From contig CBDCRP010000002.1 in the NCBI GenBank assembly GCA_965221165.1, forward strand, positions 896,001 through 960,000: a stretch of DNA of 64,000 nucleotides. The letters run 5' to 3'. This DNA is from a bacterium. GTDB lineage: Bacteria; UBA8248. The position numbers and the translations under genes are program-made. Positions within the stretch are counted from its first letter, which is position 1. Each line of letters begins with the position of its first letter. Below the pieces are notes generated by a model that saw only the letters and a program-made list of their open reading frames with translations, was not told the origin of the DNA and ran no database searches. Of the stretch, positions 1 through 64,000 are shown one piece after another.

Positions 1-183
1 GCCTATGACGCAAAATGCGGGCAACTGCGGGGTGATGCGCCGCTCGGCCCTCGGATGTGCGCGCAAAATCCCGCGGTGTTTCAACCCAAGGGGAGTAGTG
101 CTAAAATGCGCATCGCCCGAGGGTCGTATGAATACAAAAGGGCGCGCGCCCTCGCGCACGCCGCCGCACACAGGAGATGAACC

Positions 184-672
184 ATGAAGAGAGTAATGGC
201 CACTGCACTGATAGCCGCATTCAGCCTGGGACTCGCCGGGTGCGACCCCAGCCAGGGACGCATGAAGCAGACCGGCGGCGCGATTCTGGGCGGAATCGCG
301 GGCGGCATGCTCGGCTCGCGGGTCGGCAAGGGCCGGGGTCGCCAGGTGGCGACGATAGCGGGCGTCGTCCTCGGCAGCCTCGTGGGCAGTTCCATCGGAC
401 GGCAACTCGACGAGCGCGACCGGCTCCTGATGTCACGGAGCACACAAAAATCCTTGGAGCGCGGGAAAACGAACGTGGCCAGCACATGGGTGAACCCCGA
501 CTCGGGAAACCGGGGCACCATCACCCCCCGGCGCACCTACCGGGTCCAAAGAGGCTCGACCACCAGGTATTGCCGCGAGTTCCGGCAGAGCATCACCGTG
601 GGCGGCAAAACCGAGCGCGCCTACGGCCGGGCCTGCCGCCAGCCCGACGGAAGCTGGAAGATCGTCAACTAG
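184..672 (+). CDS. 17 kDa surface antigen-like glycine-zipper lipoprotein
   Basis: Lipobox LAGC; glycine zipper GGAILGGIAGGMLG...G-x-LVGSSIG; C-terminal CREF...GRACRQPDGSW typical of Rickettsia 17 kDa antigen-like proteins; AGGAG RBS. Confidence 0.88.
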   Translation: MKRVMATALIAAFSLGLAGCDPSQGRMKQTGGAILGGIAGGMLGSRVGKGRGRQVATIAGVVLGSLVGSSIGRQLDERDRLLMSRSTQKSLERGKTNVASTWVNPDSGNRGTITPRRTYRVQRGSTTRYCREFRQSITVGGKTERAYGRACRQPDGSWKIVN

Positions 673-804
673 GCTCGCGCGCCGCACCACAAGCGCGCCC
701 GGTGCATACCCCTCGACCTCGCCCGGTCAATCCGCGCTCGCTTGGAGCTTCCCCTCGCAAGGGATATAATCCGGGTTCACGGGATCATCCGAGAGGGGCG
801 TTTC

Positions 805-1203
805 ATGAAAAGACGCATCTGCGCCGGCGTGGCGTTCATGTTCTTCCTATCCGGATGCGCAGGTTCAGGGCCGAAACCGGTGGCGCGCTATGCGCTTACG
901 GATGAGAAGCGCAACTGCGCGTCGATTAAGGCGGAAATCAAGGCGAATAAAACCGAAATCGCGAAAAAGAACACCGAGCGAAAGAACAAGACGAACAAAA
1001 ACCTCACCCTGGGCGCTGCGGGCGTGTTCCTTATCGTGCCGTGGTTCTTCATGGACTTGAAGGGCAAGGAAGCGGGCGAGACCGAAGCGCTCGAGCGCCG
1101 CAACGCCGCACTTCGCCGGATCGCCTTCACCAAGGGCTGCATCGCGCCGCTTCCCATCGTCACCCATCAGAGAAAACCGAAAACGGGGAAGAAAGCGAAA
1201 TAG
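805..1203 (+). CDS. Hypothetical lipoprotein
   Basis: ATG at 805 after GAGGGG; lipobox LSGC; C-x-x-I-x-A-E coiled segment and hydrophobic LIVPWFFMDL stretch. Confidence 0.7.
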   Translation: MKRRICAGVAFMFFLSGCAGSGPKPVARYALTDEKRNCASIKAEIKANKTEIAKKNTERKNKTNKNLTLGAAGVFLIVPWFFMDLKGKEAGETEALERRNAALRRIAFTKGCIAPLPIVTHQRKPKTGKKAK

Positions 1204-1365
1204 GAGTAAGACTCAAAAACAAACCAAGCAAGCCATGAACGAGACGGCCCGCGCTTATCTGGAATTTCCGTCTTTTAAGGAATATAATCCATATTTTAGA
1301 AAAACCCTGGGCCAAATAGTTCGGAGCGTGGACAAGAGATATTTCCAACACCTGGGATCAATAGC

Positions 1366-2310
1366 GTGAATACCGACGTAACCATCCACTCATCAAACCT
1401 TAACGCCACAGGAGAGAGTTCCTGCCGCCGAACACGGCTTTCATCACCCTCACAAATCGGCTACCTCAGAGTAGACGATCCTGAGGGCCCTCCCTTTGGT
1501 TCCATAGGGAGGTCTCTACTCATACACGGGGATGCCCATCAAGCACTTGATTTGTTACCGGATGAATCCGTACAAACTGTCGTTACCTCCCCACCGTACT
1601 GGTCGCTTCGGGATTATGAGGTGGAGGACCAGATCGGACGTGACGACGCTTTGGAGGATTATACAAACAGCATCGTGACAACTTTTGGAAAACTAAGACG
1701 CGTTCTCCGAACTGATGGAACGGTGTGGTTGAACATTGGAGACGCATACACGTCGGGAAACCGCCGCTACCGAGCACCGGACAAAAAGAATCGCGCTCGT
1801 GCAATGAAAGTCAGGCCGCCGACTCCGGGCGGACTGAAACCGAAAGACCTGATCGGAGTTCCGTGGCGATTGGCGTTTGCGCTGCAAAACGCCGGGTGGT
1901 GGCTTCGTTCGGAAGTGATCTGGCACAAGCCGAACGCGCATCCGGAATCGGTTCGGGACCGGCCTACGAAAGCACACGAGACATTGTTTCTACTTTCTCA
2001 GAACCAAAATTATTATTACGACGTTGGAGCCGTCCGAGGGCCGAATAATCGGAGGCTCCGCACTGTTTGGGACATTCCTACGGAACCTAGAAAGAACGGA
2101 CATGTGGACGATCACCCAGCGATCATGCCAATGTCGCTCGCAAGCAGATGCGTCAGCATTACCACCAAACCAGAAAGCGTTGTGCTCGATCCCTTCGCCG
2201 GATCGGGAACAACTTTGCTCGCCGCGCAAAAACTCGGTCGAAAATGGGTGGGTGTCGAACTCAAAGCCTCATTCGTGAACCTGATAGAGCGACGAATGAA
2301 CGGCAAATGA
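1366..2310 (+). CDS. Site-specific DNA methyltransferase, beta class (probable N4-methylcytosine)
   Basis: Catalytic TSPPY precedes SAM-binding DPFAGSGT; KPKDLIGVPWRLAFAL and WHKPN...ESVRDRPT motifs of M.SmaI/M.Cfr9I-like enzymes. Confidence 0.93.
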   Translation: MNTDVTIHSSNLNATGESSCRRTRLSSPSQIGYLRVDDPEGPPFGSIGRSLLIHGDAHQALDLLPDESVQTVVTSPPYWSLRDYEVEDQIGRDDALEDYTNSIVTTFGKLRRVLRTDGTVWLNIGDAYTSGNRRYRAPDKKNRARAMKVRPPTPGGLKPKDLIGVPWRLAFALQNAGWWLRSEVIWHKPNAHPESVRDRPTKAHETLFLLSQNQNYYYDVGAVRGPNNRRLRTVWDIPTEPRKNGHVDDHPAIMPMSLASRCVSITTKPESVVLDPFAGSGTTLLAAQKLGRKWVGVELKASFVNLIERRMNGK

Positions 2311-3053
2311 CTCTCCAAGAGCTTAAATCTAAACTAGACCAATTATCACCAGTCAAAGTGCAGTTCGTGGCGAAGGTTATCGAGGCCCTTACAAATCCGC
2401 CACAAGTAAGCATCAAAAAGGGAACTTGGATTACCCACTCCGCGGATTGGATGGAGTATTTCGGTCTCGCGCTTTCGTTGCATCACGGAACAACCACAGA
2501 ACCTCTGGACCGGACCAGGTTCGAGACCGTATTCAGGAATGCCTGTACTTCCGTAAACTGGAAAGTCGATGAACCGGGAAGCCCGACCAGGCGCTTTGTC
2601 GACCTTGAAGTTCAAGCAGGCGATGATCTTAAAAGACGAATTTCATTGAAATCGACCTCTGCAAAAAACTTGTCAGAAACGAGAGTTCATATTTCTAAAC
2701 TGACCGAAGCAGCATGGATACAGGATCTGCGCAGAGCGCAAGAACGACGCAACCAAACGCTCAGTTTGTTCAAAGAGTATACGAGCGCCGTAGATGCAAT
2801 CGTTATGTTGAGGGCATTTAGGGAGGGAAACAATATCCCGCATCGCTACCAGCTTATTGAGATTCCGACTGCGATTTTCGATTCAGTTCAAAAAGCTCCG
2901 GTGGAAACTTTCAGGAATGACGCGCCGGTTATCGAATCCAATATGAAAGGAGTTACCGTCGCTCGGGTTGCGATAGATCGTTCCGATGCAAAAATTACAG
3001 TCCGTAGTATCCTCTTGAGCGCGTGCGTTGTTCATGCGGAATGGCTTACCTGA
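2307..3053 (+). CDS. Type II restriction endonuclease, SmaI-like
   Basis: ATGA overlap with the MTase stop; motifs HH..T..L....FE, D...ISLK, HISKLTE, YQLIEIP, C.VHAEW recall R.SmaI (from memory, not aligned). Confidence 0.75.
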   Translation: MTLQELKSKLDQLSPVKVQFVAKVIEALTNPPQVSIKKGTWITHSADWMEYFGLALSLHHGTTTEPLDRTRFETVFRNACTSVNWKVDEPGSPTRRFVDLEVQAGDDLKRRISLKSTSAKNLSETRVHISKLTEAAWIQDLRRAQERRNQTLSLFKEYTSAVDAIVMLRAFREGNNIPHRYQLIEIPTAIFDSVQKAPVETFRNDAPVIESNMKGVTVARVAIDRSDAKITVRSILLSACVVHAEWLT

Positions 3054-3127
3054 CCAACCCTACGTGTTAACCAGTGAAAAATTACTTAACCCATCGCCTC
3101 GCCGCCATGTAACGTAAAGGGCCGCGC

Positions 3128-3979
3128 ATGCCGAAAAACCACGCAGGAAACTTTCTTCTTAAATCCTTGCTCATCGCCGTCTTGGGAGTCTGCTTCCTGG
3201 GCGTCCCCCGCGCAGAGGCAGCGGAATGCTCCTACGGCCCCTACACGGGGCGCTGCCGCGACATCGGGCTCATGCGGTCGGTCAAGCGCAATTCGGAAAA
3301 ACTCACCTCCGCGCGCTCTATACTCTGGGTGGAAAAACACTATCTCTCCCCTGATGCGGCGAGCGATTTGCACCGGCGGATAGATGCAGGCATAGAGGCC
3401 GTCGAGAAGTTTCTGGGCTTTAAGTTCTCACGCGCGGCCTACGGGCAGGAGAAATTAGAATTCTTCGTCCATAGCAGGCGCGCGCCCTCACACACCATAA
3501 CCGGCTACCAACCACGAGAATACATGCACCCGGTCGTGTTTCTCTCTTTCGCCAAAAGAAAAAGAACGCCCTACCTGCACGAGACGGTCCACATCATCGC
3601 GTGGGACTGGAACGCGCTGTGGCTCAAGGAGGGCCTCGCCGTTCACTTGAACGATCGCTTAAGCGGCTACCCCGCCTTTCCTAATTTCGGGGAATCGGTG
3701 GACGATTTCGCGAGCCGCGTCCTCAGGCGCGAGTTCCCTCCCGCGACGAAAGCGCTCGACCTCATGGGCGAAAACGGAGTGCCCGGATTCGAGAACAGGC
3801 GCGTGCGGCGCATGTTCTACATACTCGCAGGCTCCTACGTCGGCTATCTTCTCGATAAGATGGGCGTAAAGAAACTCATGCGGGTCTACGCCGCAAAGGA
3901 CACCAAGGCCGCCATTCTCAAGGAGACGGGAAAACCCGCCTGGCGGTGGAAGGAGGCGTGGCTGGGTGAGGTGAGGTAG
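3128..3979 (+). CDS. Secreted gluzincin-like metallopeptidase-domain protein
   Basis: Signal peptide ending A-E-A; HETVH followed by WLKEGLA (HExxH plus downstream E). Confidence 0.65.
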   Translation: MPKNHAGNFLLKSLLIAVLGVCFLGVPRAEAAECSYGPYTGRCRDIGLMRSVKRNSEKLTSARSILWVEKHYLSPDAASDLHRRIDAGIEAVEKFLGFKFSRAAYGQEKLEFFVHSRRAPSHTITGYQPREYMHPVVFLSFAKRKRTPYLHETVHIIAWDWNALWLKEGLAVHLNDRLSGYPAFPNFGESVDDFASRVLRREFPPATKALDLMGENGVPGFENRRVRRMFYILAGSYVGYLLDKMGVKKLMRVYAAKDTKAAILKETGKPAWRWKEAWLGEVR

Positions 3980-4360
3980 TCAATCCCGCATGCCGCCGAA
4001 TTTCCATTCCAGATCCAGGGGAAATTCCTCCTGCATCTTCTCGACGTAGGCGAGCACGTCCTCGCGGCGAAAGCGCGCGCTCTTGAACGAGGGATGGTTT
4101 TCGGGCCGCCTTTCACCCGCGCGCGGGGGCGGGCGGCGCAGGTAGACGGGCCGGAGGCAGGGACTCTCGCTCGCGCAGTCCTCGGCGATGATGGCGTCGA
4201 GCGTACGGTAGCTCTTATAGCCCAAAACCCTGGCCAGCATGGGTTTTGTGAGAAACGCCTCTTCCTCGAGAATCCGGCGCGGGGTTCTCGGGTCCGGCGG
4301 GGATTGTTTCGCCCTTCTCTCGCGCCGCTTGCGCACGGGGGCCTTCTTTGAGGGCGGCAT
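3980..4360 (-). CDS. Hypothetical protein, excisionase/AlpA-like HTH
   Basis: LTKPMLARVLGYKSYRTL helix-turn-helix and RFRREDVLAYV wing-helix pattern; TGATG-coupled to the upstream gene. Confidence 0.55.
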   Translation of the reverse strand: MPPSKKAPVRKRRERRAKQSPPDPRTPRRILEEEAFLTKPMLARVLGYKSYRTLDAIIAEDCASESPCLRPVYLRRPPPRAGERRPENHPSFKSARFRREDVLAYVEKMQEEFPLDLEWKFGGMRD

Positions 4361-4641
4361 CAGCAAAGCGCCTCGGCGAGCGGCAGAACGCGCACGTCGC
4401 GCCTGCGCGCTCTCTTCGCCCGGATGAGCGCATCGGCGCGCGCGCGGGCGGATTCCACATTCGGGAAGAGGAGGCGCACGCACCTCTCGCGATTTAAGTC
4501 CCGATAGACGAGCAGCACGCCCCCTTCGGGCACGCCGAAACCCTCATCCACCAGATCGGCCAGCGTCCGCTCGTGCGTTCCGATGAAGGAGACGGCCTCG
4601 TTCATGACGCCTCTCCCGGACATCCGCATGGTGATATGCAT
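4360..4641 (-). CDS. Small hypothetical protein
   Basis: Strong GGAGGAGG RBS; stop overlaps the start of the next gene. Confidence 0.55.
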   Translation of the reverse strand: MHITMRMSGRGVMNEAVSFIGTHERTLADLVDEGFGVPEGGVLLVYRDLNRERCVRLLFPNVESARARADALIRAKRARRRDVRVLPLAEALC

Positions 4642-4856
4642 GGCGCCTCCTCCGTGAGAAGTAATAAATGCCCGGATGACCCACGTGGTCTTGAAGGTGC
4701 GGTGGTGTCAGAAGGGAGCGTCTCACGGGCGGTGTGAGACGCCGTATTCGGTGGGGAAGATGGTGGGGATTTGCGGGACGGATCATCCGGGCGAGTCGAA
4801 TTTGCGAAAACATCGCTAAATCTGGATATGTTCACGACGTTTTTCGAAAAATCCAT
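4602..4856 (-). CDS. Small hypothetical protein (Pro/Ser-rich)
   Basis: GGAG/AAGGA upstream of ATG; directly downstream of a strong promoter; low complexity, overlaps the next gene. Confidence 0.3.
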   Translation of the reverse strand: MDFSKNVVNISRFSDVFANSTRPDDPSRKSPPSSPPNTASHTARETLPSDTTAPSRPRGSSGHLLLLTEEAPCISPCGCPGEAS

Positions 4857-4952
4857 GAAATTTCCTTTTTCTCCATAAAAAAAGCAACATCAACGAGATG
4901 AACGGTTCAATCACTTGTGCGCGATCTTCTCGTTCACAGGTCAAGCAAAGCG

Positions 4953-4981
4953 AATATATCTATATATAACCAATATGTCAA
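4953..4981 (-). promoter_or_regulatory. Sigma70-type promoter for the small-gene operon
   Basis: TTGACA-17 bp-TATATT on the minus strand in an AT-rich region. Confidence 0.65.
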
Positions 4982-5080
4982 TAAAAATATCTAAAAATAA
5001 TTATATCGGGAAAGATGCCCGGATAATCGTTGATAAAAAGGGAGATGTGGAGGAAGTACGGCGGCGGCGAGCGGATGCGG

Positions 5081-5965
5081 CTAGTCGAGATCCCTGTCCA
5101 GCAGTTCGATGAAGCGCTTCACGCCGCCGTGGAGCGGTTTGTCGCGCCTGTAGATGATGCCCAGGGGCCGGATGATGCGCTCCCCCTCGAAGGGCAGCAC
5201 GGTCAGCGTGTTCATGGCTCTTTCGTTCTGAACGGCCGAACCCGGGAGAATGCTCACCCAGGTGTCGATGAAAAGCGCTTCCTTGATGCTCTCCACGTTG
5301 TCGAACTCCATGACGACGTCCACGCTCACGCCCGCTTTGCGGAAGGCCCTGTCTATCGCGCTGCGGATCCGGAGGTCGCCATCGAACGCCACGAACGGCT
5401 CGCCTGCGAGATCGGATAGTTTCACCATGTGCCGAAAAGCCAGTTGATGCCCCGGATGGGATACGAAGAACATGGGCTCCTCCTTGAAGGGAACGACCCG
5501 GAGCGCCTTGTCTCGCGGAGGATAGGAGAGAATCCCGATGTCCGCCGCGTCATCCAGAACCGATTGCACCACCTTCTCGGGATGCAGGCATTCCAGGAGA
5601 ACCCGCGCCTGGGGATACAAGGCGCGAAACCGCTGCATGTACGCGCCCATCTGGTGAAGCCCCACCGAGTAGATGGCGGCGACGTGCACCTGCCCGTGCA
5701 CCTCGCCGATGCCGTGTGATATTTCCGTGCACACCTGGTCGAATTCCCCGAGCAGCTTCCGGCACCCCTCGTAAAACCGGGCGCCTTCTTCCGTGATGTC
5801 GAAGGGCCGCTTGCTTCTGTCGAGCAACTCGACGCTCAAATCCCCTTCCAACTGGCGAAGGGCCTGACTCGCCGCGGACTGGGTCACGCCGCTTTGAGCA
5901 GCTCCCTTGGAAAAACTTCTCTCCTGGATAATGCGGCAATACAGCCTCAAGGTCTCGATATTCAT
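5081..5965 (-). CDS. LysR-family transcriptional regulator
   Basis: N-terminal HTH SFSKGA...TQSAASQALRQLE...LLDRS; divergent from gltB across an AT-rich spacer. Confidence 0.93.
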   Translation of the reverse strand: MNIETLRLYCRIIQERSFSKGAAQSGVTQSAASQALRQLEGDLSVELLDRSKRPFDITEEGARFYEGCRKLLGEFDQVCTEISHGIGEVHGQVHVAAIYSVGLHQMGAYMQRFRALYPQARVLLECLHPEKVVQSVLDDAADIGILSYPPRDKALRVVPFKEEPMFFVSHPGHQLAFRHMVKLSDLAGEPFVAFDGDLRIRSAIDRAFRKAGVSVDVVMEFDNVESIKEALFIDTWVSILPGSAVQNERAMNTLTVLPFEGERIIRPLGIIYRRDKPLHGGVKRFIELLDRDLD

Positions 5966-6173
5966 GGGGAAGAACATACAATATAAATAATTCTAATGCA
6001 ATATATTAAATATTTTAGTTTGTCTTATTTTCAAGGGTATGTTACAGTCCAGATTCTGTTGTATGGAAATCACCACACGATATCCATAAGACACATTCAG
6101 GAGTTCCCTCGGACCATGGGAAGACAGGGAACTTGCCGAGCGAGATTCCCTGAGAAAGAAAGTTGGTGAAACG

Positions 6174-9100
6174 ATGAGAAAGCCCTTACAAAAACAGGGT
6201 CTGTATGATCCTGCCTTCGAACACGACGCATGCGGCGTCGCTTTTGTCGTGGACATCAAGGGACGCAAATCCCACGACATCGTCGAAAAATCCCTCACCA
6301 TTCTCCGCAACCTCGCCCACCGGGGGGCCACGGGTTCTGAAATCAACACGGGCGACGGGGCGGGAGTTTTAATCCAGATACCCGACAAGTTCCTGCGCAA
6401 GGCCTGTGAGGCCGAAAAATTCAGGATTCCGGCGGAAGGCCGCTACGGGGTGGGTTCGGTGTTTCTCCCCAAATCCCCGAGCCGGGCGAATGAGTGCGAG
6501 CAAATCTTCGAGTCCATCGTGTACGAGGAGGGCGCCGTCGTTCTCGGCTGGAGGCCGGTGCCGAACGATCTCTCCTCGGTCGGGCCCACGGCGCGCGAAG
6601 CCGCGCCGCAATTTCGCCAGGTCTTCATCGGCGGATTCGACGACTCCCTCGACGCCATGGGGATAGAACGACGGCTCTACGTCATCAGAAAGCGCGTGGA
6701 GCACGCGATTCGCGAGTCGGACATAAGAGACAGGGACGAGTTCTTCATCCCCTCGCTCTCCGCGCGCACGATGGTCTACAAGGGTATGCTCACCGCGAAA
6801 CAACTCGAAGACGTATTTCCGGATCTGAGCGACCCGGACATGGAATCGGGACTGGCCTTGATCCACTCGCGCTTCTCCACCAATACGTTCCCCTCCTGGC
6901 CCCTGGCGCACCCGTATCGATGCCTCGCCCACAACGGCGAGATCAACACCTTGCGCGGCAACATCAACTGGATGCGCGCCCGGGAGGTGTTTTGCGAATC
7001 TCCGCATCTGCCCGATCTCGAAAAAGTCCTGCCCATCATCGTCGAGGGCGGAAGCGATTCGGCGATCTTCGACAACGTGCTGGAATTTCTCTACATGGCC
7101 GGCCGGGAAATGCCGCATGCCGTGTTGATGATGATTCCCGAGCCCTGGGTGGGCCATGAGTCCATGAGCGCGGAGAGAAAGGCATTTTACGGGTTCCACG
7201 CCAGCCTCATGGAGCCGTGGGACGGCCCCGCCTGCATCACGTTCACCGATGGTTCGGTCATCGGCGCCGCGCTGGACAGAAACGGCCTGCGGCCCGCCAG
7301 ATACTACGTCACGCACGACGACCTGCTCGTCATGGCGTCCGAGGTGGGCGTTCTCGACATTCCGCCCGAGAACGTAAAGCTCAAAGAACGCCTACACCCG
7401 GGACGAATCCTCCTCGTGGACACCGAAGAGGGCCGCATCGTCGACGATGAGGAAATCAAGTCGCGCTATGCGTCGGAGCATCCATACAAGGAGTGGCTGG
7501 AGGCGCACCTGGTGCACCTGAACAAGCTGCCGGACGCTTCGGAACTTCCCGAACCCGACCACCAGACCATCCTCAAAAGACAAAAAATCTTTGGGTACAC
7601 CCAGGAAGATCTGCGATTTTTCATCGGCCCCATGGTGAACCTGAAAAACGATCCCACGGGTTCTATGGGCAACGACGCGGCGCTTGCCGTCCTCTCGAAC
7701 CGGCCCCGTCTCCTGTACGATTATTTCAAGCAGCTTTTCGCCCAGGTGACGAACCCGCCCATCGACGCCATTCGCGAAGAAATCGTCACGCAGCTATCCT
7801 CCACCGTAGGCCCGCAGAAAAACCTGCTGGCCTCGGAACCCGACTCCTGCCAGCAGGTGAAGCTCGATTCCCCCATTCTCAGCAACGGGGATATCCACAA
7901 ACTCGCCCGCATCAATCGGCCGGGTCTGAGAGCGGTCACCCTGCCCATTCTCTTCTGGGCCGAAGATGGCCCCGAGGGCCTCAAGCAGGCGATGGAGGAG
8001 TTGTGCAGAAAGGCCAGCCGCGCCATCGAGCAGGGCTATAGTTTCATCATCCTCTCGGACCGAGGCGTATCGAAAGAATACGCCCCGATCCCCGCCCTTC
8101 TGGCCACCGCCGGCGTTCATCACCATCTCGTGCGGGAGGGAACCAGAACGCGCATCGGGCTTATCCTCGAAACGGGCGAAGCGCGTCAGGTGCATCATTT
8201 GTGCCTGCTGCTCGGCTTCGGGGCCGCGGCCATCAACCCGTATCTCGTTTTTGAAACCATCGACGACATGATCAGAAACGGGCTTATCGAGGACATCGAC
8301 CCCGACACGGCCAGGAAGAACTACATCGCCGCGCTCAACAAGGGCATCCTCAAGGTGATGTCCAAGATGGGCATCTCGACCATTCAGTCGTATCGCGGCG
8401 CGCAGATATTCGAGGCCATCGGCTTAAAACGCGATTTCGTCAAAAAATATTTCACCTGGACGGCCTCGCGCATCGGTGGAATCGGCATCGACGTCGTGGC
8501 CCAGGAAACGCTGAAGCGGCTCAAAACCGCTTTTCCCGACCGGCCCGTCGGCTCCCAGGAACTCGAAGGGGGAGGAGACATCCAGTGGCGCCGGGACGGG
8601 GAATTCCACCTGTTCAACCCCGAGACGGTCTTCAAGCTGCAGCACTCCACGATGTCGGGACGATACGAGATTTTCAAGGAATATACGGACAAGGTCGACA
8701 ACCAGAACAAGCATCTGGCCACGCTGCGCGGTCTTCTGGATTTCAGGACGGCGGAGAAACCCATCCCCCTCGAGGAGGTGGAGCACGCCGAGGAAATCAT
8801 GAAGCGCTTCAACACGGGAGGCATGTCCTACGGCGCCTTGAGTTCCGAGGCCCACGAGACGCTGGCCATCGCCTTAAACCGCATCGGCGGCAAGTCCAAC
8901 TCGGGCGAAGGCGGAGAGGACTCGAAGCGCTATACCCCCGATGAGAACGGCGACCTCAGGCGAAGCGCCGTTCACCAGGTGGCGTCGGGGCGCTTCGGCG
9001 TGACGAGCGAGTATCTGGTCAACTGCACCGACCTGCAGATAAAAATAGCCCAGGGCGCGAAGCCCGGTGAGGGAGGACAGCTCCCCGGCCACAAGGTCTA

Positions 9101-10730
9101 TCCCTGGATAGCCAAAACCAGGCACTCCACGCCCGGGGTGGGGCTCATCTCCCCGCCGCCGCATCACGACATCTATTCGATTGAAGATCTGGCGCAGTTG
9201 ATATACGACCTCAAAAACTCGAATCCGCAAGCGGGCGTTCACGTGAAGCTCGTCTCAGAAGTCGGCGTCGGCACCGTCGCGGCGGGAGTCTCCAAGGCCC
9301 ATGCCGATACGATCCTCATCTCGGGCCACGACGGCGGAACGGGCGCCTCTCCCATCACGAGCATCCTCCACGCGGGCACCCCCTGGGAGTTGGGGCTTGC
9401 CGAAACCCAGCAGGTCCTCGTGCTCAACAGGCTGCGCGACAGGGTGGCCGTCCAGGTGGACGGGCAGATGAAAACCGGGCGCGACGTAATCGTGGGCGCT
9501 TTGCTGGGCGCGGATGAATTCGGGTTTTCCACCGCGCCGCTCGTCGTCATGGGCTGTATTATGATGCGCGTGTGCCATCTGAACACCTGCCCCGTCGGCG
9601 TCGCCTCCCAGGACCCGAAACTGCGCGAGAAATTCGACGGAAAGCCGGAGTTCGTGGAGAATTTCTTCCGCTTCGTCGCCGATGAAGCGCGCGAATACAT
9701 GGCCATGCTCGGCTTCCGATCGATGGCCGAGATGATCGGGCGCGTGGACAGGCTCGACACCAAAAAGGCGGTGAACCACTGGAAGGCGAAGGGCCTTGAT
9801 TTCTCGGCCATCCTCCATAAGCCGGACGCCGGACCCGACGCGGCGATGCACCAGATCACCAGGCAGGACCACGGACTCGAACGCTCGCTCGACATGCGGG
9901 AACTGCTTCCCAGGTGCAAGGATGCGATCGAGGGCAAAACGCCGATAGCCTTCGAGCTTCCCATCCGCAATACCCACAGAACCGTCGGCACCATCACGGG
10001 TTCCGAGGTAACGCGCGCGCATGGCGCGGAGGGCTTGCCCGAAGACACCATCCGCATTCACTTCACCGGCTCCGCCGGGCAGAGCTTCGGCGCCTTCGTA
10101 CCCAAGGGCATGACCCTGACGCTCGAGGGCGACGCAAACGATTACATGGGCAAGGGGCTCTCGGGCGGGAAACTGATCGCCTATCCCCCGAAAGGGGCGG
10201 GTTTCGCGCCGGAGGAGAACATCATCATCGGAAACGTGGCGCTCTTTGGAGCCACGTCGGGAGAGGCGTATTTCCGGGGCGTGGCCGGCGAGCGTTTCTG
10301 TGTGCGAAACAGCGGCGCGCATACGGTGGTGGAGGGCGTGGGTGACCACGGTTGTGAATACATGACGGGCGGCCTCGTCGTCATACTCGGAAAAGCGGGG
10401 CGAAACTTCGCCGCGGGAATGTCGGGAGGCGTCGTCTACGTGCTGGATGAAGAGGGCGACTTCGAGAGGCGCTGCAATACGGAAATGGTGGATATCGAAC
10501 CCTTGCGGGCGCCGGATGACGTCGAAGAAGTGAAGGCCCTCATCCAAAAACACATCGAACATACGGACAGCGCGCGGGCCAGGGATATTCTCGACGCCTG
10601 GGATGCGCACCAGCCCATGTTCGTAAGGGTGATGCCCCGGGACTACAAGCGCGCGCTCACCGCCATCGAGGAGGCGAAAGAAAAAGGCATCCCGTGGGAA
10701 GAAGCCGTCATGGAGGGAGCCCATGGGTAA
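6174..10730 (+). CDS. gltB: Glutamate synthase large subunit
   Basis: 1518 aa; EHDACGV Ntn Cys, [39 protein letters not shown]. Confidence 0.98.
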
Positions 10731-12174
10731 GCCGACGGGATTTGTGGAATTCGGCAGGGAAGCGCCCAGGACGAGGCCCGTGGACGAGCGCGTCCAGGAC
10801 TGGAACGTGGTCTACCTCCCCACACCGCACGAGACGCTCCAGCGCCAGGGTGCGCGGTGCATGGACTGCGGCATTCCCTTCTGCCATGAGGGATGCCCGC
10901 TGGGAAACCTGATTCCCGACTGGAACGACCTGGTCTACAAGGACTTATGGAAAGACGCCATCGATCGGCTCCACGCGACGAACAATTTCCCCGAGTTCAC
11001 CGGCTGGCTCTGCCCGGCTCCGTGCGAGGATTCCTGCGTTCTCACGATCAACGACTCTCCGGTGACGATAAAAGAGATCGAAAAATCCATCATCGAGCAC
11101 GCTTTCGAGCAAGGCTGGGTGGAGCCGACTCCCCCCGAAGTCCGCACGGGCAAGAAAGTCGCCGTCGTGGGTTCGGGTCCTGCGGGCCTGGCCGCGGCCC
11201 AGCAACTCAACTGGGCGGGGCACTATGTGACCGTGTTCGAGCGCGACGACAAGCTCGGCGGCCTCATGCGCTACGGCATACCGGATTTCAAGATGGACAA
11301 GACCTACATCGACCGGCGCACGCGCCAGATGGAAGAAGAGGGGGTGGCGTTCCGGGTGAACGCGAACGTGGGCGTCGACCCCAAGGTGTCCGACTTAGAG
11401 GAAGAGTTCGACGCGGTCGTGCTGGCCGCAGGCGCTCTGCAGCACAGGGATTTACAGATTCCGGGCCGCGAGATGGAAGGCATCTACTTCGGCATGCAGT
11501 ATCTCACCATGCAGAACCGAAGGCTCGCGGGCGAGGACATACCGGATGAGGAGTTCATCACCGCGCGCGACAAGCACGTGGTCGTCATCGGAGGCGGCGA
11601 TACGGGCGCCGACTGCGTGGGCACCGCGCACAGACAAGGGGCCAAATCCATCCGGCAGTTCCAGTACCACCCGCGTCCGCCGGACAAGAGAGACCTGCTG
11701 AGCGACCCCTGGCCGAACTACGCGCACATTTTCCGCACCCCACCGATCTATGAAGAAGGCGGTAAGCGCATCTTCCAGATTCAGACCCGCCGGTTTATGG
11801 GCGAAGACGGCCACGTCAAGAAAATCGACACCGTGCGGGTGGACGAAACCCAGGACGAGAACGGAAGGGCCGTATTCACAGAGATTCCGAATACGGAAGA
11901 AGAAATCGAAGCGGACCTCGTCCTCCTCGCCATCGGCTTTCAGGGGCCCGACTGTCATCCCCTGATGGACGAGTTGGCGCTCGAGCGCACCGAGCGCGGC
12001 GCGGTGGACCGCGATGAGCGATGGATGACCAGCGCGCCCGGCGTCTTCGTGGCGGGCGACATGATGCGCGGCGCCTCCCTGGTCGTCTGGGCGATTGCGG
12101 ATGGACGCTCCTGCGCCCGCGCCGTGGATAAATACCTGATGGGAGAATCCTACCTGCCCGCTCCGCTGGATTAG
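10723..12174 (+). CDS. gltD: Glutamate synthase small subunit
   Basis: MGKPTGF start, [22 protein letters not shown]; overlaps the gltB stop. Confidence 0.98.
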
Positions 12175-12269
12175 GGGCGCGGACACCAACTATCCCACCA
12201 AATCCCCTCTCGAAACTGCACCTCCTGGGCGCTCAAAGGGTTCTATTTTTGAACGGACGGACAAAAGAG

Positions 12270-12298
12270 TTGACACGGCCGTTATTCCCGTATATTCT
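12270..12298 (+). promoter_or_regulatory. Sigma70-type promoter
   Basis: TTGACA-17 bp-TATTCT upstream of the ORF at 12347. Confidence 0.6.
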
Positions 12299-12346
12299 CA
12301 GTGCAATGCGAATGCAAAACGAATGTTATGCGAACGGAGTATCATC

Positions 12347-12718
12347 ATGAGCCAGGAAATTCTCACCGCCATCGCCAAGCTAGACGAGAAAACGACCGGC
12401 GCCATCGCCAAGCTAGACGAGAAAACGACCGGCGCTATCGCTAAACTGGACGAAAAAACAAGCAAGGCCGTTTCAGATATAAGAAACGAAATCGCCGCTT
12501 TCAGGAAAGAAACCAACCAGCGGTTCGAGGGATTGGAGCAACGGTTCAAGGGGATGGAGCAGCGATTCGAAGGATTGGAGCAGCGGTTCGAGGGAATGGA
12601 GCAGCGATTCGACAAACTTGAATCAGAGATGAGCGATGGTTTCGTAAAACTCGACGGCCGCATGGTGAGTTTGGAGGCGCAAGTAGAAGCCCTAAGAGAT
12701 AACAAGGAGTGGGAATAA
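12347..12718 (+). CDS. Coiled-coil repeat hypothetical protein
   Basis: GGAG RBS; AIAKLDEKTTG x3 and EQRFEG(L/M) heptads. Confidence 0.75.
   Translation: MSQEILTAIAKLDEKTTGAIAKLDEKTTGAIAKLDEKTSKAVSDIRNEIAAFRKETNQRFEGLEQRFKGMEQRFEGLEQRFEGMEQRFDKLESEMSDGFVKLDGRMVSLEAQVEALRDNKEWE
12368..12463 (+). repeat. 33-bp coding tandem repeat (about 3 units)
   Basis: GCCATCGCCAAGCTAGACGAGAAAACGACCGGC twice exactly, plus one diverged unit. Confidence 0.85.
12518..12613 (+). repeat. 21-bp coding tandem repeat (about 4.5 units)
   Basis: Variants of CAGCGGTTCGAGGGATTGGAG. Confidence 0.85.
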
Positions 12719-12830
12719 GGAACATACAAGGAAATCCCGTCCGGGAAATACCGCGCCCAAGGCAGGATTCGCCCCGCATCTTCCCAATCGCGGGTCAGGC
12801 CCTTCATACATCAAGCTGCACGAAAACCCA

Positions 12831-12860
12831 GAGGGGAGGCGAAAGCCTCTCCTCCTTTTT
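12831..12860 (+). terminator. Rho-independent terminator
   Basis: GAGGGGAGGC-GAAA-GCCTCTCCTC stem-loop followed by a T run. Confidence 0.65.
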
Positions 12861-12989
12861 GTCGCTTCCGATGATTCGACCATCAAGCCACATAATTACC
12901 GGAGGAACAAGCCCGGCAAAGCGCACCTTTGTCAAGCTCGTTGCTTTATCGCTCTGCTGCTGCGGAACCCCCTGCAAAATCGAAACGCC

Positions 12990-14003
12990 CTAATTCGCCA
13001 GCGCCTTGTTCTTGATGGGCCGGATATCGAAAACCCCGGGCTTTTTGATATCCACCATCACCTTCACGGCGTGCATGTGTTTCGCGCCGAAAACCTCGAG
13101 GGCAAGGAGGTTCGCCGCTTTTTTCTGGAGCGGGCGCGTGATCCGGTGTTTATGGCTGTCGCCGTAGATCAGCAGGACCGGCTTTTTGAACGCGACGGCC
13201 TTGGCCGTCAGCGCATCGCCGAACCTCTTGAAGCCCGATGCGCCCGAAAACGCTTCTTTTTTCCTGGAAAAAAACCCGGCCCTGAACATATCGGCGTGAA
13301 CCGCGAGCACGAGCGCCTTGGCGTTTGCGGCGATGGCCTTATCGAAACCCGCGTTCAGCCAGGCGACGTTCGCCTTATCGCGGGCGAAGAACTCCGCGAC
13401 GGCGCGCCGATCGCGCACCTCGAAGTTGTTGTTCGAACCCACGACGTGGGCCGTCACGAAATGCACGCCCTCTTTTACGAAGCGCGCGTTCTCGGGGTAC
13501 TTGTCGAAATCCTTCATGGCGTCCGGCTGGCGCACGAGCTTCATCGTGGCCTTGCCGAGCGAGCGCGGGCCGCCTGCGAAGAACGTCTTTCGCAAGAAGG
13601 CGAGCCTCTCGAGCGGCGAGAAACGGCCGGCTTTCTTGCGGTGGCAATCGGTCCATTCATTATCGCCGGGCGTGTAGACGAGAGGACCTTCGAAGGAATT
13701 CATGAAATTAAGCTGATCGCGCAGCATCTTGTCCGAACACGGGGTGGAGCCTGATTTGATGTCGCCTATGTGTATCGTGAAGGCGGGTTTCAGGGCGTTT
13801 ACCTGGGAGATCAACGTCCTGAACGGCCCGTAAACCTTCTCCGGCTTTCCGTAAGGCATGTCGCCGAGGGCCACGAACGTGAACGGCTTGTCGGCCGAGG
13901 CGGACCCCGCCGTCAGTATGAGGAGCGCCAGCGCGCAGAACAACGCGCCGAACCATTTGCGCAAGGGCAAAGCGAAATTCTTCATCGACCCCATTCCGTC
14001 CAT
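12990..14003 (-). CDS. Secreted calcineurin-like metallophosphoesterase
   Basis: Signal peptide; GDMPY, HIGD, PGDNEWTDCH, GDSH motifs. Confidence 0.85.
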   Translation of the reverse strand: MDGMGSMKNFALPLRKWFGALFCALALLILTAGSASADKPFTFVALGDMPYGKPEKVYGPFRTLISQVNALKPAFTIHIGDIKSGSTPCSDKMLRDQLNFMNSFEGPLVYTPGDNEWTDCHRKKAGRFSPLERLAFLRKTFFAGGPRSLGKATMKLVRQPDAMKDFDKYPENARFVKEGVHFVTAHVVGSNNNFEVRDRRAVAEFFARDKANVAWLNAGFDKAIAANAKALVLAVHADMFRAGFFSRKKEAFSGASGFKRFGDALTAKAVAFKKPVLLIYGDSHKHRITRPLQKKAANLLALEVFGAKHMHAVKVMVDIKKPGVFDIRPIKNKALAN

Positions 14004-14247
14004 CTCCTATTCATACCACAATAAAAGATTCGGCATCTCCGCCTAAGTACGAAGACGCCGTCCTAAAAACTGGAGATAACATCCGTTCCAAGACCTGTGT
14101 TTTTGTTTCTACTCACAGCCTGCAACAGGGTGGAATATAGAGAATAAATTTGGGGAAGGTGTTACAAAAAGGTGGCGATTCCATGTTTTTTCGACAAATC
14201 GAGACGCTGAACTGCGTCCGCGCCTCACCCGCGCAGCGGGGCGAAAC

Positions 14248-15153
14248 CTACCTGCGCCAATCCAGTCTCTCCGCCATGCGCAGGATGATGTCCGCTCGGT
14301 TGAGCGCGTAGATGTGGAAATGCCTGACGCCCATCGCCATCAACTCCTGAATCTGGGCCGCCGCCAGGTCTGCTGATTTTTCCTGAAACGCCTCAGGCTT
14401 ATCCTCGTAGGGCGCGAGAGCATCGACGACGCTTCCGGGCACGCTCGCCCCGCATTTTTGGGCGAAGCGCTGCACCTGCGCCACGTCGCGCACGGGCAGG
14501 ATGCCGGGGGCCAGGGGTATGCGCACGCCTCTTTTTTTCGTCTGCTCGAGAAACCGCTCCCAGACATGCGCCTCGAAAAAGAACTGGGAAGCCGCGTAAT
14601 CGACCCCCTCGTCCACTTTCTGGACGAAGTGATCCATATCCCTGGTCTTATCGGGCGTTTCGGGGTGGCCCTCGGGATAGCACGCCACGCCTATCGAGGA
14701 GAACCCGCCGAGAGCCTTCAGCCAGCGCACCAGGTCGGCGGCGTAGCGAAATCCGCCGGCCACGGCCTCATCGCGCGTCATTTCTTCGGGAATGTCTCCG
14801 CGAAGCGCCAGAATGTCGCGCACATCGTTTTCCTGATAAACCGCCATCAGGCGCGAGATTTCCGCCTCGTTCGCACCCACGCAGGTGAGATGCGCCACCA
14901 CGCGCCCCGGATAGCGCCTCGCCAGTTCGAGCACGAGTTCCAGCGTGCCCTCCCGCGTGGAGCCGCCCGCCCCGTAGGTGACCGAGGTGAAGGCTATATC
15001 CATCACCTCCTGAATCGCGGCCACCTCGCGCAGCGCGCGCTCCACGGCCTTGCGCCCCTTGGGCGGATAGAGCTCTATGGAAACGCTGACCTCAGGAGAG
15101 CGGATGCTCTCGATAATCGCGGACAATCCACTACCCCTGCCCGGCCCCGCCAT
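14248..15153 (-). CDS. metF: Methylenetetrahydrofolate reductase
   Basis: SIELYPPK, SVTYGAGGS, AHLTC, LALRGD, ACYPEGHPE, QFFF motifs. Confidence 0.93.
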   Translation of the reverse strand: MAGPGRGSGLSAIIESIRSPEVSVSIELYPPKGRKAVERALREVAAIQEVMDIAFTSVTYGAGGSTREGTLELVLELARRYPGRVVAHLTCVGANEAEISRLMAVYQENDVRDILALRGDIPEEMTRDEAVAGGFRYAADLVRWLKALGGFSSIGVACYPEGHPETPDKTRDMDHFVQKVDEGVDYAASQFFFEAHVWERFLEQTKKRGVRIPLAPGILPVRDVAQVQRFAQKCGASVPGSVVDALAPYEDKPEAFQEKSADLAAAQIQELMAMGVRHFHIYALNRADIILRMAERLDWRR

Positions 15154-15239
15154 ACGGACTCCGGGTGCATGAGAGACGCAAAAAAACGGGCACGGGGCAA
15201 ATCCACCCCGCGCCCAGCAACACGAAATCCAAAAACAGG

Positions 15240-15704
15240 TTAGCCCAGACCCTCGACAGCCGCAAAGAGTTTCTCATCGTCTGGCTTCTCGGGCGGAGCG
15301 GCCGTCACCTCCATGTAGGCGACGTTCCCCTCTTTGTTGACGAGAACCACCGCGCGGTTGCTGAACCCCTTATCGTTCAGGAACCCGTAGGCCGCACACG
15401 TTCCCTTGCCGAAGAAATCGCTCAGCAGCGGGAATTCGATGCCGTATTTCTCCGCCCAGGCGGCATGCGCGAACGGACTGTCCACGCTGATGCCGATAAC
15501 CTCGCAGTCGGCGGCGTCGAATTTCGCCTTCTCCGCCTGATAGGCGGGCAACTGCTCGCTGCACACGGAGGAGAAATCGAACGGGTAGAAGCAAAGGAGA
15601 ACGTTTTTCTCTCCGCGAAAATCACTCAGCTTCACCGTATCGCCCTCGGCGAGGGTTCTCGGCAGTTCAAAATCAGGTGCTGCATCACCTACGCTCAGAC
15701 TCAT
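15240..15704 (-). CDS. Peroxiredoxin (AhpE-like)
   Basis: [10 protein letters not shown] peroxidatic motif, GISVDS, PLLSDF. Confidence 0.9.
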
Positions 15705-15717
15705 GAAATAGCCCCCC

Positions 15718-16305
<588 letters not shown>

Positions 16306-16556
16306 TTCGTTTTCTCCTAGATGGGAATGGAATGTTCCTATTCACATGGTAAAAACCAAACCAATGAGGCCGCGGCCTCGTACATTCTCAAAAAACCGCC
16401 GAATCACACGAGCGGCGAAAATAAGACGCTGCGGAGAAGTTTTTCATTTTTGCGCAAACTCGAATCTCTGCCCCTGGTTCACAAGAGGCCGCATTCTACT
16501 TTTAGGGATTAGCTTACGTCAAATCTCATCCTGCACGGAATCCGCCCGAGTCCCGT

Positions 16557-17455
16557 CTATTCGGGCGCGCCCATTCTCTGGATTTGGTCGAAATCGCGGT
16601 AGAGTAGCGATAAATCCTCCTCGATCATCCCCCGCGCGACGGCTTTTCGCAAAAACGCGAGGGTGCCCTCGGCCAACTGGACGTCCGCGCGGCGCTTTTT
16701 CCCGATGCCGACGGCTAACCCTACGTCTTTTTGCAGGTTGTAGATGCGCGCCTGCCCGTTCCACGCGCCCGAGAGGATGTTGTTGGGAAAGCGGTGGCGG
16801 CTTGCGTAGCTATAAGCCGTCGATGCGTTGAAGACGTCTATCATGTCCTCGACGCGCATCCCGAGCCGCTCGACGAGGCGCGCTCCCTCGCACGTCGCCA
16901 GAAACATCGTGTGAAGCACCATGTTGTGGATGAGCTTCATGGTGTGGCCGGAGCCCTGCGCTCCCAGATGAAAGGTGTTCGAAACGAAGGGTTTCAAGTA
17001 TTTCCTCGTGCGCTTAAGGAGCGCCTCGTCCCCCCCGATCATGAGCGTCAGCTTGCCCTCCAGGATGCCGGCCGGCCCGCCGCTCATGCCTGCGTCGAGA
17101 TAACCCGCGCCCGCGCGCTCGGCGCGCTTGGCCAGGCGTTTCGTCTTCGCCGGGTCCGAGGTCGTGAGGTCGTAGATAACCAGCCCTTTTCGCGCGTTTT
17201 TGAGCAATCCGTCCTTTCCCCGAAAACACGCCGCGATTTCATCAGAAGAAGGCACGACGAAGAAAACGACCGCGCAGGATTTCCCCATCTCACCGGGGGT
17301 GGCGAGCGTGACGCCCTTGGTCTTCTCGAACGGTCGGTGGCATCTTCTGAAACATCCCAGAGCATCAAGGGCATCTTCGCGCCGATGAACCGCTGCGCCA
17401 CGGGATTCCCCATGCGGCCCAGACCGATGACGCCCACGCTGTTTCGTTTCGCCAC
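16557..17455 (-). pseudogene. 3-hydroxyisobutyrate dehydrogenase-family oxidoreductase, frameshifted
   Basis: N-terminal GVIGLGRMG Rossmann motif in one frame (17455 to about 17338); DAGMSGG and MKLIHN body in another frame. Confidence 0.8.
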
Positions 17456-17495
17456 GTAACACCTCGGAGGGGATAATCCGGATGATGAATTCTGA

Positions 17496-17572
17496 TGGAG
17501 CCGACGACCGGACTTGAACCGGTGACCTGCTGATTACGAATCAGCTGCTCTACCTGTCTGAGCTACGTCGGC
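17496..17572 (-). tRNA. tRNA-Thr (CGT)
   Basis: GCCGACG acceptor stem, TTCGTAA anticodon loop, GGTTCAAGTCC T-arm, encoded CCA. Confidence 0.95.
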
Positions 17573-17756
17573 TGAAAGAGCATGGAACCCTGGTGAGGCT
17601 CGCGTTCCCCATGAGGATGGTATTGAACACGCCGCTCCCGCCTTCGTCAAGCCGAGAGGCGGCGAGACGGCCCGAAATTTGCGATTTCCCGCCACTTGTG
17701 GTTTCATTCTAAGGCTTGACTTGCGAGCCGACGCATCGTAAACCTCTTTTCTCTTT

Positions 17757-17829
<73 letters not shown>

Positions 17830-18007
17830 CTACAAATCACCCCGAACTTCATTCGGGTTCCGTTTAATTTCCGAAGGAACGCCCCTCCCCCCCATCGTTG
17901 GATGGGGAACGGGCTTGTTCCCATAGACGGCCGGGCCGGTTGGCGCGCCGTTTTGGAGGAACGCGGACTTTTAGACTGATTTTTTCATATTTTCTGGGAG
18001 ACACCGC

Positions 18008-18745
18008 ATGGACAGAAGCATCTGGGCGACCTGGTACGACCTGCCGAAAGAAGACGAAGAAGAGTACAACGACTGGCTGCACCACACGCACATCAAGGAT
18101 GCGCTCAAACGTCCCGGCTACATGTGGGCGGCCCATTATGAGCTCGTGGACAGGGAATCGCCCAAATCGAAGAAAAAAGACCACTTGGCCTACACGGACG
18201 ACCCATCGATCCCCGGCGGCACGGAGTTTCTTCTCCTCTTCGGGGCCGCGAGCGCGGAGGTATTCCTGAGTCCCAACCCGGCCCAGCTCAAAGAAACCTA
18301 TTCCGATGAAACGAACGCGATGCTCACCAAGAGAATCGGCGAGCGCACGGGCATCTTCACGGAAGTCGACAGGGTGAACGGCCCGGACGCAGCCACCCGC
18401 GCAGTCGGCGGCGTGCCCGCGCCGATAGTCCAGATGGGCACGTTCAACTGCTTCACGCCCGAGGACGATTTCGACCTGAGTTCCTGGTACGCGCAGGACC
18501 GCCTGCCCGCGATGAAGTACATGCGCGGCTGCGTCGGCACGCGCAAGCTCGTCTCCGTGGCGGGCTGGGCGAAGCACAGCATTTTTTATGAATTCGCCTC
18601 GCTCGAGAAAGTCCTCGAGCACTACCCGCGTGTGGACAAGCTCTTCCCGGGCGAGAACGACTGGTCGTATCACGTATGCCAGCGCCTGCTCCACGCGCCC
18701 GGCTCGCCCACGCGCGGCAAGCGCATCTGGCCGCCGGTGGAATAA
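18008..18745 (+). CDS. Hypothetical protein with two EthD/DUF4286-like alpha-beta barrel repeats
   Basis: EEEYNDWLHHTH...PG and DDFDLSSWYAQDRLP...GC repeated architecture; GGGAG RBS. Confidence 0.7.
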   Translation: MDRSIWATWYDLPKEDEEEYNDWLHHTHIKDALKRPGYMWAAHYELVDRESPKSKKKDHLAYTDDPSIPGGTEFLLLFGAASAEVFLSPNPAQLKETYSDETNAMLTKRIGERTGIFTEVDRVNGPDAATRAVGGVPAPIVQMGTFNCFTPEDDFDLSSWYAQDRLPAMKYMRGCVGTRKLVSVAGWAKHSIFYEFASLEKVLEHYPRVDKLFPGENDWSYHVCQRLLHAPGSPTRGKRIWPPVE

Positions 18746-18760
18746 GTGGAGGACGCACTC

Positions 18761-19333
18761 GTGAACTACATGAAACCTATCCGGGTCGACGAAGCCGAAG
18801 GTGAGACCGCGAAACTATTCGAAGGCGTGACGAAAATGCTCGGCCGCGTGGCGAATTCCTTCGCCGTCATCAAGACGAGCCACCTGAACGGGTGTGAATA
18901 CTGACTCGGGCACAATACGGCGCTCGGTCGAGACGCCGGGGTCACCGGAGAGCAGGTGCGCGAGATTTGCTCGGACGCCTATATGGACTCCCCTACGATG
19001 AGCCCAAGGGAGAAAACCGCCGTCCTGTGGGCGGAGCACGTGACGCGCAACACCGCCAAGACGCGCGACGACGTGTTCCAAGAGGTGCGGCGGCATTACG
19101 ATGATCGCGAATTCGTCGAACTCTCCATGGTCATCACCTACTTCAACATGAGAAACCGCTTTCAGGACGCCCTGCGCATTCCGCTGGATGAACCCAAGAC
19201 GATATCGGGCATCACGCTCGGGCGCAGGCAGGACCCGGAAAACCTCAAAACCTATTTCGAGGACATGGCGGCGGACTGGCCCGAGAGTTTCCCCGGGCCG
19301 GAGGAAGACGATAAAGGGGAGCGTAACGCATGA
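18761..19333 (+). CDS. AhpD/carboxymuconolactone-decarboxylase-like protein, probable selenoprotein (CxxU)
   Basis: GTG after GGAGGA; reads ...KTSHLNGCEY-TGA(18902-18904)-LGHNT... in frame with the 18956-19333 ORF; TGA sits at the second Cys of the AhpD CxxC..H motif. Confidence 0.85.
18918..18938 (+). promoter_or_regulatory. Bacterial SECIS-like hairpin
   Basis: CGGCG-CTC-[GGTC]-GAG-A-CGCCG; apical loop begins with G, 21 nt after the UGA. Confidence 0.72.
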
Positions 19334-19773
19334 ACGACAAGCCCGATTTCGTCTGGGAGAATTTACGGGTCGGCATGACCATCGGCGAGCGCAGCCTCAC
19401 GGTGACGCAAGAGATGGTGGACGCGCACTGCGACGCCGTGGGCGCAAAGCGGGAGTGGTATGAGGGCGCCTCTCCCGCAGGCGGCCCCATCGCGCCACCG
19501 ATGATATTCATCAACGACCTGCTCGCCATTTATGATGAGAACTACAAGCGCTTCGGCACCATCCACGCGAAGCTGGGCTACCGCTTCCACCGGCCCGTGC
19601 GCGTCGGCGAAACCGTGCATCAAAAAGTCACGGTCACGGACTTATACGTGAAACGCGAGAAAGGCTGGATAGTGAGCGAGCTTGCCGTTACGAACGAAGC
19701 GGGCGAATTGCTCTTGACCTCCTCTCATACTTCCGTTTTGAGCTTGACGAGAAAGCACCAGGATAATGACTGA
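19330..19773 (+). CDS. MaoC/hot-dog fold dehydratase-like protein
   Basis: IAPP motif, IHAK...FHRPVRVGE; ATGA-coupled to the AhpD-like gene. Confidence 0.8.
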   Translation: MNDKPDFVWENLRVGMTIGERSLTVTQEMVDAHCDAVGAKREWYEGASPAGGPIAPPMIFINDLLAIYDENYKRFGTIHAKLGYRFHRPVRVGETVHQKVTVTDLYVKREKGWIVSELAVTNEAGELLLTSSHTSVLSLTRKHQDND

Positions 19774-20203
19774 AGCGCGCACGGAACTCGAAAAAATGAA
19801 AATCGGCGACGCTCTGCCCGAGCGGACGTATGAAGTGGGCCGGGAGGATATCCTGAAATTCAACCGCTACGTCACCGGCGGCGTGGATACCAAGAACATC
19901 CACACGGACGATGAGGTGGCCCGAAAGGCGGGACTGCCCCGCGCGGTGGCGACGGGCCGCCACCCGGTGTCCTTCATCTCCGAACTCATGGCCGATCATC
20001 TGGGCATAGGCTTCATCACGGGAGGTGAACTGGATGTCTCTTTCGTGAAGCCCATCTTTCCGGGCGACGTGCTCCGCCTTTCGGCGACGCTGAAAGAGAA
20101 AAAACAAGAAAACGGGGGGGCGCGCTATATATTCGAAGTTTCATTCACGAACCAGGACGGCGTCGCCGTCACGCTCGGCACCGCCGGCGGTCGCCTTGCC
20201 TAG
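19766..20203 (+). CDS. MaoC-family dehydratase
   Basis: D..NIHTDDEVARKAGL...VATG hydratase motif; FVKPIFPGD. Confidence 0.85.
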   Translation: MTEARTELEKMKIGDALPERTYEVGREDILKFNRYVTGGVDTKNIHTDDEVARKAGLPRAVATGRHPVSFISELMADHLGIGFITGGELDVSFVKPIFPGDVLRLSATLKEKKQENGGARYIFEVSFTNQDGVAVTLGTAGGRLA

Positions 20204-20218
20204 CAGCCTCCACACCCC

Positions 20219-22327
20219 ATGAACCCACGAAAATCCCTAAAAAGCCTCTTTCACCCGAAATCCTTCGCCGTGGTGGGCGCAACCTCGAACCTGAACCGCC
20301 TGGGCGGCATCCCCCTTAGGCTTACGATGAAATACGGCTTTCCCGGCCCCATCTACCCCATCAACCCGAGGCGTGAGGAGATAGCGGGGCTTACGTGCTA
20401 CCCCGACGTCTCCTCCCTGCCCGAAGCGCCCGAATTCGCCCTCATCTGCACGCCGAGAGAAGACGTCCTCCCCGCTCTCGTCCAGTGCGCGGAGCGAGGC
20501 GTGAAGGCCGCCGCCGTCATCACCTCGGGCTTCGCCGAAGCGGGAGCGGAGGGCGTGGCGCTCCAGGAGAAAATCCTGGAACTCCGCGACGCATCTGGCA
20601 TGCGCGTGCTCGGCCCCAACTGCATGGGGGTGGTGCACGTGCGCTCTAAGCTCATGGCCACGTTTACGATATCCATCCGCGATGAGGACCCGCTCATTCC
20701 GGGGGCGGTGGCCATCGTCACCCAAAGCGGGGCCATGGGGGCGTGCATGCTCACGGGCTTTCAGGAGAGCGGCGCAGGGATCAGCAGCCTCGTGAGCCTG
20801 GGCAACGAGGTGGACGTTGATTTCGCGGAATGCGTCGAATACTTCCTTGACGACCCGCACACGCGCGTCATCTGCGGCTATCTCGAATCGGTTCGCGACG
20901 GCAAGCGCCTTAAAAAAGCCGCCCGGCGCGCTCTGGAGATCGGGAAACCCATCGTCCTGCTCAAGGGCGGCAAAACAGAAGAGGGCGCGCGCGCCGCGCG
21001 CAGCCACACCGCAGCCATCACGACTTCAAGCGACGTTTTCGACGCCTTCGCCGCGCAATACGGGATTCAGGTGCCGGGCTCCATGGATGAGTTCATCGAA
21101 ATAGCGGATTTCCTCGCGCGCTCAAAACCGATTCAAGGAAACGGAGTGGGGATTTTAAGCTTCTCGGGGGGGCTCGGCGCGCTGGCCGCAGATTTGGCGT
21201 CCGAAGCGGGCCTCACGCTGCCCGTCCTCGACGAGAAGACGCAAGAGAAGCTCGGAACCATCCTCCCCGACTACGCGCCCAAGGACAATCCGGTGGACCT
21301 CGTATCCCTGATGGTCAGCCGGCCCGAGAGCCAGCCGCTCAGAACCGCAGGCGAGGCGGTGGCATCGGACGATAACGTAGACGCCCTGCTCTTCCTCATG
21401 GGCATTTATCACCACGTGGGCGCGCAAATTGCGCAGGAGGTGAAGGCGCTGTTCAAATCCTCGGACATACCCGTAGCCTTCACCTGGCTCACCGGGCCGC
21501 GAGAGCAAATACAGGCGTTAAAGAAACAATCCGTGCCCGTCTTCGGCGATTACTCGCGGGCGATTCGGGGACTGGAATCCCTCTTGTCACTCAAACACGC
21601 GAGAGAAGCGGCCTCGTCTCAGCACCTCTCGAAAAACCGCGCACGGAAAGAAGCGGCCCGGCGAAGCATCAAGCGGAGCCGCGCATCCGCCGATGGCTTT
21701 CTCCCGCCCGAGACTTGCGCCGAAATCCTGGACCTCTACGGAATCCCGAGGCCACGGGAAATTCTCGTCGATACGGCGGAAGAAGCACGCAAGATATGGG
21801 AGGAGTATCAAACCCCCGTCGCGCTTAAAACTGTGTCGGAAAGCCTCGCGCACAAGACGGAAGCAGGCGGCGTGCTCCTTCATCTCGATACGCCGGAGCA
21901 GGTTCTGGCCGGGGCCGAAAGGCTCCTCTCCCTTGGCGGTGACGCCCGCCTTCTCGTTCAGGAGATGATCGGAGGCGGCATAGAACTTCTGGTCGGCATA
22001 TCGCGTGATGCGACGTTCGGCCCGTGCATCACGGCGGGATTGGGCGGGGTGTACGTGGAAGCCTTGGACGACGTGGCCCGCCTGCTGCCGCCCTTCGGCG
22101 CCGACCAGGCCCAAAGAGCGCTCTTACGCCTTCGCTCGCGCGTTATCTTCGATGGATTCCGGGGCGGGCCTGCCGTTCAAATTCCGCGCATATCCGATAT
22201 AATGATCAAAATCTCGAGACTGGCGCTTGAATTGAGACACGATATCGCCGAGATGGATTTGAACCCGCTCATCGCCACGGCGAGCGGCTGCCATGCCGTG
22301 GACGTTCGGATAAAAAAGAACTCCTGA
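20219..22327 (+). CDS. Acetate/acyl-CoA ligase (ADP-forming) family protein
   Basis: CoA-binding domain, GPNCMG, QSGA, SLGNE, ARSHTAA phospho-His, HKTEAGGV, EMDLNPL ATP-grasp. Confidence 0.93.
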   Translation: MNPRKSLKSLFHPKSFAVVGATSNLNRLGGIPLRLTMKYGFPGPIYPINPRREEIAGLTCYPDVSSLPEAPEFALICTPREDVLPALVQCAERGVKAAAVITSGFAEAGAEGVALQEKILELRDASGMRVLGPNCMGVVHVRSKLMATFTISIRDEDPLIPGAVAIVTQSGAMGACMLTGFQESGAGISSLVSLGNEVDVDFAECVEYFLDDPHTRVICGYLESVRDGKRLKKAARRALEIGKPIVLLKGGKTEEGARAARSHTAAITTSSDVFDAFAAQYGIQVPGSMDEFIEIADFLARSKPIQGNGVGILSFSGGLGALAADLASEAGLTLPVLDEKTQEKLGTILPDYAPKDNPVDLVSLMVSRPESQPLRTAGEAVASDDNVDALLFLMGIYHHVGAQIAQEVKALFKSSDIPVAFTWLTGPREQIQALKKQSVPVFGDYSRAIRGLESLLSLKHAREAASSQHLSKNRARKEAARRSIKRSRASADGFLPPETCAEILDLYGIPRPREILVDTAEEARKIWEEYQTPVALKTVSESLAHKTEAGGVLLHLDTPEQVLAGAERLLSLGGDARLLVQEMIGGGIELLVGISRDATFGPCITAGLGGVYVEALDDVARLLPPFGADQAQRALLRLRSRVIFDGFRGGPAVQIPRISDIMIKISRLALELRHDIAEMDLNPLIATASGCHAVDVRIKKNS

Positions 22328-22340
22328 CGAGAGGACGCGC

Positions 22341-22775
22341 ATGAGCCAAAGAATCACGCCCGAAATACGCTCCCTGGTGGGGCAAAGACACGGCCCCTAC
22401 CGCGTCCGGGTCGAGCAGGGGGCGATTGAGAAATTCGCCGACGCGGTCGGCGACCCGAACCCGGCCTACCGGGGGCGGGAGGCGATCGCGCCGCCCACGT
22501 TTCCCACCACCTTCAGAGCAAAAGACGCCTATCCCGACTTGCCGCCTAATTTCGGCGACGTGGGCCTTCACGCCTCACAAGTCTATGAGGTGGAGCGGCC
22601 CATCCGCGCGGGCGATGAACTCGACGTTTCCTTCACCATCGTGAACATCAAGGAAAAATCGGGCCGCTCGGGCGACCTCGTGTTCGTCGAGCGCGAATAC
22701 GAGTTCCTGGACGCGCGCGACGGCTCCCGCGTGGGCGGGGGCAAGTGGATATCGCTCAGGCGATTCAAGAACTGA
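22341..22775 (+). CDS. MaoC dehydratase N-terminal-type (HadA/UPF0336-like) protein
   Basis: FADAVGDPNP.Y...APPTF, LHASQ, GRSG.L.FV. Confidence 0.85.
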   Translation: MSQRITPEIRSLVGQRHGPYRVRVEQGAIEKFADAVGDPNPAYRGREAIAPPTFPTTFRAKDAYPDLPPNFGDVGLHASQVYEVERPIRAGDELDVSFTIVNIKEKSGRSGDLVFVEREYEFLDARDGSRVGGGKWISLRRFKN

Positions 22776-22785
22776 AGGAGAGGCG

Positions 22786-23187
22786 ATGAACTACGAAAAG
22801 GGCGACGCGCTCCCCGAACTCGTGAAAGACCCCGTCTCGCGGACGCAACTCGTGAAATACGCGGGCGCCAGCGGGGATTTCAACCCGATCCACTATGACG
22901 ACGAGGCGGCGCGCGCGGGCGGTCTCGAGGGCGTCATCGCCCACGGGATGCTCTCGATGGGGTTTCTGGGGCATTTCGTCGAAAACGCCTTCGGCGCAGG
23001 AAGCTACAAGAGGCTCGAAGTCCGCTTTCAGGGCATGGTGAAATTGGGCGAGGTCATCACCTGCCGGGGCGTCGTCACCGAGGTCACGCAAGAGAAAAAC
23101 CGGCTTCTGGCCGTCTGTGAGATCGAGGCGGTAGACTCCGGCGGCCGCGTCGTCACGAAAGGCACGGCCCAGGCCTGGCTGGACTGA
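22786..23187 (+). CDS. MaoC-family dehydratase (HadB-like)
   Basis: YAGASGDFNPIHYD...GL..VIAHGM. Confidence 0.9.
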   Translation: MNYEKGDALPELVKDPVSRTQLVKYAGASGDFNPIHYDDEAARAGGLEGVIAHGMLSMGFLGHFVENAFGAGSYKRLEVRFQGMVKLGEVITCRGVVTEVTQEKNRLLAVCEIEAVDSGGRVVTKGTAQAWLD

Positions 23188-23215
23188 ATCCATAGAATAG
23201 AAAGAGAGGAATTCC

Positions 23216-23959
23216 ATGAGACTGGAAAACAAGAACGCCATCGTCACGGGAGCAGCGCAGGGCATCGGTCGTTCGGTCTGTATGCGCTTCGCCGAAGAGG
23301 GCGCAAAGGTGCTCGTCGTCGACATGAACGAGGAAGGCGGCGAGGAGACGGCGCGGCTCATCCGGGAGGCCGGGGGCGAGGCCATATTCCATAAGGCCGA
23401 CGTGAGCAGTCTGGAAGAAGTGGAGGGCGCGCTCGACGTTTCAGAATCCGCGCACGGCCCCATAAACGTCATGGTGAACAATGCAGGCATCGTCCGCGCG
23501 GCCATGCTGCACAAGATGACCGAAGAGCAATGGGACTCCGTGATCGCCGTGCACCTAAAGGGCACGTGGGCGGGAATCCACGCGGCGGCCAAGCGCATGA
23601 TCCCCCGAAAGGAAGGCCGCATCATCAACGTCACTTCGGGCGCGGGGCTTCGCGGCACCATCGGCCAGATCAACTACTCCTCCGCCAAGATGGGCATCGT
23701 CGGCGCGACGCAAAGCGCCGCGCGCGAACTGGGACGCCACAACATCACCGTGAACTGCGTCTCGCCCGCGGCCATCACCCCGATGACGGAGACGATTCGC
23801 ACCGATGAGCGCTTTGAATCCAAATACCTGGAGCGCATCTGCCTCGGCCGGTGGGGAGAACCCGAGGAGATGGCGGCGGGGTTCGTCTTTTTGGCATCGG
23901 ACGAGGCGAGCTACGTGACCGGCATCGTGCTCAGAATCGACGGCGGGTTGGGGATGTAG
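23216..23959 (+). CDS. SDR oxidoreductase (FabG-like 3-oxoacyl reductase)
   Basis: TGAAQGIG, NNAG, YSSAK. Confidence 0.92.
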   Translation: MRLENKNAIVTGAAQGIGRSVCMRFAEEGAKVLVVDMNEEGGEETARLIREAGGEAIFHKADVSSLEEVEGALDVSESAHGPINVMVNNAGIVRAAMLHKMTEEQWDSVIAVHLKGTWAGIHAAAKRMIPRKEGRIINVTSGAGLRGTIGQINYSSAKMGIVGATQSAARELGRHNITVNCVSPAAITPMTETIRTDERFESKYLERICLGRWGEPEEMAAGFVFLASDEASYVTGIVLRIDGGLGM

Positions 23960-23977
23960 GCGGGGGGAAGCACTCCC

Positions 23978-24003
23978 GTAGGGGCGGACCGGTGTGTCCG
24001 CCC
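23978..24003 (+). repeat. GTAG-type REP palindrome
   Basis: GTAG-GGGCGGAC-CGGTGT-GTCCGCCC. Confidence 0.85.
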
Positions 24004-24015
24004 GGAGCAGAAAAC

Positions 24016-24651
24016 ATGAACGTGAAACAAAATAGGCGAAAATCGAATCGGTTGGAAGGATACGATTATTCGCAGGCCGGATGTTATTTCGTGACGGTTT
24101 GCGCGCAGGACAGGCAATGTCTGTTCGGTGAAGTCGTAGAGGACGGAGTAGTTTTGAACGAGATGGGGAGGATGGCCGCCCGTTGGTGGAGCGAAACAAC
24201 GAATAAATTTTCGCATGTCGAATTGGATGAATACGTCGTGATGCCGAATCACATCCACGGCATCATTGTAATCGTAGGGTCAGACATATATGTCTGCCAC
24301 CTATGTGTCCGCCCGCAAGGCGAAGATCGCAAATCAAACGAACATCAACCAGCAGAACACCAGCGACAAGAAAAAGATCGACAGAGCGAACACCAAAGCC
24401 AGGGCGGACACGCAGGTCCGCCCCTACGGGAAATCATTCAATGGTTCAAGACGATGACCACGAATGAATACATCAACGAGGTGAAATACGGACGTTTCCC
24501 GCCGTTCGAGAAACGCATATGGCAACGATCATTCTACGATCACGTCATTCGTTGCGATGACGATCTCAATCGGGTTCGAGAATACATCCAGAACAATCCG
24601 TTAAAATGGGCGCTTGATGAGGAAAACCCCGCCAATCAGGTGGAATTGTAG
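24016..24651 (+). mobile_element. REP-associated tyrosine transposase (RAYT, Y1 HUH) copy 1
   Basis: RL..YDYSQAG.YFVT, MPNHIH (HUH), WQRSFYDHVIR, EYIQNNP; flanked by REPs. Confidence 0.92.
24274..24427 (+). repeat. 154-bp REP doublet inside the RAYT1 coding sequence
   Basis: GTAG-started 41-bp end, 87-bp spacer, 26-bp end finishing CTAC. Confidence 0.85.
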
Positions 24652-24801
24652 GGGCGGACCTGCGTGTCCGCCCGCAAGGCGAAGATCGCAAATCAAACGA
24701 ACATCAACCGGCAGAACACCAGCGACAAGAAAAAGATCGACAGAGCGAACACCAAAGCCAGGGCGGACACGCAGGTGGCGGGCATATATGCCCGCCCCTA
24801 C
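24648..24801 (+). repeat. Free 154-bp REP doublet (REPIN-like) with swapped ends
   Basis: 26-bp end, same 87-bp spacer as 24315-24401 (one mismatch), 41-bp end. Confidence 0.88.
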
Positions 24802-24912
24802 GAGACAACCATCGCCCCCAAATTACTCACCCCCATCTGGCGTCGCCACCACGGGACTGCTAGAATCGCCTCCGATGCGCTCCTAAGACCAGTAAAACGG
24901 AGGAAACCGCCC

Positions 24913-25941
24913 ATGAAGGCCATGATTCTCAAACAATTCGGCCGGCCCCTCGCCTACGAGGAAGCGCCCGAACCCAAAATCGGCCCCCGCCAGGTTCTGG
25001 TGGAATCGAAGGCGAACGGCCTGTGCGCGACGGACTTGAAAATCGTGGACGGTAACGTCAAATCATCGCCCACGCCCCTGATGCTCGGCCATGAGAATTC
25101 CGGCGTCGTGCTGGAAGTGGGCGCCGAGGTGGATTCCGTCTCACCGGGCGACCGCGTGGTCGTCGTAAGCAAGCAGACCTGCGGGCGCTGCCGCATGTGC
25201 CGCCTGGGTCATGAAGAGATGTGCCAGAACTCGCCGGGGCGCTTGGGAATAGAGATAGACGGCGGCTTCGGCCAGCTCGTCGCGGTATCAGAAAGAAACC
25301 TCGTCAAAATCGCCGATAACGTATCGCTCGCGGCCGCCTCCCTCATCGGCGGGACGCTCGGCTCCCCGCTCCACGCCATCCGCATGGCGCGGCCCGAACT
25401 CGGCGAGTGCGCCGTCATCTTCGGCGTCGGGGGCCTGGGACTGCACGCTTTGCAGATCCTCCGCCACCTGGGGACGAACGTCATCGCCGTGGACGTGAAG
25501 GACGAGAAGCTGGCGAAGGCGCGCGAACTCGGCGCGTTCGAGACGGTGAACGCGGTGCAGACCGACCCGGTAAAGGCGGTGATGGACATCACGAACGGCT
25601 TCGGGGCGGACATCGCGCTCGAGATCGTGGGCGGGGCCGCCGTGCCGCCCGTGCTCCAGCAGTGCATCGACCTGCTCCGGCCCGGCGGACGCCTCGTCGT
25701 CCTGGGCTACGTCTTCGGCCAGAAAATGGAAATCGAACCTGCGCAACTCATCACCAAATGGATCCAGATCATCGCGTCGCACAACCACACGGTGCGCGAC
25801 GTGGCCGACGCCGCGAGCCTGGTGAACGATGGCCGCGTGCGCGCCGTCATCACCGAGGAGGCGCCGATGCCCGACGCCAACGACGCGCTGGCCGCCCTGC
25901 GCGCGGGCGACCCGGTGGGCCGCATCGTGCTCACCTGGTGA
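24913..25941 (+). CDS. Zinc-dependent alcohol dehydrogenase family protein
   Basis: GLCATD, GHE, CGRCRMC...C structural Zn site, GVGGLG. Confidence 0.92.
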   Translation: MKAMILKQFGRPLAYEEAPEPKIGPRQVLVESKANGLCATDLKIVDGNVKSSPTPLMLGHENSGVVLEVGAEVDSVSPGDRVVVVSKQTCGRCRMCRLGHEEMCQNSPGRLGIEIDGGFGQLVAVSERNLVKIADNVSLAAASLIGGTLGSPLHAIRMARPELGECAVIFGVGGLGLHALQILRHLGTNVIAVDVKDEKLAKARELGAFETVNAVQTDPVKAVMDITNGFGADIALEIVGGAAVPPVLQQCIDLLRPGGRLVVLGYVFGQKMEIEPAQLITKWIQIIASHNHTVRDVADAASLVNDGRVRAVITEEAPMPDANDALAALRAGDPVGRIVLTW

Positions 25942-26045
25942 CTTAGAGGCCGCGCTACAAGAGCCGCCGTCACGAGACGCCGACCGGCCTGCCCGATGAG
26001 ACCATAAAACCGACAAACCTGTACAACGCATCCGCAGGAGGCGAC

Positions 26046-27437
26046 ATGGCGTATCGAATCGAAACGGACAGCATGGGCGAGATCGAGGTGCCCGAAGATA
26101 AATACTACGGCGCGCAGACGGCGCGCTCGCTCGTTCACTTCAAAATCGGCGGCGACCGCTTCCCGCGCGAGATCATCCGCGCGCTGGGGATATTGAAGAA
26201 AGCCGCCGCCATGACGAACGAGGAACTGGGCATCCTGGGCGCTGAAAAGGCCGCGCTCATCATCCGGGCGGCGGATGAGGTGATCGCGGGCGATCTGGAC
26301 GAACATTTCCCCCTGGTCGTCTGGCAGACCGGCAGCGGAACGCAGACGAACATGAACGCGAACGAGGTCATCGCCAACCGCGCCATCGAAATCGCGGGCG
26401 GGCGGATGGGCTCCAAAGACCCTATCCACCCGAACGACGACGTGAACAAGGCCCAGTCCTCGAACGACACCTTCCCCACGGCGATGCACATCGCGGCGGG
26501 CGAGCAGATGACGAAGAAACTCATCCCCGCCGTGGAGACGTTAAGAGATACGCTCGCGGCGAAGGCGGAGGCTTTCGAGACGATCATCAAGATCGGCCGC
26601 ACGCACCTGATGGACGCCGTTCCCTTAACATTGGGACAGGAGTTCTCGGGCTACGCCCAACAATTAGAAAACGGCATCGCGCGCGTCAAGATGTCGCTGG
26701 ACGGCATTTATGAGCTGGCGCTTGGCGGTACGGCGGTGGGCACGGGTCTCAACACGCATCCCGACTTCGCGGATAAAGCGGCCGCCAGAATCGCCGATAT
26801 GACGGGGCTTCCCTTCCGCAGCGCACCGAATAAATTCGAGGCCTTGGCCGCGCACGATGCGGTCGTATTCGCGAGCGGGGCGGTGAAGACCCTGGCGGCG
26901 TCTTTGATGAAGATAGCCAACGATATCCGTATGCTGGCCTCGGGCCCCCGGTGCGGCGTGGGCGAGTTGCTCATCCCCGAGAACGAGCCCGGAAGCTCCA
27001 TCATGCCCGGCAAGGTGAACCCCACCCAGAGCGAGGCGATGACGATGGTGTGCGCCCAGGTGATGGGCAACGACGTGGCGGTGAACGTAGGAGGTGCTAC
27101 GGGTCATTTCGAGTTGAACGTCTTCAAGCCCGTGATGATCTTCAACCTCCTGAACTCGGTGCGCCTGCTGGCCGATGCGTGCGATTCGTTCAACACCCAT
27201 TGCGCGGTGGGGGTCGAACCCAACCGGCCCGCGATAGACGCCTACTTACAGAACTCGCTCATGCTGGTGACGGCGCTCAATCCCGTCATCGGGTATGACA
27301 ACGCGGCCAGGGTGGCGAAAAAGGCCTTCTCGGATGGCGGCACCCTGCGCGATGCGGCCATTGCGCTGGACCTCCTCACCGGAGAGGAATTCGACGCGGC
27401 GGTGAAGCCCGAGAACATGATTGGGCCCACGGGGTGA
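26046..27437 (+). CDS. fumC: Fumarate hydratase class II
   Basis: [31 protein letters not shown] signature. Confidence 0.97.
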
Positions 27438-27463
27438 GGGGGCACATCCCAATTATTTAATCC

Positions 27464-27555
27464 GTAGCAGACAACCCGAAAGGGTTGTCTGACCCCTCGT
27501 GGTTGTTTCTTGTAAGGTGGATACGATCAGGACAGGCACGGGGGCCTGTCCCTAC
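27464..27555. repeat. REP doublet (GTAG...CTAC)
   Basis: GTAG-CAGACAACCC-GAAA-GGGTTGTCTG ... GGACAGGC...GCCTGTCC-CTAC. Confidence 0.8.
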
Positions 27556-28180
27556 GGTTTTTCCGATTATCCGGGTTGTATTCATCAAGCGCCCATTTCA
27601 ACGGATTGTTCCGGATGTATTCACGGACGCGGCCCAGGTCGTCATCGTCGCGAATGACGTGATCGTAGAATGATCGTTGCCATATGCGTTTCTCGAAAGG
27701 CGGAAAACGCCCGGATTTCACCTCGTTGATATATTCATTCGTGGTCATCATTTTGACCCATTGAATGATTTCCTGTAGGGGCGGACCTGTGTGTCCGCCC
27801 TCGCTTTGGTCTTCGCCCTGTTGAATTTCTTTTTGCCGTTGGCGTTTTGCCTGTCGATGTTCGTTCGATTTGCGATCTTCGCGTTCCGGGCGGACACATA
27901 GGTGGCAGACATATATGTCTGACCCTACGATTACAACGATGCCGTGAAGGTGATTCGGCATAAGGACATATTCATCCAATTCGACATGCGGAAATTTGTT
28001 CTCTGTTTCGTCCCACCAACGGGCCACCATCTTCCCCGCCTCGTTCAAAACCATCTCACCTTCTATGATTTCACCGAAAAGACATTTCCTGTCCTGTACG
28101 CAAACCGTCACGAAATAACATCCCGCCTGTGAATAATCGTATTCCCGCAACCTGTTCGCCTTCCTGTCTTTCATCTCCAA
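27527..28180 (-). mobile_element. RAYT copy 2
   Basis: MPNHLH, WQRSFYDHVIR, EYIRNNP; internal 154-bp REP doublet at 27775-27928. Confidence 0.92.
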
Positions 28181-28215
28181 AAACTCCCGATTTTCACCTC
28201 TCGCCGATTGCCTTT

Positions 28216-28333
28216 GTAGTCGGACAACCCTTTTGGATTGTCCGACCCCCTGTGGTTGTCCCTTGTCAGGATGGATATGACCTGGACAGGCACAGGGGTC
28301 TGTGGGGCAGTCCCGATGAGAGACTGCCACTAC
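28216..28333. repeat. REP doublet (GTAG...CTAC)
   Basis: GTAG-TCGGACAA...TTGTCCGA hairpin ... GGCAGTC...GACTGCC-ACTAC. Confidence 0.75.
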
Positions 28334-28360
28334 ACAAAGGCGGCCGGCCCCGAAGCAATC

Positions 28361-28470
28361 CAAACCCTCCCTCCTCGGTCGGCAAACCCTCCTTCTTCAG
28401 TCGGCAGCCCCTCCCCCTTCGGTCAGCAGCCCCTCCTTCTTCAGTCGGCAAACCCTCCCTCCTCGGTCGG
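28361..28470 (+). repeat. 22-bp tandem repeat, 5 units
   Basis: CAAACCCTCCCTCCTCGGTCGG and variants, followed by GTTTGACCCTAC. Confidence 0.85.
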
Positions 28471-28478
28471 GTTTGACC

Positions 28479-29525
28479 CTACACCCGCTCCGCGTAGCCC
28501 GTGAACGCCGCCGGAATCGTCTGGATGTCCTCTATCAAATCGGGCGGCAGGTCCTTATCCGCCGTGGGCAGCATCCCTGCATAGAGGGTATCGACGCCGC
28601 CGCCGAAGTGCGCCTCTATCGCCTTTTTCACCTCCCCGTGTACGCCCACCGCGGCGAAAAGACGCACGAGGTCGTCGGGAATCTCATCCGCGAGCGCGTC
28701 CCATTTACCCTCGCGCGTCATCTGTCTGAGCTTACGGCCCAGATCGCCGTAGCCGTGCATCTCGAGCACCGGCCAGTAATCGGGCGTGGAGCCGTAAAAG
28801 CCCAGGCGCACCTTGACCTCATTCATCCCGCGGCGCAGGGCTTCCTCATCCGCTCCGGTGACGATGTAGCCCCCGCCCGTTATCTCGAAGTTCTCGCGCG
28901 AAATCTCGTTCTCCCCAAACCCTTCCTCCAGCTTCGGCAGGCAGAACTCCTCGAAATACCTGCTCGTGCAGAAAGGATGCAGCCTTACGCCGTCACAAGA
29001 GCGTCCCGCAACCTTGAGCATCCCAGGCCCCACCGCCGCGATGGTGACGGGCGCCATGGGCTGTCCTCCCGAGGGAGGCGTGAAGGCGGGCGTCATGAGG
29101 CTGAACTGGTAGTGTTCGCCCTGGTAATCGAGTTTTTCCCCGTTTCTCCAAGATCGCCATATCGCGCGCAGTGATTCCACGTATTCCCGCATGCGGGCTG
29201 CGGGCGCGCTCCAGGGCACGCTGAACCGCCGCACGTTGTGCGGCCTTATCTGCGGGCCCAAGCCCAACACGAACCTCCCGTCCGAGGCGACTTGTAAATC
29301 CCAGCCTGCGTTCGCGCACACCATGGGACTCCTCGGAAAGGCGATGGCCACGGCGGTCAAAAGCTCCACGCGTTTCGTCGCCACCGCCGCGACCGCCAAG
29401 GGCAGAAACGGGTGGTGCGCGTTTTCCATGGTCATCACGCCGTCAAAGCCCGCAGCTTCGAGGGCCAGGGCCGCCGGACCCGCTTTTTTCAAATCATCCA
29501 TAGGAAGGGTGGTAACAATCCGCAT
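28479..29525 (-). CDS. LLM-class F420-dependent oxidoreductase (TIGR03617-like)
   Basis: AIAFPRSP, GRFVLGLGPQ...HN.RRFS, MREY, HPF, FYGSTP.Y motifs; AGGAG RBS. Confidence 0.88.
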   Translation of the reverse strand: MRIVTTLPMDDLKKAGPAALALEAAGFDGVMTMENAHHPFLPLAVAAVATKRVELLTAVAIAFPRSPMVCANAGWDLQVASDGRFVLGLGPQIRPHNVRRFSVPWSAPAARMREYVESLRAIWRSWRNGEKLDYQGEHYQFSLMTPAFTPPSGGQPMAPVTIAAVGPGMLKVAGRSCDGVRLHPFCTSRYFEEFCLPKLEEGFGENEISRENFEITGGGYIVTGADEEALRRGMNEVKVRLGFYGSTPDYWPVLEMHGYGDLGRKLRQMTREGKWDALADEIPDDLVRLFAAVGVHGEVKKAIEAHFGGGVDTLYAGMLPTADKDLPPDLIEDIQTIPAAFTGYAERV

Positions 29526-29668
29526 GTCGTAGCTCCTGAAAGTGGAAAAAGAAGACGCCGCCCGGGAGGCTGCGCGGCGCATGATACATGATCCCAAGCC
29601 GCGGCACATCGTGATATGATGGGCGCATCGAACACACGCTCAAGCGCGCATCCAGCCGAGGAGCCTCC

Positions 29669-30412
29669 ATGGCCCAACCATGCCGTCTGGAATACCGGGG
29701 CTTTCATCAACTGGAACTCGTGCGCCACGGAGACGAGAAAATCCGTATCGGCGGGCGGCTGCGAACCCTGCAAGAACCTCCGCCCAAGGTGACCTCGCGG
29801 CCTCCCGTCGATACGGTGCAATACGTCTACGCGACGTGGGATGAGCGCAGAGAGCGCGTGAAGCTCATCGCCTCGACGGCAGGGCATGAAACCTTCGAGG
29901 ACGAGGAAGTGATGCGCGGCGATTCGTCCGCCCTCCTCGTCGGCATGGGAAGGCCCTATGAGAGCAGGCCCAAACACTACCACTGGGCGGACAGGCCCGA
30001 GCACAAAAAGCTCATCCTGAGCCGTCACAACCGAAAGCGGGTTGAGTGGAGGCAAAGATTGCGCTCGGATGCGACGATTCCACCGGGCGCGTGGCGGGAG
30101 GTATCGAAAGATTTAAGCGTTTCTTTTCTCGCATGGGGAGAGGAGGCGGCCCATCTCGAAATCGAGGGCGAAGTGAGAAGCGAAGATGCCGCCTCGCCGC
30201 TCCTGCTGGGCTTAGGCCTCGACGGCGCGCCGCCTCACTCGCCAAGCGTCGAAATCACGCCGCAGTCGCAGCGCTTTCAACTCAAAATCGAGAGACGCTT
30301 TCCCCGCGATGAGGAGGGTTTTCACACTCTCTCCCTGTACGGAAAAACGGAAAATGGCTCTTACACCGTCCTCAAAAACGTGAGCGAACTCGGATTCTCC
30401 ACCCCAGGCTAA
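29669..30412 (+). CDS. Hypothetical protein
   Basis: GAGGAG RBS; 247-aa ORF directly upstream of the PLP enzyme gene. Confidence 0.65.
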   Translation: MAQPCRLEYRGFHQLELVRHGDEKIRIGGRLRTLQEPPPKVTSRPPVDTVQYVYATWDERRERVKLIASTAGHETFEDEEVMRGDSSALLVGMGRPYESRPKHYHWADRPEHKKLILSRHNRKRVEWRQRLRSDATIPPGAWREVSKDLSVSFLAWGEEAAHLEIEGEVRSEDAASPLLLGLGLDGAPPHSPSVEITPQSQRFQLKIERRFPRDEEGFHTLSLYGKTENGSYTVLKNVSELGFSTPG

Positions 30413-30423
30413 GGAGTAAGGCG

Positions 30424-31557
30424 ATTAACGAATCCGCTGAAAACCCCAAATTCCTGAATGACTTAAAAATCCGCCGCGTCATCAGCGCGCGCACCCGCCA
30501 GACCCGCCTTGGCGGCGCGAAACTGAGGGCCGAAGTTTGGACCGCCATGCAGGAGGCGAACGCCGCCCAGGTGGAAATGACCGAACTGCACGCAAAAGCG
30601 GGCGCGCGCATCGCCGAGATGACGCAAAACGAGGCGGCCTACGTCACGAGCGGCTCCGCCGCCGGCCTCGTGCTGAGCGCCGCGGCCTGCATCACGGGCG
30701 CGAATCCGGCCCTCATGGACAAGCTCCCGTTCACCGACGGGCTCAAGAACGAAATCGTGATCCACCGCTTTCAGAGAAACCACTACGACATCAACATCCG
30801 CCAGGCGGGGGCGCGGCTCGTGGAGATCGGCTCTCATCGCCAGACCCACCCCTGGGAACTCGAAGAGGCCATCGGCGAGAAGACGGCGGCCGTCTTCTAT
30901 TTCCCGGGCCAGTATGCGGGCGGAAACATCCTCAAGCTCGAGACCATCATCGAGATCGCGCACGAAAGGAACGTGCCCGTGGTCGTGGACGCCGCGGCGC
31001 AGCTTCCCCCGTCCGGCAATCTCTGGCGTTTTACCAGGGAGATGGGAGCCGACGCCGCCATCTTCAGCGGGGGAAAGAGCATCGGCGGGCCGCAGAACAC
31101 CGGCATCATCCTGGGCAAAAAAGAGATCATCGAGGCCTGCGCCATGATGGGGAGCCCCAGGTACGCCATCGGCCGGCCCATGAAGGCGGGACGCGACGAC
31201 GTCGTGGGCCTGCTCGCGGCGCTTGCGCATTATCTGGACGGCGGCGAGGCCGCCCAGTACGCCCACAACGATAAGTGGTGTGAATTTTTCATGGAGCGCC
31301 TCGGCGGGATGAGGGGACTCTCGCCCCGCCTCAGACGCCCCAACGCCCTGGGGCAGGATTTGCCGGAAGTCGTGATTGAAATCGACCAAGAATCACTCGG
31401 GAAATCGCGCGATCAGGTCGCCGATGCGCTATGGGAGTGCGAGGTGCGGATCCAGATCGGCGCATCCAATGAGTCGGAACTCTACATCTCCCCCGATCCG
31501 CTCACCGATGCGGACGCGGAATACCTCTGGGCGCGGCTCAAAGAGGTCGTTTCATAA
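30424..31557 (+). CDS. SelA/DgaE-like PLP-dependent enzyme
   Basis: VVDAAAQ, FSGGK (PLP Lys), GPQNTG, IGRPMK; family-like IRRVISA...TRLGG N-terminus extends in frame to an ATT at 30424 after AAGGAG. Confidence 0.85.
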   Translation: MNESAENPKFLNDLKIRRVISARTRQTRLGGAKLRAEVWTAMQEANAAQVEMTELHAKAGARIAEMTQNEAAYVTSGSAAGLVLSAAACITGANPALMDKLPFTDGLKNEIVIHRFQRNHYDINIRQAGARLVEIGSHRQTHPWELEEAIGEKTAAVFYFPGQYAGGNILKLETIIEIAHERNVPVVVDAAAQLPPSGNLWRFTREMGADAAIFSGGKSIGGPQNTGIILGKKEIIEACAMMGSPRYAIGRPMKAGRDDVVGLLAALAHYLDGGEAAQYAHNDKWCEFFMERLGGMRGLSPRLRRPNALGQDLPEVVIEIDQESLGKSRDQVADALWECEVRIQIGASNESELYISPDPLTDADAEYLWARLKEVVS

Positions 31558-31590
31558 GGGGACGATTCAGACCTCGAATCGGATGGAACC

Positions 31591-31723
31591 GTAGCAGGGC
31601 AACCCTCTTGGGTTGCCATATCCCCCGTGGTTGTCCTTCATCAGGACAGGCACAGGGGCCTGTCCCTACGAAACCGCCGAAGCCTTTCGTAGGGGCGGCC
31701 AACCCCAAAGGGTTTTCCGACTA
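31591..31723. repeat. REP cluster upstream of RAYT3
   Basis: GTAG at 31591, CTAC at 31666-31669, GTAG at 31689, each with a GC-rich palindrome. Confidence 0.8.
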
Positions 31724-31794
31724 AGGAAAGAAGCAATTTCTATTTATCGTCAGCCTACTTGCATAGAATGGGCGAGGGGTGAGATTCGGAGCTT

Positions 31795-32424
31795 TTGGAG
31801 ATGAAAAATAGGAAGGCGAACAGGTTGCGGGAATACGATTATTCACAGGCGGGATGTTATTTCGTGACGGTTTGCGTACAGGACAGGAAATGTCTTTTCG
31901 GTGAAATCATCGACGACGGGATGGTTTTGAACGAGGCGGGAAAGATGGTTGCCCGTTGGTGGAGCGAAACAAAGAACAAATTTCCGTATGTCGAATTGGA
32001 TGAATATGTCCTGATGCCAAATCATATGCACGGCATCGTTGTAATCGTAGGGTCAGACATATATGTCTGCCACCTGCGTGTCCGCCCGGAACCCGAAGAT
32101 CGCGAATCGGAGAATCATCAACAGGTAGAAACCCAACGACAAGAAGAAAATCAACAGGGCGAAGACCAAAGCGAGGGCGGACACACAGGTCCGCCCCTAC
32201 AGGAAATCATTCAATGGGTCAAAACGATGACCACGAATGAATATATCAACGAGGTGAAATACGGGCGTTTTCCGCCTTTCGAGAAACGCATATGGCAACG
32301 ATCATTCTACGACCACGTCATCCGCGATGATGAGGACATGAACCGCGTCCGCGAATACATCCGGAGCAACCCGCTTCAATGGGCGCTTGATGAAGAGAAC
32401 CCTGCCAACCACGCAGGGCCGTAG
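31795..32424 (+). mobile_element. RAYT copy 3
   Basis: MPNHMH, WQRSFYDHVIR, EYIRSNP; internal 154-bp REP doublet at 32047-32200. Confidence 0.92.
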
Positions 32425-32544
32425 GGACAGGTCGCGACGTGTCCTATCGTATCCACTCTTAAACGGGACAGGCACAGGGGCCTGTCCCTACGAAACAAAC
32501 GAAGCAGTTCGTAGGGGCGGACACCCCAAGGGTTGTCCGGCTAC
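32421..32544. repeat. REP cluster downstream of RAYT3
   Basis: GTAG at 32421, GGACAGGCACAGGGGCCTGTCC-CTAC ending 32491, GTAG at 32511. Confidence 0.8.
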
Positions 32545-32546
32545 CC

Positions 32547-35252
32547 TTAGTTTTGCCCGCTCTTGAGGAGCTGTCGCAACACGTACTGCAGGATGCCGCC
32601 GTGCTGGTAGTAGGACAGCTCGTTGGGGGTGTCGATGCGCACGACGGCGTCGAAGACAATCGCGGCACCGCCGCCCTCCGGCGCGGCGCTCACCCGCACC
32701 TCCTTGGCCTCGCCCTGATCCACACCCTCGACGTCGAAGGTCTCCCGGCCCGTGAGGCCCAGGCTCTCCGCCGTATCGCCCGGCTTGAACTGAAGCGGCA
32801 GCACGCCCATGCCGACCAGGTTCGAGCGGTGGATGCGCTCGAAGCTCTCGGCGATGACGGCCCGGATGCCGAGCAGGATCGACCCCTTGGCGGCCCAGTC
32901 GCGCGAGGAACCCGTGCCGTATTCCTTGCCCCCCAGAACGACGAGGGGAATCCCCGCCTCCTGGTATTCCATCGCCGCGTCGTAGATGGGCATGACCTCG
33001 TTTTTCGGGAAATAGGTGGTGAAGCCGCCCTCGGTGCCCGGAGCCGTCCTGTTCCTCAAGCGCACGTTCGAGAAGGTGCCCCGCATCATCACCTCGTGGT
33101 TCCCGCGCCTGGAACCATAGCTGTTGAAGTCGGCGGGCAGGACGTCGTTCATTACGAGAAACTGCCCGCCCGGGCTGTCGCGCTTGATGGAGCCAGCCGG
33201 CGAGATGTGGTCCGTCGTCACCGAATCGCCCAGAAGCGCAAGGCAGCGCGCTCCCCGGATGTCCTCGACGGGCTCGGGGTCGGGCTTCATGCCCTCGAAA
33301 TAGGGCGCGCGTCTTATGTAGGTGGACATGTCGTCCCACGCAAACAAGCCGCCCTCCGGCGTCGGGATGCCCTGCCAGCGCAGATCGCCCCTGAATACGT
33401 CGCCGTAGCTTCTCTGGAACATATCGGCCTTCACGTGGTTCATCACCACGTCCTGAAGCTCGCTCTGCGTGGGCCAGATGTCCTTGAGATAGACCGGAGC
33501 GCCCTCTTTATCCTCACCCAGCGGGTCTTTCGTGATGTCCAGGTCCATCCGCCCGGCGATGGCGTAGGCCACCACCAGGGGCGGTGAGGCCAGAAAGTTC
33601 ATGCGCACCTCGGCGTGCACGCGGCCCTCGAAGTTCCTGTTGCCCGAGAGCACCGAGCAGGCGACGAGGTCGCCCTCGGCCACCGCTTTCGAGATGTGCG
33701 CGGGCAGAGGGCCTGAGTTACCGATGCAGGTGGTGCAGCCGTAGCCCACGTTGTGGAAACCCAATTCTTCCAGGTAAGGCGTGAGGCCCGCGCTCTTCAG
33801 ATATTCCGTCACCACCATCGAGCCGGGCGCGAGTGAGGTCTTGACCCAGGGCTTCACTTTCAGTCCGCGCTCGGCGGCTTTTTTCGCCACCAGGCCCGCG
33901 CCCAGCATGACGTATGGGTTCGAGGTGTTGGTGCAGCTCGTAATCGCCGCGATGACGACCGCGCCGTGCGTTATCTGATAAGTCTTTGCGCCGTCTTTCA
34001 CGGTAACGGCAGCGGGAGCCACGGCCGTGCCGCCGCCTTCTCCGCCGAGTTCGATCAGCATCTTGTCGAGTTCGCGCTCGAAGGTGGCGCTCGCATCCGT
34101 GAGCACGATGCGATCCTGCGGCCGCTTGGGACCGGAGATGCTCGGGACGACGTCGCCGAGGTCCAGTTCCAGCGTGTCGGTGTAAACCGCCTCGGGAGAA
34201 TCCGTCTCGCGGAACATGCCCTGCGCCCTGGCGTAGGCCTCCACGAGGGCTATCTGCTCCGCCGGACGGCTCGTGAGCTCCATGTATTTGAGCGTCTCGC
34301 GGTCGATGGGGAAGATGCCGCAGGTCGCGCCGTACTCCGGCGCCATGTTGGCGAGCGTCGCGCGATCGGCGAGCGGCAGGTTGTCCAGGCCCGGTCCGTA
34401 GAACTCCACGAACTTGCCCACCACGCCCTTTTCCCTGAGCATCTGCACGACCACGAGGACGAGATCCGTCGCCGTGGAGCCTTCTCTCAGATCGCCTGCG
34501 AGCCTGAAGCCCACCACGTCGGGAATGAGCATCGAGTAGGGCTGGCCCAGCATGGCGGCTTCCGCCTCGATGCCGCCCACGCCCCAGCCCAGGACGCCGA
34601 TGCCGTTTATCATCGTGGTGTGCGAATCCGTGCCCACGACCGTGTCGGGAAAGGCGCGCGTGACGCCCTCTTTCTCGTCCGTGCCCACCACCGGGGCCAG
34701 AAATTCCAGGTTCACCTGATGAACGATGCCGGTATCGGGCGGCACGGCCCGGAAGTTGTCGAACGCGCTCTGCGCCCAGCGCAAAAAGGCGTAGCGCTCG
34801 GTGTTCCTGTCGTACTCGAGTTGCGCGTTGTTCTCCAAGGCCGTCTTCGTGCCGAACTCGTCCACCTGCACGGAATGGTCGATCACCAGATCGACGGGTT
34901 GCAAGGGGTTGATGAGGTCGGGGTCGCCGCCCAAATCCTTCATGGCGTCGCGCATGGCGGCCAGGTCGACCACGACGGGAACGCCCGTGTAATCCTGCAA
35001 CAAAACGCGGCTCGGCATGAAGCCTATCTCGGTAGCCTCGCCCTTCTTCGCGTCCCAGGAGGCGAGCGCCTCGATGTCGGCGGCGCGCACGGAGCGTCCA
35101 TCCTCGTTTCGAAGCAAATTCTCCAGCAAGACCTTCATGGCGAAGGGGAGCCGGGCGACGTCGCCCTTGTCCCCCAGCGCGCCTATCCGGTAAATCTCAT
35201 AGGTTGTCCCGCCTACTTCGAGTTCCGAGCGGGCATCGAAACTATTGCTCAT
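32547..35252 (-). CDS. acnA: Aconitate hydratase A
   Basis: 901 aa; [45 protein letters not shown]. Confidence 0.97.
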
Positions 35253-35494
35253 CGTTCACCTCTTTCGGGCGGTAGCGCCGCTTCCCAAAAAAGCCACCGG
35301 GAAAGCGGACTCCGCCGCATCAAGCGCTCTTCGCGTCCAAAACCGGCCCCCGGTTAAGGGTGATTTCAGGCAAAAAGCCGTTATCCATGGAGTCATACGG
35401 AATGACGAAAAAACGAGTTTCCCACGCGCCGGATGATACCACACATGGAAGGACAGGACGAGGGAGGTTCGCCACCCGCCTTGAAAAGCGTTTT

Positions 35495-35920
35495 TTACGC
35501 CTCTTTCACCACCATGTAGGTGGCCGAGGCGAAACAGACGAGTTTTTCCGCATCATCGAGAATACGCATTTCCCACACCGAGGTTTTTCGGCCCAGATGC
35601 AGGGCCTTCGCCTCGCCGGTGAGGGTTCCCTCCTTCACCGGACGCACGAAGTTTATCTTCATCTCCACCGTCACCACTTCCGTACCGACCGGATAGCTCA
35701 CGTAGCTGCCTACGCCGCCGACGGTATCGGCAAGCGCCGCCAGCGCGCCGCCATGGATAATCCCGAAGGGCTGAAAGAGCCGGGGCTCCACCGGCAGCGC
35801 GACGCGGGCGAAGCCCTTCTCGGCTTCTAAGACCTCGAAACCCAGGAGGTCGTTGAAATTCCCCCGCCAGCGGGCCTGGAATGCCCGCTCGATATCCTCC
35901 CTGCTCCAGGACTGCTCCAT
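35495..35920 (-). CDS. PaaI-family thioesterase
   Basis: QPFGIIHGGALAALAD, INFVRP, HLGRKT. Confidence 0.9.
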   Translation of the reverse strand: MEQSWSREDIERAFQARWRGNFNDLLGFEVLEAEKGFARVALPVEPRLFQPFGIIHGGALAALADTVGGVGSYVSYPVGTEVVTVEMKINFVRPVKEGTLTGEAKALHLGRKTSVWEMRILDDAEKLVCFASATYMVVKEA

Positions 35921-36059
35921 GACCCATCCTTTCGGGCGCATATCGGCCCCACGGGAGGGATATGCGCGTGAAATGTATTCAAGAATTCATCGGAAAGTCG
36001 ACAAAATGAAATTATCTCACGAAGATTCGAGAGCCTTCACGAAACGCCGTAACTCCCAT

Positions 36060-36302
36060 TTATCTTTGAAGCAGGACCGCCAGGCCCTCGTTTGATTTAT
36101 CCAAGCGATCGAGCGTTTTATCCAAACTTTCCATTGTTTTCCACAATGCCTTTCTGGATTCCCGGCCCTGGGCGATGATCTCATCGAGCGCCTTCTCTCT
36201 TTGCCTGATATCGGCGCGCATGGTGTAGAGGCCATGCCAGATTACTGCGCATTGCGCGATGCCTATCAGGTCTCCCGTATTGACCGGCTGTAAATCCACC
36301 AT
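36060..36302 (-). CDS. Small membrane-anchored coiled-coil hypothetical protein
   Basis: Shares G.AQC..I..GL..MR.....R..ALDE.I with 37059-37433. Confidence 0.6.
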   Translation of the reverse strand: MVDLQPVNTGDLIGIAQCAVIWHGLYTMRADIRQREKALDEIIAQGRESRKALWKTMESLDKTLDRLDKSNEGLAVLLQR

Positions 36303-36513
36303 CTTTCCACGCGCTCTCTTTACGGGTCCTCCTTAAGGCATACTCGTGAATATTAGAACCAAAACCCAGGAAGAGCGCAAACGCTCGCGTCTTCTCTATG
36401 AAACCACGGGGCCGGATAATCGAAACAACGCAAGCTTCGGCTCGATCCCCACAGCCGCGCGATTGGCGGCCACACCCGTAAAACAGATGAGGATAATGAC
36501 CCCGAAGGCCCTA

Positions 36514-36828
36514 TCAGCCGAAGATTTGCGTCGGCACGCGCCCCCAGGCGGAGGGGTCGGTGAGGATGTCACCGCCATCGTCCTCGTAGGAGAAAAAGAG
36601 GATTTCCGTTTCGGTCTTGCTGCCCTTTTTCTCCATGCGGCGCACGGTGATGGTCGGCACGTGGACGCCGAGTTCAAAGTTTTTCGCATGGCTCACCGAG
36701 ACGCTCGCCCCGAACTTGGCGGCGCAGCTCTCGAGTTGTTCCCTCGTCGTCTTCACCCGGCCGTCCGCGAGGATCTCCCCGCCGAAATTCTCCGTGAGAT
36801 CGACTACAAAAATATTCGGCTCCAGCAT
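36514..36828 (-). CDS. Hypothetical protein
   Basis: Globular-looking 104-aa ORF with GGGAG upstream and its own promoter. Confidence 0.65.
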   Translation of the reverse strand: MLEPNIFVVDLTENFGGEILADGRVKTTREQLESCAAKFGASVSVSHAKNFELGVHVPTITVRRMEKKGSKTETEILFFSYEDDGGDILTDPSAWGRVPTQIFG

Positions 36829-36901
36829 GATGGCGCATTCTCCCTTGAAACGTGATGAACGAAACCCGGAAACGCTCTTTCCGGGGTGTGCGAAAGCGCG
36901 G

Positions 36902-36930
36902 AGTCTAGCAAAAGGAAGGGAAATTGACAA
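36902..36930 (-). promoter_or_regulatory. Sigma70-type promoter
   Basis: TTGTCA-17 bp-TAGACT on the minus strand. Confidence 0.55.
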
Positions 36931-37058
36931 AAAGCGCGACACGATTCTTTCGTCGCCGTTTATCGGGTTGCCGAGAGAGTCCCGCTTCTATGAACCGCTC
37001 CCGGTTTTCTCCCGAAGCCTCATAGTCGCCACATAGCTTTGGAGTGGTTGCGGGTTGT

Positions 37059-37433
37059 TTACGCTCGCGCCCCTCCGGTGCGTTCGATGAGCGCACGGAG
37101 CGACACCATATTTTCTTCGTGATTCGCCATATTTTCTTCGTGCCTGACTCTGTTCTCTTTACTGCGTTCACGAAGCGCCAGCATGTTTGCTTCGTGATTC
37201 GCCATGTTTGCTTCGTGATTCGCCATGTATGCTTCGTGATTCGCCATGTGTTCATCGTGATTGGATCGGGTGCGTTCGATGAGTTCATCGAGCGCCCTAT
37301 CCCGCAGAATCGCCGCGCGGCGCATGTATAAAAGGCCTATCCCGATGAGCAGGCACTGCGCGAAGCCCACCGCGCCGGCAACCCATACGCCCGCGTATTG
37401 CGCCGCCAATGATGCAACTTCGTACTGTGTCAT
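37059..37433 (-). CDS. Membrane-anchored protein with MANHEA heptad repeats
   Basis: N-terminal hydrophobic helix; MANHE(A/E)N repeats encoded by 21-bp units. Confidence 0.72.
   Translation of the reverse strand: MTQYEVASLAAQYAGVWVAGAVGFAQCLLIGIGLLYMRRAAILRDRALDELIERTRSNHDEHMANHEAYMANHEANMANHEANMLALRERSKENRVRHEENMANHEENMVSLRALIERTGGARA
37107..37260 (-). repeat. 21-bp coding tandem repeats (two blocks)
   Basis: TTCGTGATTCGCCAT core repeated on the + strand. Confidence 0.8.
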
Positions 37434-37678
37434 CTCCGTTCCCTTTCGGCTATCCAGGGAGTCGCGCCTTATATCCTACCAAATGCCCATATACCCGACA
37501 AATTCGTCCGTGCGCTGCTTTGACGTGCAGAAGGGGGATTTTTGGCGGTTTTGGGCGGGCGGCGACCCGTGTCGGTTCAGAGAATGGGCCTTAGAACTGC
37601 TTTGGTTGGAAGTATAGACAGACTGTTGCGTCTTCAGCCGCAACAGAACGGTGAAAAACCTCCCGCTCCCCGAAAACC

Positions 37679-38443
37679 CTACCAGTCCCAGAAGAGCGTA
37701 TACGCCCTGCCGGTGACGGGCCGGTTTTCTTTCCACTCGAGGCGGGTCTGGCCGGTCTCGTTCAGCACGCGGGGATAGACGCGGCGCTTGTTGAAGCTGT
37801 TCGAGGCGCCCTGGGATTCTTCCCTGCGCGCGCCCACTATATGGCGCCCGGCGGGAACGAGCACTTCGAGCCAGAACTCTTCGGTGGGATATTCGACGAG
37901 GAGGGTGACCCATTCGTTTCGCGTGGTGAACGCACCCCGCAGGCTCAACTGCTGGCGAAGCTCGAAAACCGCTCCCGCCCGAATCGTTTCCGCCAGAGGA
38001 AGGCGGGCCGAGAAATCCGCTCCCGCGCCTTCTTCGATGTGATATTCCAGGGGCGTCCAGCCGGACTCGCCGGCTTGCCCCTCATCCACGAGCCGGTAGG
38101 AATACGTCACGTCCCGCTCGCCGCTGCCCGTGTGGTAGCGCGTTCTGAGCTGGGACAGGTCCCGCAGGGCCAGGCAGCGTCGCACGCTCTCCATGCGCGC
38201 GTTTTTGCCCTCGACGTCCTCAATCGTATATGTCCGGGAGTTCAGGAGCACGCGGTAGTCGTAGTCGTCCTCCTTGTCCCTCTCGATGGAGGGGGCGGCG
38301 TGGCCTCCTTCTTCGATATGACGGACCCGCGCTTCGAGCGCGTCCATCTTCTCTGCGAGTTCCTCCTGTCGCCTGAGAACCGAAGAAATGCCGCTTGCGA
38401 GTTCATCGAGTGCGTTTTCGAGTTCAGGGTCGTTTTCCGCCAT
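37679..38443 (-). CDS. Hypothetical protein (N-terminal coiled coil, beta-rich C-terminal domain)
   Basis: GAGGA RBS before ATG at 38443; helical heptad N-terminus. Confidence 0.7.
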   Translation of the reverse strand: MAENDPELENALDELASGISSVLRRQEELAEKMDALEARVRHIEEGGHAAPSIERDKEDDYDYRVLLNSRTYTIEDVEGKNARMESVRRCLALRDLSQLRTRYHTGSGERDVTYSYRLVDEGQAGESGWTPLEYHIEEGAGADFSARLPLAETIRAGAVFELRQQLSLRGAFTTRNEWVTLLVEYPTEEFWLEVLVPAGRHIVGARREESQGASNSFNKRRVYPRVLNETGQTRLEWKENRPVTGRAYTLFWDW

Positions 38444-38651
38444 GCTTTGAGTCCTCGGGGATTTGCCGCTCCCCCGGTGCGCATGCGCCCGCATTGGCCG
38501 TGCTTTCCGCTTATCGGAACAAGGTATACCAACATACCGGGGGGATGGGCAAGAAAGCTCGTCGCGCACCTCGTTTTTCAGGGAAAATATGTAAAAAATA
38601 GCGAAAAAAGGGGGAAATATCTGAAAATAAGTGAAAATTTAAGTATTTGAT

Positions 38652-39794
38652 TTATATGGGATTAAGCTGCGTCAGGCGGCTTCGGGACGCAACGCGGCTC
38701 TCGTCGGCCAACTGGCCGCACGCCGCGAGGATATCGCCCCCCTTGCTGATGCGCGTGGTGGCCACCAGGCCTGCGGCCAGGAGTATCCGGCGGAATTCCT
38801 CGATTCGCCCATCGCCGGGCCGCTCATAGGGGGTTCCCGGAAACGGATTCCACGGAATCAGATTCACCTTACACTTGAGGCCACGCAACAGCCTGGAGAG
38901 CTCCCCAGCGTCTTGTTTCGAGTCATTTACCCCCAGGAGCATGACGTATTCAAAAGTGATGCGACGCCGCTCGCCGATGGGCAATTCCCGGCATTCATCG
39001 ATCAGCGCCCTCAAATGCCACTTGCGGTTGACCGGCACCAGTTCTCCTCTCGTCTCGTCATCCGCCGCATGGAGCGACACCGCCAAGCCCACCCCCGGAA
39101 CGGCGGACACGAAACCCCGGAGTCTCGAGACGACACCCACCGTCGATACGGTGAGCCGCCTGGGGCTGACGCCATTCGCCCGGGGGTGCGTGAGAATCCT
39201 CACGGCGCTTACCGTGGCGTCGAAATTGTCGAGCGGCTCTCCCATTCCCATGAAAACGACGTTGTGAAAACGCTCTCCTTCGGCGAGACGACTCCTTGCG
39301 GCGAGAAATTGGCCGACAATTTCACCGGGCGTCAACTGCCTGACGAAACCCATCCTGGCCGTCAGACAAAACGTGCAACCCATCGCGCATCCTACCTGCG
39401 TGGATATGCAAAGCGCCCACCGCATGACGCCATTGACGTTCCTCATCGGTATTCGGACGCTCTCGATCCGCGCGCCATCGCGCAGGCGCCACACATGTTT
39501 TTCCGTTCCATCCGCACTCTTGCTCTCCCGGTCGAGTTCGAGCGTTTCGATGCGGGCCGTTTTTTCGAGTTTCGCTCTCAGGTCTTTGGGTATATTCGCC
39601 ATTTGAGAGAATTCACGCACGCCGTGGGCATACAGCCAAGAGAATATTTGCCGGCCCCTATAAGAGGTTTCCCCCATCCGCTCGCACAGCGAAACGAGTT
39701 CTTCCTCACCCATGCCGACAAGCTCGATAGAGCCAGAGGGCGGCAATCGACCCACGCGATCTTTTTGAATTTCAGATTTCATATCCTGTTTCAT
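38652..39794 (-). CDS. rlmN: 23S rRNA/tRNA m2A methyltransferase RlmN
   Basis: CISTQVGCAMGCTFC, FMGMGEP, SLHA, AACGQL. Confidence 0.96.
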   Translation of the reverse strand: MKQDMKSEIQKDRVGRLPPSGSIELVGMGEEELVSLCERMGETSYRGRQIFSWLYAHGVREFSQMANIPKDLRAKLEKTARIETLELDRESKSADGTEKHVWRLRDGARIESVRIPMRNVNGVMRWALCISTQVGCAMGCTFCLTARMGFVRQLTPGEIVGQFLAARSRLAEGERFHNVVFMGMGEPLDNFDATVSAVRILTHPRANGVSPRRLTVSTVGVVSRLRGFVSAVPGVGLAVSLHAADDETRGELVPVNRKWHLRALIDECRELPIGERRRITFEYVMLLGVNDSKQDAGELSRLLRGLKCKVNLIPWNPFPGTPYERPGDGRIEEFRRILLAAGLVATTRISKGGDILAACGQLADESRVASRSRLTQLNPI

Positions 39795-39882
39795 CCATCA
39801 ACTCATGGTGTTATGGTTTGCCCGTTTCGTTGCTCGTTCGCATCATATCACGGTTACTCATGCCTGGATGGAGAGTGTTCAT

Positions 39883-40518
39883 ATGACCATACGCGCGCTT
39901 CTTTTAGACCATGACGGCACGCTTGTCGACAGCTATGAGGGCATCGCAAAGTGCATGCGCCTCATGTGCCGAGACCTCGGCGTGCCCGAAATGACGGATG
40001 AAGAGATTCTCGCATCCATTGGTCCCACGCTCGAGGAAAGATTCACCGAACTGTGGGGAGAAGATACGGCCAACGAGGCGGTGCTCATCTATCGCTCTCA
40101 TTACAAGGTTCATAACATCGCGGGCACCCATATTATCCCTGGGGCGAAAAAAACACTCGAAACCCTTTCCCATCGGGGCTTTCAGATGGCTTGCGTGTCG
40201 AACAAAACATGGTTTTTCTGCAAGGAACAATTAGAGCATGTCGGGCTTCTCCCCTATATTCGAACGGTGTTCGGACACCGCCAGGGATATGCGCCGAAGC
40301 CGGACCCGGAAATGCTGTTCGCCGCCATTAAATCGCTTGAAGTGAAACCAGAGGAAGTCGTCATGGTTGGGGATACGACGACAGACATACAGGCCGCCAG
40401 AAACGCATCTATCCCCGTATGGATCATCAAGGGAAAATATTCACGGGCTGATGAGATAAAAAAACTAAATCCAGATCGATATTTAGAAAAGTTAGAAGAT
40501 ATTCTGGACTTACTATAA
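39883..40518 (+). CDS. HAD-family phosphatase (phosphoglycolate phosphatase-like)
   Basis: DHDGTLVDS, SNK, KPDP, GDT..D. Confidence 0.9.
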   Translation: MTIRALLLDHDGTLVDSYEGIAKCMRLMCRDLGVPEMTDEEILASIGPTLEERFTELWGEDTANEAVLIYRSHYKVHNIAGTHIIPGAKKTLETLSHRGFQMACVSNKTWFFCKEQLEHVGLLPYIRTVFGHRQGYAPKPDPEMLFAAIKSLEVKPEEVVMVGDTTTDIQAARNASIPVWIIKGKYSRADEIKKLNPDRYLEKLEDILDLL

Positions 40519-40738
40519 TTTCCCACTTTCTCGCTTGCGGAGATCATGATGGTTGCCTATCTTTTAGTCGTCGAGAACAAAGGCGGAGTGCTTTTGCGCC
40601 AACCAGGCATCCTGCCTGGATTACGTATGTTTTGAGCAGATATGCATTCAGTCCTTTGTCACGCGGCTTTATTATTCAATCTATAAGGGAAACCGTTCGG
40701 CCTATACTCACTCAAATACTTTCCTTGGAATTAATTTC

Positions 40739-41488
40739 ATGAACCTCATCGTTGGCGCACTGATTGCAATTTATCTCTTATTTTTAGTGCTCGAACTAAC
40801 GGACCTGCGTCGTGGCAGAACCAGATACATATGGGCGCTTTACAGAGTCCCGCTAGCTGGAATCGCTCTCGCCGGTGTCTTGGTGCTCTATGCACAACCT
40901 TTTTCGTCCATCTCGGAATTGATAGAGCGAAAAACGATTCCGTTTCCTACCAAAAAAATTCACCTTGATGAGGATATGGGGACAACCACAAGCGAAAGTT
41001 TCGGGAGTGGAAAACCTGGAATCTTTTGGTACATACATAATTTTTCCAGGCTTTACGGGGTAGATCCCCTGTTGGTGCGCGCTGTCATCGAGGTCGAAAG
41101 TAAATTCAATCCAAAAGCCGTTTCTCATACAGGCGCCAGAGGGCTCATGCAAATCAATCCGATTACAGCGAAACACTTAGGACTCAACAACGTTTTCGAC
41201 ATCCGCGAGAACATCGAGGGTGGTGTACGCTACCTAAGATATCTGCTTGAGTTATATGGCTGGAATTTACATATGACGTTGGCCTCATACAATGCGGGTC
41301 CCGCCACTATTCGACGCTATAACGGGATTCCACCCTTTCAAGAAACACGCCGGTACGTTTCAAAGGTCATCCGAGTATATGAGCGCCTTAAAAGAACGAA
41401 GGAGGTGTTCAACAGCGAATCTCGACTTTCCTCCCTGCTCCGTCAGTTGCCCAGCACTCAAACAAAACCGGACAGGGCAACTGAGTAG
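40739..41488 (+). CDS. Lytic transglycosylase SLT-domain protein
   Basis: AVIEVES, GARGLMQ, ASYNAG, ETRRYV; N-terminal TM helices. Confidence 0.9.
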   Translation: MNLIVGALIAIYLLFLVLELTDLRRGRTRYIWALYRVPLAGIALAGVLVLYAQPFSSISELIERKTIPFPTKKIHLDEDMGTTTSESFGSGKPGIFWYIHNFSRLYGVDPLLVRAVIEVESKFNPKAVSHTGARGLMQINPITAKHLGLNNVFDIRENIEGGVRYLRYLLELYGWNLHMTLASYNAGPATIRRYNGIPPFQETRRYVSKVIRVYERLKRTKEVFNSESRLSSLLRQLPSTQTKPDRATE

Positions 41489-41683
41489 AAATCTGTATTC
41501 TCGTGGACATAAATCACAAAGGTTTGCTGCAGTTCAGTGAAACGCAAGTTTTTGCAGTTTGTGGCAATGATGTATCATTTTGAAACCACATTGCCGAGCC
41601 ACACGTGATTTCTATATTTCAAGAACCCAGCGGAATCCGTTCGGCCACGATTCACTAAAATCCATATAGCACCAGGGAATGGA

Positions 41684-42424
41684 ATGCCGACCAGAACTGC
41701 CTCGCCAACCACTCGAAAACGAAAAATCCTGACACTCGCGGATAGATTATTATCTCGTTTCGGGAGGCCAAAGCGCATCAAACGAGGCAATCTTTTAGAT
41801 GCCCTGGTCGAAACCCTCCTTTCACAAAGCACGACCGACCATAACCGCGACCTGGCATTTAATTGCTTGAAAAAAACTTTTACCAACTGGGATGAAATCG
41901 CCGACGCCCCTCAAACGGATCTTGCTCGGGCAATTCGTTCTGCTGGTTTGGGCAATCAAAAAGCCGGGCGAATTCGAGACTTCCTCAGATGGCTTCGCAA
42001 GGACCGAGAGCATCTCTCTTTGGAATTTTTACATCAAAAATCAGATGATTTCACCGTGCAATATCTTACTCAGCACAAAGGCATCGGCGTCAAAACCGCT
42101 TATGTCACCTTGATGTTGGCCTCAAATCGTGATTTGTTCCCTATCGATGTTCACATTCACCGGATCATGATTCGCCTGGGCATAATCGACGAGAAAACCA
42201 CGCCCGAGAAATCTCACGCAGAACTCGCACCACTCATTCCCAAAGGGCGTGCCCATGAATTACACATGAATATGCTGAGTTTCGGGCGGACCATTTGCAC
42301 CGCTCGAAATCCGAAATGCACTGACTGTGATTTGAGGCGAATGTGTCACTACTACAAAGACAAGAACCCAAGGAAATCTAGAGGTGGAGAAATTAATCTT
42401 TCCCAAAAGCAAATCAGCCCATGA
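41684..42424 (+). CDS. Endonuclease III-family DNA glycosylase
   Basis: LSQSTTD, HhH GIGVKTA, PIDVH, C-x6-C-x2-C-x5-C cluster. Confidence 0.9.
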   Translation: MPTRTASPTTRKRKILTLADRLLSRFGRPKRIKRGNLLDALVETLLSQSTTDHNRDLAFNCLKKTFTNWDEIADAPQTDLARAIRSAGLGNQKAGRIRDFLRWLRKDREHLSLEFLHQKSDDFTVQYLTQHKGIGVKTAYVTLMLASNRDLFPIDVHIHRIMIRLGIIDEKTTPEKSHAELAPLIPKGRAHELHMNMLSFGRTICTARNPKCTDCDLRRMCHYYKDKNPRKSRGGEINLSQKQISP

Positions 42425-43317
42425 AATGGATCCAACTCATCGGGCCGGGAGAGTTGCTGGCAATCGCATCTTCCATCACATTCTCCGTGGCGCAAACTTT
42501 TCTCAGACAAGGAATGAGAAGCGTATCTCCACTCGCCACCGCCCTAGTAGTGAATGGAATCGTAAGCCTGGGCGGCCTCATCATATCCCTCTTAAAAGGC
42601 ACACTTCTTACTTCTAAACCAGAAGCAATCTTTTGGTATGCCGCAGTGGGAGTAACGGGTCCGACCATTGGAAGATATTGTTATTTGGTGGGCGTCTCCC
42701 GCATGGGGCTCAGCCGCACCGTGCCCATATCCTCCGCAGCTCCAATTTGGGGAACCCTGCTTGCAATCCTAATTTTGGGTGAAGCACCAACAACCATGGT
42801 CATACTCGGCACTCTCGGCATCGTCGTCGGCGTATCTATTCTCGGCATACAAGATGACAAGTCGCAATCTTTCAAAAGCTGGTTTCAAGGAGCGCTGATA
42901 TTCCCTCTCGCCGCGTCACTGGCCTATGCGGCGGCACCCATCTTCGCCAAACTCGCTTATGCACATCAACTGACGCCCAGCGTCGGCATGGCCGTATCCT
43001 TTGCTACGGCCAATTGCACTCTTCTTCTCACCAAGCCAATTCTGCCAGGGCAAAGAGATATTAAAGGTGACAAAAGAGGTTTCATATGGGTAGGAGGCGC
43101 GGGGCTCATCGGCATTTGTAGTTCCTACATGCTATGGACAGCCTTTACCTTGGCGAACGTATCCACCGCTCTGCCCTTGAGCCGGATCGCACCGATTTGG
43201 GTATTGATTCTGAGCTATTTTTTCTTAGGAAAACTCGAAACAATAAATCGTAAGACAGTTTTGGCCACAATTTGCGTTGTCGCAGGTGGAGTACTAATCA
43301 CCGCTTTCAGGAACTAA
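42421..43317 (+). CDS. DMT/EamA-family transporter
   Basis: About 10 hydrophobic helices in two repeats, LGE motif. Confidence 0.85.
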   Translation: MKWIQLIGPGELLAIASSITFSVAQTFLRQGMRSVSPLATALVVNGIVSLGGLIISLLKGTLLTSKPEAIFWYAAVGVTGPTIGRYCYLVGVSRMGLSRTVPISSAAPIWGTLLAILILGEAPTTMVILGTLGIVVGVSILGIQDDKSQSFKSWFQGALIFPLAASLAYAAAPIFAKLAYAHQLTPSVGMAVSFATANCTLLLTKPILPGQRDIKGDKRGFIWVGGAGLIGICSSYMLWTAFTLANVSTALPLSRIAPIWVLILSYFFLGKLETINRKTVLATICVVAGGVLITAFRN

Positions 43318-43383
43318 CTCTCATGAGGTGAGCGAAACCCCAAACTTCTCCTTTGTGGCGAATCTCCACCCCCCCCCAAAACC

Positions 43384-44631
43384 CTACCTGCCCGCAGCGG
43401 CCTCGGCCACACGCGGGGAGTAGACGAGATCGTCCACCTGCGGAGGATCTTCAAGGAAACCTGCCGCTTTAAGCGTCAGCACATCGTTCGTGCCGTCCGA
43501 ATGTAGAAAACTCAAGGCATCACGCATGAGTTTCTCAATGGGGTTTTTCCGCATATACCCCGCCGCTCCCCATAGCTCCATAGCCGCTTGACAGACCTTT
43601 ACGGCGGACTCGGATGCGAATACCTTACTCAGCATAGCATTTTTCCTGTCCATTTCATCAAGTTGTGTGGACCACGCCGTACGCCACAAATAAGAACGAG
43701 ACGCTTCTATCTTCATCGCCATACGCGCGAGCCTCACTTGCTGAAGCTGGTGTTCAAGCAAAGGCACGCTTCCTTGAATTCTGGCATGCGCATACTGCAA
43801 AGAGAGATCATACGCACGTTGCGCAACACCCAAGACGGTGGCACCCGCCTGAATGTTACTTCCGTGCCTTATGAACAAATTGGCGAGTGCTGGCAAAGCC
43901 TGGCCCACTTCCCCGATTTGATCCTCTTCCGGAACTTCCACATCGTGAAACTCCAATGTGCCATTCTGAACACACCTTTGGCCGAGTTTGTCCCACACTT
44001 CCGTGACTTCAAAACCCTTGGCGTCAGAGGGAACCAAAAAGGCCGTGAGGCTATTCATCATGGGATTATTCTTATCCGTGCGGGCGGCAATTTGATAAAC
44101 TTTGGCGAGGCCCCCATTCGAGATGTAACGTTTGGAGCCGTTCAGCACCCACCGGTCTCCTTTTTTTTCAGCATACGTCTGTATTCCAGCACCAGGATTT
44201 TGATTGGGCCATACATTGTCACTACCCGCCATAGGCTCCGTCCAGGCTGTCCCCAGAATACATTCATCATCATCCATTATTTTGGGAAGCCAGCGTTTTT
44301 GCTGTTCTTCATTCGCCATGTTGGCAATCGATGTCATGATCTTCCATGTCTGGTCAAAGGCAACAGCAAGCCCCAAGTCACCATACGCCAGGGTTTCACC
44401 CACAATAGCGCAGGAAAGTACATCAGCGCCTTCACCTCCAAATTCTTTCGGGACGGTAAGCGTTCTGAGACCTCTCCTTGAACCTTCTCTGATGACTTCC
44501 CAGTTAAAAGATTTTTCAGGGTCCTCTATGCGGTCCGCGACCTCCGCGGCGGGAATCATCACTTCGGTAGCGAATCTTTTCGCAATATCTCTGAGTTCAG
44601 TCTGCCGGGGTGTAAGTTGGAAATCGACCAT
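43384..44631 (-). CDS. Acyl-CoA dehydrogenase
   Basis: TEPMAGSD, LNGSKRYISNG, KLGQR, GAAGY, DGTND. Confidence 0.92.
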   Translation of the reverse strand: MVDFQLTPRQTELRDIAKRFATEVMIPAAEVADRIEDPEKSFNWEVIREGSRRGLRTLTVPKEFGGEGADVLSCAIVGETLAYGDLGLAVAFDQTWKIMTSIANMANEEQQKRWLPKIMDDDECILGTAWTEPMAGSDNVWPNQNPGAGIQTYAEKKGDRWVLNGSKRYISNGGLAKVYQIAARTDKNNPMMNSLTAFLVPSDAKGFEVTEVWDKLGQRCVQNGTLEFHDVEVPEEDQIGEVGQALPALANLFIRHGSNIQAGATVLGVAQRAYDLSLQYAHARIQGSVPLLEHQLQQVRLARMAMKIEASRSYLWRTAWSTQLDEMDRKNAMLSKVFASESAVKVCQAAMELWGAAGYMRKNPIEKLMRDALSFLHSDGTNDVLTLKAAGFLEDPPQVDDLVYSPRVAEAAAGR

Positions 44632-44761
44632 CGGTTTCATCCTCCCAAGAGAACACATGTCATGGCTATTTCATCGCGATGAAATTGTTGTGAATCATTA
44701 TGCCAAGGAGAACCCGTGTTTGAGTTCCCGTGTTTGCTAATGCGCAGAATGGGAGAGCATT

Positions 44762-45160
44762 TTACTGATCCAATGGATTCTCGCATAACTCGATGCGAAT
44801 GTTTCCGGGTCCTCTAACGTAGGCGATCATGCGCCCTCCAATACCACGGCGCACGGGCTCTACCATAATCTCCGCTCCTTTGTTTCTTAGCCATTCGACT
44901 GATGCTTTCACATCCGGGACTCCAAACCCAAAATGGTCCAAACCCTGAACCAACTCCGGCCCCACGGAATCTGGCGTTTCTTCAGGTCTGATGCCGCGCG
45001 CGAATATCACCAAGCGACCGATCTGAATCGCCGCGTTGGGCGAGCCCTTGAAGTCCTCATCGTAGCGAATAATTTCAGCGTCAAATATCTTTTGAAAATA
45101 CTCCGCAAACGCCTTCACGTCCGCACAGACATAATGAATGTGATCAAAACCAAATTCCAT
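44762..45160 (-). CDS. VOC/glyoxalase-family protein
   Basis: DHIH, GLDHFGF, GPGNIRIEL. Confidence 0.88.
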   Translation of the reverse strand: MEFGFDHIHYVCADVKAFAEYFQKIFDAEIIRYDEDFKGSPNAAIQIGRLVIFARGIRPEETPDSVGPELVQGLDHFGFGVPDVKASVEWLRNKGAEIMVEPVRRGIGGRMIAYVRGPGNIRIELCENPLDQ

Positions 45161-45180
45161 CAAATTCCTCAAATATGAGA

Positions 45181-46890
45181 TTACGGCATGATAATGACAG
45201 GAGAATCTTCCGAATCTGCACTTTCTAAAACGTCGCTATTCTCAGCACCCTCTTCTCCCATTTCCCCCTTCTCGTCCTGAGATGTCTGAACTTGACGGAT
45301 AATTCTCTCAAGCATCACATTGATAGAGTATTGAACCATTTCGACAAGTAGGGACGTGGGTTCATCCGTATCCGCTCGCACCTCATCCGCTAGCGTCACA
45401 CATTCACGTGCCATTGCTTCATCACCCGCTTGATGGAAAATATATCCATTGTCTTCCAACTGGCCCGCAATACACTCTCGCAATGCCATGTCCTGAAAAA
45501 TTTCTTTCGCGCCTTTTTCCACTATCTGTTGAAGGCGTTCTTTTTTCTGCCTTTCATCCATCGCCACCTGACTTTCCATCGACTGCAAAAATTCCTGAAA
45601 ATACGGCGCCACGCGCTCCTCATCCATCACCCAACTCCAAAAAGGTCGATGGGCGAATATCGCGCGTACTTCCATCCTCTTCTCGTCTTCTGCAAGAGAA
45701 TTCACCATTCCGCGTATAGGGTGTAGCCCTTCCAAGGGAAACATATTAGTCTCTGCCAAGGGATCGAGCATGAGCTTCGCGTGTGTAAAGCCACGGGGAA
45801 GCGGCGTTTCTCCCGCCTCATTTTCGCGCTGACTGCGCTCAAGAAGCCAAATGGCATAACCAGCAGGCACTTCTTGTGATGCCAAGGTGGGAATTTCTGA
45901 AATTCGGCGGAAAACATTTCTCAACTCTTTAGCGCTCATTTCCGCATCCGTGAATTCAACAATTCCCCGTCCCCGATGCAACCGCGCCTGGACAAGATAC
46001 CTTCCACGGGGAACACGAGAACGGGCAAGCCACAAAAGCATCTGCCCACGGCCGTCTACGGCACTCACCACAGCATGAACATAATCCGGATAATTGGTTC
46101 GGTGGGCAGTGCGCATTCCCGTATCGGAGAATTTTTCAATTTCTATGCCCTTGTTTTTCAATCGGAATATCGCTTTGCGAATTCGGGACAACGTATCTTT
46201 GTCTTTGGTGGATTCCAAGAGCTTATGAAGCGCAGTTGCAGCATCACGCGTACCCATTTGTGCTAGGATTTCAATGAAATGTGCAGGTGGCAGTGTTCCT
46301 TCCTGGGCCATCGTTTCAGCCAGCCCGAGCGCGCGTGTTTCTGAAACACCACCCATGTTTTCAAAATTGTCACGCAATGCCACTTCCTGTAAAAAAGAAG
46401 GCATGTTTTTCAATGACGATACGACAGATTTTGCGGAATCAACCGTCAGAGACTCATTTTTCCTTAATTGTTCGGAAATCTCCCGGGCCTCACTTAAACT
46501 TTCTGCATCGAAGCCATTCGGCAATTCCGCTTTCGCACCCAACGCTCTGAGAGTATCGAGGAGCGCGGTGAGTCCGGGTATCGACCAACGCATCGTCTGA
46601 ATGAGAGAAATGAGTTTTGGGACGACGGACACATCTCCCAACTCGCGTAGAGCGAGAAGCGTGGGGATACGCCCCTCTGGAGTGGTGGAAGACAGATGGT
46701 TCAATACACCGGCGATCCCAGCCTCTCCCATTTCCTTGATTTCATCCAAAAGGGGTGCGGGCGCCATGGCGCCCGGTGGAGCAGGTACCGTAAACGACGC
46801 TTCAAGGCCAGCTGCCACGGCGGCAGCCCGAACTAGATCTTCTTTTAAAAAAGTTTTTTTCGAGGCTTTCATCCTCGATTTCTTTGCCAA
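45181..46890 (-). CDS. Hypothetical protein with HEAT-like helical N-terminal region
   Basis: Long ORF; probable TTG start at 46890 after GGGAG, which avoids overlap with the divergent gene. Confidence 0.75.
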   Translation of the reverse strand: MAKKSRMKASKKTFLKEDLVRAAAVAAGLEASFTVPAPPGAMAPAPLLDEIKEMGEAGIAGVLNHLSSTTPEGRIPTLLALRELGDVSVVPKLISLIQTMRWSIPGLTALLDTLRALGAKAELPNGFDAESLSEAREISEQLRKNESLTVDSAKSVVSSLKNMPSFLQEVALRDNFENMGGVSETRALGLAETMAQEGTLPPAHFIEILAQMGTRDAATALHKLLESTKDKDTLSRIRKAIFRLKNKGIEIEKFSDTGMRTAHRTNYPDYVHAVVSAVDGRGQMLLWLARSRVPRGRYLVQARLHRGRGIVEFTDAEMSAKELRNVFRRISEIPTLASQEVPAGYAIWLLERSQRENEAGETPLPRGFTHAKLMLDPLAETNMFPLEGLHPIRGMVNSLAEDEKRMEVRAIFAHRPFWSWVMDEERVAPYFQEFLQSMESQVAMDERQKKERLQQIVEKGAKEIFQDMALRECIAGQLEDNGYIFHQAGDEAMARECVTLADEVRADTDEPTSLLVEMVQYSINVMLERIIRQVQTSQDEKGEMGEEGAENSDVLESADSEDSPVIIMP

Positions 46891-47049
46891 AATCGTTTCT
46901 CCCGTAACATTCAGCTTAAAATTTACATCATCGGGGGGTATGGCGCGTACTGTCAAGACGATGTCGAGCAGCGCCTTTCCCTTTTTCGCTTTTGCCAACC
47001 ACAACTCACACATGACACAATTATCGATATATAGGTTTTTGGAGATAAC

Positions 47050-48039
47050 GTGAAATTTCGATTTGCCCATTGCGGTGATTTCCATCTCGGTTATGACTTC
47101 GACTACCTCCCACCTCGTAAAGCCGCCGCGCGGCAAGCCGATCTTCGAGTGGCGTTTTTTCGTTCTGTTCGCGAAACACTCAAATGGGGCGCGCAGGTAT
47201 TCCTCATCTCGGGTGACCTGTTCGACACCTCTCATCCAAGCGAGCGTGACGTTGAAATCGTTTCGAAGAATCTTGCACATTTATCCAAAAAAGGTGTGCG
47301 CTGTTTCGCCATCCCCGGCAATCATGACCCGATACAACCCAAATCCGTGTGGAACCTGCCCCAAATTGCGAAAAACATTCATCTTTTCCACAGTGATCCT
47401 TCCTCGGAATTGGATCAGGAAAGTATTACTGAACTCAACCTCACGGTCGCTGGAATCCCCTGGGACATCAAAGATGCTTTCAAATCTCCTTTGCAGGAAA
47501 TCCTCAAACAGAAACTTCGTTTGAACGATAGATCCATCTTGCTTTTGCATGGCTCAGAAGCCGCCCTCGCTTCGGAACACCCCGCATTCAAGGAACATCC
47601 GTTCCAAGCAGAAGATCTGAAGCGTCTGCCCTTTGGGTATGTGGCGATAGGCCATTACCATAAACCCTTGGATGTCGCCCGGTGGAGTGGCGGCGGCGCA
47701 TGCTACAGCGGTTCGCCTGAAGGGTTGCGCTTTAGCGAGCATAATCTAGGTGCCCGCTCCATGGTCTTAGGAGAAATGGATGATAGGGGTTCTCTTGTGC
47801 AGGTGAAGCGAAAATCCCTCAATGCGCGCACTATGAGAACGCTCTCTTATTCATCTGGCGATGGGACTACGGCAGACGACTGGTTTCGGGCCATTGATGA
47901 TATGAGAAATCCGGATACCCTTTTGCGGGTGCGCGTGCCCAAACAACAAGGCTACCAACAAAGGAGGGCGGAAGTCCTCTTATCCTCCCTATGTAGTGAT
48001 TTTTTCTATCTGGACATCGTATGGGAATCGCCCTCTTGA
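47050..48039 (+). CDS. SbcD/Mre11-family DNA repair exonuclease
   Basis: GDFHLG, GDLFD, PGNHD, LLHG, GHYH, YSGSPE. Confidence 0.9.
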   Translation: MKFRFAHCGDFHLGYDFDYLPPRKAAARQADLRVAFFRSVRETLKWGAQVFLISGDLFDTSHPSERDVEIVSKNLAHLSKKGVRCFAIPGNHDPIQPKSVWNLPQIAKNIHLFHSDPSSELDQESITELNLTVAGIPWDIKDAFKSPLQEILKQKLRLNDRSILLLHGSEAALASEHPAFKEHPFQAEDLKRLPFGYVAIGHYHKPLDVARWSGGGACYSGSPEGLRFSEHNLGARSMVLGEMDDRGSLVQVKRKSLNARTMRTLSYSSGDGTTADDWFRAIDDMRNPDTLLRVRVPKQQGYQQRRAEVLLSSLCSDFFYLDIVWESPS

Positions 48040-48824
48040 GCAAAAACATTTGGTGTGATGTCGCCTTTGCTCACCCGGAAATTCCTGTTCGACTTCAAGA
48101 TGCGTATCATGCACGTGGGGAAAACACACAAAATATAGTATGTGTCGTGATAGACATATTAAGGGCCACTTCGAATATCGCCGTTATTTTGGAGAATGGA
48201 TGTCCTGCCATATATCCTTGCGCATCTCCTGAAAAAGCGCTTGAATTGGCCGAAAAGCTACGGCTCCGACATGGTTCTGAAAAAATACTCCTGGGCGGGG
48301 AGCAAGACGGCAAACCCATTGAGGGATTTGACGGAGGAAATTCTCCTCTTGAATACACACGCCGGAGAATCAGCGGAAAAACTTTGATCCTCTCCACGAG
48401 CAACGGAACCAAAACACTCTCTGCCGTAAAGAGTTGCGGAGAAATTTTCACTGCCGCTTTCGTGAATATCACCGCAATTGCCCGACGCGTAACGTCCATC
48501 CTGCATGATAATCCGGGCCAATCTCTTTTGATCGCCTGCTCAGGTCGCGAAGGAGGCTATTGCGAAGAAGATACCGTGGGGGCGGGAATCTTCTTGCATC
48601 TCTTGTCTGAAAATTTAGATACCCTGGAGTTCTCCGATACCGCTCGAGCAGCCCTCCAAGTCGCCAAAAGTGCTGAAAAAAACCTAGAAAAAATGCTTTT
48701 TGATAGCCGCTGGGGGAAACACTTGTTCGCCTTAGGACTCGAAAATGACATATCCTTCTGTGCGCAGAAGGACATAACGAGCATCGTTCCCAGACTAGAT
48801 GACGGGGTGATAAGGATCGCTTAA
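48036..48824 (+). CDS. comB: 2-phosphosulfolactate phosphatase family protein
   Basis: VIDILRATS, GGE, GNSP, STSNGT, EEDT..AG; TTGA overlap with the upstream stop. Confidence 0.88.
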   Translation: MSKNIWCDVAFAHPEIPVRLQDAYHARGENTQNIVCVVIDILRATSNIAVILENGCPAIYPCASPEKALELAEKLRLRHGSEKILLGGEQDGKPIEGFDGGNSPLEYTRRRISGKTLILSTSNGTKTLSAVKSCGEIFTAAFVNITAIARRVTSILHDNPGQSLLIACSGREGGYCEEDTVGAGIFLHLLSENLDTLEFSDTARAALQVAKSAEKNLEKMLFDSRWGKHLFALGLENDISFCAQKDITSIVPRLDDGVIRIA

Positions 48825-49633
48825 GTTTCAATTCCCTTTGGAAATATACCTTCGACCAAAGTTTCTACTTTCGGGGAATTCGCCCCAGGCTTCAGATGGA
48901 GAAAAAACTCGCGGTTTCCTTTTGCACCCATAATCACACTCAAGGCGATTCCTTGAGGAGCTAATTTCATTCGGAGACTTTCATCCCAAATGCGAATGAG
49001 TACTTCACGGTGCAGTTCGGGGTCGCGGACTATTCCTCCCTTCCCGACACGGCCTTTACCCACTTCGAACTGTGGTTTGATGAGAACGACTATCTCTCCA
49101 CCTTCCCCTAACAACTCATGAATCGGCCCGAGCACCTTCGTGACGGAGATGAATGAAACATCCATGACGCATAAGCTTGGTCTTTCTTCTCCCGCCAGCA
49201 TTCGAAAAGTCTCAAGTGTCAAATGCCTGGCGTTCACACCCTCCAAAAGGGTGACTCTAGGATCATTTCTCAATTTCCAGTCAATCAAGCCCTTTCCAAC
49301 ATCCACAGACGTGACGCGGCGGGCGCCACGAGCGAGCAGCACATCGGTGAATCCGCCCGTCGATGCGCCGATATCCACACAATATCTTCCTTCCGGATGA
49401 ATAGAAAAAACATCCAGCGCAGCCGCGAGTTTTATCCCACCACGGCTCACATAGGGGCAAGTATCTTCTTTGAGGGTGATTGATGCGTCTTGCGAAAATG
49501 CAGAACCCGCCTTTGTGGCGGGTTTGCCGTCAACGCTCACAAGACCTGCCAAAATCAGACTGCGCGCACGTTCCCGGCTTGGGGCCAGCGCACGTTGAAC
49601 GACTAGCCTATCAAGCCTCTGTTTTCTTGCCAT
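48821..49633 (-). CDS. tlyA: TlyA-family rRNA methyltransferase
   Basis: S4 domain, YVSRGG.KL, DIGASTGGFTD, DVSFIS, LIKPQFE. Confidence 0.95.
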   Translation of the reverse strand: MARKQRLDRLVVQRALAPSRERARSLILAGLVSVDGKPATKAGSAFSQDASITLKEDTCPYVSRGGIKLAAALDVFSIHPEGRYCVDIGASTGGFTDVLLARGARRVTSVDVGKGLIDWKLRNDPRVTLLEGVNARHLTLETFRMLAGEERPSLCVMDVSFISVTKVLGPIHELLGEGGEIVVLIKPQFEVGKGRVGKGGIVRDPELHREVLIRIWDESLRMKLAPQGIALSVIMGAKGNREFFLHLKPGANSPKVETLVEGIFPKGIET

Positions 49634-51545
49634 GGGCCGCCAGGTCGGCAGAATCAGGCTCGACTTTCATCAAATCACGAGCTGCTTGCGTAATTTCGCC
49701 TGACGTGAGCCCACAATTCTCGCGCTGGAATTGAGGCGCCCCGTGCTCAATAAAACGGTCGGGAATACCCAAAACCGTCACGGAAACATCTCGCATGCCA
49801 TGCGCCGCCAAAAGTTCCAAAACACCGGCACCCATCCCGCCTATGCGCGTCCCTTCCTCGATCGTTACGACGCGCTTACATTGCCTTACGAGTTCTAAAA
49901 CCTTCTCCTCATCCATCGGCTTGACAAAGCGAAGGTTCAAAACCGATGCCTGTATTCCGAGTTCCTCTAATTGCGCAGCGGACTCCATTGAGAGGCCCAC
50001 CATGGGGCCCAAGGCAATGAGCGCCACATCATCGCCATCACGGAGCAGTTCCGCTTCTCCGATAGGAATGGTCTCGATATTTTCATCCATCAGCACCCCC
50101 TCGCCAGCACCACGCGCAAAGCGCAACGCAGCCGGCCCGGGATATTCGATGGCTGTCAGAACCATTTTCTGAAGCTCATTTTCGTCTTTAGGCGACATAA
50201 TTACCATGTTCGGCAAACACCGAAGATAGGCCAAGTCATAAGCACCCTGGTGAGTGGGACCATCATCACCCACAAGACCGGCTCGGTCCAGCGCAAAGGT
50301 GACGGGCACATTCGTGAGGCAGACATCATGGATGATTTGATCGTAGGCACGCTGTAAAAATGTACTGTAAATGGCGGCGACCGGCTTCATCCCCTCAAGC
50401 GCCAGTCCTGCGGCAAAAGTTACTGCATGTTGTTCACACATCCCTACGTCAAAGCAGCGATCTGGCAATACTTTTTGATAGTTCACCAGAGCCGTGCCCT
50501 CGAGCATGGCTGCTGAAATGGCCACTATCTTTTCATCTTTTTGGCTGAGTTTGATCATCGTATCGGTAAAAACTTTAGAATAGCCGGGAGGCCCGGGCGC
50601 TTTTTTGTGGAATTTACCGGATTCGGGGTCGAATTTCGTTACGCCATGATAAGTGATGGGTTCTGCTTCACTGTAGGGATACCCATGGCCTTTGCGGGTA
50701 ACGACGTGAACCAGATTGGGGCCATCTAAATTTTTCACATTTCTCAAAGTGGGAATCAGCAAATCCAGCCTGTGGCCATCGACCGGTCCGATATACCGAA
50801 AACCCAACTCCTCAAACAAAATGCCCGGCACGATGATATTTTTCAGAGACTCCTCGATCCTGTCCATCAGGGTGACCGCATGGCCACCCACCAAGGGAAG
50901 GTGACTGACTATCTTCTGAACTTCACCCCGCACCTTACGCGCCCGGTTGGCCCATTCACCCGTCATGATTCGCGCGAGATATGAGCACATGGCACCCACG
51001 TTATGCGAAATTCCCATTTTATTGTCATTCAGAATAACGGTGAGGTTTCTCTTCGCATCGCCGGCATTGTTGAGCCCTTCCATCGCCATACCGGCCGTTA
51101 AACTGCCATCCCCGATGACCGCAACAACCTGAAAGTCCTCTCCCGAGAGATCTCGCGCCGTCGCCATGCCCAGCGCAGCCGATATGGATGTGCCTCCATG
51201 CGCCACATTCAGATGGTCATATTCGCTCTCACGCCTGTCCGGGAAACCAGCGATTCCTTCCCATTGTCTCAGCGTATGGAACTGATCCCGGCGCCCTGTG
51301 AGAATCTTATGTGTATATGCTTGATGGCCAACATCCCAAATCAACTTGTCTTTTGGCGTATCGTAGAGATAGTGAAGCGCTACAACCAGTTCCGCAGCTC
51401 CCAAGGAGGCGCCAAGGTGCCCACCCGTATTGGATGTCACCTGAATGATCATGTCGCGAAGTTCATCCACGACTTGGGGAAGCTCGTCTTCCGGCAGTCG
51501 CCTCAAATCCGCCGGGCTATCAACGCGCTCGAGCAGTTCGCCCAT
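49611..51545 (-). CDS. dxs: 1-deoxy-D-xylulose-5-phosphate synthase
   Basis: GGHLG, WDVGHQAY, GDG...N ThDP motif, YSTFLQRAYDQ, DRAGLVG. Confidence 0.97.
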   Translation of the reverse strand: MGELLERVDSPADLRRLPEDELPQVVDELRDMIIQVTSNTGGHLGASLGAAELVVALHYLYDTPKDKLIWDVGHQAYTHKILTGRRDQFHTLRQWEGIAGFPDRRESEYDHLNVAHGGTSISAALGMATARDLSGEDFQVVAVIGDGSLTAGMAMEGLNNAGDAKRNLTVILNDNKMGISHNVGAMCSYLARIMTGEWANRARKVRGEVQKIVSHLPLVGGHAVTLMDRIEESLKNIIVPGILFEELGFRYIGPVDGHRLDLLIPTLRNVKNLDGPNLVHVVTRKGHGYPYSEAEPITYHGVTKFDPESGKFHKKAPGPPGYSKVFTDTMIKLSQKDEKIVAISAAMLEGTALVNYQKVLPDRCFDVGMCEQHAVTFAAGLALEGMKPVAAIYSTFLQRAYDQIIHDVCLTNVPVTFALDRAGLVGDDGPTHQGAYDLAYLRCLPNMVIMSPKDENELQKMVLTAIEYPGPAALRFARGAGEGVLMDENIETIPIGEAELLRDGDDVALIALGPMVGLSMESAAQLEELGIQASVLNLRFVKPMDEEKVLELVRQCKRVVTIEEGTRIGGMGAGVLELLAAHGMRDVSVTVLGIPDRFIEHGAPQFQRENCGLTSGEITQAARDLMKVEPDSADLAAHGKKTEA

Positions 51546-51657
51546 ATCATCTCCCCCAGGGAAGTGATTTCAAAACTTATTTTGCGCCATTACTCAAATA
51601 TCTCTGATTCTGACATTCCACCTCTTTCAAAGGCTAGCCAAGCACTATAGTCAATCA

Positions 51658-52572
51658 TCAAAACCTACGCAAGACAATAAAACGCGCCAAGGATTCCAGC
51701 TCAAGGGCTTGATTAGGGAAAATTTCAAGCGCTTGCAACGCTTCCTCGCAAGTGGAGCGCGCCAGTTTTTTCGATGTTTCTATGCCGTACAAGGCGGGAT
51801 AAGTCGCTTTGTTCAATCCCTCATCCGAACCCGTGGGCTTTCCCATGAGCGCTTCATCGCCTTCCACATCCAAAACGTCATCCACAATTTGGAACGCCAG
51901 CCCGATCTTCTCCCCATAAACACGCAGCGCCTCCATCTGCGCTTCATCGCCGCCACCGAGGAGGCCCCCCAAACAAACGGAAACTCTCAAAAGCGCACCC
52001 GTCTTTCTCCTGTGGATCTCCTCTAGATGCCCCACATCACTTACCAGGCCATTCGCCCGGATGTCCAAAAGCTGTCCTCCCACCATGCCCGTTGCGCCTG
52101 CCGCCTCCGCGAGCATCCGAGTCGCCTTCACATGACGTTCAGGGGAAATTTTTTCACCCATATCCTCATTCGCCACCAACTCGAAGGCCAGGGTCTGCAA
52201 TCCATCACCCGCAAGAATCGCTGCCGCCTCACCATAAACCTTGTGATTCGTAGGCATCCCCCGCCTGAGGTCATCGTCATCCATGGCGGGCAAATCATCA
52301 TGGATCAAAGAGTAGGAATGAATACATTCGAGAGCGCACGCAGCGGGCAGAATCCATTCAGGACTCCCACCTACGGCTTCACATCCGGCCACACAAAGCA
52401 CGGGGCGCAAGCGCTTACCCCCTGCGAAAAGGCTATAGCGCATAATCTCGAAAATCTCAGGAGGCTCAGACGATTTCGGCACAAGACGATCGAGTTCTTC
52501 TTCCACACGTTTCGCCCAACCGTTCAGGTAAACCGCCGCATCGATGCCACCTGGAACCCCGGTTTCATTCAT
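51658..52572 (-). CDS. ispA: Farnesyl diphosphate synthase / polyprenyl synthetase
   Basis: GGKRLRP, LIHDDLPAMD, AFQIVDDVLD; xseB-ispA-dxs context. Confidence 0.93.
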   Translation of the reverse strand: MNETGVPGGIDAAVYLNGWAKRVEEELDRLVPKSSEPPEIFEIMRYSLFAGGKRLRPVLCVAGCEAVGGSPEWILPAACALECIHSYSLIHDDLPAMDDDDLRRGMPTNHKVYGEAAAILAGDGLQTLAFELVANEDMGEKISPERHVKATRMLAEAAGATGMVGGQLLDIRANGLVSDVGHLEEIHRRKTGALLRVSVCLGGLLGGGDEAQMEALRVYGEKIGLAFQIVDDVLDVEGDEALMGKPTGSDEGLNKATYPALYGIETSKKLARSTCEEALQALEIFPNQALELESLARFIVLRRF

Positions 52573-52834
52573 CATCTTCATCATCTTCAAATGGTTGCAA
52601 CAAAAATGTTTCTTCCGACTCTCCCACGAGTTCCTCCACCCTCTTTTGCGCCGCGTTCAATTGCTCTCGGCTATAGCGGAAAAGCTTCACGCCCTCTTCA
52701 TATAGCGAAACGGCTTCTTCTAAGGAGGGCTCACCCCCTTCGAGTTTATCCACGATGACTTCCAAACGCTCTAGCGCAGCCTCAAAACTCTTTGGTTCCG
52801 CATCGGGATTCGCGGATTCATTTCCAGTACTCAT
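52565..52834 (-). CDS. xseB: Exodeoxyribonuclease VII small subunit
   Basis: SFEAALERLE.IV..LE...SLEE....YEEG. Confidence 0.93.
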   Translation of the reverse strand: MSTGNESANPDAEPKSFEAALERLEVIVDKLEGGEPSLEEAVSLYEEGVKLFRYSREQLNAAQKRVEELVGESEETFLLQPFEDDEDDE

Positions 52835-54231
52835 GGGCCCTCTCCTTCCGGGAAGACTTCTTCTACTCGGCACAACAAGCCGCCCTCCGATAAACGAATC
52901 CGCACGGATTCTTTCTCTTTCACATCACCGGCTTTTTTAACCAGTGCACCATCGGGCTCTTTACGCACCAAGCTATACCCCCGCGCCAAAACGGCGAGCG
53001 GCGATACCAATTCAAGGCGTCCAGCGGCAGTTTCGAGCGCATCCGTCCTGCGTCTCACAAACAATGCGCGCGCCGCACGCAAACGCTTTGCATGGCCTTC
53101 CAGCCTCGATAGGGAAACCCCGATTTTCTCTTTGGGCGATATCGCCCGCAGCCTCGGAACTATCCCGGCTAAATACGTCCACCGCATTTGTTGCCGATGC
53201 CTCGCTTCTCTACCCATGCGTTCATAGAGGGCATCCACGCGTTGGGCCAATACCTCAAGCGGGGCTTCCGGTCTTCTGAAAGCGGGCTCCCTGAGCAAAC
53301 GAGAAAATCTGGCATCGAGCGAGGCTATTTGCTCCCCTATTGCTCGGCGCATATCATCAAACAAATCGTTTATGTCTCGGGCAACACCCTGCCAGCCTCT
53401 GGCCACGCGCTCCGCCGCTGCCGTAGGCGTAAGCGCCGACTCATCGGCCGCCAGATCACTAAGCGACGTATCGACCTCATGGCCTACCGCTGAAATGAGC
53501 GGCGTCCTGCATCCGGCGATCGCCCGAACCACTTCCTCTTCGTTGAACGCCCACAAATCCTCCCGGTTTCCCCCGCCGCGGCCCATGATGATGAGATCTA
53601 CGGGACATCTCATATTTGCGAGGCCTTGGTCCGCTTTTTGAATCGCCCCTGCGATAGAAGATGCGGCGTTTTCTCCTTGCACCGGCGTGTGAACGATGAC
53701 GAGTTCTACAATCGGCGCGCGCTCTTTGAAAACCCGCAACATATCCTGGAGGGCGGCGCCCTCTCTGCTCGTCACCAATGCCACACGATGGGGGCGTTCA
53801 GGAATCTCTTTTTTTCGTTCAGGTGCGAAGAAACCCTCTTTTTCCAATCGTTCATGTAACTGGCGAAAAGCAACCTCGAGCGCGCCTTCTCCCAGGGGCT
53901 CCATAGAAAGCGTCGACACCTGGAAACGCCCGTCTTTCTCATACAGCGTCACCCGGCAACGGATCATCACGCGCATACCTACTTCCGGCTCAAAGCGCAA
54001 AAACCGCCTGCGGCCCGAAAATATTACTGCGCTCACCTTGGACGTGGTGTCTTTTAAGTCAAAATAGGAATGCCCCGATGGATAAGTGCGCCAGGAGAAA
54101 ATTTCCCCCTCAACGAGAACCTCACCAAATTCCCCTTCCAATAATTCTCTCACGCGCGCGTTGAGTTGTGAGACGGTGAGCACCGCAGGGGTTGCGTGAG
54201 GCGTATTGTCACCGAGAAGGTCCACACTCAT
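52831..54231 (-). CDS. xseA: Exodeoxyribonuclease VII large subunit
   Basis: SGH.YF.LKD, RGGG.REDLWAFN, SAVGHE.D, TPTAAAE, LARGYS. Confidence 0.96.
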   Translation of the reverse strand: MSVDLLGDNTPHATPAVLTVSQLNARVRELLEGEFGEVLVEGEIFSWRTYPSGHSYFDLKDTTSKVSAVIFSGRRRFLRFEPEVGMRVMIRCRVTLYEKDGRFQVSTLSMEPLGEGALEVAFRQLHERLEKEGFFAPERKKEIPERPHRVALVTSREGAALQDMLRVFKERAPIVELVIVHTPVQGENAASSIAGAIQKADQGLANMRCPVDLIIMGRGGGNREDLWAFNEEEVVRAIAGCRTPLISAVGHEVDTSLSDLAADESALTPTAAAERVARGWQGVARDINDLFDDMRRAIGEQIASLDARFSRLLREPAFRRPEAPLEVLAQRVDALYERMGREARHRQQMRWTYLAGIVPRLRAISPKEKIGVSLSRLEGHAKRLRAARALFVRRRTDALETAAGRLELVSPLAVLARGYSLVRKEPDGALVKKAGDVKEKESVRIRLSEGGLLCRVEEVFPEGEGP

Positions 54232-54244
54232 CCGAAAATCCTCA

Positions 54245-55117
54245 TCAGTTCGGTGTCTTCTCTCCTTGCAATTCAAGAGAATACGCGCGAACCGTGTTCA
54301 TCATCAGCATGGCGACCGTCATTGGCCCCACCCCGCCCGGCACGGGAGTGATGGCGGAAGCTTTTTCACGTAAAGGTTCGAAATCACAATCGCCGACCAA
54401 TTCTCCGTCCACCCGGCTGATACCAACGTCAACCACGGTCGCACCTTGCCGTACCATATCCGCCGTCAAGAATTTCGGCCTCCCCAAGGCAGCCACGACG
54501 ATATCGGCTTCTCGCGTGATCGAAGGGATGTCTCGGGTTCGGGAGTGGCACACCGTCACCGTCGCATTTTCATGCAACATCAAAATGGACAAGGGAAGCC
54601 CCACAATCTTGCTGCGCCCGATGATGACGGCTTTTTTTCCTTCCAGGCCAATATCGTAGAATTTCAAAATTTCAAGCACCCCGGCAGGCGTGCAGGGCTT
54701 GAGCGTACCTTGCTTGAGCGCCAGCTTTCCAAAATTTTCCGGATGAAACACATCGGCATCTTTTTCTGGGGACACCGTCCGCAAAACTTCTTCTTCATTC
54801 AAATGCCCGGGAAGCGGCAACTGGACCAATATCCCATCCACTTTTTCATCCTGGTTCAACTCTTCGATAAGCGAGACGATTTCCTCTTGGCTCGTATCCT
54901 CGGCCAAGCGATGATCAAAAGTCTCGATACCGAGTTTCTTGGCCGAACGGCCTTTGATGCGGACATATACCTGAGAGGCCGGATCCTCGCCCACGAGAAC
55001 GACGGCCAGACCGGGTGGTCTGCCCTTCCGGGGAATCAGGGCATCAATGGAGGCTTTAAGCTCCTCCATGACCTTTTCCGCCACAGGTTTACCTTCGAGG
55101 AGTAAGGCTTGTGCCAT
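54245..55117 (-). CDS. folD: Bifunctional methylene-THF dehydrogenase/cyclohydrolase
   Basis: GILVQLPLP, PCTP, GRS.IVG.P, TPVPGGVGPMT. Confidence 0.96.
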   Translation of the reverse strand: MAQALLLEGKPVAEKVMEELKASIDALIPRKGRPPGLAVVLVGEDPASQVYVRIKGRSAKKLGIETFDHRLAEDTSQEEIVSLIEELNQDEKVDGILVQLPLPGHLNEEEVLRTVSPEKDADVFHPENFGKLALKQGTLKPCTPAGVLEILKFYDIGLEGKKAVIIGRSKIVGLPLSILMLHENATVTVCHSRTRDIPSITREADIVVAALGRPKFLTADMVRQGATVVDVGISRVDGELVGDCDFEPLREKASAITPVPGGVGPMTVAMLMMNTVRAYSLELQGEKTPN

Positions 55118-55170
55118 CTTCATCCTTTATCATCGGGCGCACCGGAGGCGGATTTTATCGCACTTGGCGA

Positions 55171-56142
55171 CTAGACCAGAATTTTTCCATCCTGAATGAT
55201 CAACCGATCATCCGCCCACACTGTGGGATTGTCAAAAATCATGTCAATGTGGAGCGGGGCGTCGATATTGCCTCCGATACTCCCACTATCGCCCACCGCC
55301 ATGTGACAAGTACCCCACGTTTTTTTCGCCTCCCGCATCGTCTCCCGAGGCCGGCAAGCCGGATTCGTGCCAATCGCGAATTCAGCCACGTTCTTCGCCA
55401 AATCCCCGTTTTCATCCAGTAACTTCCAGAACCGCTCCGCGGCGGCGCTTCCCGTGATGGATGCAACTTTGCCGTCCTTAATCTCAAGACGCATGGGCTC
55501 GGTGACAAAGCCCAAATCTTTTCGCTCGATGGAAAAAGGATTCACCATCACTCCGTTGGATGTACCCTCCAAGGGACTCATGGCCGCTTCTCCATCGGGA
55601 CATGCCGCAAATTCTCCAGATTTTCTCGCCACGCCAATGAGAGGAAAACATGTTCTTCCCTCCAGGGAAAAGTGCATGTCGCATCCATCCGGCGTCGTGA
55701 ATCGGCCCGTTTTGGCTTCGGTGTATATGTCGGAAATTGTTCGGGTGACCCGGGCGACTTCGTCGTAATCCGCCAAGGCGCCACCGGCGACCATCATATC
55801 CTCACGCCATCCCCACATGTCCAGAACGCGCGCGCCCTGCCTGAGCGCGTTCCTCGCCGTCTCGGTATGAATCGTGGCGAAGCTGGTCTGGAGAATCACC
55901 ACATCAGAGGCCGCCATTGCCGCCCCCACATGCGGCAGCGGGTCGATCCCTCCATTCAAGTGCGGGGGCATGTGCATGATGGATAGCTTGGCACCCGCGG
56001 CGCTCAAAGCATGCGCAAGTGCTTCCGTGACTGAGGCTGGACGATCCGAATCCGTTACGAGAAGCACCAGTTCGCCCTCTTTCACGTCAAGAACCTGCTC
56101 TACGATTCGTCTGGCGGTAGGCGCCATATTAAACTTTATCAT
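55171..56142 (-). CDS. Aminopeptidase-like (M29/leucyl aminopeptidase-like) protein
   Basis: P.GE...P, AEFAIGTNP, GTCHMAVG, HID motifs. Confidence 0.82.
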   Translation of the reverse strand: MIKFNMAPTARRIVEQVLDVKEGELVLLVTDSDRPASVTEALAHALSAAGAKLSIMHMPPHLNGGIDPLPHVGAAMAASDVVILQTSFATIHTETARNALRQGARVLDMWGWREDMMVAGGALADYDEVARVTRTISDIYTEAKTGRFTTPDGCDMHFSLEGRTCFPLIGVARKSGEFAACPDGEAAMSPLEGTSNGVMVNPFSIERKDLGFVTEPMRLEIKDGKVASITGSAAAERFWKLLDENGDLAKNVAEFAIGTNPACRPRETMREAKKTWGTCHMAVGDSGSIGGNIDAPLHIDMIFDNPTVWADDRLIIQDGKILV

Positions 56143-56333
56143 TTGATCACCCCTGCGTATTGGAAGCTAAGAATTGACGATGCCTCGATTGGAAATAAAT
56201 CGATTTCCGACGAAAATTCCCTAGATTCATCGCATTATATGGGCCTATGAAACATAGTCGCAAGGGCGCGACTTGATGTGCGAAAATCAGTTGCAATTGA
56301 TCGATTTCACTTCACAATAAAGCGAGCAAAAAG

Positions 56334-56804
56334 ATGCAGACCCCCAGAAACCCTTATCTTACGGTGGACATCATCATCGAGTTCAAGAGCGAGATGGGCG
56401 AGGAGGGCGTTGTAATGATCCAGCGTAAAAATCCTCCTCATTGCTGGGTGCTGCCGGACGGATTCGTCGATTACGGAGAAACACTCGAAGCAGCCGCAGT
56501 TCGAGAAGCAAAGGAGGAAACCTCACTAGACGTGAAACTGATTCGTCAGTTTCATGCTTATAGCGACCCCAAGCGCGATGAGAGGCAGCACAACGTCACG
56601 GTGGTGTTCATCGCAAGGCCCCTTGGCGGTACGCTCCAAGCGCGAGACGATGCGAGGCGCGCAGTCGTTTTCAGTAAAAATTCCCTGCCCTCCAAAATTG
56701 CATTTGATCACGAAGAAATACTAAGCGATTATTTTTCAAAGATGTATTGGTATGAATCGCCAGGGCGAAAGGCATATCGAAACACACTATGCTATCATGA
56801 GTGA
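56334..56804 (+). CDS. NUDIX hydrolase
   Basis: [23 protein letters not shown] Nudix box, YSDPKRD, AFDH. Confidence 0.9.
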
Positions 56805-56863
56805 ATAATGCGGGGAAACACATGTGTTTCCCCGATTTTTCTTTGACATAGGATTTACAAGAC

Positions 56864-57559
56864 ATGGGCGGACTCCTCGGAAGTTTCGGGCGCGGATTCG
56901 AATGGATTCAAAAGGACATCGCAGCCGTCATGGAGCGCGACCCCGCCTGCCGAACGAAAACGGAAGTGATTCTCTGCTATCCGGGATTTCACGCCGTCTG
57001 CCTGCACCGGATGGCACACTTTTTCTGGAAACGGGGATTTCTGCTGATTGCGCGTTGGCTGAGCCACTGGAACCGGTTCATAACGGGTATCGAAATTCAT
57101 CCAGGCGCTCAGATTGGCGAAGGTCTTTTCATCGACCATGGAATGGGCGTCGTCATCGGAGAAACGACGCAAATCGGAAAAAATTGCACCATCTATCAAG
57201 GGGTGACGCTCGGCGGCGTAAGCCTCAAGAAAGAAAAAAGACACCCCTCGTTAGAGGATAACGTCGTCGTCGGCGTTGGCGCCCAGGTGTTGGGTCCGCA
57301 CGTTATCGGCGCCGGCAGCCGCATCGGTGCAAGTTCGGTCGTCATTTCAGACGTTCCGCCCGGCTGCACGGTTGTCGGCGTGCCCGCACGCATTGTCTAC
57401 CGAGAGGGGCAAGGCAGAACGGATGATCTGCTCCCCGTTTCTTTTGAGCACCACGAATTGCCGGATCCGGTAGAAGCAGCCATTCAAGCCCTGAACCAGC
57501 GCATTGCGGCTCTTGAAAAAGAACTGTCCCAGGTGCGAGAGCCGACACAGGAAAAATAA
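56864..57559 (+). CDS. cysE: Serine O-acetyltransferase
   Basis: [35 protein letters not shown]. Confidence 0.96.
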
Positions 57560-57567
57560 GAGGCCTC

Positions 57568-58737
57568 ATGAAAACCATCTACATGGACCACAATGCAACC
57601 ACCCCGATGCGTCCTGAGGTTTTGGCCGCGATTCAGCCGTATCTCGGTGAGAAGTTTGGAAATCCGAACAGTATTCACCGATATGGCCGGGAAACAAGAG
57701 TAGCGATTGAAAACGCCCGCGACCATGCGGCGGCCCTCATCGGCGCTGCGGATAGTGATGAAATTTTCTTCACCTCCGGTGGGACGGAAAGCGACAATTG
57801 GGCGCTTCGGGGCGTCATCTCCGCCGCTCAAGGAACATGCCATGTCATCACCACGGCAATCGAGCACGAGGCCGTACTCACGACATGCCAGATGCTGGAA
57901 GCGGAAGGGGTGGAAGTCACCTATGTGAAACCGAATCGGAAAGGACGCGTTTCGCCTGATGATGTGGCCTCGGCGATTCGACCGAACACGAAAATCGTGT
58001 CCGTTATGTGGGGCAACAACGAAGTCGGCACCATCCAACCGATTCATGAAATCGGCGCTATCTGTCGGGAGCGTGGAATCGTGTTTCACACGGACGCCGT
58101 GCAGGCCCTGGGCAAGGATTCCATCGACGTAGAACAAGCCGGGGTGTCTCTGCTTTCAGCCAGTGGGCACAAAATCAACGGTTCCAAGGGCACGGGCTTT
58201 CTGTATGTAAAAAAAGGGACAGAGATCGACCCCTTTATCACCGGCGGCGGGCAGGAACAAAAACTGCGCTCGGGCACGGAAAACGTGGCCGGTATCGTGG
58301 CGATGGGAGAAGCCTGTCGTTTTGCGAAAGACGAAGGCCCGCTATTCGCAAAGAACATTTCCGCCCTAAGGGATCGGCTCGAAAACGAAATTTGCGAACA
58401 CGTTCCCGACGTACTGGTCAACGGCGACACGGATCATCGACTTCCCGGCACATCGAACTTAGGCTTCATCGGCGCGGAAGGGGAAACGCTCCTGATTCGT
58501 CTCGATTTAGAGGGCATCGCGGTGAGCACCGGCGCGGCTTGCAGTTCAGGCTCTCCCGAGCCCAGCCACGTTTTGCTGGCGATGCACTTGCCAAAGGAAA
58601 CCGTGCAAGGCTCGCTGAGATTCAGCCTCGGCTACGGAAACTCGGATGAGGATATCGATAGATTGCTCGAAGTGTTGCCGGAGGCCGTCAGTAAAGTTCG
58701 CGAAATGGCGCCTCGCCTAAAATCAACGAAAACATGA
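57568..58737 (+). CDS. iscS: Cysteine desulfurase (IscS/NifS type)
   Basis: DHNATTP, FTSGGTES, SGHK, RSGTEN, GAACSSG. Confidence 0.92.
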   Translation: MKTIYMDHNATTPMRPEVLAAIQPYLGEKFGNPNSIHRYGRETRVAIENARDHAAALIGAADSDEIFFTSGGTESDNWALRGVISAAQGTCHVITTAIEHEAVLTTCQMLEAEGVEVTYVKPNRKGRVSPDDVASAIRPNTKIVSVMWGNNEVGTIQPIHEIGAICRERGIVFHTDAVQALGKDSIDVEQAGVSLLSASGHKINGSKGTGFLYVKKGTEIDPFITGGGQEQKLRSGTENVAGIVAMGEACRFAKDEGPLFAKNISALRDRLENEICEHVPDVLVNGDTDHRLPGTSNLGFIGAEGETLLIRLDLEGIAVSTGAACSSGSPEPSHVLLAMHLPKETVQGSLRFSLGYGNSDEDIDRLLEVLPEAVSKVREMAPRLKSTKT

Positions 58738-58746
58738 GAAGAAACC

Positions 58747-59130
58747 TTGGCTCCAAAAGACGATTATCACTATAACGAGATTGTGCTCGCCCATATTGCG
58801 GATCCACACAACATCGGCGCAATCGAAAATGCAGACGCCCAGGGGAGCGGAACGAACCCCGCCTGCGGCGATGAAGTAACGCTCTATCTCAAATTCGAAG
58901 GCGATACGGTCTCGGACGCCAAGATGCAGATTCTCGGTTGCGGGGCGATTACCGCTGCGATGAGTTCGTTGACGGACCTGGTGCGCGGCATGACCGTTGA
59001 TGAGCTAGGACAAATCACTGCAGAGGAAATCACGAAAAGCGTCGACGGTCTCCCATCCCACAAGCGCCACTGCGCCACTCTCGCCCGGCGCGTGCTGCAA
59101 AACGCCCTGAAATCGAAAAACGCAAGCTGA
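58747..59130 (+). CDS. iscU: Fe-S cluster scaffold protein (IscU/NifU N-terminal type)
   Basis: NPACGD, GCG, KRHC (three conserved Cys). Confidence 0.85.
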   Translation: MAPKDDYHYNEIVLAHIADPHNIGAIENADAQGSGTNPACGDEVTLYLKFEGDTVSDAKMQILGCGAITAAMSSLTDLVRGMTVDELGQITAEEITKSVDGLPSHKRHCATLARRVLQNALKSKNAS

Positions 59131-59136
59131 CCCCTC

Positions 59137-59598
59137 ATGAGGACATCACAACCGGTTAAAATACTGGAACTCACCGGTTTCAAGGGTTGGGCGTTACGCG
59201 CCGATACACATGCGACGCCCGAGAATATCGGCCTCATGCAGGCCCGCCTGCTCAAGATATGCAGGAATCTTCCCAGAATCGGTCCCGCTTGCGGACTCGA
59301 CTATGGAGAGAAGGGATACGAAGCCTGCCGGCGAGCGCTCACAGACCTGCCCAAACCCGAGGATCTGCATGAAACGAACTTTCCGGGCGGATGGCATGCG
59401 GTGGGAACGCACATCGGGGGATACGACACGCTCGCAGTCACATTGGGGGAGATGCTCGAACTATGGCTGCCGCACAGCGGATTCAAGAGAAGAGAGGGAC
59501 CGTTGGTGTACCGGTACATCGCCGACCCCCGCGAAACGATAGAGACCGACATCAGAACCGAAATCTGCGTGCCCGTTCAACCCGACCCGATTGAGTGA
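59137..59598 (+). CDS. GyrI-like small-molecule-binding domain protein
   Basis: PGG..AV..H.G.Y, WLP.SG, Y..DP...RTEI.VPV. Confidence 0.8.
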   Translation: MRTSQPVKILELTGFKGWALRADTHATPENIGLMQARLLKICRNLPRIGPACGLDYGEKGYEACRRALTDLPKPEDLHETNFPGGWHAVGTHIGGYDTLAVTLGEMLELWLPHSGFKRREGPLVYRYIADPRETIETDIRTEICVPVQPDPIE

Positions 59599-59636
59599 GC
59601 GCCTGAAACAACCGTATTTCCCCTATTTTCAGCCCA

Positions 59637-62606
59637 TCATGCCTTGCTGATTCGGCATAACAAACTCTTCATATTCGTTTGATCCGACACCGGATCGCGT
59701 TGCGCGATATCGGTCAGAAAATTCACCGACCGCCAGGGATGGTATGGCTGGCGCTCCCCCCAGCCGATGGGAACGTAAACAGAGTCCTCCCTTATCCCTG
59801 AATTCACCCAAGCCATCGCCTCGATGGCGCCGTGCGCGGTCTCCACCCGGACTTTCTCTCCATCTTCAATTCCCAATTCTTGCGCTTTTTGGGGATGTAT
59901 CTGGCAATAGAGGTCGGGCCACATCTCTTGCGCCTGCCAGAAATAATGGGTCCAGCTATGAAAATGCGGCGCAGGCGGCCGCCCAGTTATCAAAATCGTT
60001 TCAAAGCCTTTTCGGCGAAGCGTATCACCAGGGTTATCCTCTTCCGGCTGAACAATTCTGGCGGTGCGAGAACCCGTCGGCGCCTTGTTGAACGGAGAGA
60101 TAATTTCCAGATCATCATCTTCGTGACCATATTCGAGATAGGGCATCTGCAGCAGATTTTCCTTCTCGCTATAAAACTCCGGCAGCGCGGATAATCCCAC
60201 TTGCGAAAATTTTTCCTCCAACTCCTCCGTCCAGAACTCGAGCCGTCCGCTCGGCGTGGGAAAGCGCTTACCCTCGGGTTGCCCCGTGGCGGTCGTTCCT
60301 TCCAGATAAAGGGTTTCCTGCTCGGGAGCATCCTCGCTTGCGACGGGAAAGCGCACCCATCGGTAGGGAAGCGAGTGGAGTCTTTTTTGTGTTACTCCCC
60401 GCAAAAAATCATTGTCGATACACATCTCGTCCCAAAATTTCCCCGGATCCTTGTATTCTTCTTTCATGACGTCGCCGAACCCCAGGCGTTTCCCGAGTTC
60501 TATCCATATCCATCCATCGGGCTTCGCCTCCCCCGGCGGGTCGATCATCTTATCTATCCACACAAGCCTTCTGTCGTCATTCGTGCGGCCAAGCTCTCCC
60601 TTTTCAATGCCGCCCGCCGCAGGCAGCACATAATCCGCAAATGCGGAGGTTTCGTTTTGGAACAACTCGATATGGACGATGAGGTCGAGCGCCTTGAAGG
60701 CCGCGCGCGCTTCATCCTGGCCCGGCCATTGCGCCAGCGGATTGTTGCACGTGATGAGGCCTTTGATGGGGTATGGCTTTCCTTCCCGCATGGCGCTCAA
60801 CCAACCGGCCGGGCTTCTGCGAACCATCGGTTTTTGAATTTCCGCCCTCCTGTCTTCCGGCGCATTGGCGGCTATGGGCGGACCCGCCGTCATGTTCACG
60901 TAGGCTCCGCCCTTTCGTCCCCAATTCCCCGTTATGGCGGCCACGAACATCATCGCCCGGTTGGTTTGCACGGAATTGGTATGCTGATTTATCCCCCGGC
61001 TCCCAAAGATGACACAGCCATCCGCCCTGGCCACATCCTCAGCAAGCGCGCGAATCTCCTCTGCGGATATACCCGTGACGGCCTCCGCCCAATCGGGGGA
61101 ATATCCTTTGGAGAATATAAAATCGCGCCAGTGCTCCCAGCCCAGCACCCATTCATCGCAAAAACGCTGGTCGTGCATATTTTCAGAAAGAATGTGGTGC
61201 GCCATGGCGAGGCCAAGGGCCATGTCGGTGCCCGGGCGAATGCCCAGCCATTTGTCCGCCTTGCTCGCCGTTGCAGTGTACCTCGGGTCCACCACCACCA
61301 TCTTGGTTTTGTTTTTGATGCGCCAGTCATTCACCTTGCCGAAGTAGACTGGCCGTGTCTCGGCCTGGTTGTCCCCGACATAGAGATACATCTGGGCGCT
61401 GCCGATATCTTCGGGCGTATAGCTGTTCCCGTTTCCATTGATCCCGTGCGTCACCTCGTAGGCGACCACCTTGCCCGCCGCGCAAAACGGGTCCGTCCCC
61501 TGGAGATTGGGGGTCCCCCACATCTGGCTGAACAACCGCACATACCCTTTTTGTGTAATCAAACCCGTGCGGGTCCCCACGAAAAGCGCCAACGCCTCCG
61601 GGCCCCATTGTTCTTTAAGAAGTCTAAGTTTCGCGGCGATCTCATCGAGCGCCTGGTTCCAACTGATGCGCTCAAACTCGCCTTCACCCCGGGCACCGAC
61701 CCGTTTGAGAGGATATTGCAGGCGATGCTCATTGTGATGCATCTGAAGCGTAAACTGCGCTTTCGGACAAAGTTTTCCGTTCAGGACGGGGTCCTCGTCG
61801 TTTCCCGTCACGTTGATGAGTCGGTCCCCTTGAAAATGAAACTTGGCGCTACAGCAGTTGAAACAAAAATTGCACCCCCCGGGCACGACGCGGTCCGCCT
61901 TTAGCGTCTTTTTGTCGTGCAGGTAGGGAAAGTCGGGCCCTTTTTGCTCAAATACGTCATTCGCTCCGGGTGAATCCACAAAACGAGGCCGACTCGGACT
62001 TTCGTATAAACGTGAGACACCTTCTTGCTTCGCGCGGCCATTTTCTCTTTCGATTTTTTCAAGATAAACCGTTTGCGGTTTCAGGAGGAAATGATCGTGA
62101 TCGCGAGGATGGCGACCCTCTTCGTTCGCTTTTTCAAGAAGCGTCTCCCTTTCCCCAAAAGAGATAGCGAAGCCCGGGCAAATTTCAGCACACGCAGGCT
62201 CCAATCCCTTTTCCCGCCTGTCGGGGCACAAGTCGCATTTCACCGAATGATGCCCTTTGGCGTCATAGCCCATCGCGCTATAAGGACACGCCATGACGCA
62301 TTCCCCGCAACCCGTGCAAAGCGCTTCATCCACTTCCACTACGCCGGTATCGGGGTCTTTCGTTATCGCCTTGGGATGAACCGGACAGGCCCTCAGACAA
62401 GCGGGGCGCTCACAGTGCTGGCAAGTCAGCGTGAGGAAATCGGGCGCTCCCGTGGAAGCATCTCCCAGCCAGACCACCTTGTTTCGGTATTCACCGGGAC
62501 CCAGCCTGTGCTCCTGCTTACAAGCCGCCTCACAGCTTTTACAGCCAAAGCATCGCTCCAAATCTATCATCAAGGCTAGCTGACCCAAGACGCGCTCCTT
62601 GAACAC
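59637..62606 (-). CDS. Molybdopterin oxidoreductase with N-terminally fused 4Fe-4S dicluster subunit
   Basis: DmsB/NrfC-like Cys groups (CFGCKSCEAAC, CQHCERPAC, CTGCGECVMAC, CDLC) then CNFCFNCC...LCPK, PGTD, VLPAA and a C-terminal MGD-binding domain. Confidence 0.92.
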   Translation of the reverse strand: MFKERVLGQLALMIDLERCFGCKSCEAACKQEHRLGPGEYRNKVVWLGDASTGAPDFLTLTCQHCERPACLRACPVHPKAITKDPDTGVVEVDEALCTGCGECVMACPYSAMGYDAKGHHSVKCDLCPDRREKGLEPACAEICPGFAISFGERETLLEKANEEGRHPRDHDHFLLKPQTVYLEKIERENGRAKQEGVSRLYESPSRPRFVDSPGANDVFEQKGPDFPYLHDKKTLKADRVVPGGCNFCFNCCSAKFHFQGDRLINVTGNDEDPVLNGKLCPKAQFTLQMHHNEHRLQYPLKRVGARGEGEFERISWNQALDEIAAKLRLLKEQWGPEALALFVGTRTGLITQKGYVRLFSQMWGTPNLQGTDPFCAAGKVVAYEVTHGINGNGNSYTPEDIGSAQMYLYVGDNQAETRPVYFGKVNDWRIKNKTKMVVVDPRYTATASKADKWLGIRPGTDMALGLAMAHHILSENMHDQRFCDEWVLGWEHWRDFIFSKGYSPDWAEAVTGISAEEIRALAEDVARADGCVIFGSRGINQHTNSVQTNRAMMFVAAITGNWGRKGGAYVNMTAGPPIAANAPEDRRAEIQKPMVRRSPAGWLSAMREGKPYPIKGLITCNNPLAQWPGQDEARAAFKALDLIVHIELFQNETSAFADYVLPAAGGIEKGELGRTNDDRRLVWIDKMIDPPGEAKPDGWIWIELGKRLGFGDVMKEEYKDPGKFWDEMCIDNDFLRGVTQKRLHSLPYRWVRFPVASEDAPEQETLYLEGTTATGQPEGKRFPTPSGRLEFWTEELEEKFSQVGLSALPEFYSEKENLLQMPYLEYGHEDDDLEIISPFNKAPTGSRTARIVQPEEDNPGDTLRRKGFETILITGRPPAPHFHSWTHYFWQAQEMWPDLYCQIHPQKAQELGIEDGEKVRVETAHGAIEAMAWVNSGIREDSVYVPIGWGERQPYHPWRSVNFLTDIAQRDPVSDQTNMKSLLCRISKA

Positions 62607-62613
62607 ATGCGGA

Positions 62614-63387
62614 CTACCACTTCGTCAGATGCCACCAGTATATATCTCCCCCGCCAGAGACATAACCCGCGAAAAAAGTGACGGTGACGATATGCCCCAG
62701 CATACCGAGGATAAAGACAAACGCCAAAACGACGTGAATCAACCGCCAATATGCCTGCGCGGGGGATACGCCGGCGCGCATTCCCATCAATTTATTTTCA
62801 CGGCCAATCAGCCGGGCATAAGCGAGCGTTAGGCCAGGCCTGGAGAACCAATGCTTGAGTCTGGGAGAAAAAGTGCCCTCGTTCGCTCCCGGTTCGAGCC
62901 TGGATAAAAGGGATTCTTTCTCCTCGATGAGACGGGCCATGCGCTCTCGGTTATCCGAGCTCAACGGAGAGAAGGATTCATCTCTTGTAGCGAACGTGGC
63001 CGACATTCGTCTCGAGAGACGAAAACGCGCCCACACACCCAGAATCACCAGGGCAAAAAGCGCGACGAGCAGCAACGCCGGCGCATAGCGAAGAAACCCG
63101 GCCGAGTGAATGGTCACCAACACGCCGCCGAGGGTGGCCGTGACCACATGGGCCGAAAACCACCCAAGGGGAGAGCCGCCCACGCCTGTTCGTTTCGTAA
63201 TCACGAAAACCACGGAGACGCACAAGAGAACGGCCCCCGCAACGCCGAACAAATACAGCGTCGGGGAGCCCGGCAGGTGCCATTCGCGCGATAATTTGTG
63301 CTGAAACACGAAGAAGGTGACCAGAGCTACCGCCGCCACGAAGAGGAGATACGCAAGCAGCTTGTCGCCGATATCGAATCGTCTCAT
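62614..63387 (-). CDS. Integral membrane protein, possible b-type cytochrome/anchor subunit
   Basis: Several TM helices with paired His (SAHVV/IHSAG; LIHVV/GHIV); 7 bp upstream of the oxidoreductase. Confidence 0.65.
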   Translation of the reverse strand: MRRFDIGDKLLAYLLFVAAVALVTFFVFQHKLSREWHLPGSPTLYLFGVAGAVLLCVSVVFVITKRTGVGGSPLGWFSAHVVTATLGGVLVTIHSAGFLRYAPALLLVALFALVILGVWARFRLSRRMSATFATRDESFSPLSSDNRERMARLIEEKESLLSRLEPGANEGTFSPRLKHWFSRPGLTLAYARLIGRENKLMGMRAGVSPAQAYWRLIHVVLAFVFILGMLGHIVTVTFFAGYVSGGGDIYWWHLTKW

Positions 63388-63392
63388 GAAAA

Positions 63393-63872
63393 TCAGGGAA
63401 ATTCTATTTTTGCGACATCCACGATTTCAAAATTTCTCACGCCACCGGGTAACTGAACCGCCACTTCATCGCCCGGTTCTTTTTGCATGAGCCCGCGCGA
63501 AAGCGGCGCGCTGAAGGAGATAATTCCATTGGGGAGGTCACTTTCCTCCTCGCCCAATATCTTATAGGTAATCTCTTCATCCTTATCCAAGTCAAAAAGA
63601 GTGACCTGTGTGCCGATGGTGACCTTATCGCCGGAGATGGGGAGTTCTTCTATCACGCTCGCCTCACGAATCTTGTCCATAATCCGGCTCACCTCGTTCT
63701 TCAGGTTGCCCTGCAACTCAATGGCCGCCTCCCACTCGGCATTTTCGCTCAAATCACCCAAACTCGCCGCCTTGCCGATTTCTTTCGACACCTCATGCTT
63801 CAGGCGGTGCTGAATTTCCTCGACCTTATGCCTCAATCGCTCGAGCCTCGCTTTGGTGATGTAATACGGCAT
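63393..63872 (-). CDS. greA: Transcription elongation factor GreA
   Basis: GDLSENAEW, IS..APL.R.L, GDEV. Confidence 0.93.
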   Translation of the reverse strand: MPYYITKARLERLRHKVEEIQHRLKHEVSKEIGKAASLGDLSENAEWEAAIELQGNLKNEVSRIMDKIREASVIEELPISGDKVTIGTQVTLFDLDKDEEITYKILGEEESDLPNGIISFSAPLSRGLMQKEPGDEVAVQLPGGVRNFEIVDVAKIEFP

Positions 63873-63912
63873 CTCTTCCTCATCTACATGTGAAATAATC
63901 TAAGAATACGCC

Positions 63913-63999
63913 TCAGGCGTCTTTAGCTGTTTTTTCTTTCAGTTGTTCTCGAAAATCATACCCGGTATCTTCCACAAACGCTTCGATCAGGCGTTTCGT
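63913..63999 (-). CDS. 3' end of a gene truncated by the window edge
   Basis: Open frame TKRLIEAFVEDTGYDFREQLKEKTAKDA-stop. Confidence 0.45.
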   Translation of the reverse strand, partial: TKRLIEAFVEDTGYDFREQLKEKTAKDA

Positions 64000-64000
64000 G

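Follow-up and report, generated by a model that had tools for sequence, protein, structure and literature searches.

The window, by which we mean the whole 64,000-nucleotide stretch of bacterial DNA that was analysed, carries on its forward strand an AhpD-like/CMD gene that we take, with good confidence, to be a thiol-selenol gene with selenocysteine in its active site, present in this genome as a recent deletion allele that is probably impaired. In translation, the gene runs from 18761 to 19333 and comprises 190 codons and a stop, the TGA at 18902 being read as selenocysteine. Its redox motif, C-E-Y-U, occupies 18893-18904, with the Cys codon at 18893-18895 and the selenocysteine codon at 18902-18904, and is followed by the His codon of a CxxU-x-x-H motif at 18911-18913, which encodes a residue (H51) that is invariant in an alignment of longer homologues. 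Judged from comparisons of sequence, TGA 18902 almost certainly encodes selenocysteine, so that the gene product would be a CxxU protein with selenocysteine at the second of the two active-site Cys positions. The sections below set out the reading frame and its decoding, the hairpin that follows the UGA, the deletion that sets this copy apart from its orthologues, and the place of the gene among its paralogues and among known systems.

Reading frame and decoding of UGA 18902

The read-through frame around TGA 18902-18904 is N-G-C-E-Y-U-L-G-H, and it opens at a GTG (18761) that lies 7 nt downstream of a Shine-Dalgarno-like GGAGGA, read directly from the sequence at 18748-18753 on the forward strand. 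The mechanical list of open reading frames offers only two fragments at this place, one of 52 aa (18746-18904) and one of 125 aa (18956-19333). The original prediction had described a start at GTG 18761 behind GGAGGA, an in-frame TGA and an ORF track that begins only at 18956, and all of these are present in the sequence. The start at 18761 can be regarded as fixed, because every one of the eight orthologues in the DNA alignment, which took 8 of the 18 orthologues, starts at the same column, six of them with ATG and two with GTG. At its other end the frame closes with a TGA at 19331-19333, the true stop, and the following gene's ATG, at 19330, overlaps it (ATGA). The Pfam family CMD (PF02627), the sole Pfam family matched, is recognised in the read-through product only (31.4 bits, cut-off 23), and the frame that begins at 18956 has no Pfam match when taken by itself.

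A search of 5.8 billion proteins returned 96 matches. Close relatives, at 79-92% identity, are all pieces of 106-141 aa confined to the region downstream of the UGA, and the distant relatives, of about 180-235 aa, span most of the query. The claim that gene callers truncate this gene is therefore borne out by the public records of its relatives. Because those records hold only C-terminal fragments, 110-131 aa long, the active site of the family is missing from protein databases, which gives the locus its value for annotation in a lineage whose genomes each carry about a dozen of these genes. When the longer relatives are aligned, the column of the U, at which homologues had been expected to carry Cys or selenocysteine, holds Cys in 15 of 16 full-length sequences and Leu in the remaining one, and the His is invariant.

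The same picture emerges at the level of genomes. Matches were found in 34 of the 41 genomes searched, among them every one of the other 22 genomes of the genus, which yielded 7-16 matches apiece, and all but two of the matches listed in this search have an in-frame TGA. At the column of the U, TGA stands in 78 of 79 loci (11 from the window's own genome, here called G000, and 68 from relatives), a count that overstates the independence of the evidence, because the TGA loci are related, coming from one genus and about ten paralogue groups, and are coding. Locus L054 (G025) was omitted from this count, and two G000 loci with no stop in the alignment, C2:359096 (a Cys form) and C3:1877951 (no CxxC), were excluded from the TGA set. 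The lone exception among the 79 is the orthologue L044, which is frameshifted across the active site. In that locus (G005:C2) the sequence passes out of frame and back again across the active site, in an assembly with 16% contamination. In another orthologue, L042 (G001:C1), a second in-frame TGA stands in place of the Arg that the other orthologues show in a D-S-L-R-I-P stretch.

G000, an assembly of three contigs and 3.69 Mb (96% complete, 8.5% contamination), also holds the machinery for selenocysteine decoding. The window's own contig carries a tRNA-Sec (75.9 bits against a cut-off of 47), to which ARAGORN assigns the anticodon TCA; selA (564 bits) and selB (384 bits) adjoin one another, and selD (330 bits) has one in-frame TGA of its own. 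The original prediction had named the presence of selA, selB, selC and selD as a check on its claim, and all four, with selC as the tRNA-Sec, exceed their curated cut-offs. A further check had been whether reads would show TGC or TGT in place of the TGA, and a contig from sequencing run X1, which has no differences from the window over 18500-19500, carries TGA at 18902.

That TGA might be reassigned throughout the genome, for instance to Trp or Gly, is a reading that we find scarcely credible. It has the open frame in its favour and nothing more, and it runs against the fact that TGA ends 18 of the window's 41 long open frames, this gene among them, from which it follows that the code is not reassigned; it also runs against the aligned residue in relatives, which is Cys, and against the presence of a tRNA-Sec and selB.

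The hairpin downstream of the UGA

A SECIS-like hairpin lies at 18918-18938 on the forward strand. Identified from folds and from covariation, it consists of an 8-bp stem, in which the A at 18933 is bulged, and a GGUC loop (18926-18929) that lies 21 nt 3' of the TGA; its folding energy is -11.5 kcal/mol. Folding thus agrees with the stem-loop that had been proposed at the same coordinates, with a GGTC loop 21 nt past the TGA. Constraints published for bacterial SECIS elements, as stated in the accessible part of PMC13188914, comprise a loop of 3-9 nt, a stem of 4-16 bp, a G in the first two loop positions, a spacing of 16-37 nt and a minimum free energy of -7.5 kcal/mol or lower, and the hairpin falls within them with its 4-nt GGUC loop, 8 bp, 21 nt and -11.5 kcal/mol. 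Folding energy is a weak guide here when taken alone, with a z-score of -0.15 against shuffles for the 59-nt stretch, which is not significant, and of -2.14 for the 21-nt hairpin, for which equally good folds appear in 8 of 200 shuffles; because of this weakness, it is the comparative evidence on which we rely.

This comparative evidence comes first from the TGA loci themselves, 76 of 78 of which have a loop in register with that of the window (GGUC in 67, GGCC in 9), and in 73 of the 78 the loop is closed by a perfect stem of at least 3 pairs. Across the 62 distinct sequences, 78.8% of the cells are paired, against 64.6% in shuffles, none of 500 shuffles reaching the observed value, and when the partner columns are slid the share of paired cells becomes 31-61%. 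The closing pair is C-G in 39 of these 62 sequences, U-A in 23 and unpaired in none, and changes on both sides are seen in six of the eight pairs of the hairpin.

A second line of comparison is a Cys control set of 77 relatives, nearly all of them proteobacterial, that share the H-N-T-x-L-G context (two of 79 loci were dropped, the column being uncovered in them). In this set 75 of the 77 have TGC or TGT, with mixed Gly, Leu and Gln codons, and among these 75 such a stem occurs in 4 and GGUC in 8. The other two, L164 and L170, have TGA, and both combine GGUC with a perfect 7-bp stem. Since the stem accompanies both of the TGA forms and only 4 of the 75 Cys forms, the hairpin tracks the UGA and not the amino-acid sequence, and the control shows a SECIS within coding sequence fixing the choice of codons and even a choice of amino acid. 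L164 and L170 belong to Burkholderiales and Rhodospirillales MAGs. Their combination of TGA and GGUC hairpin means that the selenocysteine form of the subfamily also exists outside the window's lineage.

A scan of 18700-19100 against Rfam, with E-values up to 10, gave one chance-level snoRNA match (13.6 bits against 70) and no model for the hairpin. The UGA itself can pair with a UCA about 37 nt downstream, within conserved Ile/Val-Thr codons, and in the window this pairing amounts to 6 bp (18902-18945), which suggests a possible lower stem of the SECIS.

From these elements we infer that selenocysteine is actually inserted at UGA 18902. In the mechanism that we propose, SelB carrying Sec-tRNA(Sec) would bind the hairpin at 18918-18938, the SelB complex would deliver selenocysteine at the UGA, and the ribosome would then proceed to the real stop at 19331. 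The competing notion, that TGA 18902 is a real stop and the locus either a pseudogene with a nonsense mutation or a pair of small genes, is how gene callers and public records treat the relatives, and we nonetheless consider it very improbable. It would have to accommodate a TGA in 78 of 79 loci with coding sequence conserved on both sides of it, the existence of Cys homologues, a hairpin that goes with TGA and is rare in the Cys forms, a complete selenocysteine machinery, and a Pfam domain that spans the TGA. The original claim that the UGA is read as selenocysteine is thus supported by the machinery, the Cys homologues, the conservation of the TGA and the covarying hairpin together.

The deletion allele and its consequences

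The frame of 190 codons that had been predicted stands, and what does not stand is the idea that it represents the normal form of the gene, as the orthologues, such as the one of 226 residues at L026:1336-2013, have 220-229 codons and the window copy lacks 108 nt, or 36 codons, in frame. The 108 nt are present in all eight DNA-aligned orthologues, and the corresponding segment of 36 residues, which lies past the N-terminal helix and ahead of the active site, is present in all 23 translated loci of relatives (L026-L048) and missing in the window alone. At the junction, placed by the DNA alignment with the eight orthologues, the window retains a single 10-nt repeat, TCGCCGTCAT (18861-18870, forward strand), and in L027, L028, L029 and L032 a perfect 10-nt direct repeat stands at both ends of the 108-nt block. 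The 108 nt would have been lost between the two copies of this repeat, most likely by slippage or by microhomology-mediated deletion.

Evidence on whether the allele exists as assembled comes from contigs of other assemblies. The contig from X1, 1089 nt long and with a depth of 15.1, crosses the junction with no differences over 1001 bases; this confirms the junction by another assembler and not by independent DNA, because X1 may be the source sample of the genome. In X2, which derives from the same sample as X1, none of the listed contigs crosses 18861-18865, where a second strain joins, about 13% divergent (20 differences in 152 bases; records 12 and 13). The break is a gap in coverage that speaks neither for nor against the deletion, and X2 may contain a mixture of forms. 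X3, from another study, provides a contig (record 21) in which the sequences flanking the junction are set apart by about 108 additional letters, which is the full-length form in a relative. Runs X3-X23 cover only small shares of the stretch, and the contigs of X23, the sole RNA run, are fragments with 5-19 differences that come from relatives.

Since the separately assembled X1 contig spans the junction, the deletion is probably a real and recent allele. We hold it to be rather improbable that it is instead an assembly artefact or a minority variant, with the real gene at about 226 codons, even though a 10-nt repeat flanks the missing segment, the X2 contigs break exactly at 18861-18865, and frame errors occur in other assemblies or loci of the genus (L044, and C3:1727711 in G000). 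The X1 contig was built separately and crosses the junction at its depth of 15.1 without differences, a repeat as short as 10 nt does not collapse a 31-mer or a long-read assembly, and the break in X2 is explained by the divergent second strain.

What the deletion removes can be seen from a model of a full-length orthologue, P0268 (226 aa; pLDDT 94.3, pTM 0.90). The lost segment corresponds to its residues 37-72 and takes with it the end of helix 32-37, helix 41-55 in full, and the first half (65-72) of helix 65-79, the helix that runs up to the CxxU. Also lost is a Glu, 12 residues ahead of the first Cys, that 15 of 15 Cys forms share and that has an aligned counterpart in PA0269, a Pseudomonas aeruginosa protein of known structure; the spacing is presumably that of the proton-relay Glu of Mycobacterium tuberculosis AhpD. 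In a test for an intact core that includes this conserved Glu, the window copy fails and all 23 loci of relatives pass. Likewise, against the AhpD core model TIGR00778 (cut-off 27.8), the orthologue passes with 30.2 and the window protein fails with 23.6, a shortfall due to the deletion.

For the deleted form, AlphaFold gives a model with a pLDDT of 86.5 and a pTM of 0.75, values that are no measure of stability, with dips in confidence at residues 21-30 and 141-160. Comparison of the window copy with its orthologues gives a dN/dS of 0.187, against a median of 0.171 for the other copies, a ratio that is blind to a recent loss of function; being like that of the orthologues, it indicates that the deletion is recent or tolerated. 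Since the deletion spares the SECIS and the two redox residues, the gene can still give rise to a selenoprotein of 190 residues. To go by the models and the aligned sequences, this protein is probably unstable or catalytically impaired, and its function could be taken over by the genome's ten further paralogues with a TGA.

A different assessment, according to which the product of 190 residues is a natural short version of an AhpD-like selenoprotein that works in full, its deletion being tolerated or adaptive, appears to us unlikely. In its favour, the deletion is in frame, neither the CxxU...H motif nor the SECIS is broken, the dN/dS is not above that of the orthologues, the pLDDT of the model is still 86.5, and translational coupling to the next gene is kept. 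However, the short form is seen in none of the 23 translated loci of relatives; the deletion takes out the invariant Glu, one complete helix and half of the helix at the active site; the confidence of the model drops in the two regions named above; and a recent deletion would not yet have raised the dN/dS. We therefore return to the reading of a recent, probably impaired allele, which carries a lesson beyond this locus in that a good SECIS and an in-frame UGA are no guarantee of an intact enzyme.

Genomic setting and relation to known systems

G000 contains 11 TGA-bearing paralogues of the AhpD/CMD family, that of the window included. The ten others lie on contig C2 at 1020636, 187921, 110073 and 502993 and on contig C3 at 1018093, 1727711, 1642255, 283327, 1878818 and 338242, and all have TGA at the second Cys, in the motifs CAYU, CEIU, CNNU, CDYU, CKYU, CNYU and CFYU. 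An in-register GGUC or GGCC hairpin is found in eight of the ten, the hairpins of C3:1878818 and C3:338242 being placed differently; a further paralogue, C2:359096, is CxxC. The TGA paralogue at C3:1727711-1728366 of G000 is divided between two frames, with the split at about 1728094, through a frameshift or an assembly error.

Around the gene, the forward strand carries a conserved upstream gene of 245 aa (18008-18745), which shares the frame of the AhpD-like gene, ends 15 nt short of its start and is also found upstream of the L038 orthologue; the upstream gene has a weak Pfam match to DUF4286 below the cut-off and no NCBIfam match. Directly downstream, according to Pfam, are two overlapping MaoC/hot-dog dehydratase genes (19330-20203, forward strand), followed by an ADP-forming acyl-CoA synthetase-type gene (20219-22327), a second dehydratase pair and a short-chain dehydrogenase. 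Genes for MTHFR, for an AhpC/TSA peroxiredoxin (15240-15704) and for an Fe/Mn superoxide dismutase stand in a row on the reverse strand at 14248-16305, 2-4 kb upstream, and form an oxidative-stress cluster near the AhpD-like gene. Elsewhere in the window, a weak selA match at 30547-31557 (forward strand) was set aside, as it is of the DgaE/SelA-related PLP ammonia-lyase type (TIGR01437, 187.7 bits, below the cut-off) and not part of the selenocysteine machinery. The gene would be expected to have a peroxidase or disulfide-reductase role.

As to the lineage, NCBI labels the related proteins as those of a Nitrospinae or Nitrospinota bacterium, in records of 110 and 126 aa, and BSepDB, in the part of its description available to us, reports 48-54 selenoprotein genes for Nitrospinota/Nitrospinae-labelled MAGs filed under UBA8248 (PMC13326102). 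These observations allow a more far-reaching scenario, which we offer as speculation and consider improbable as a whole. It holds that the genus, apparently a Nitrospinota-labelled lineage rich in selenoproteins, would have expanded its AhpD-like family (7-16 matches per genome, nearly all with UGA); that the same GGUC SECIS would have been kept within the codons for L-G-(Q/R), so that Gln/Arg covaries with the silent third base of Leu; and that the window copy would be a working 'mini' form that lacks the Glu relay and might, for instance, serve as a selenol donor instead of a peroxidase.

The gene itself falls among relatives that are already known. AhpD-like CxxU selenoproteins were described in 2005 from 27 Sargasso Sea sequences (accessible part of PMC1088965), the GOS metagenomes yielded 299 selenocysteine and 902 Cys AhpD-like forms (accessible part of PMC2398784), and such selenoproteins also figure in what is available of recent reviews (PMC9312934, PMC13188914); the statement in the original prediction that selenocysteine-containing AhpD-like proteins occur in marine metagenomes is therefore in print, at least in the portions of PMC1088965 and PMC2398784 at hand. 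As far as these portions describe it, the AhpD-like selenoprotein family (COG2128/YciW, TIGR01926) resembles the window gene in its CxxU with selenocysteine at the second Cys, in a hairpin that has a G in its loop and lies immediately downstream of the UGA, and in having many Cys homologues. The window copy differs from that family in its 36-codon deletion. The CMD and AhpD-like 2 selenoproteins (PF02627), in the same portion of PMC2398784, share the CxxU as well, and the CMD model gives 31.4 bits for the window protein and 40.4 for the orthologue against its cut-off of 23.

Among NCBIfam models, the window protein is closest to TIGR01926 and to a model named for a YciW-related (seleno)protein. 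Against the cut-off of 81.8 bits for TIGR01926, the window protein scores 41.7, the orthologue 63.5 and a Cys homologue (P0023) 78.5, all below it, and as the window protein and its orthologue lie under this cut-off they form a separate subfamily. The best match of all is NF053654, 'YciW-related (seleno)protein', with 69.9 and 75.5 bits, short of its equivalog cut-off of 310, and the third-best is NF041238, 'alkylhydroperoxidase-related (seleno)protein', with 30.7 and 30.1 bits against 175; NCBI thus already names both of these AhpD-related families as possible selenoproteins. The best-scoring cluster representatives, P0098-P0105, are proteins of 326-362 aa with the family domain in the C-terminal half and two or three matched stretches, and may be tandem or fused AhpD-like forms.

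Of the proteins with solved structures, P. aeruginosa PA0269 (2ijc, 2o4d, 7xw1) is the best PDB sequence match of the orthologue, with an E-value of 1e-18 across the active site, including the Glu. The P0268 model superposes on 6k40, 3c1l, 2prr, 2pfx and 6ohi with TM-scores of 0.77-0.82 normalised to the target, the highest being that of 6k40 (0.82); by the names of the PDB entries, 6k40 is the AhpD of Deinococcus radiodurans, 3c1l is Mlr4105 and 6ohi is the debrominase Bmp8. Unlike the gene described here, the solved AhpD-like proteins have CxxC and not CxxU, their identity is 19-29%, and the window allele lacks part of the fold.

The hairpin, too, has a familiar counterpart in the SECIS of Escherichia coli fdhF, to which the original prediction ascribes a GGUC loop. 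That element is like the window hairpin in having a short upper stem and a small loop that begins with G soon after the UGA. The stem sequence of fdhF is unrelated to that of the window, which is usual among bacterial SECIS elements according to the accessible part of PMC13188914. The mechanism involved is in no respect new, and the gene is of a known kind, to which there are two modest extras: the family has expanded throughout this lineage, and this genome carries a deletion allele.
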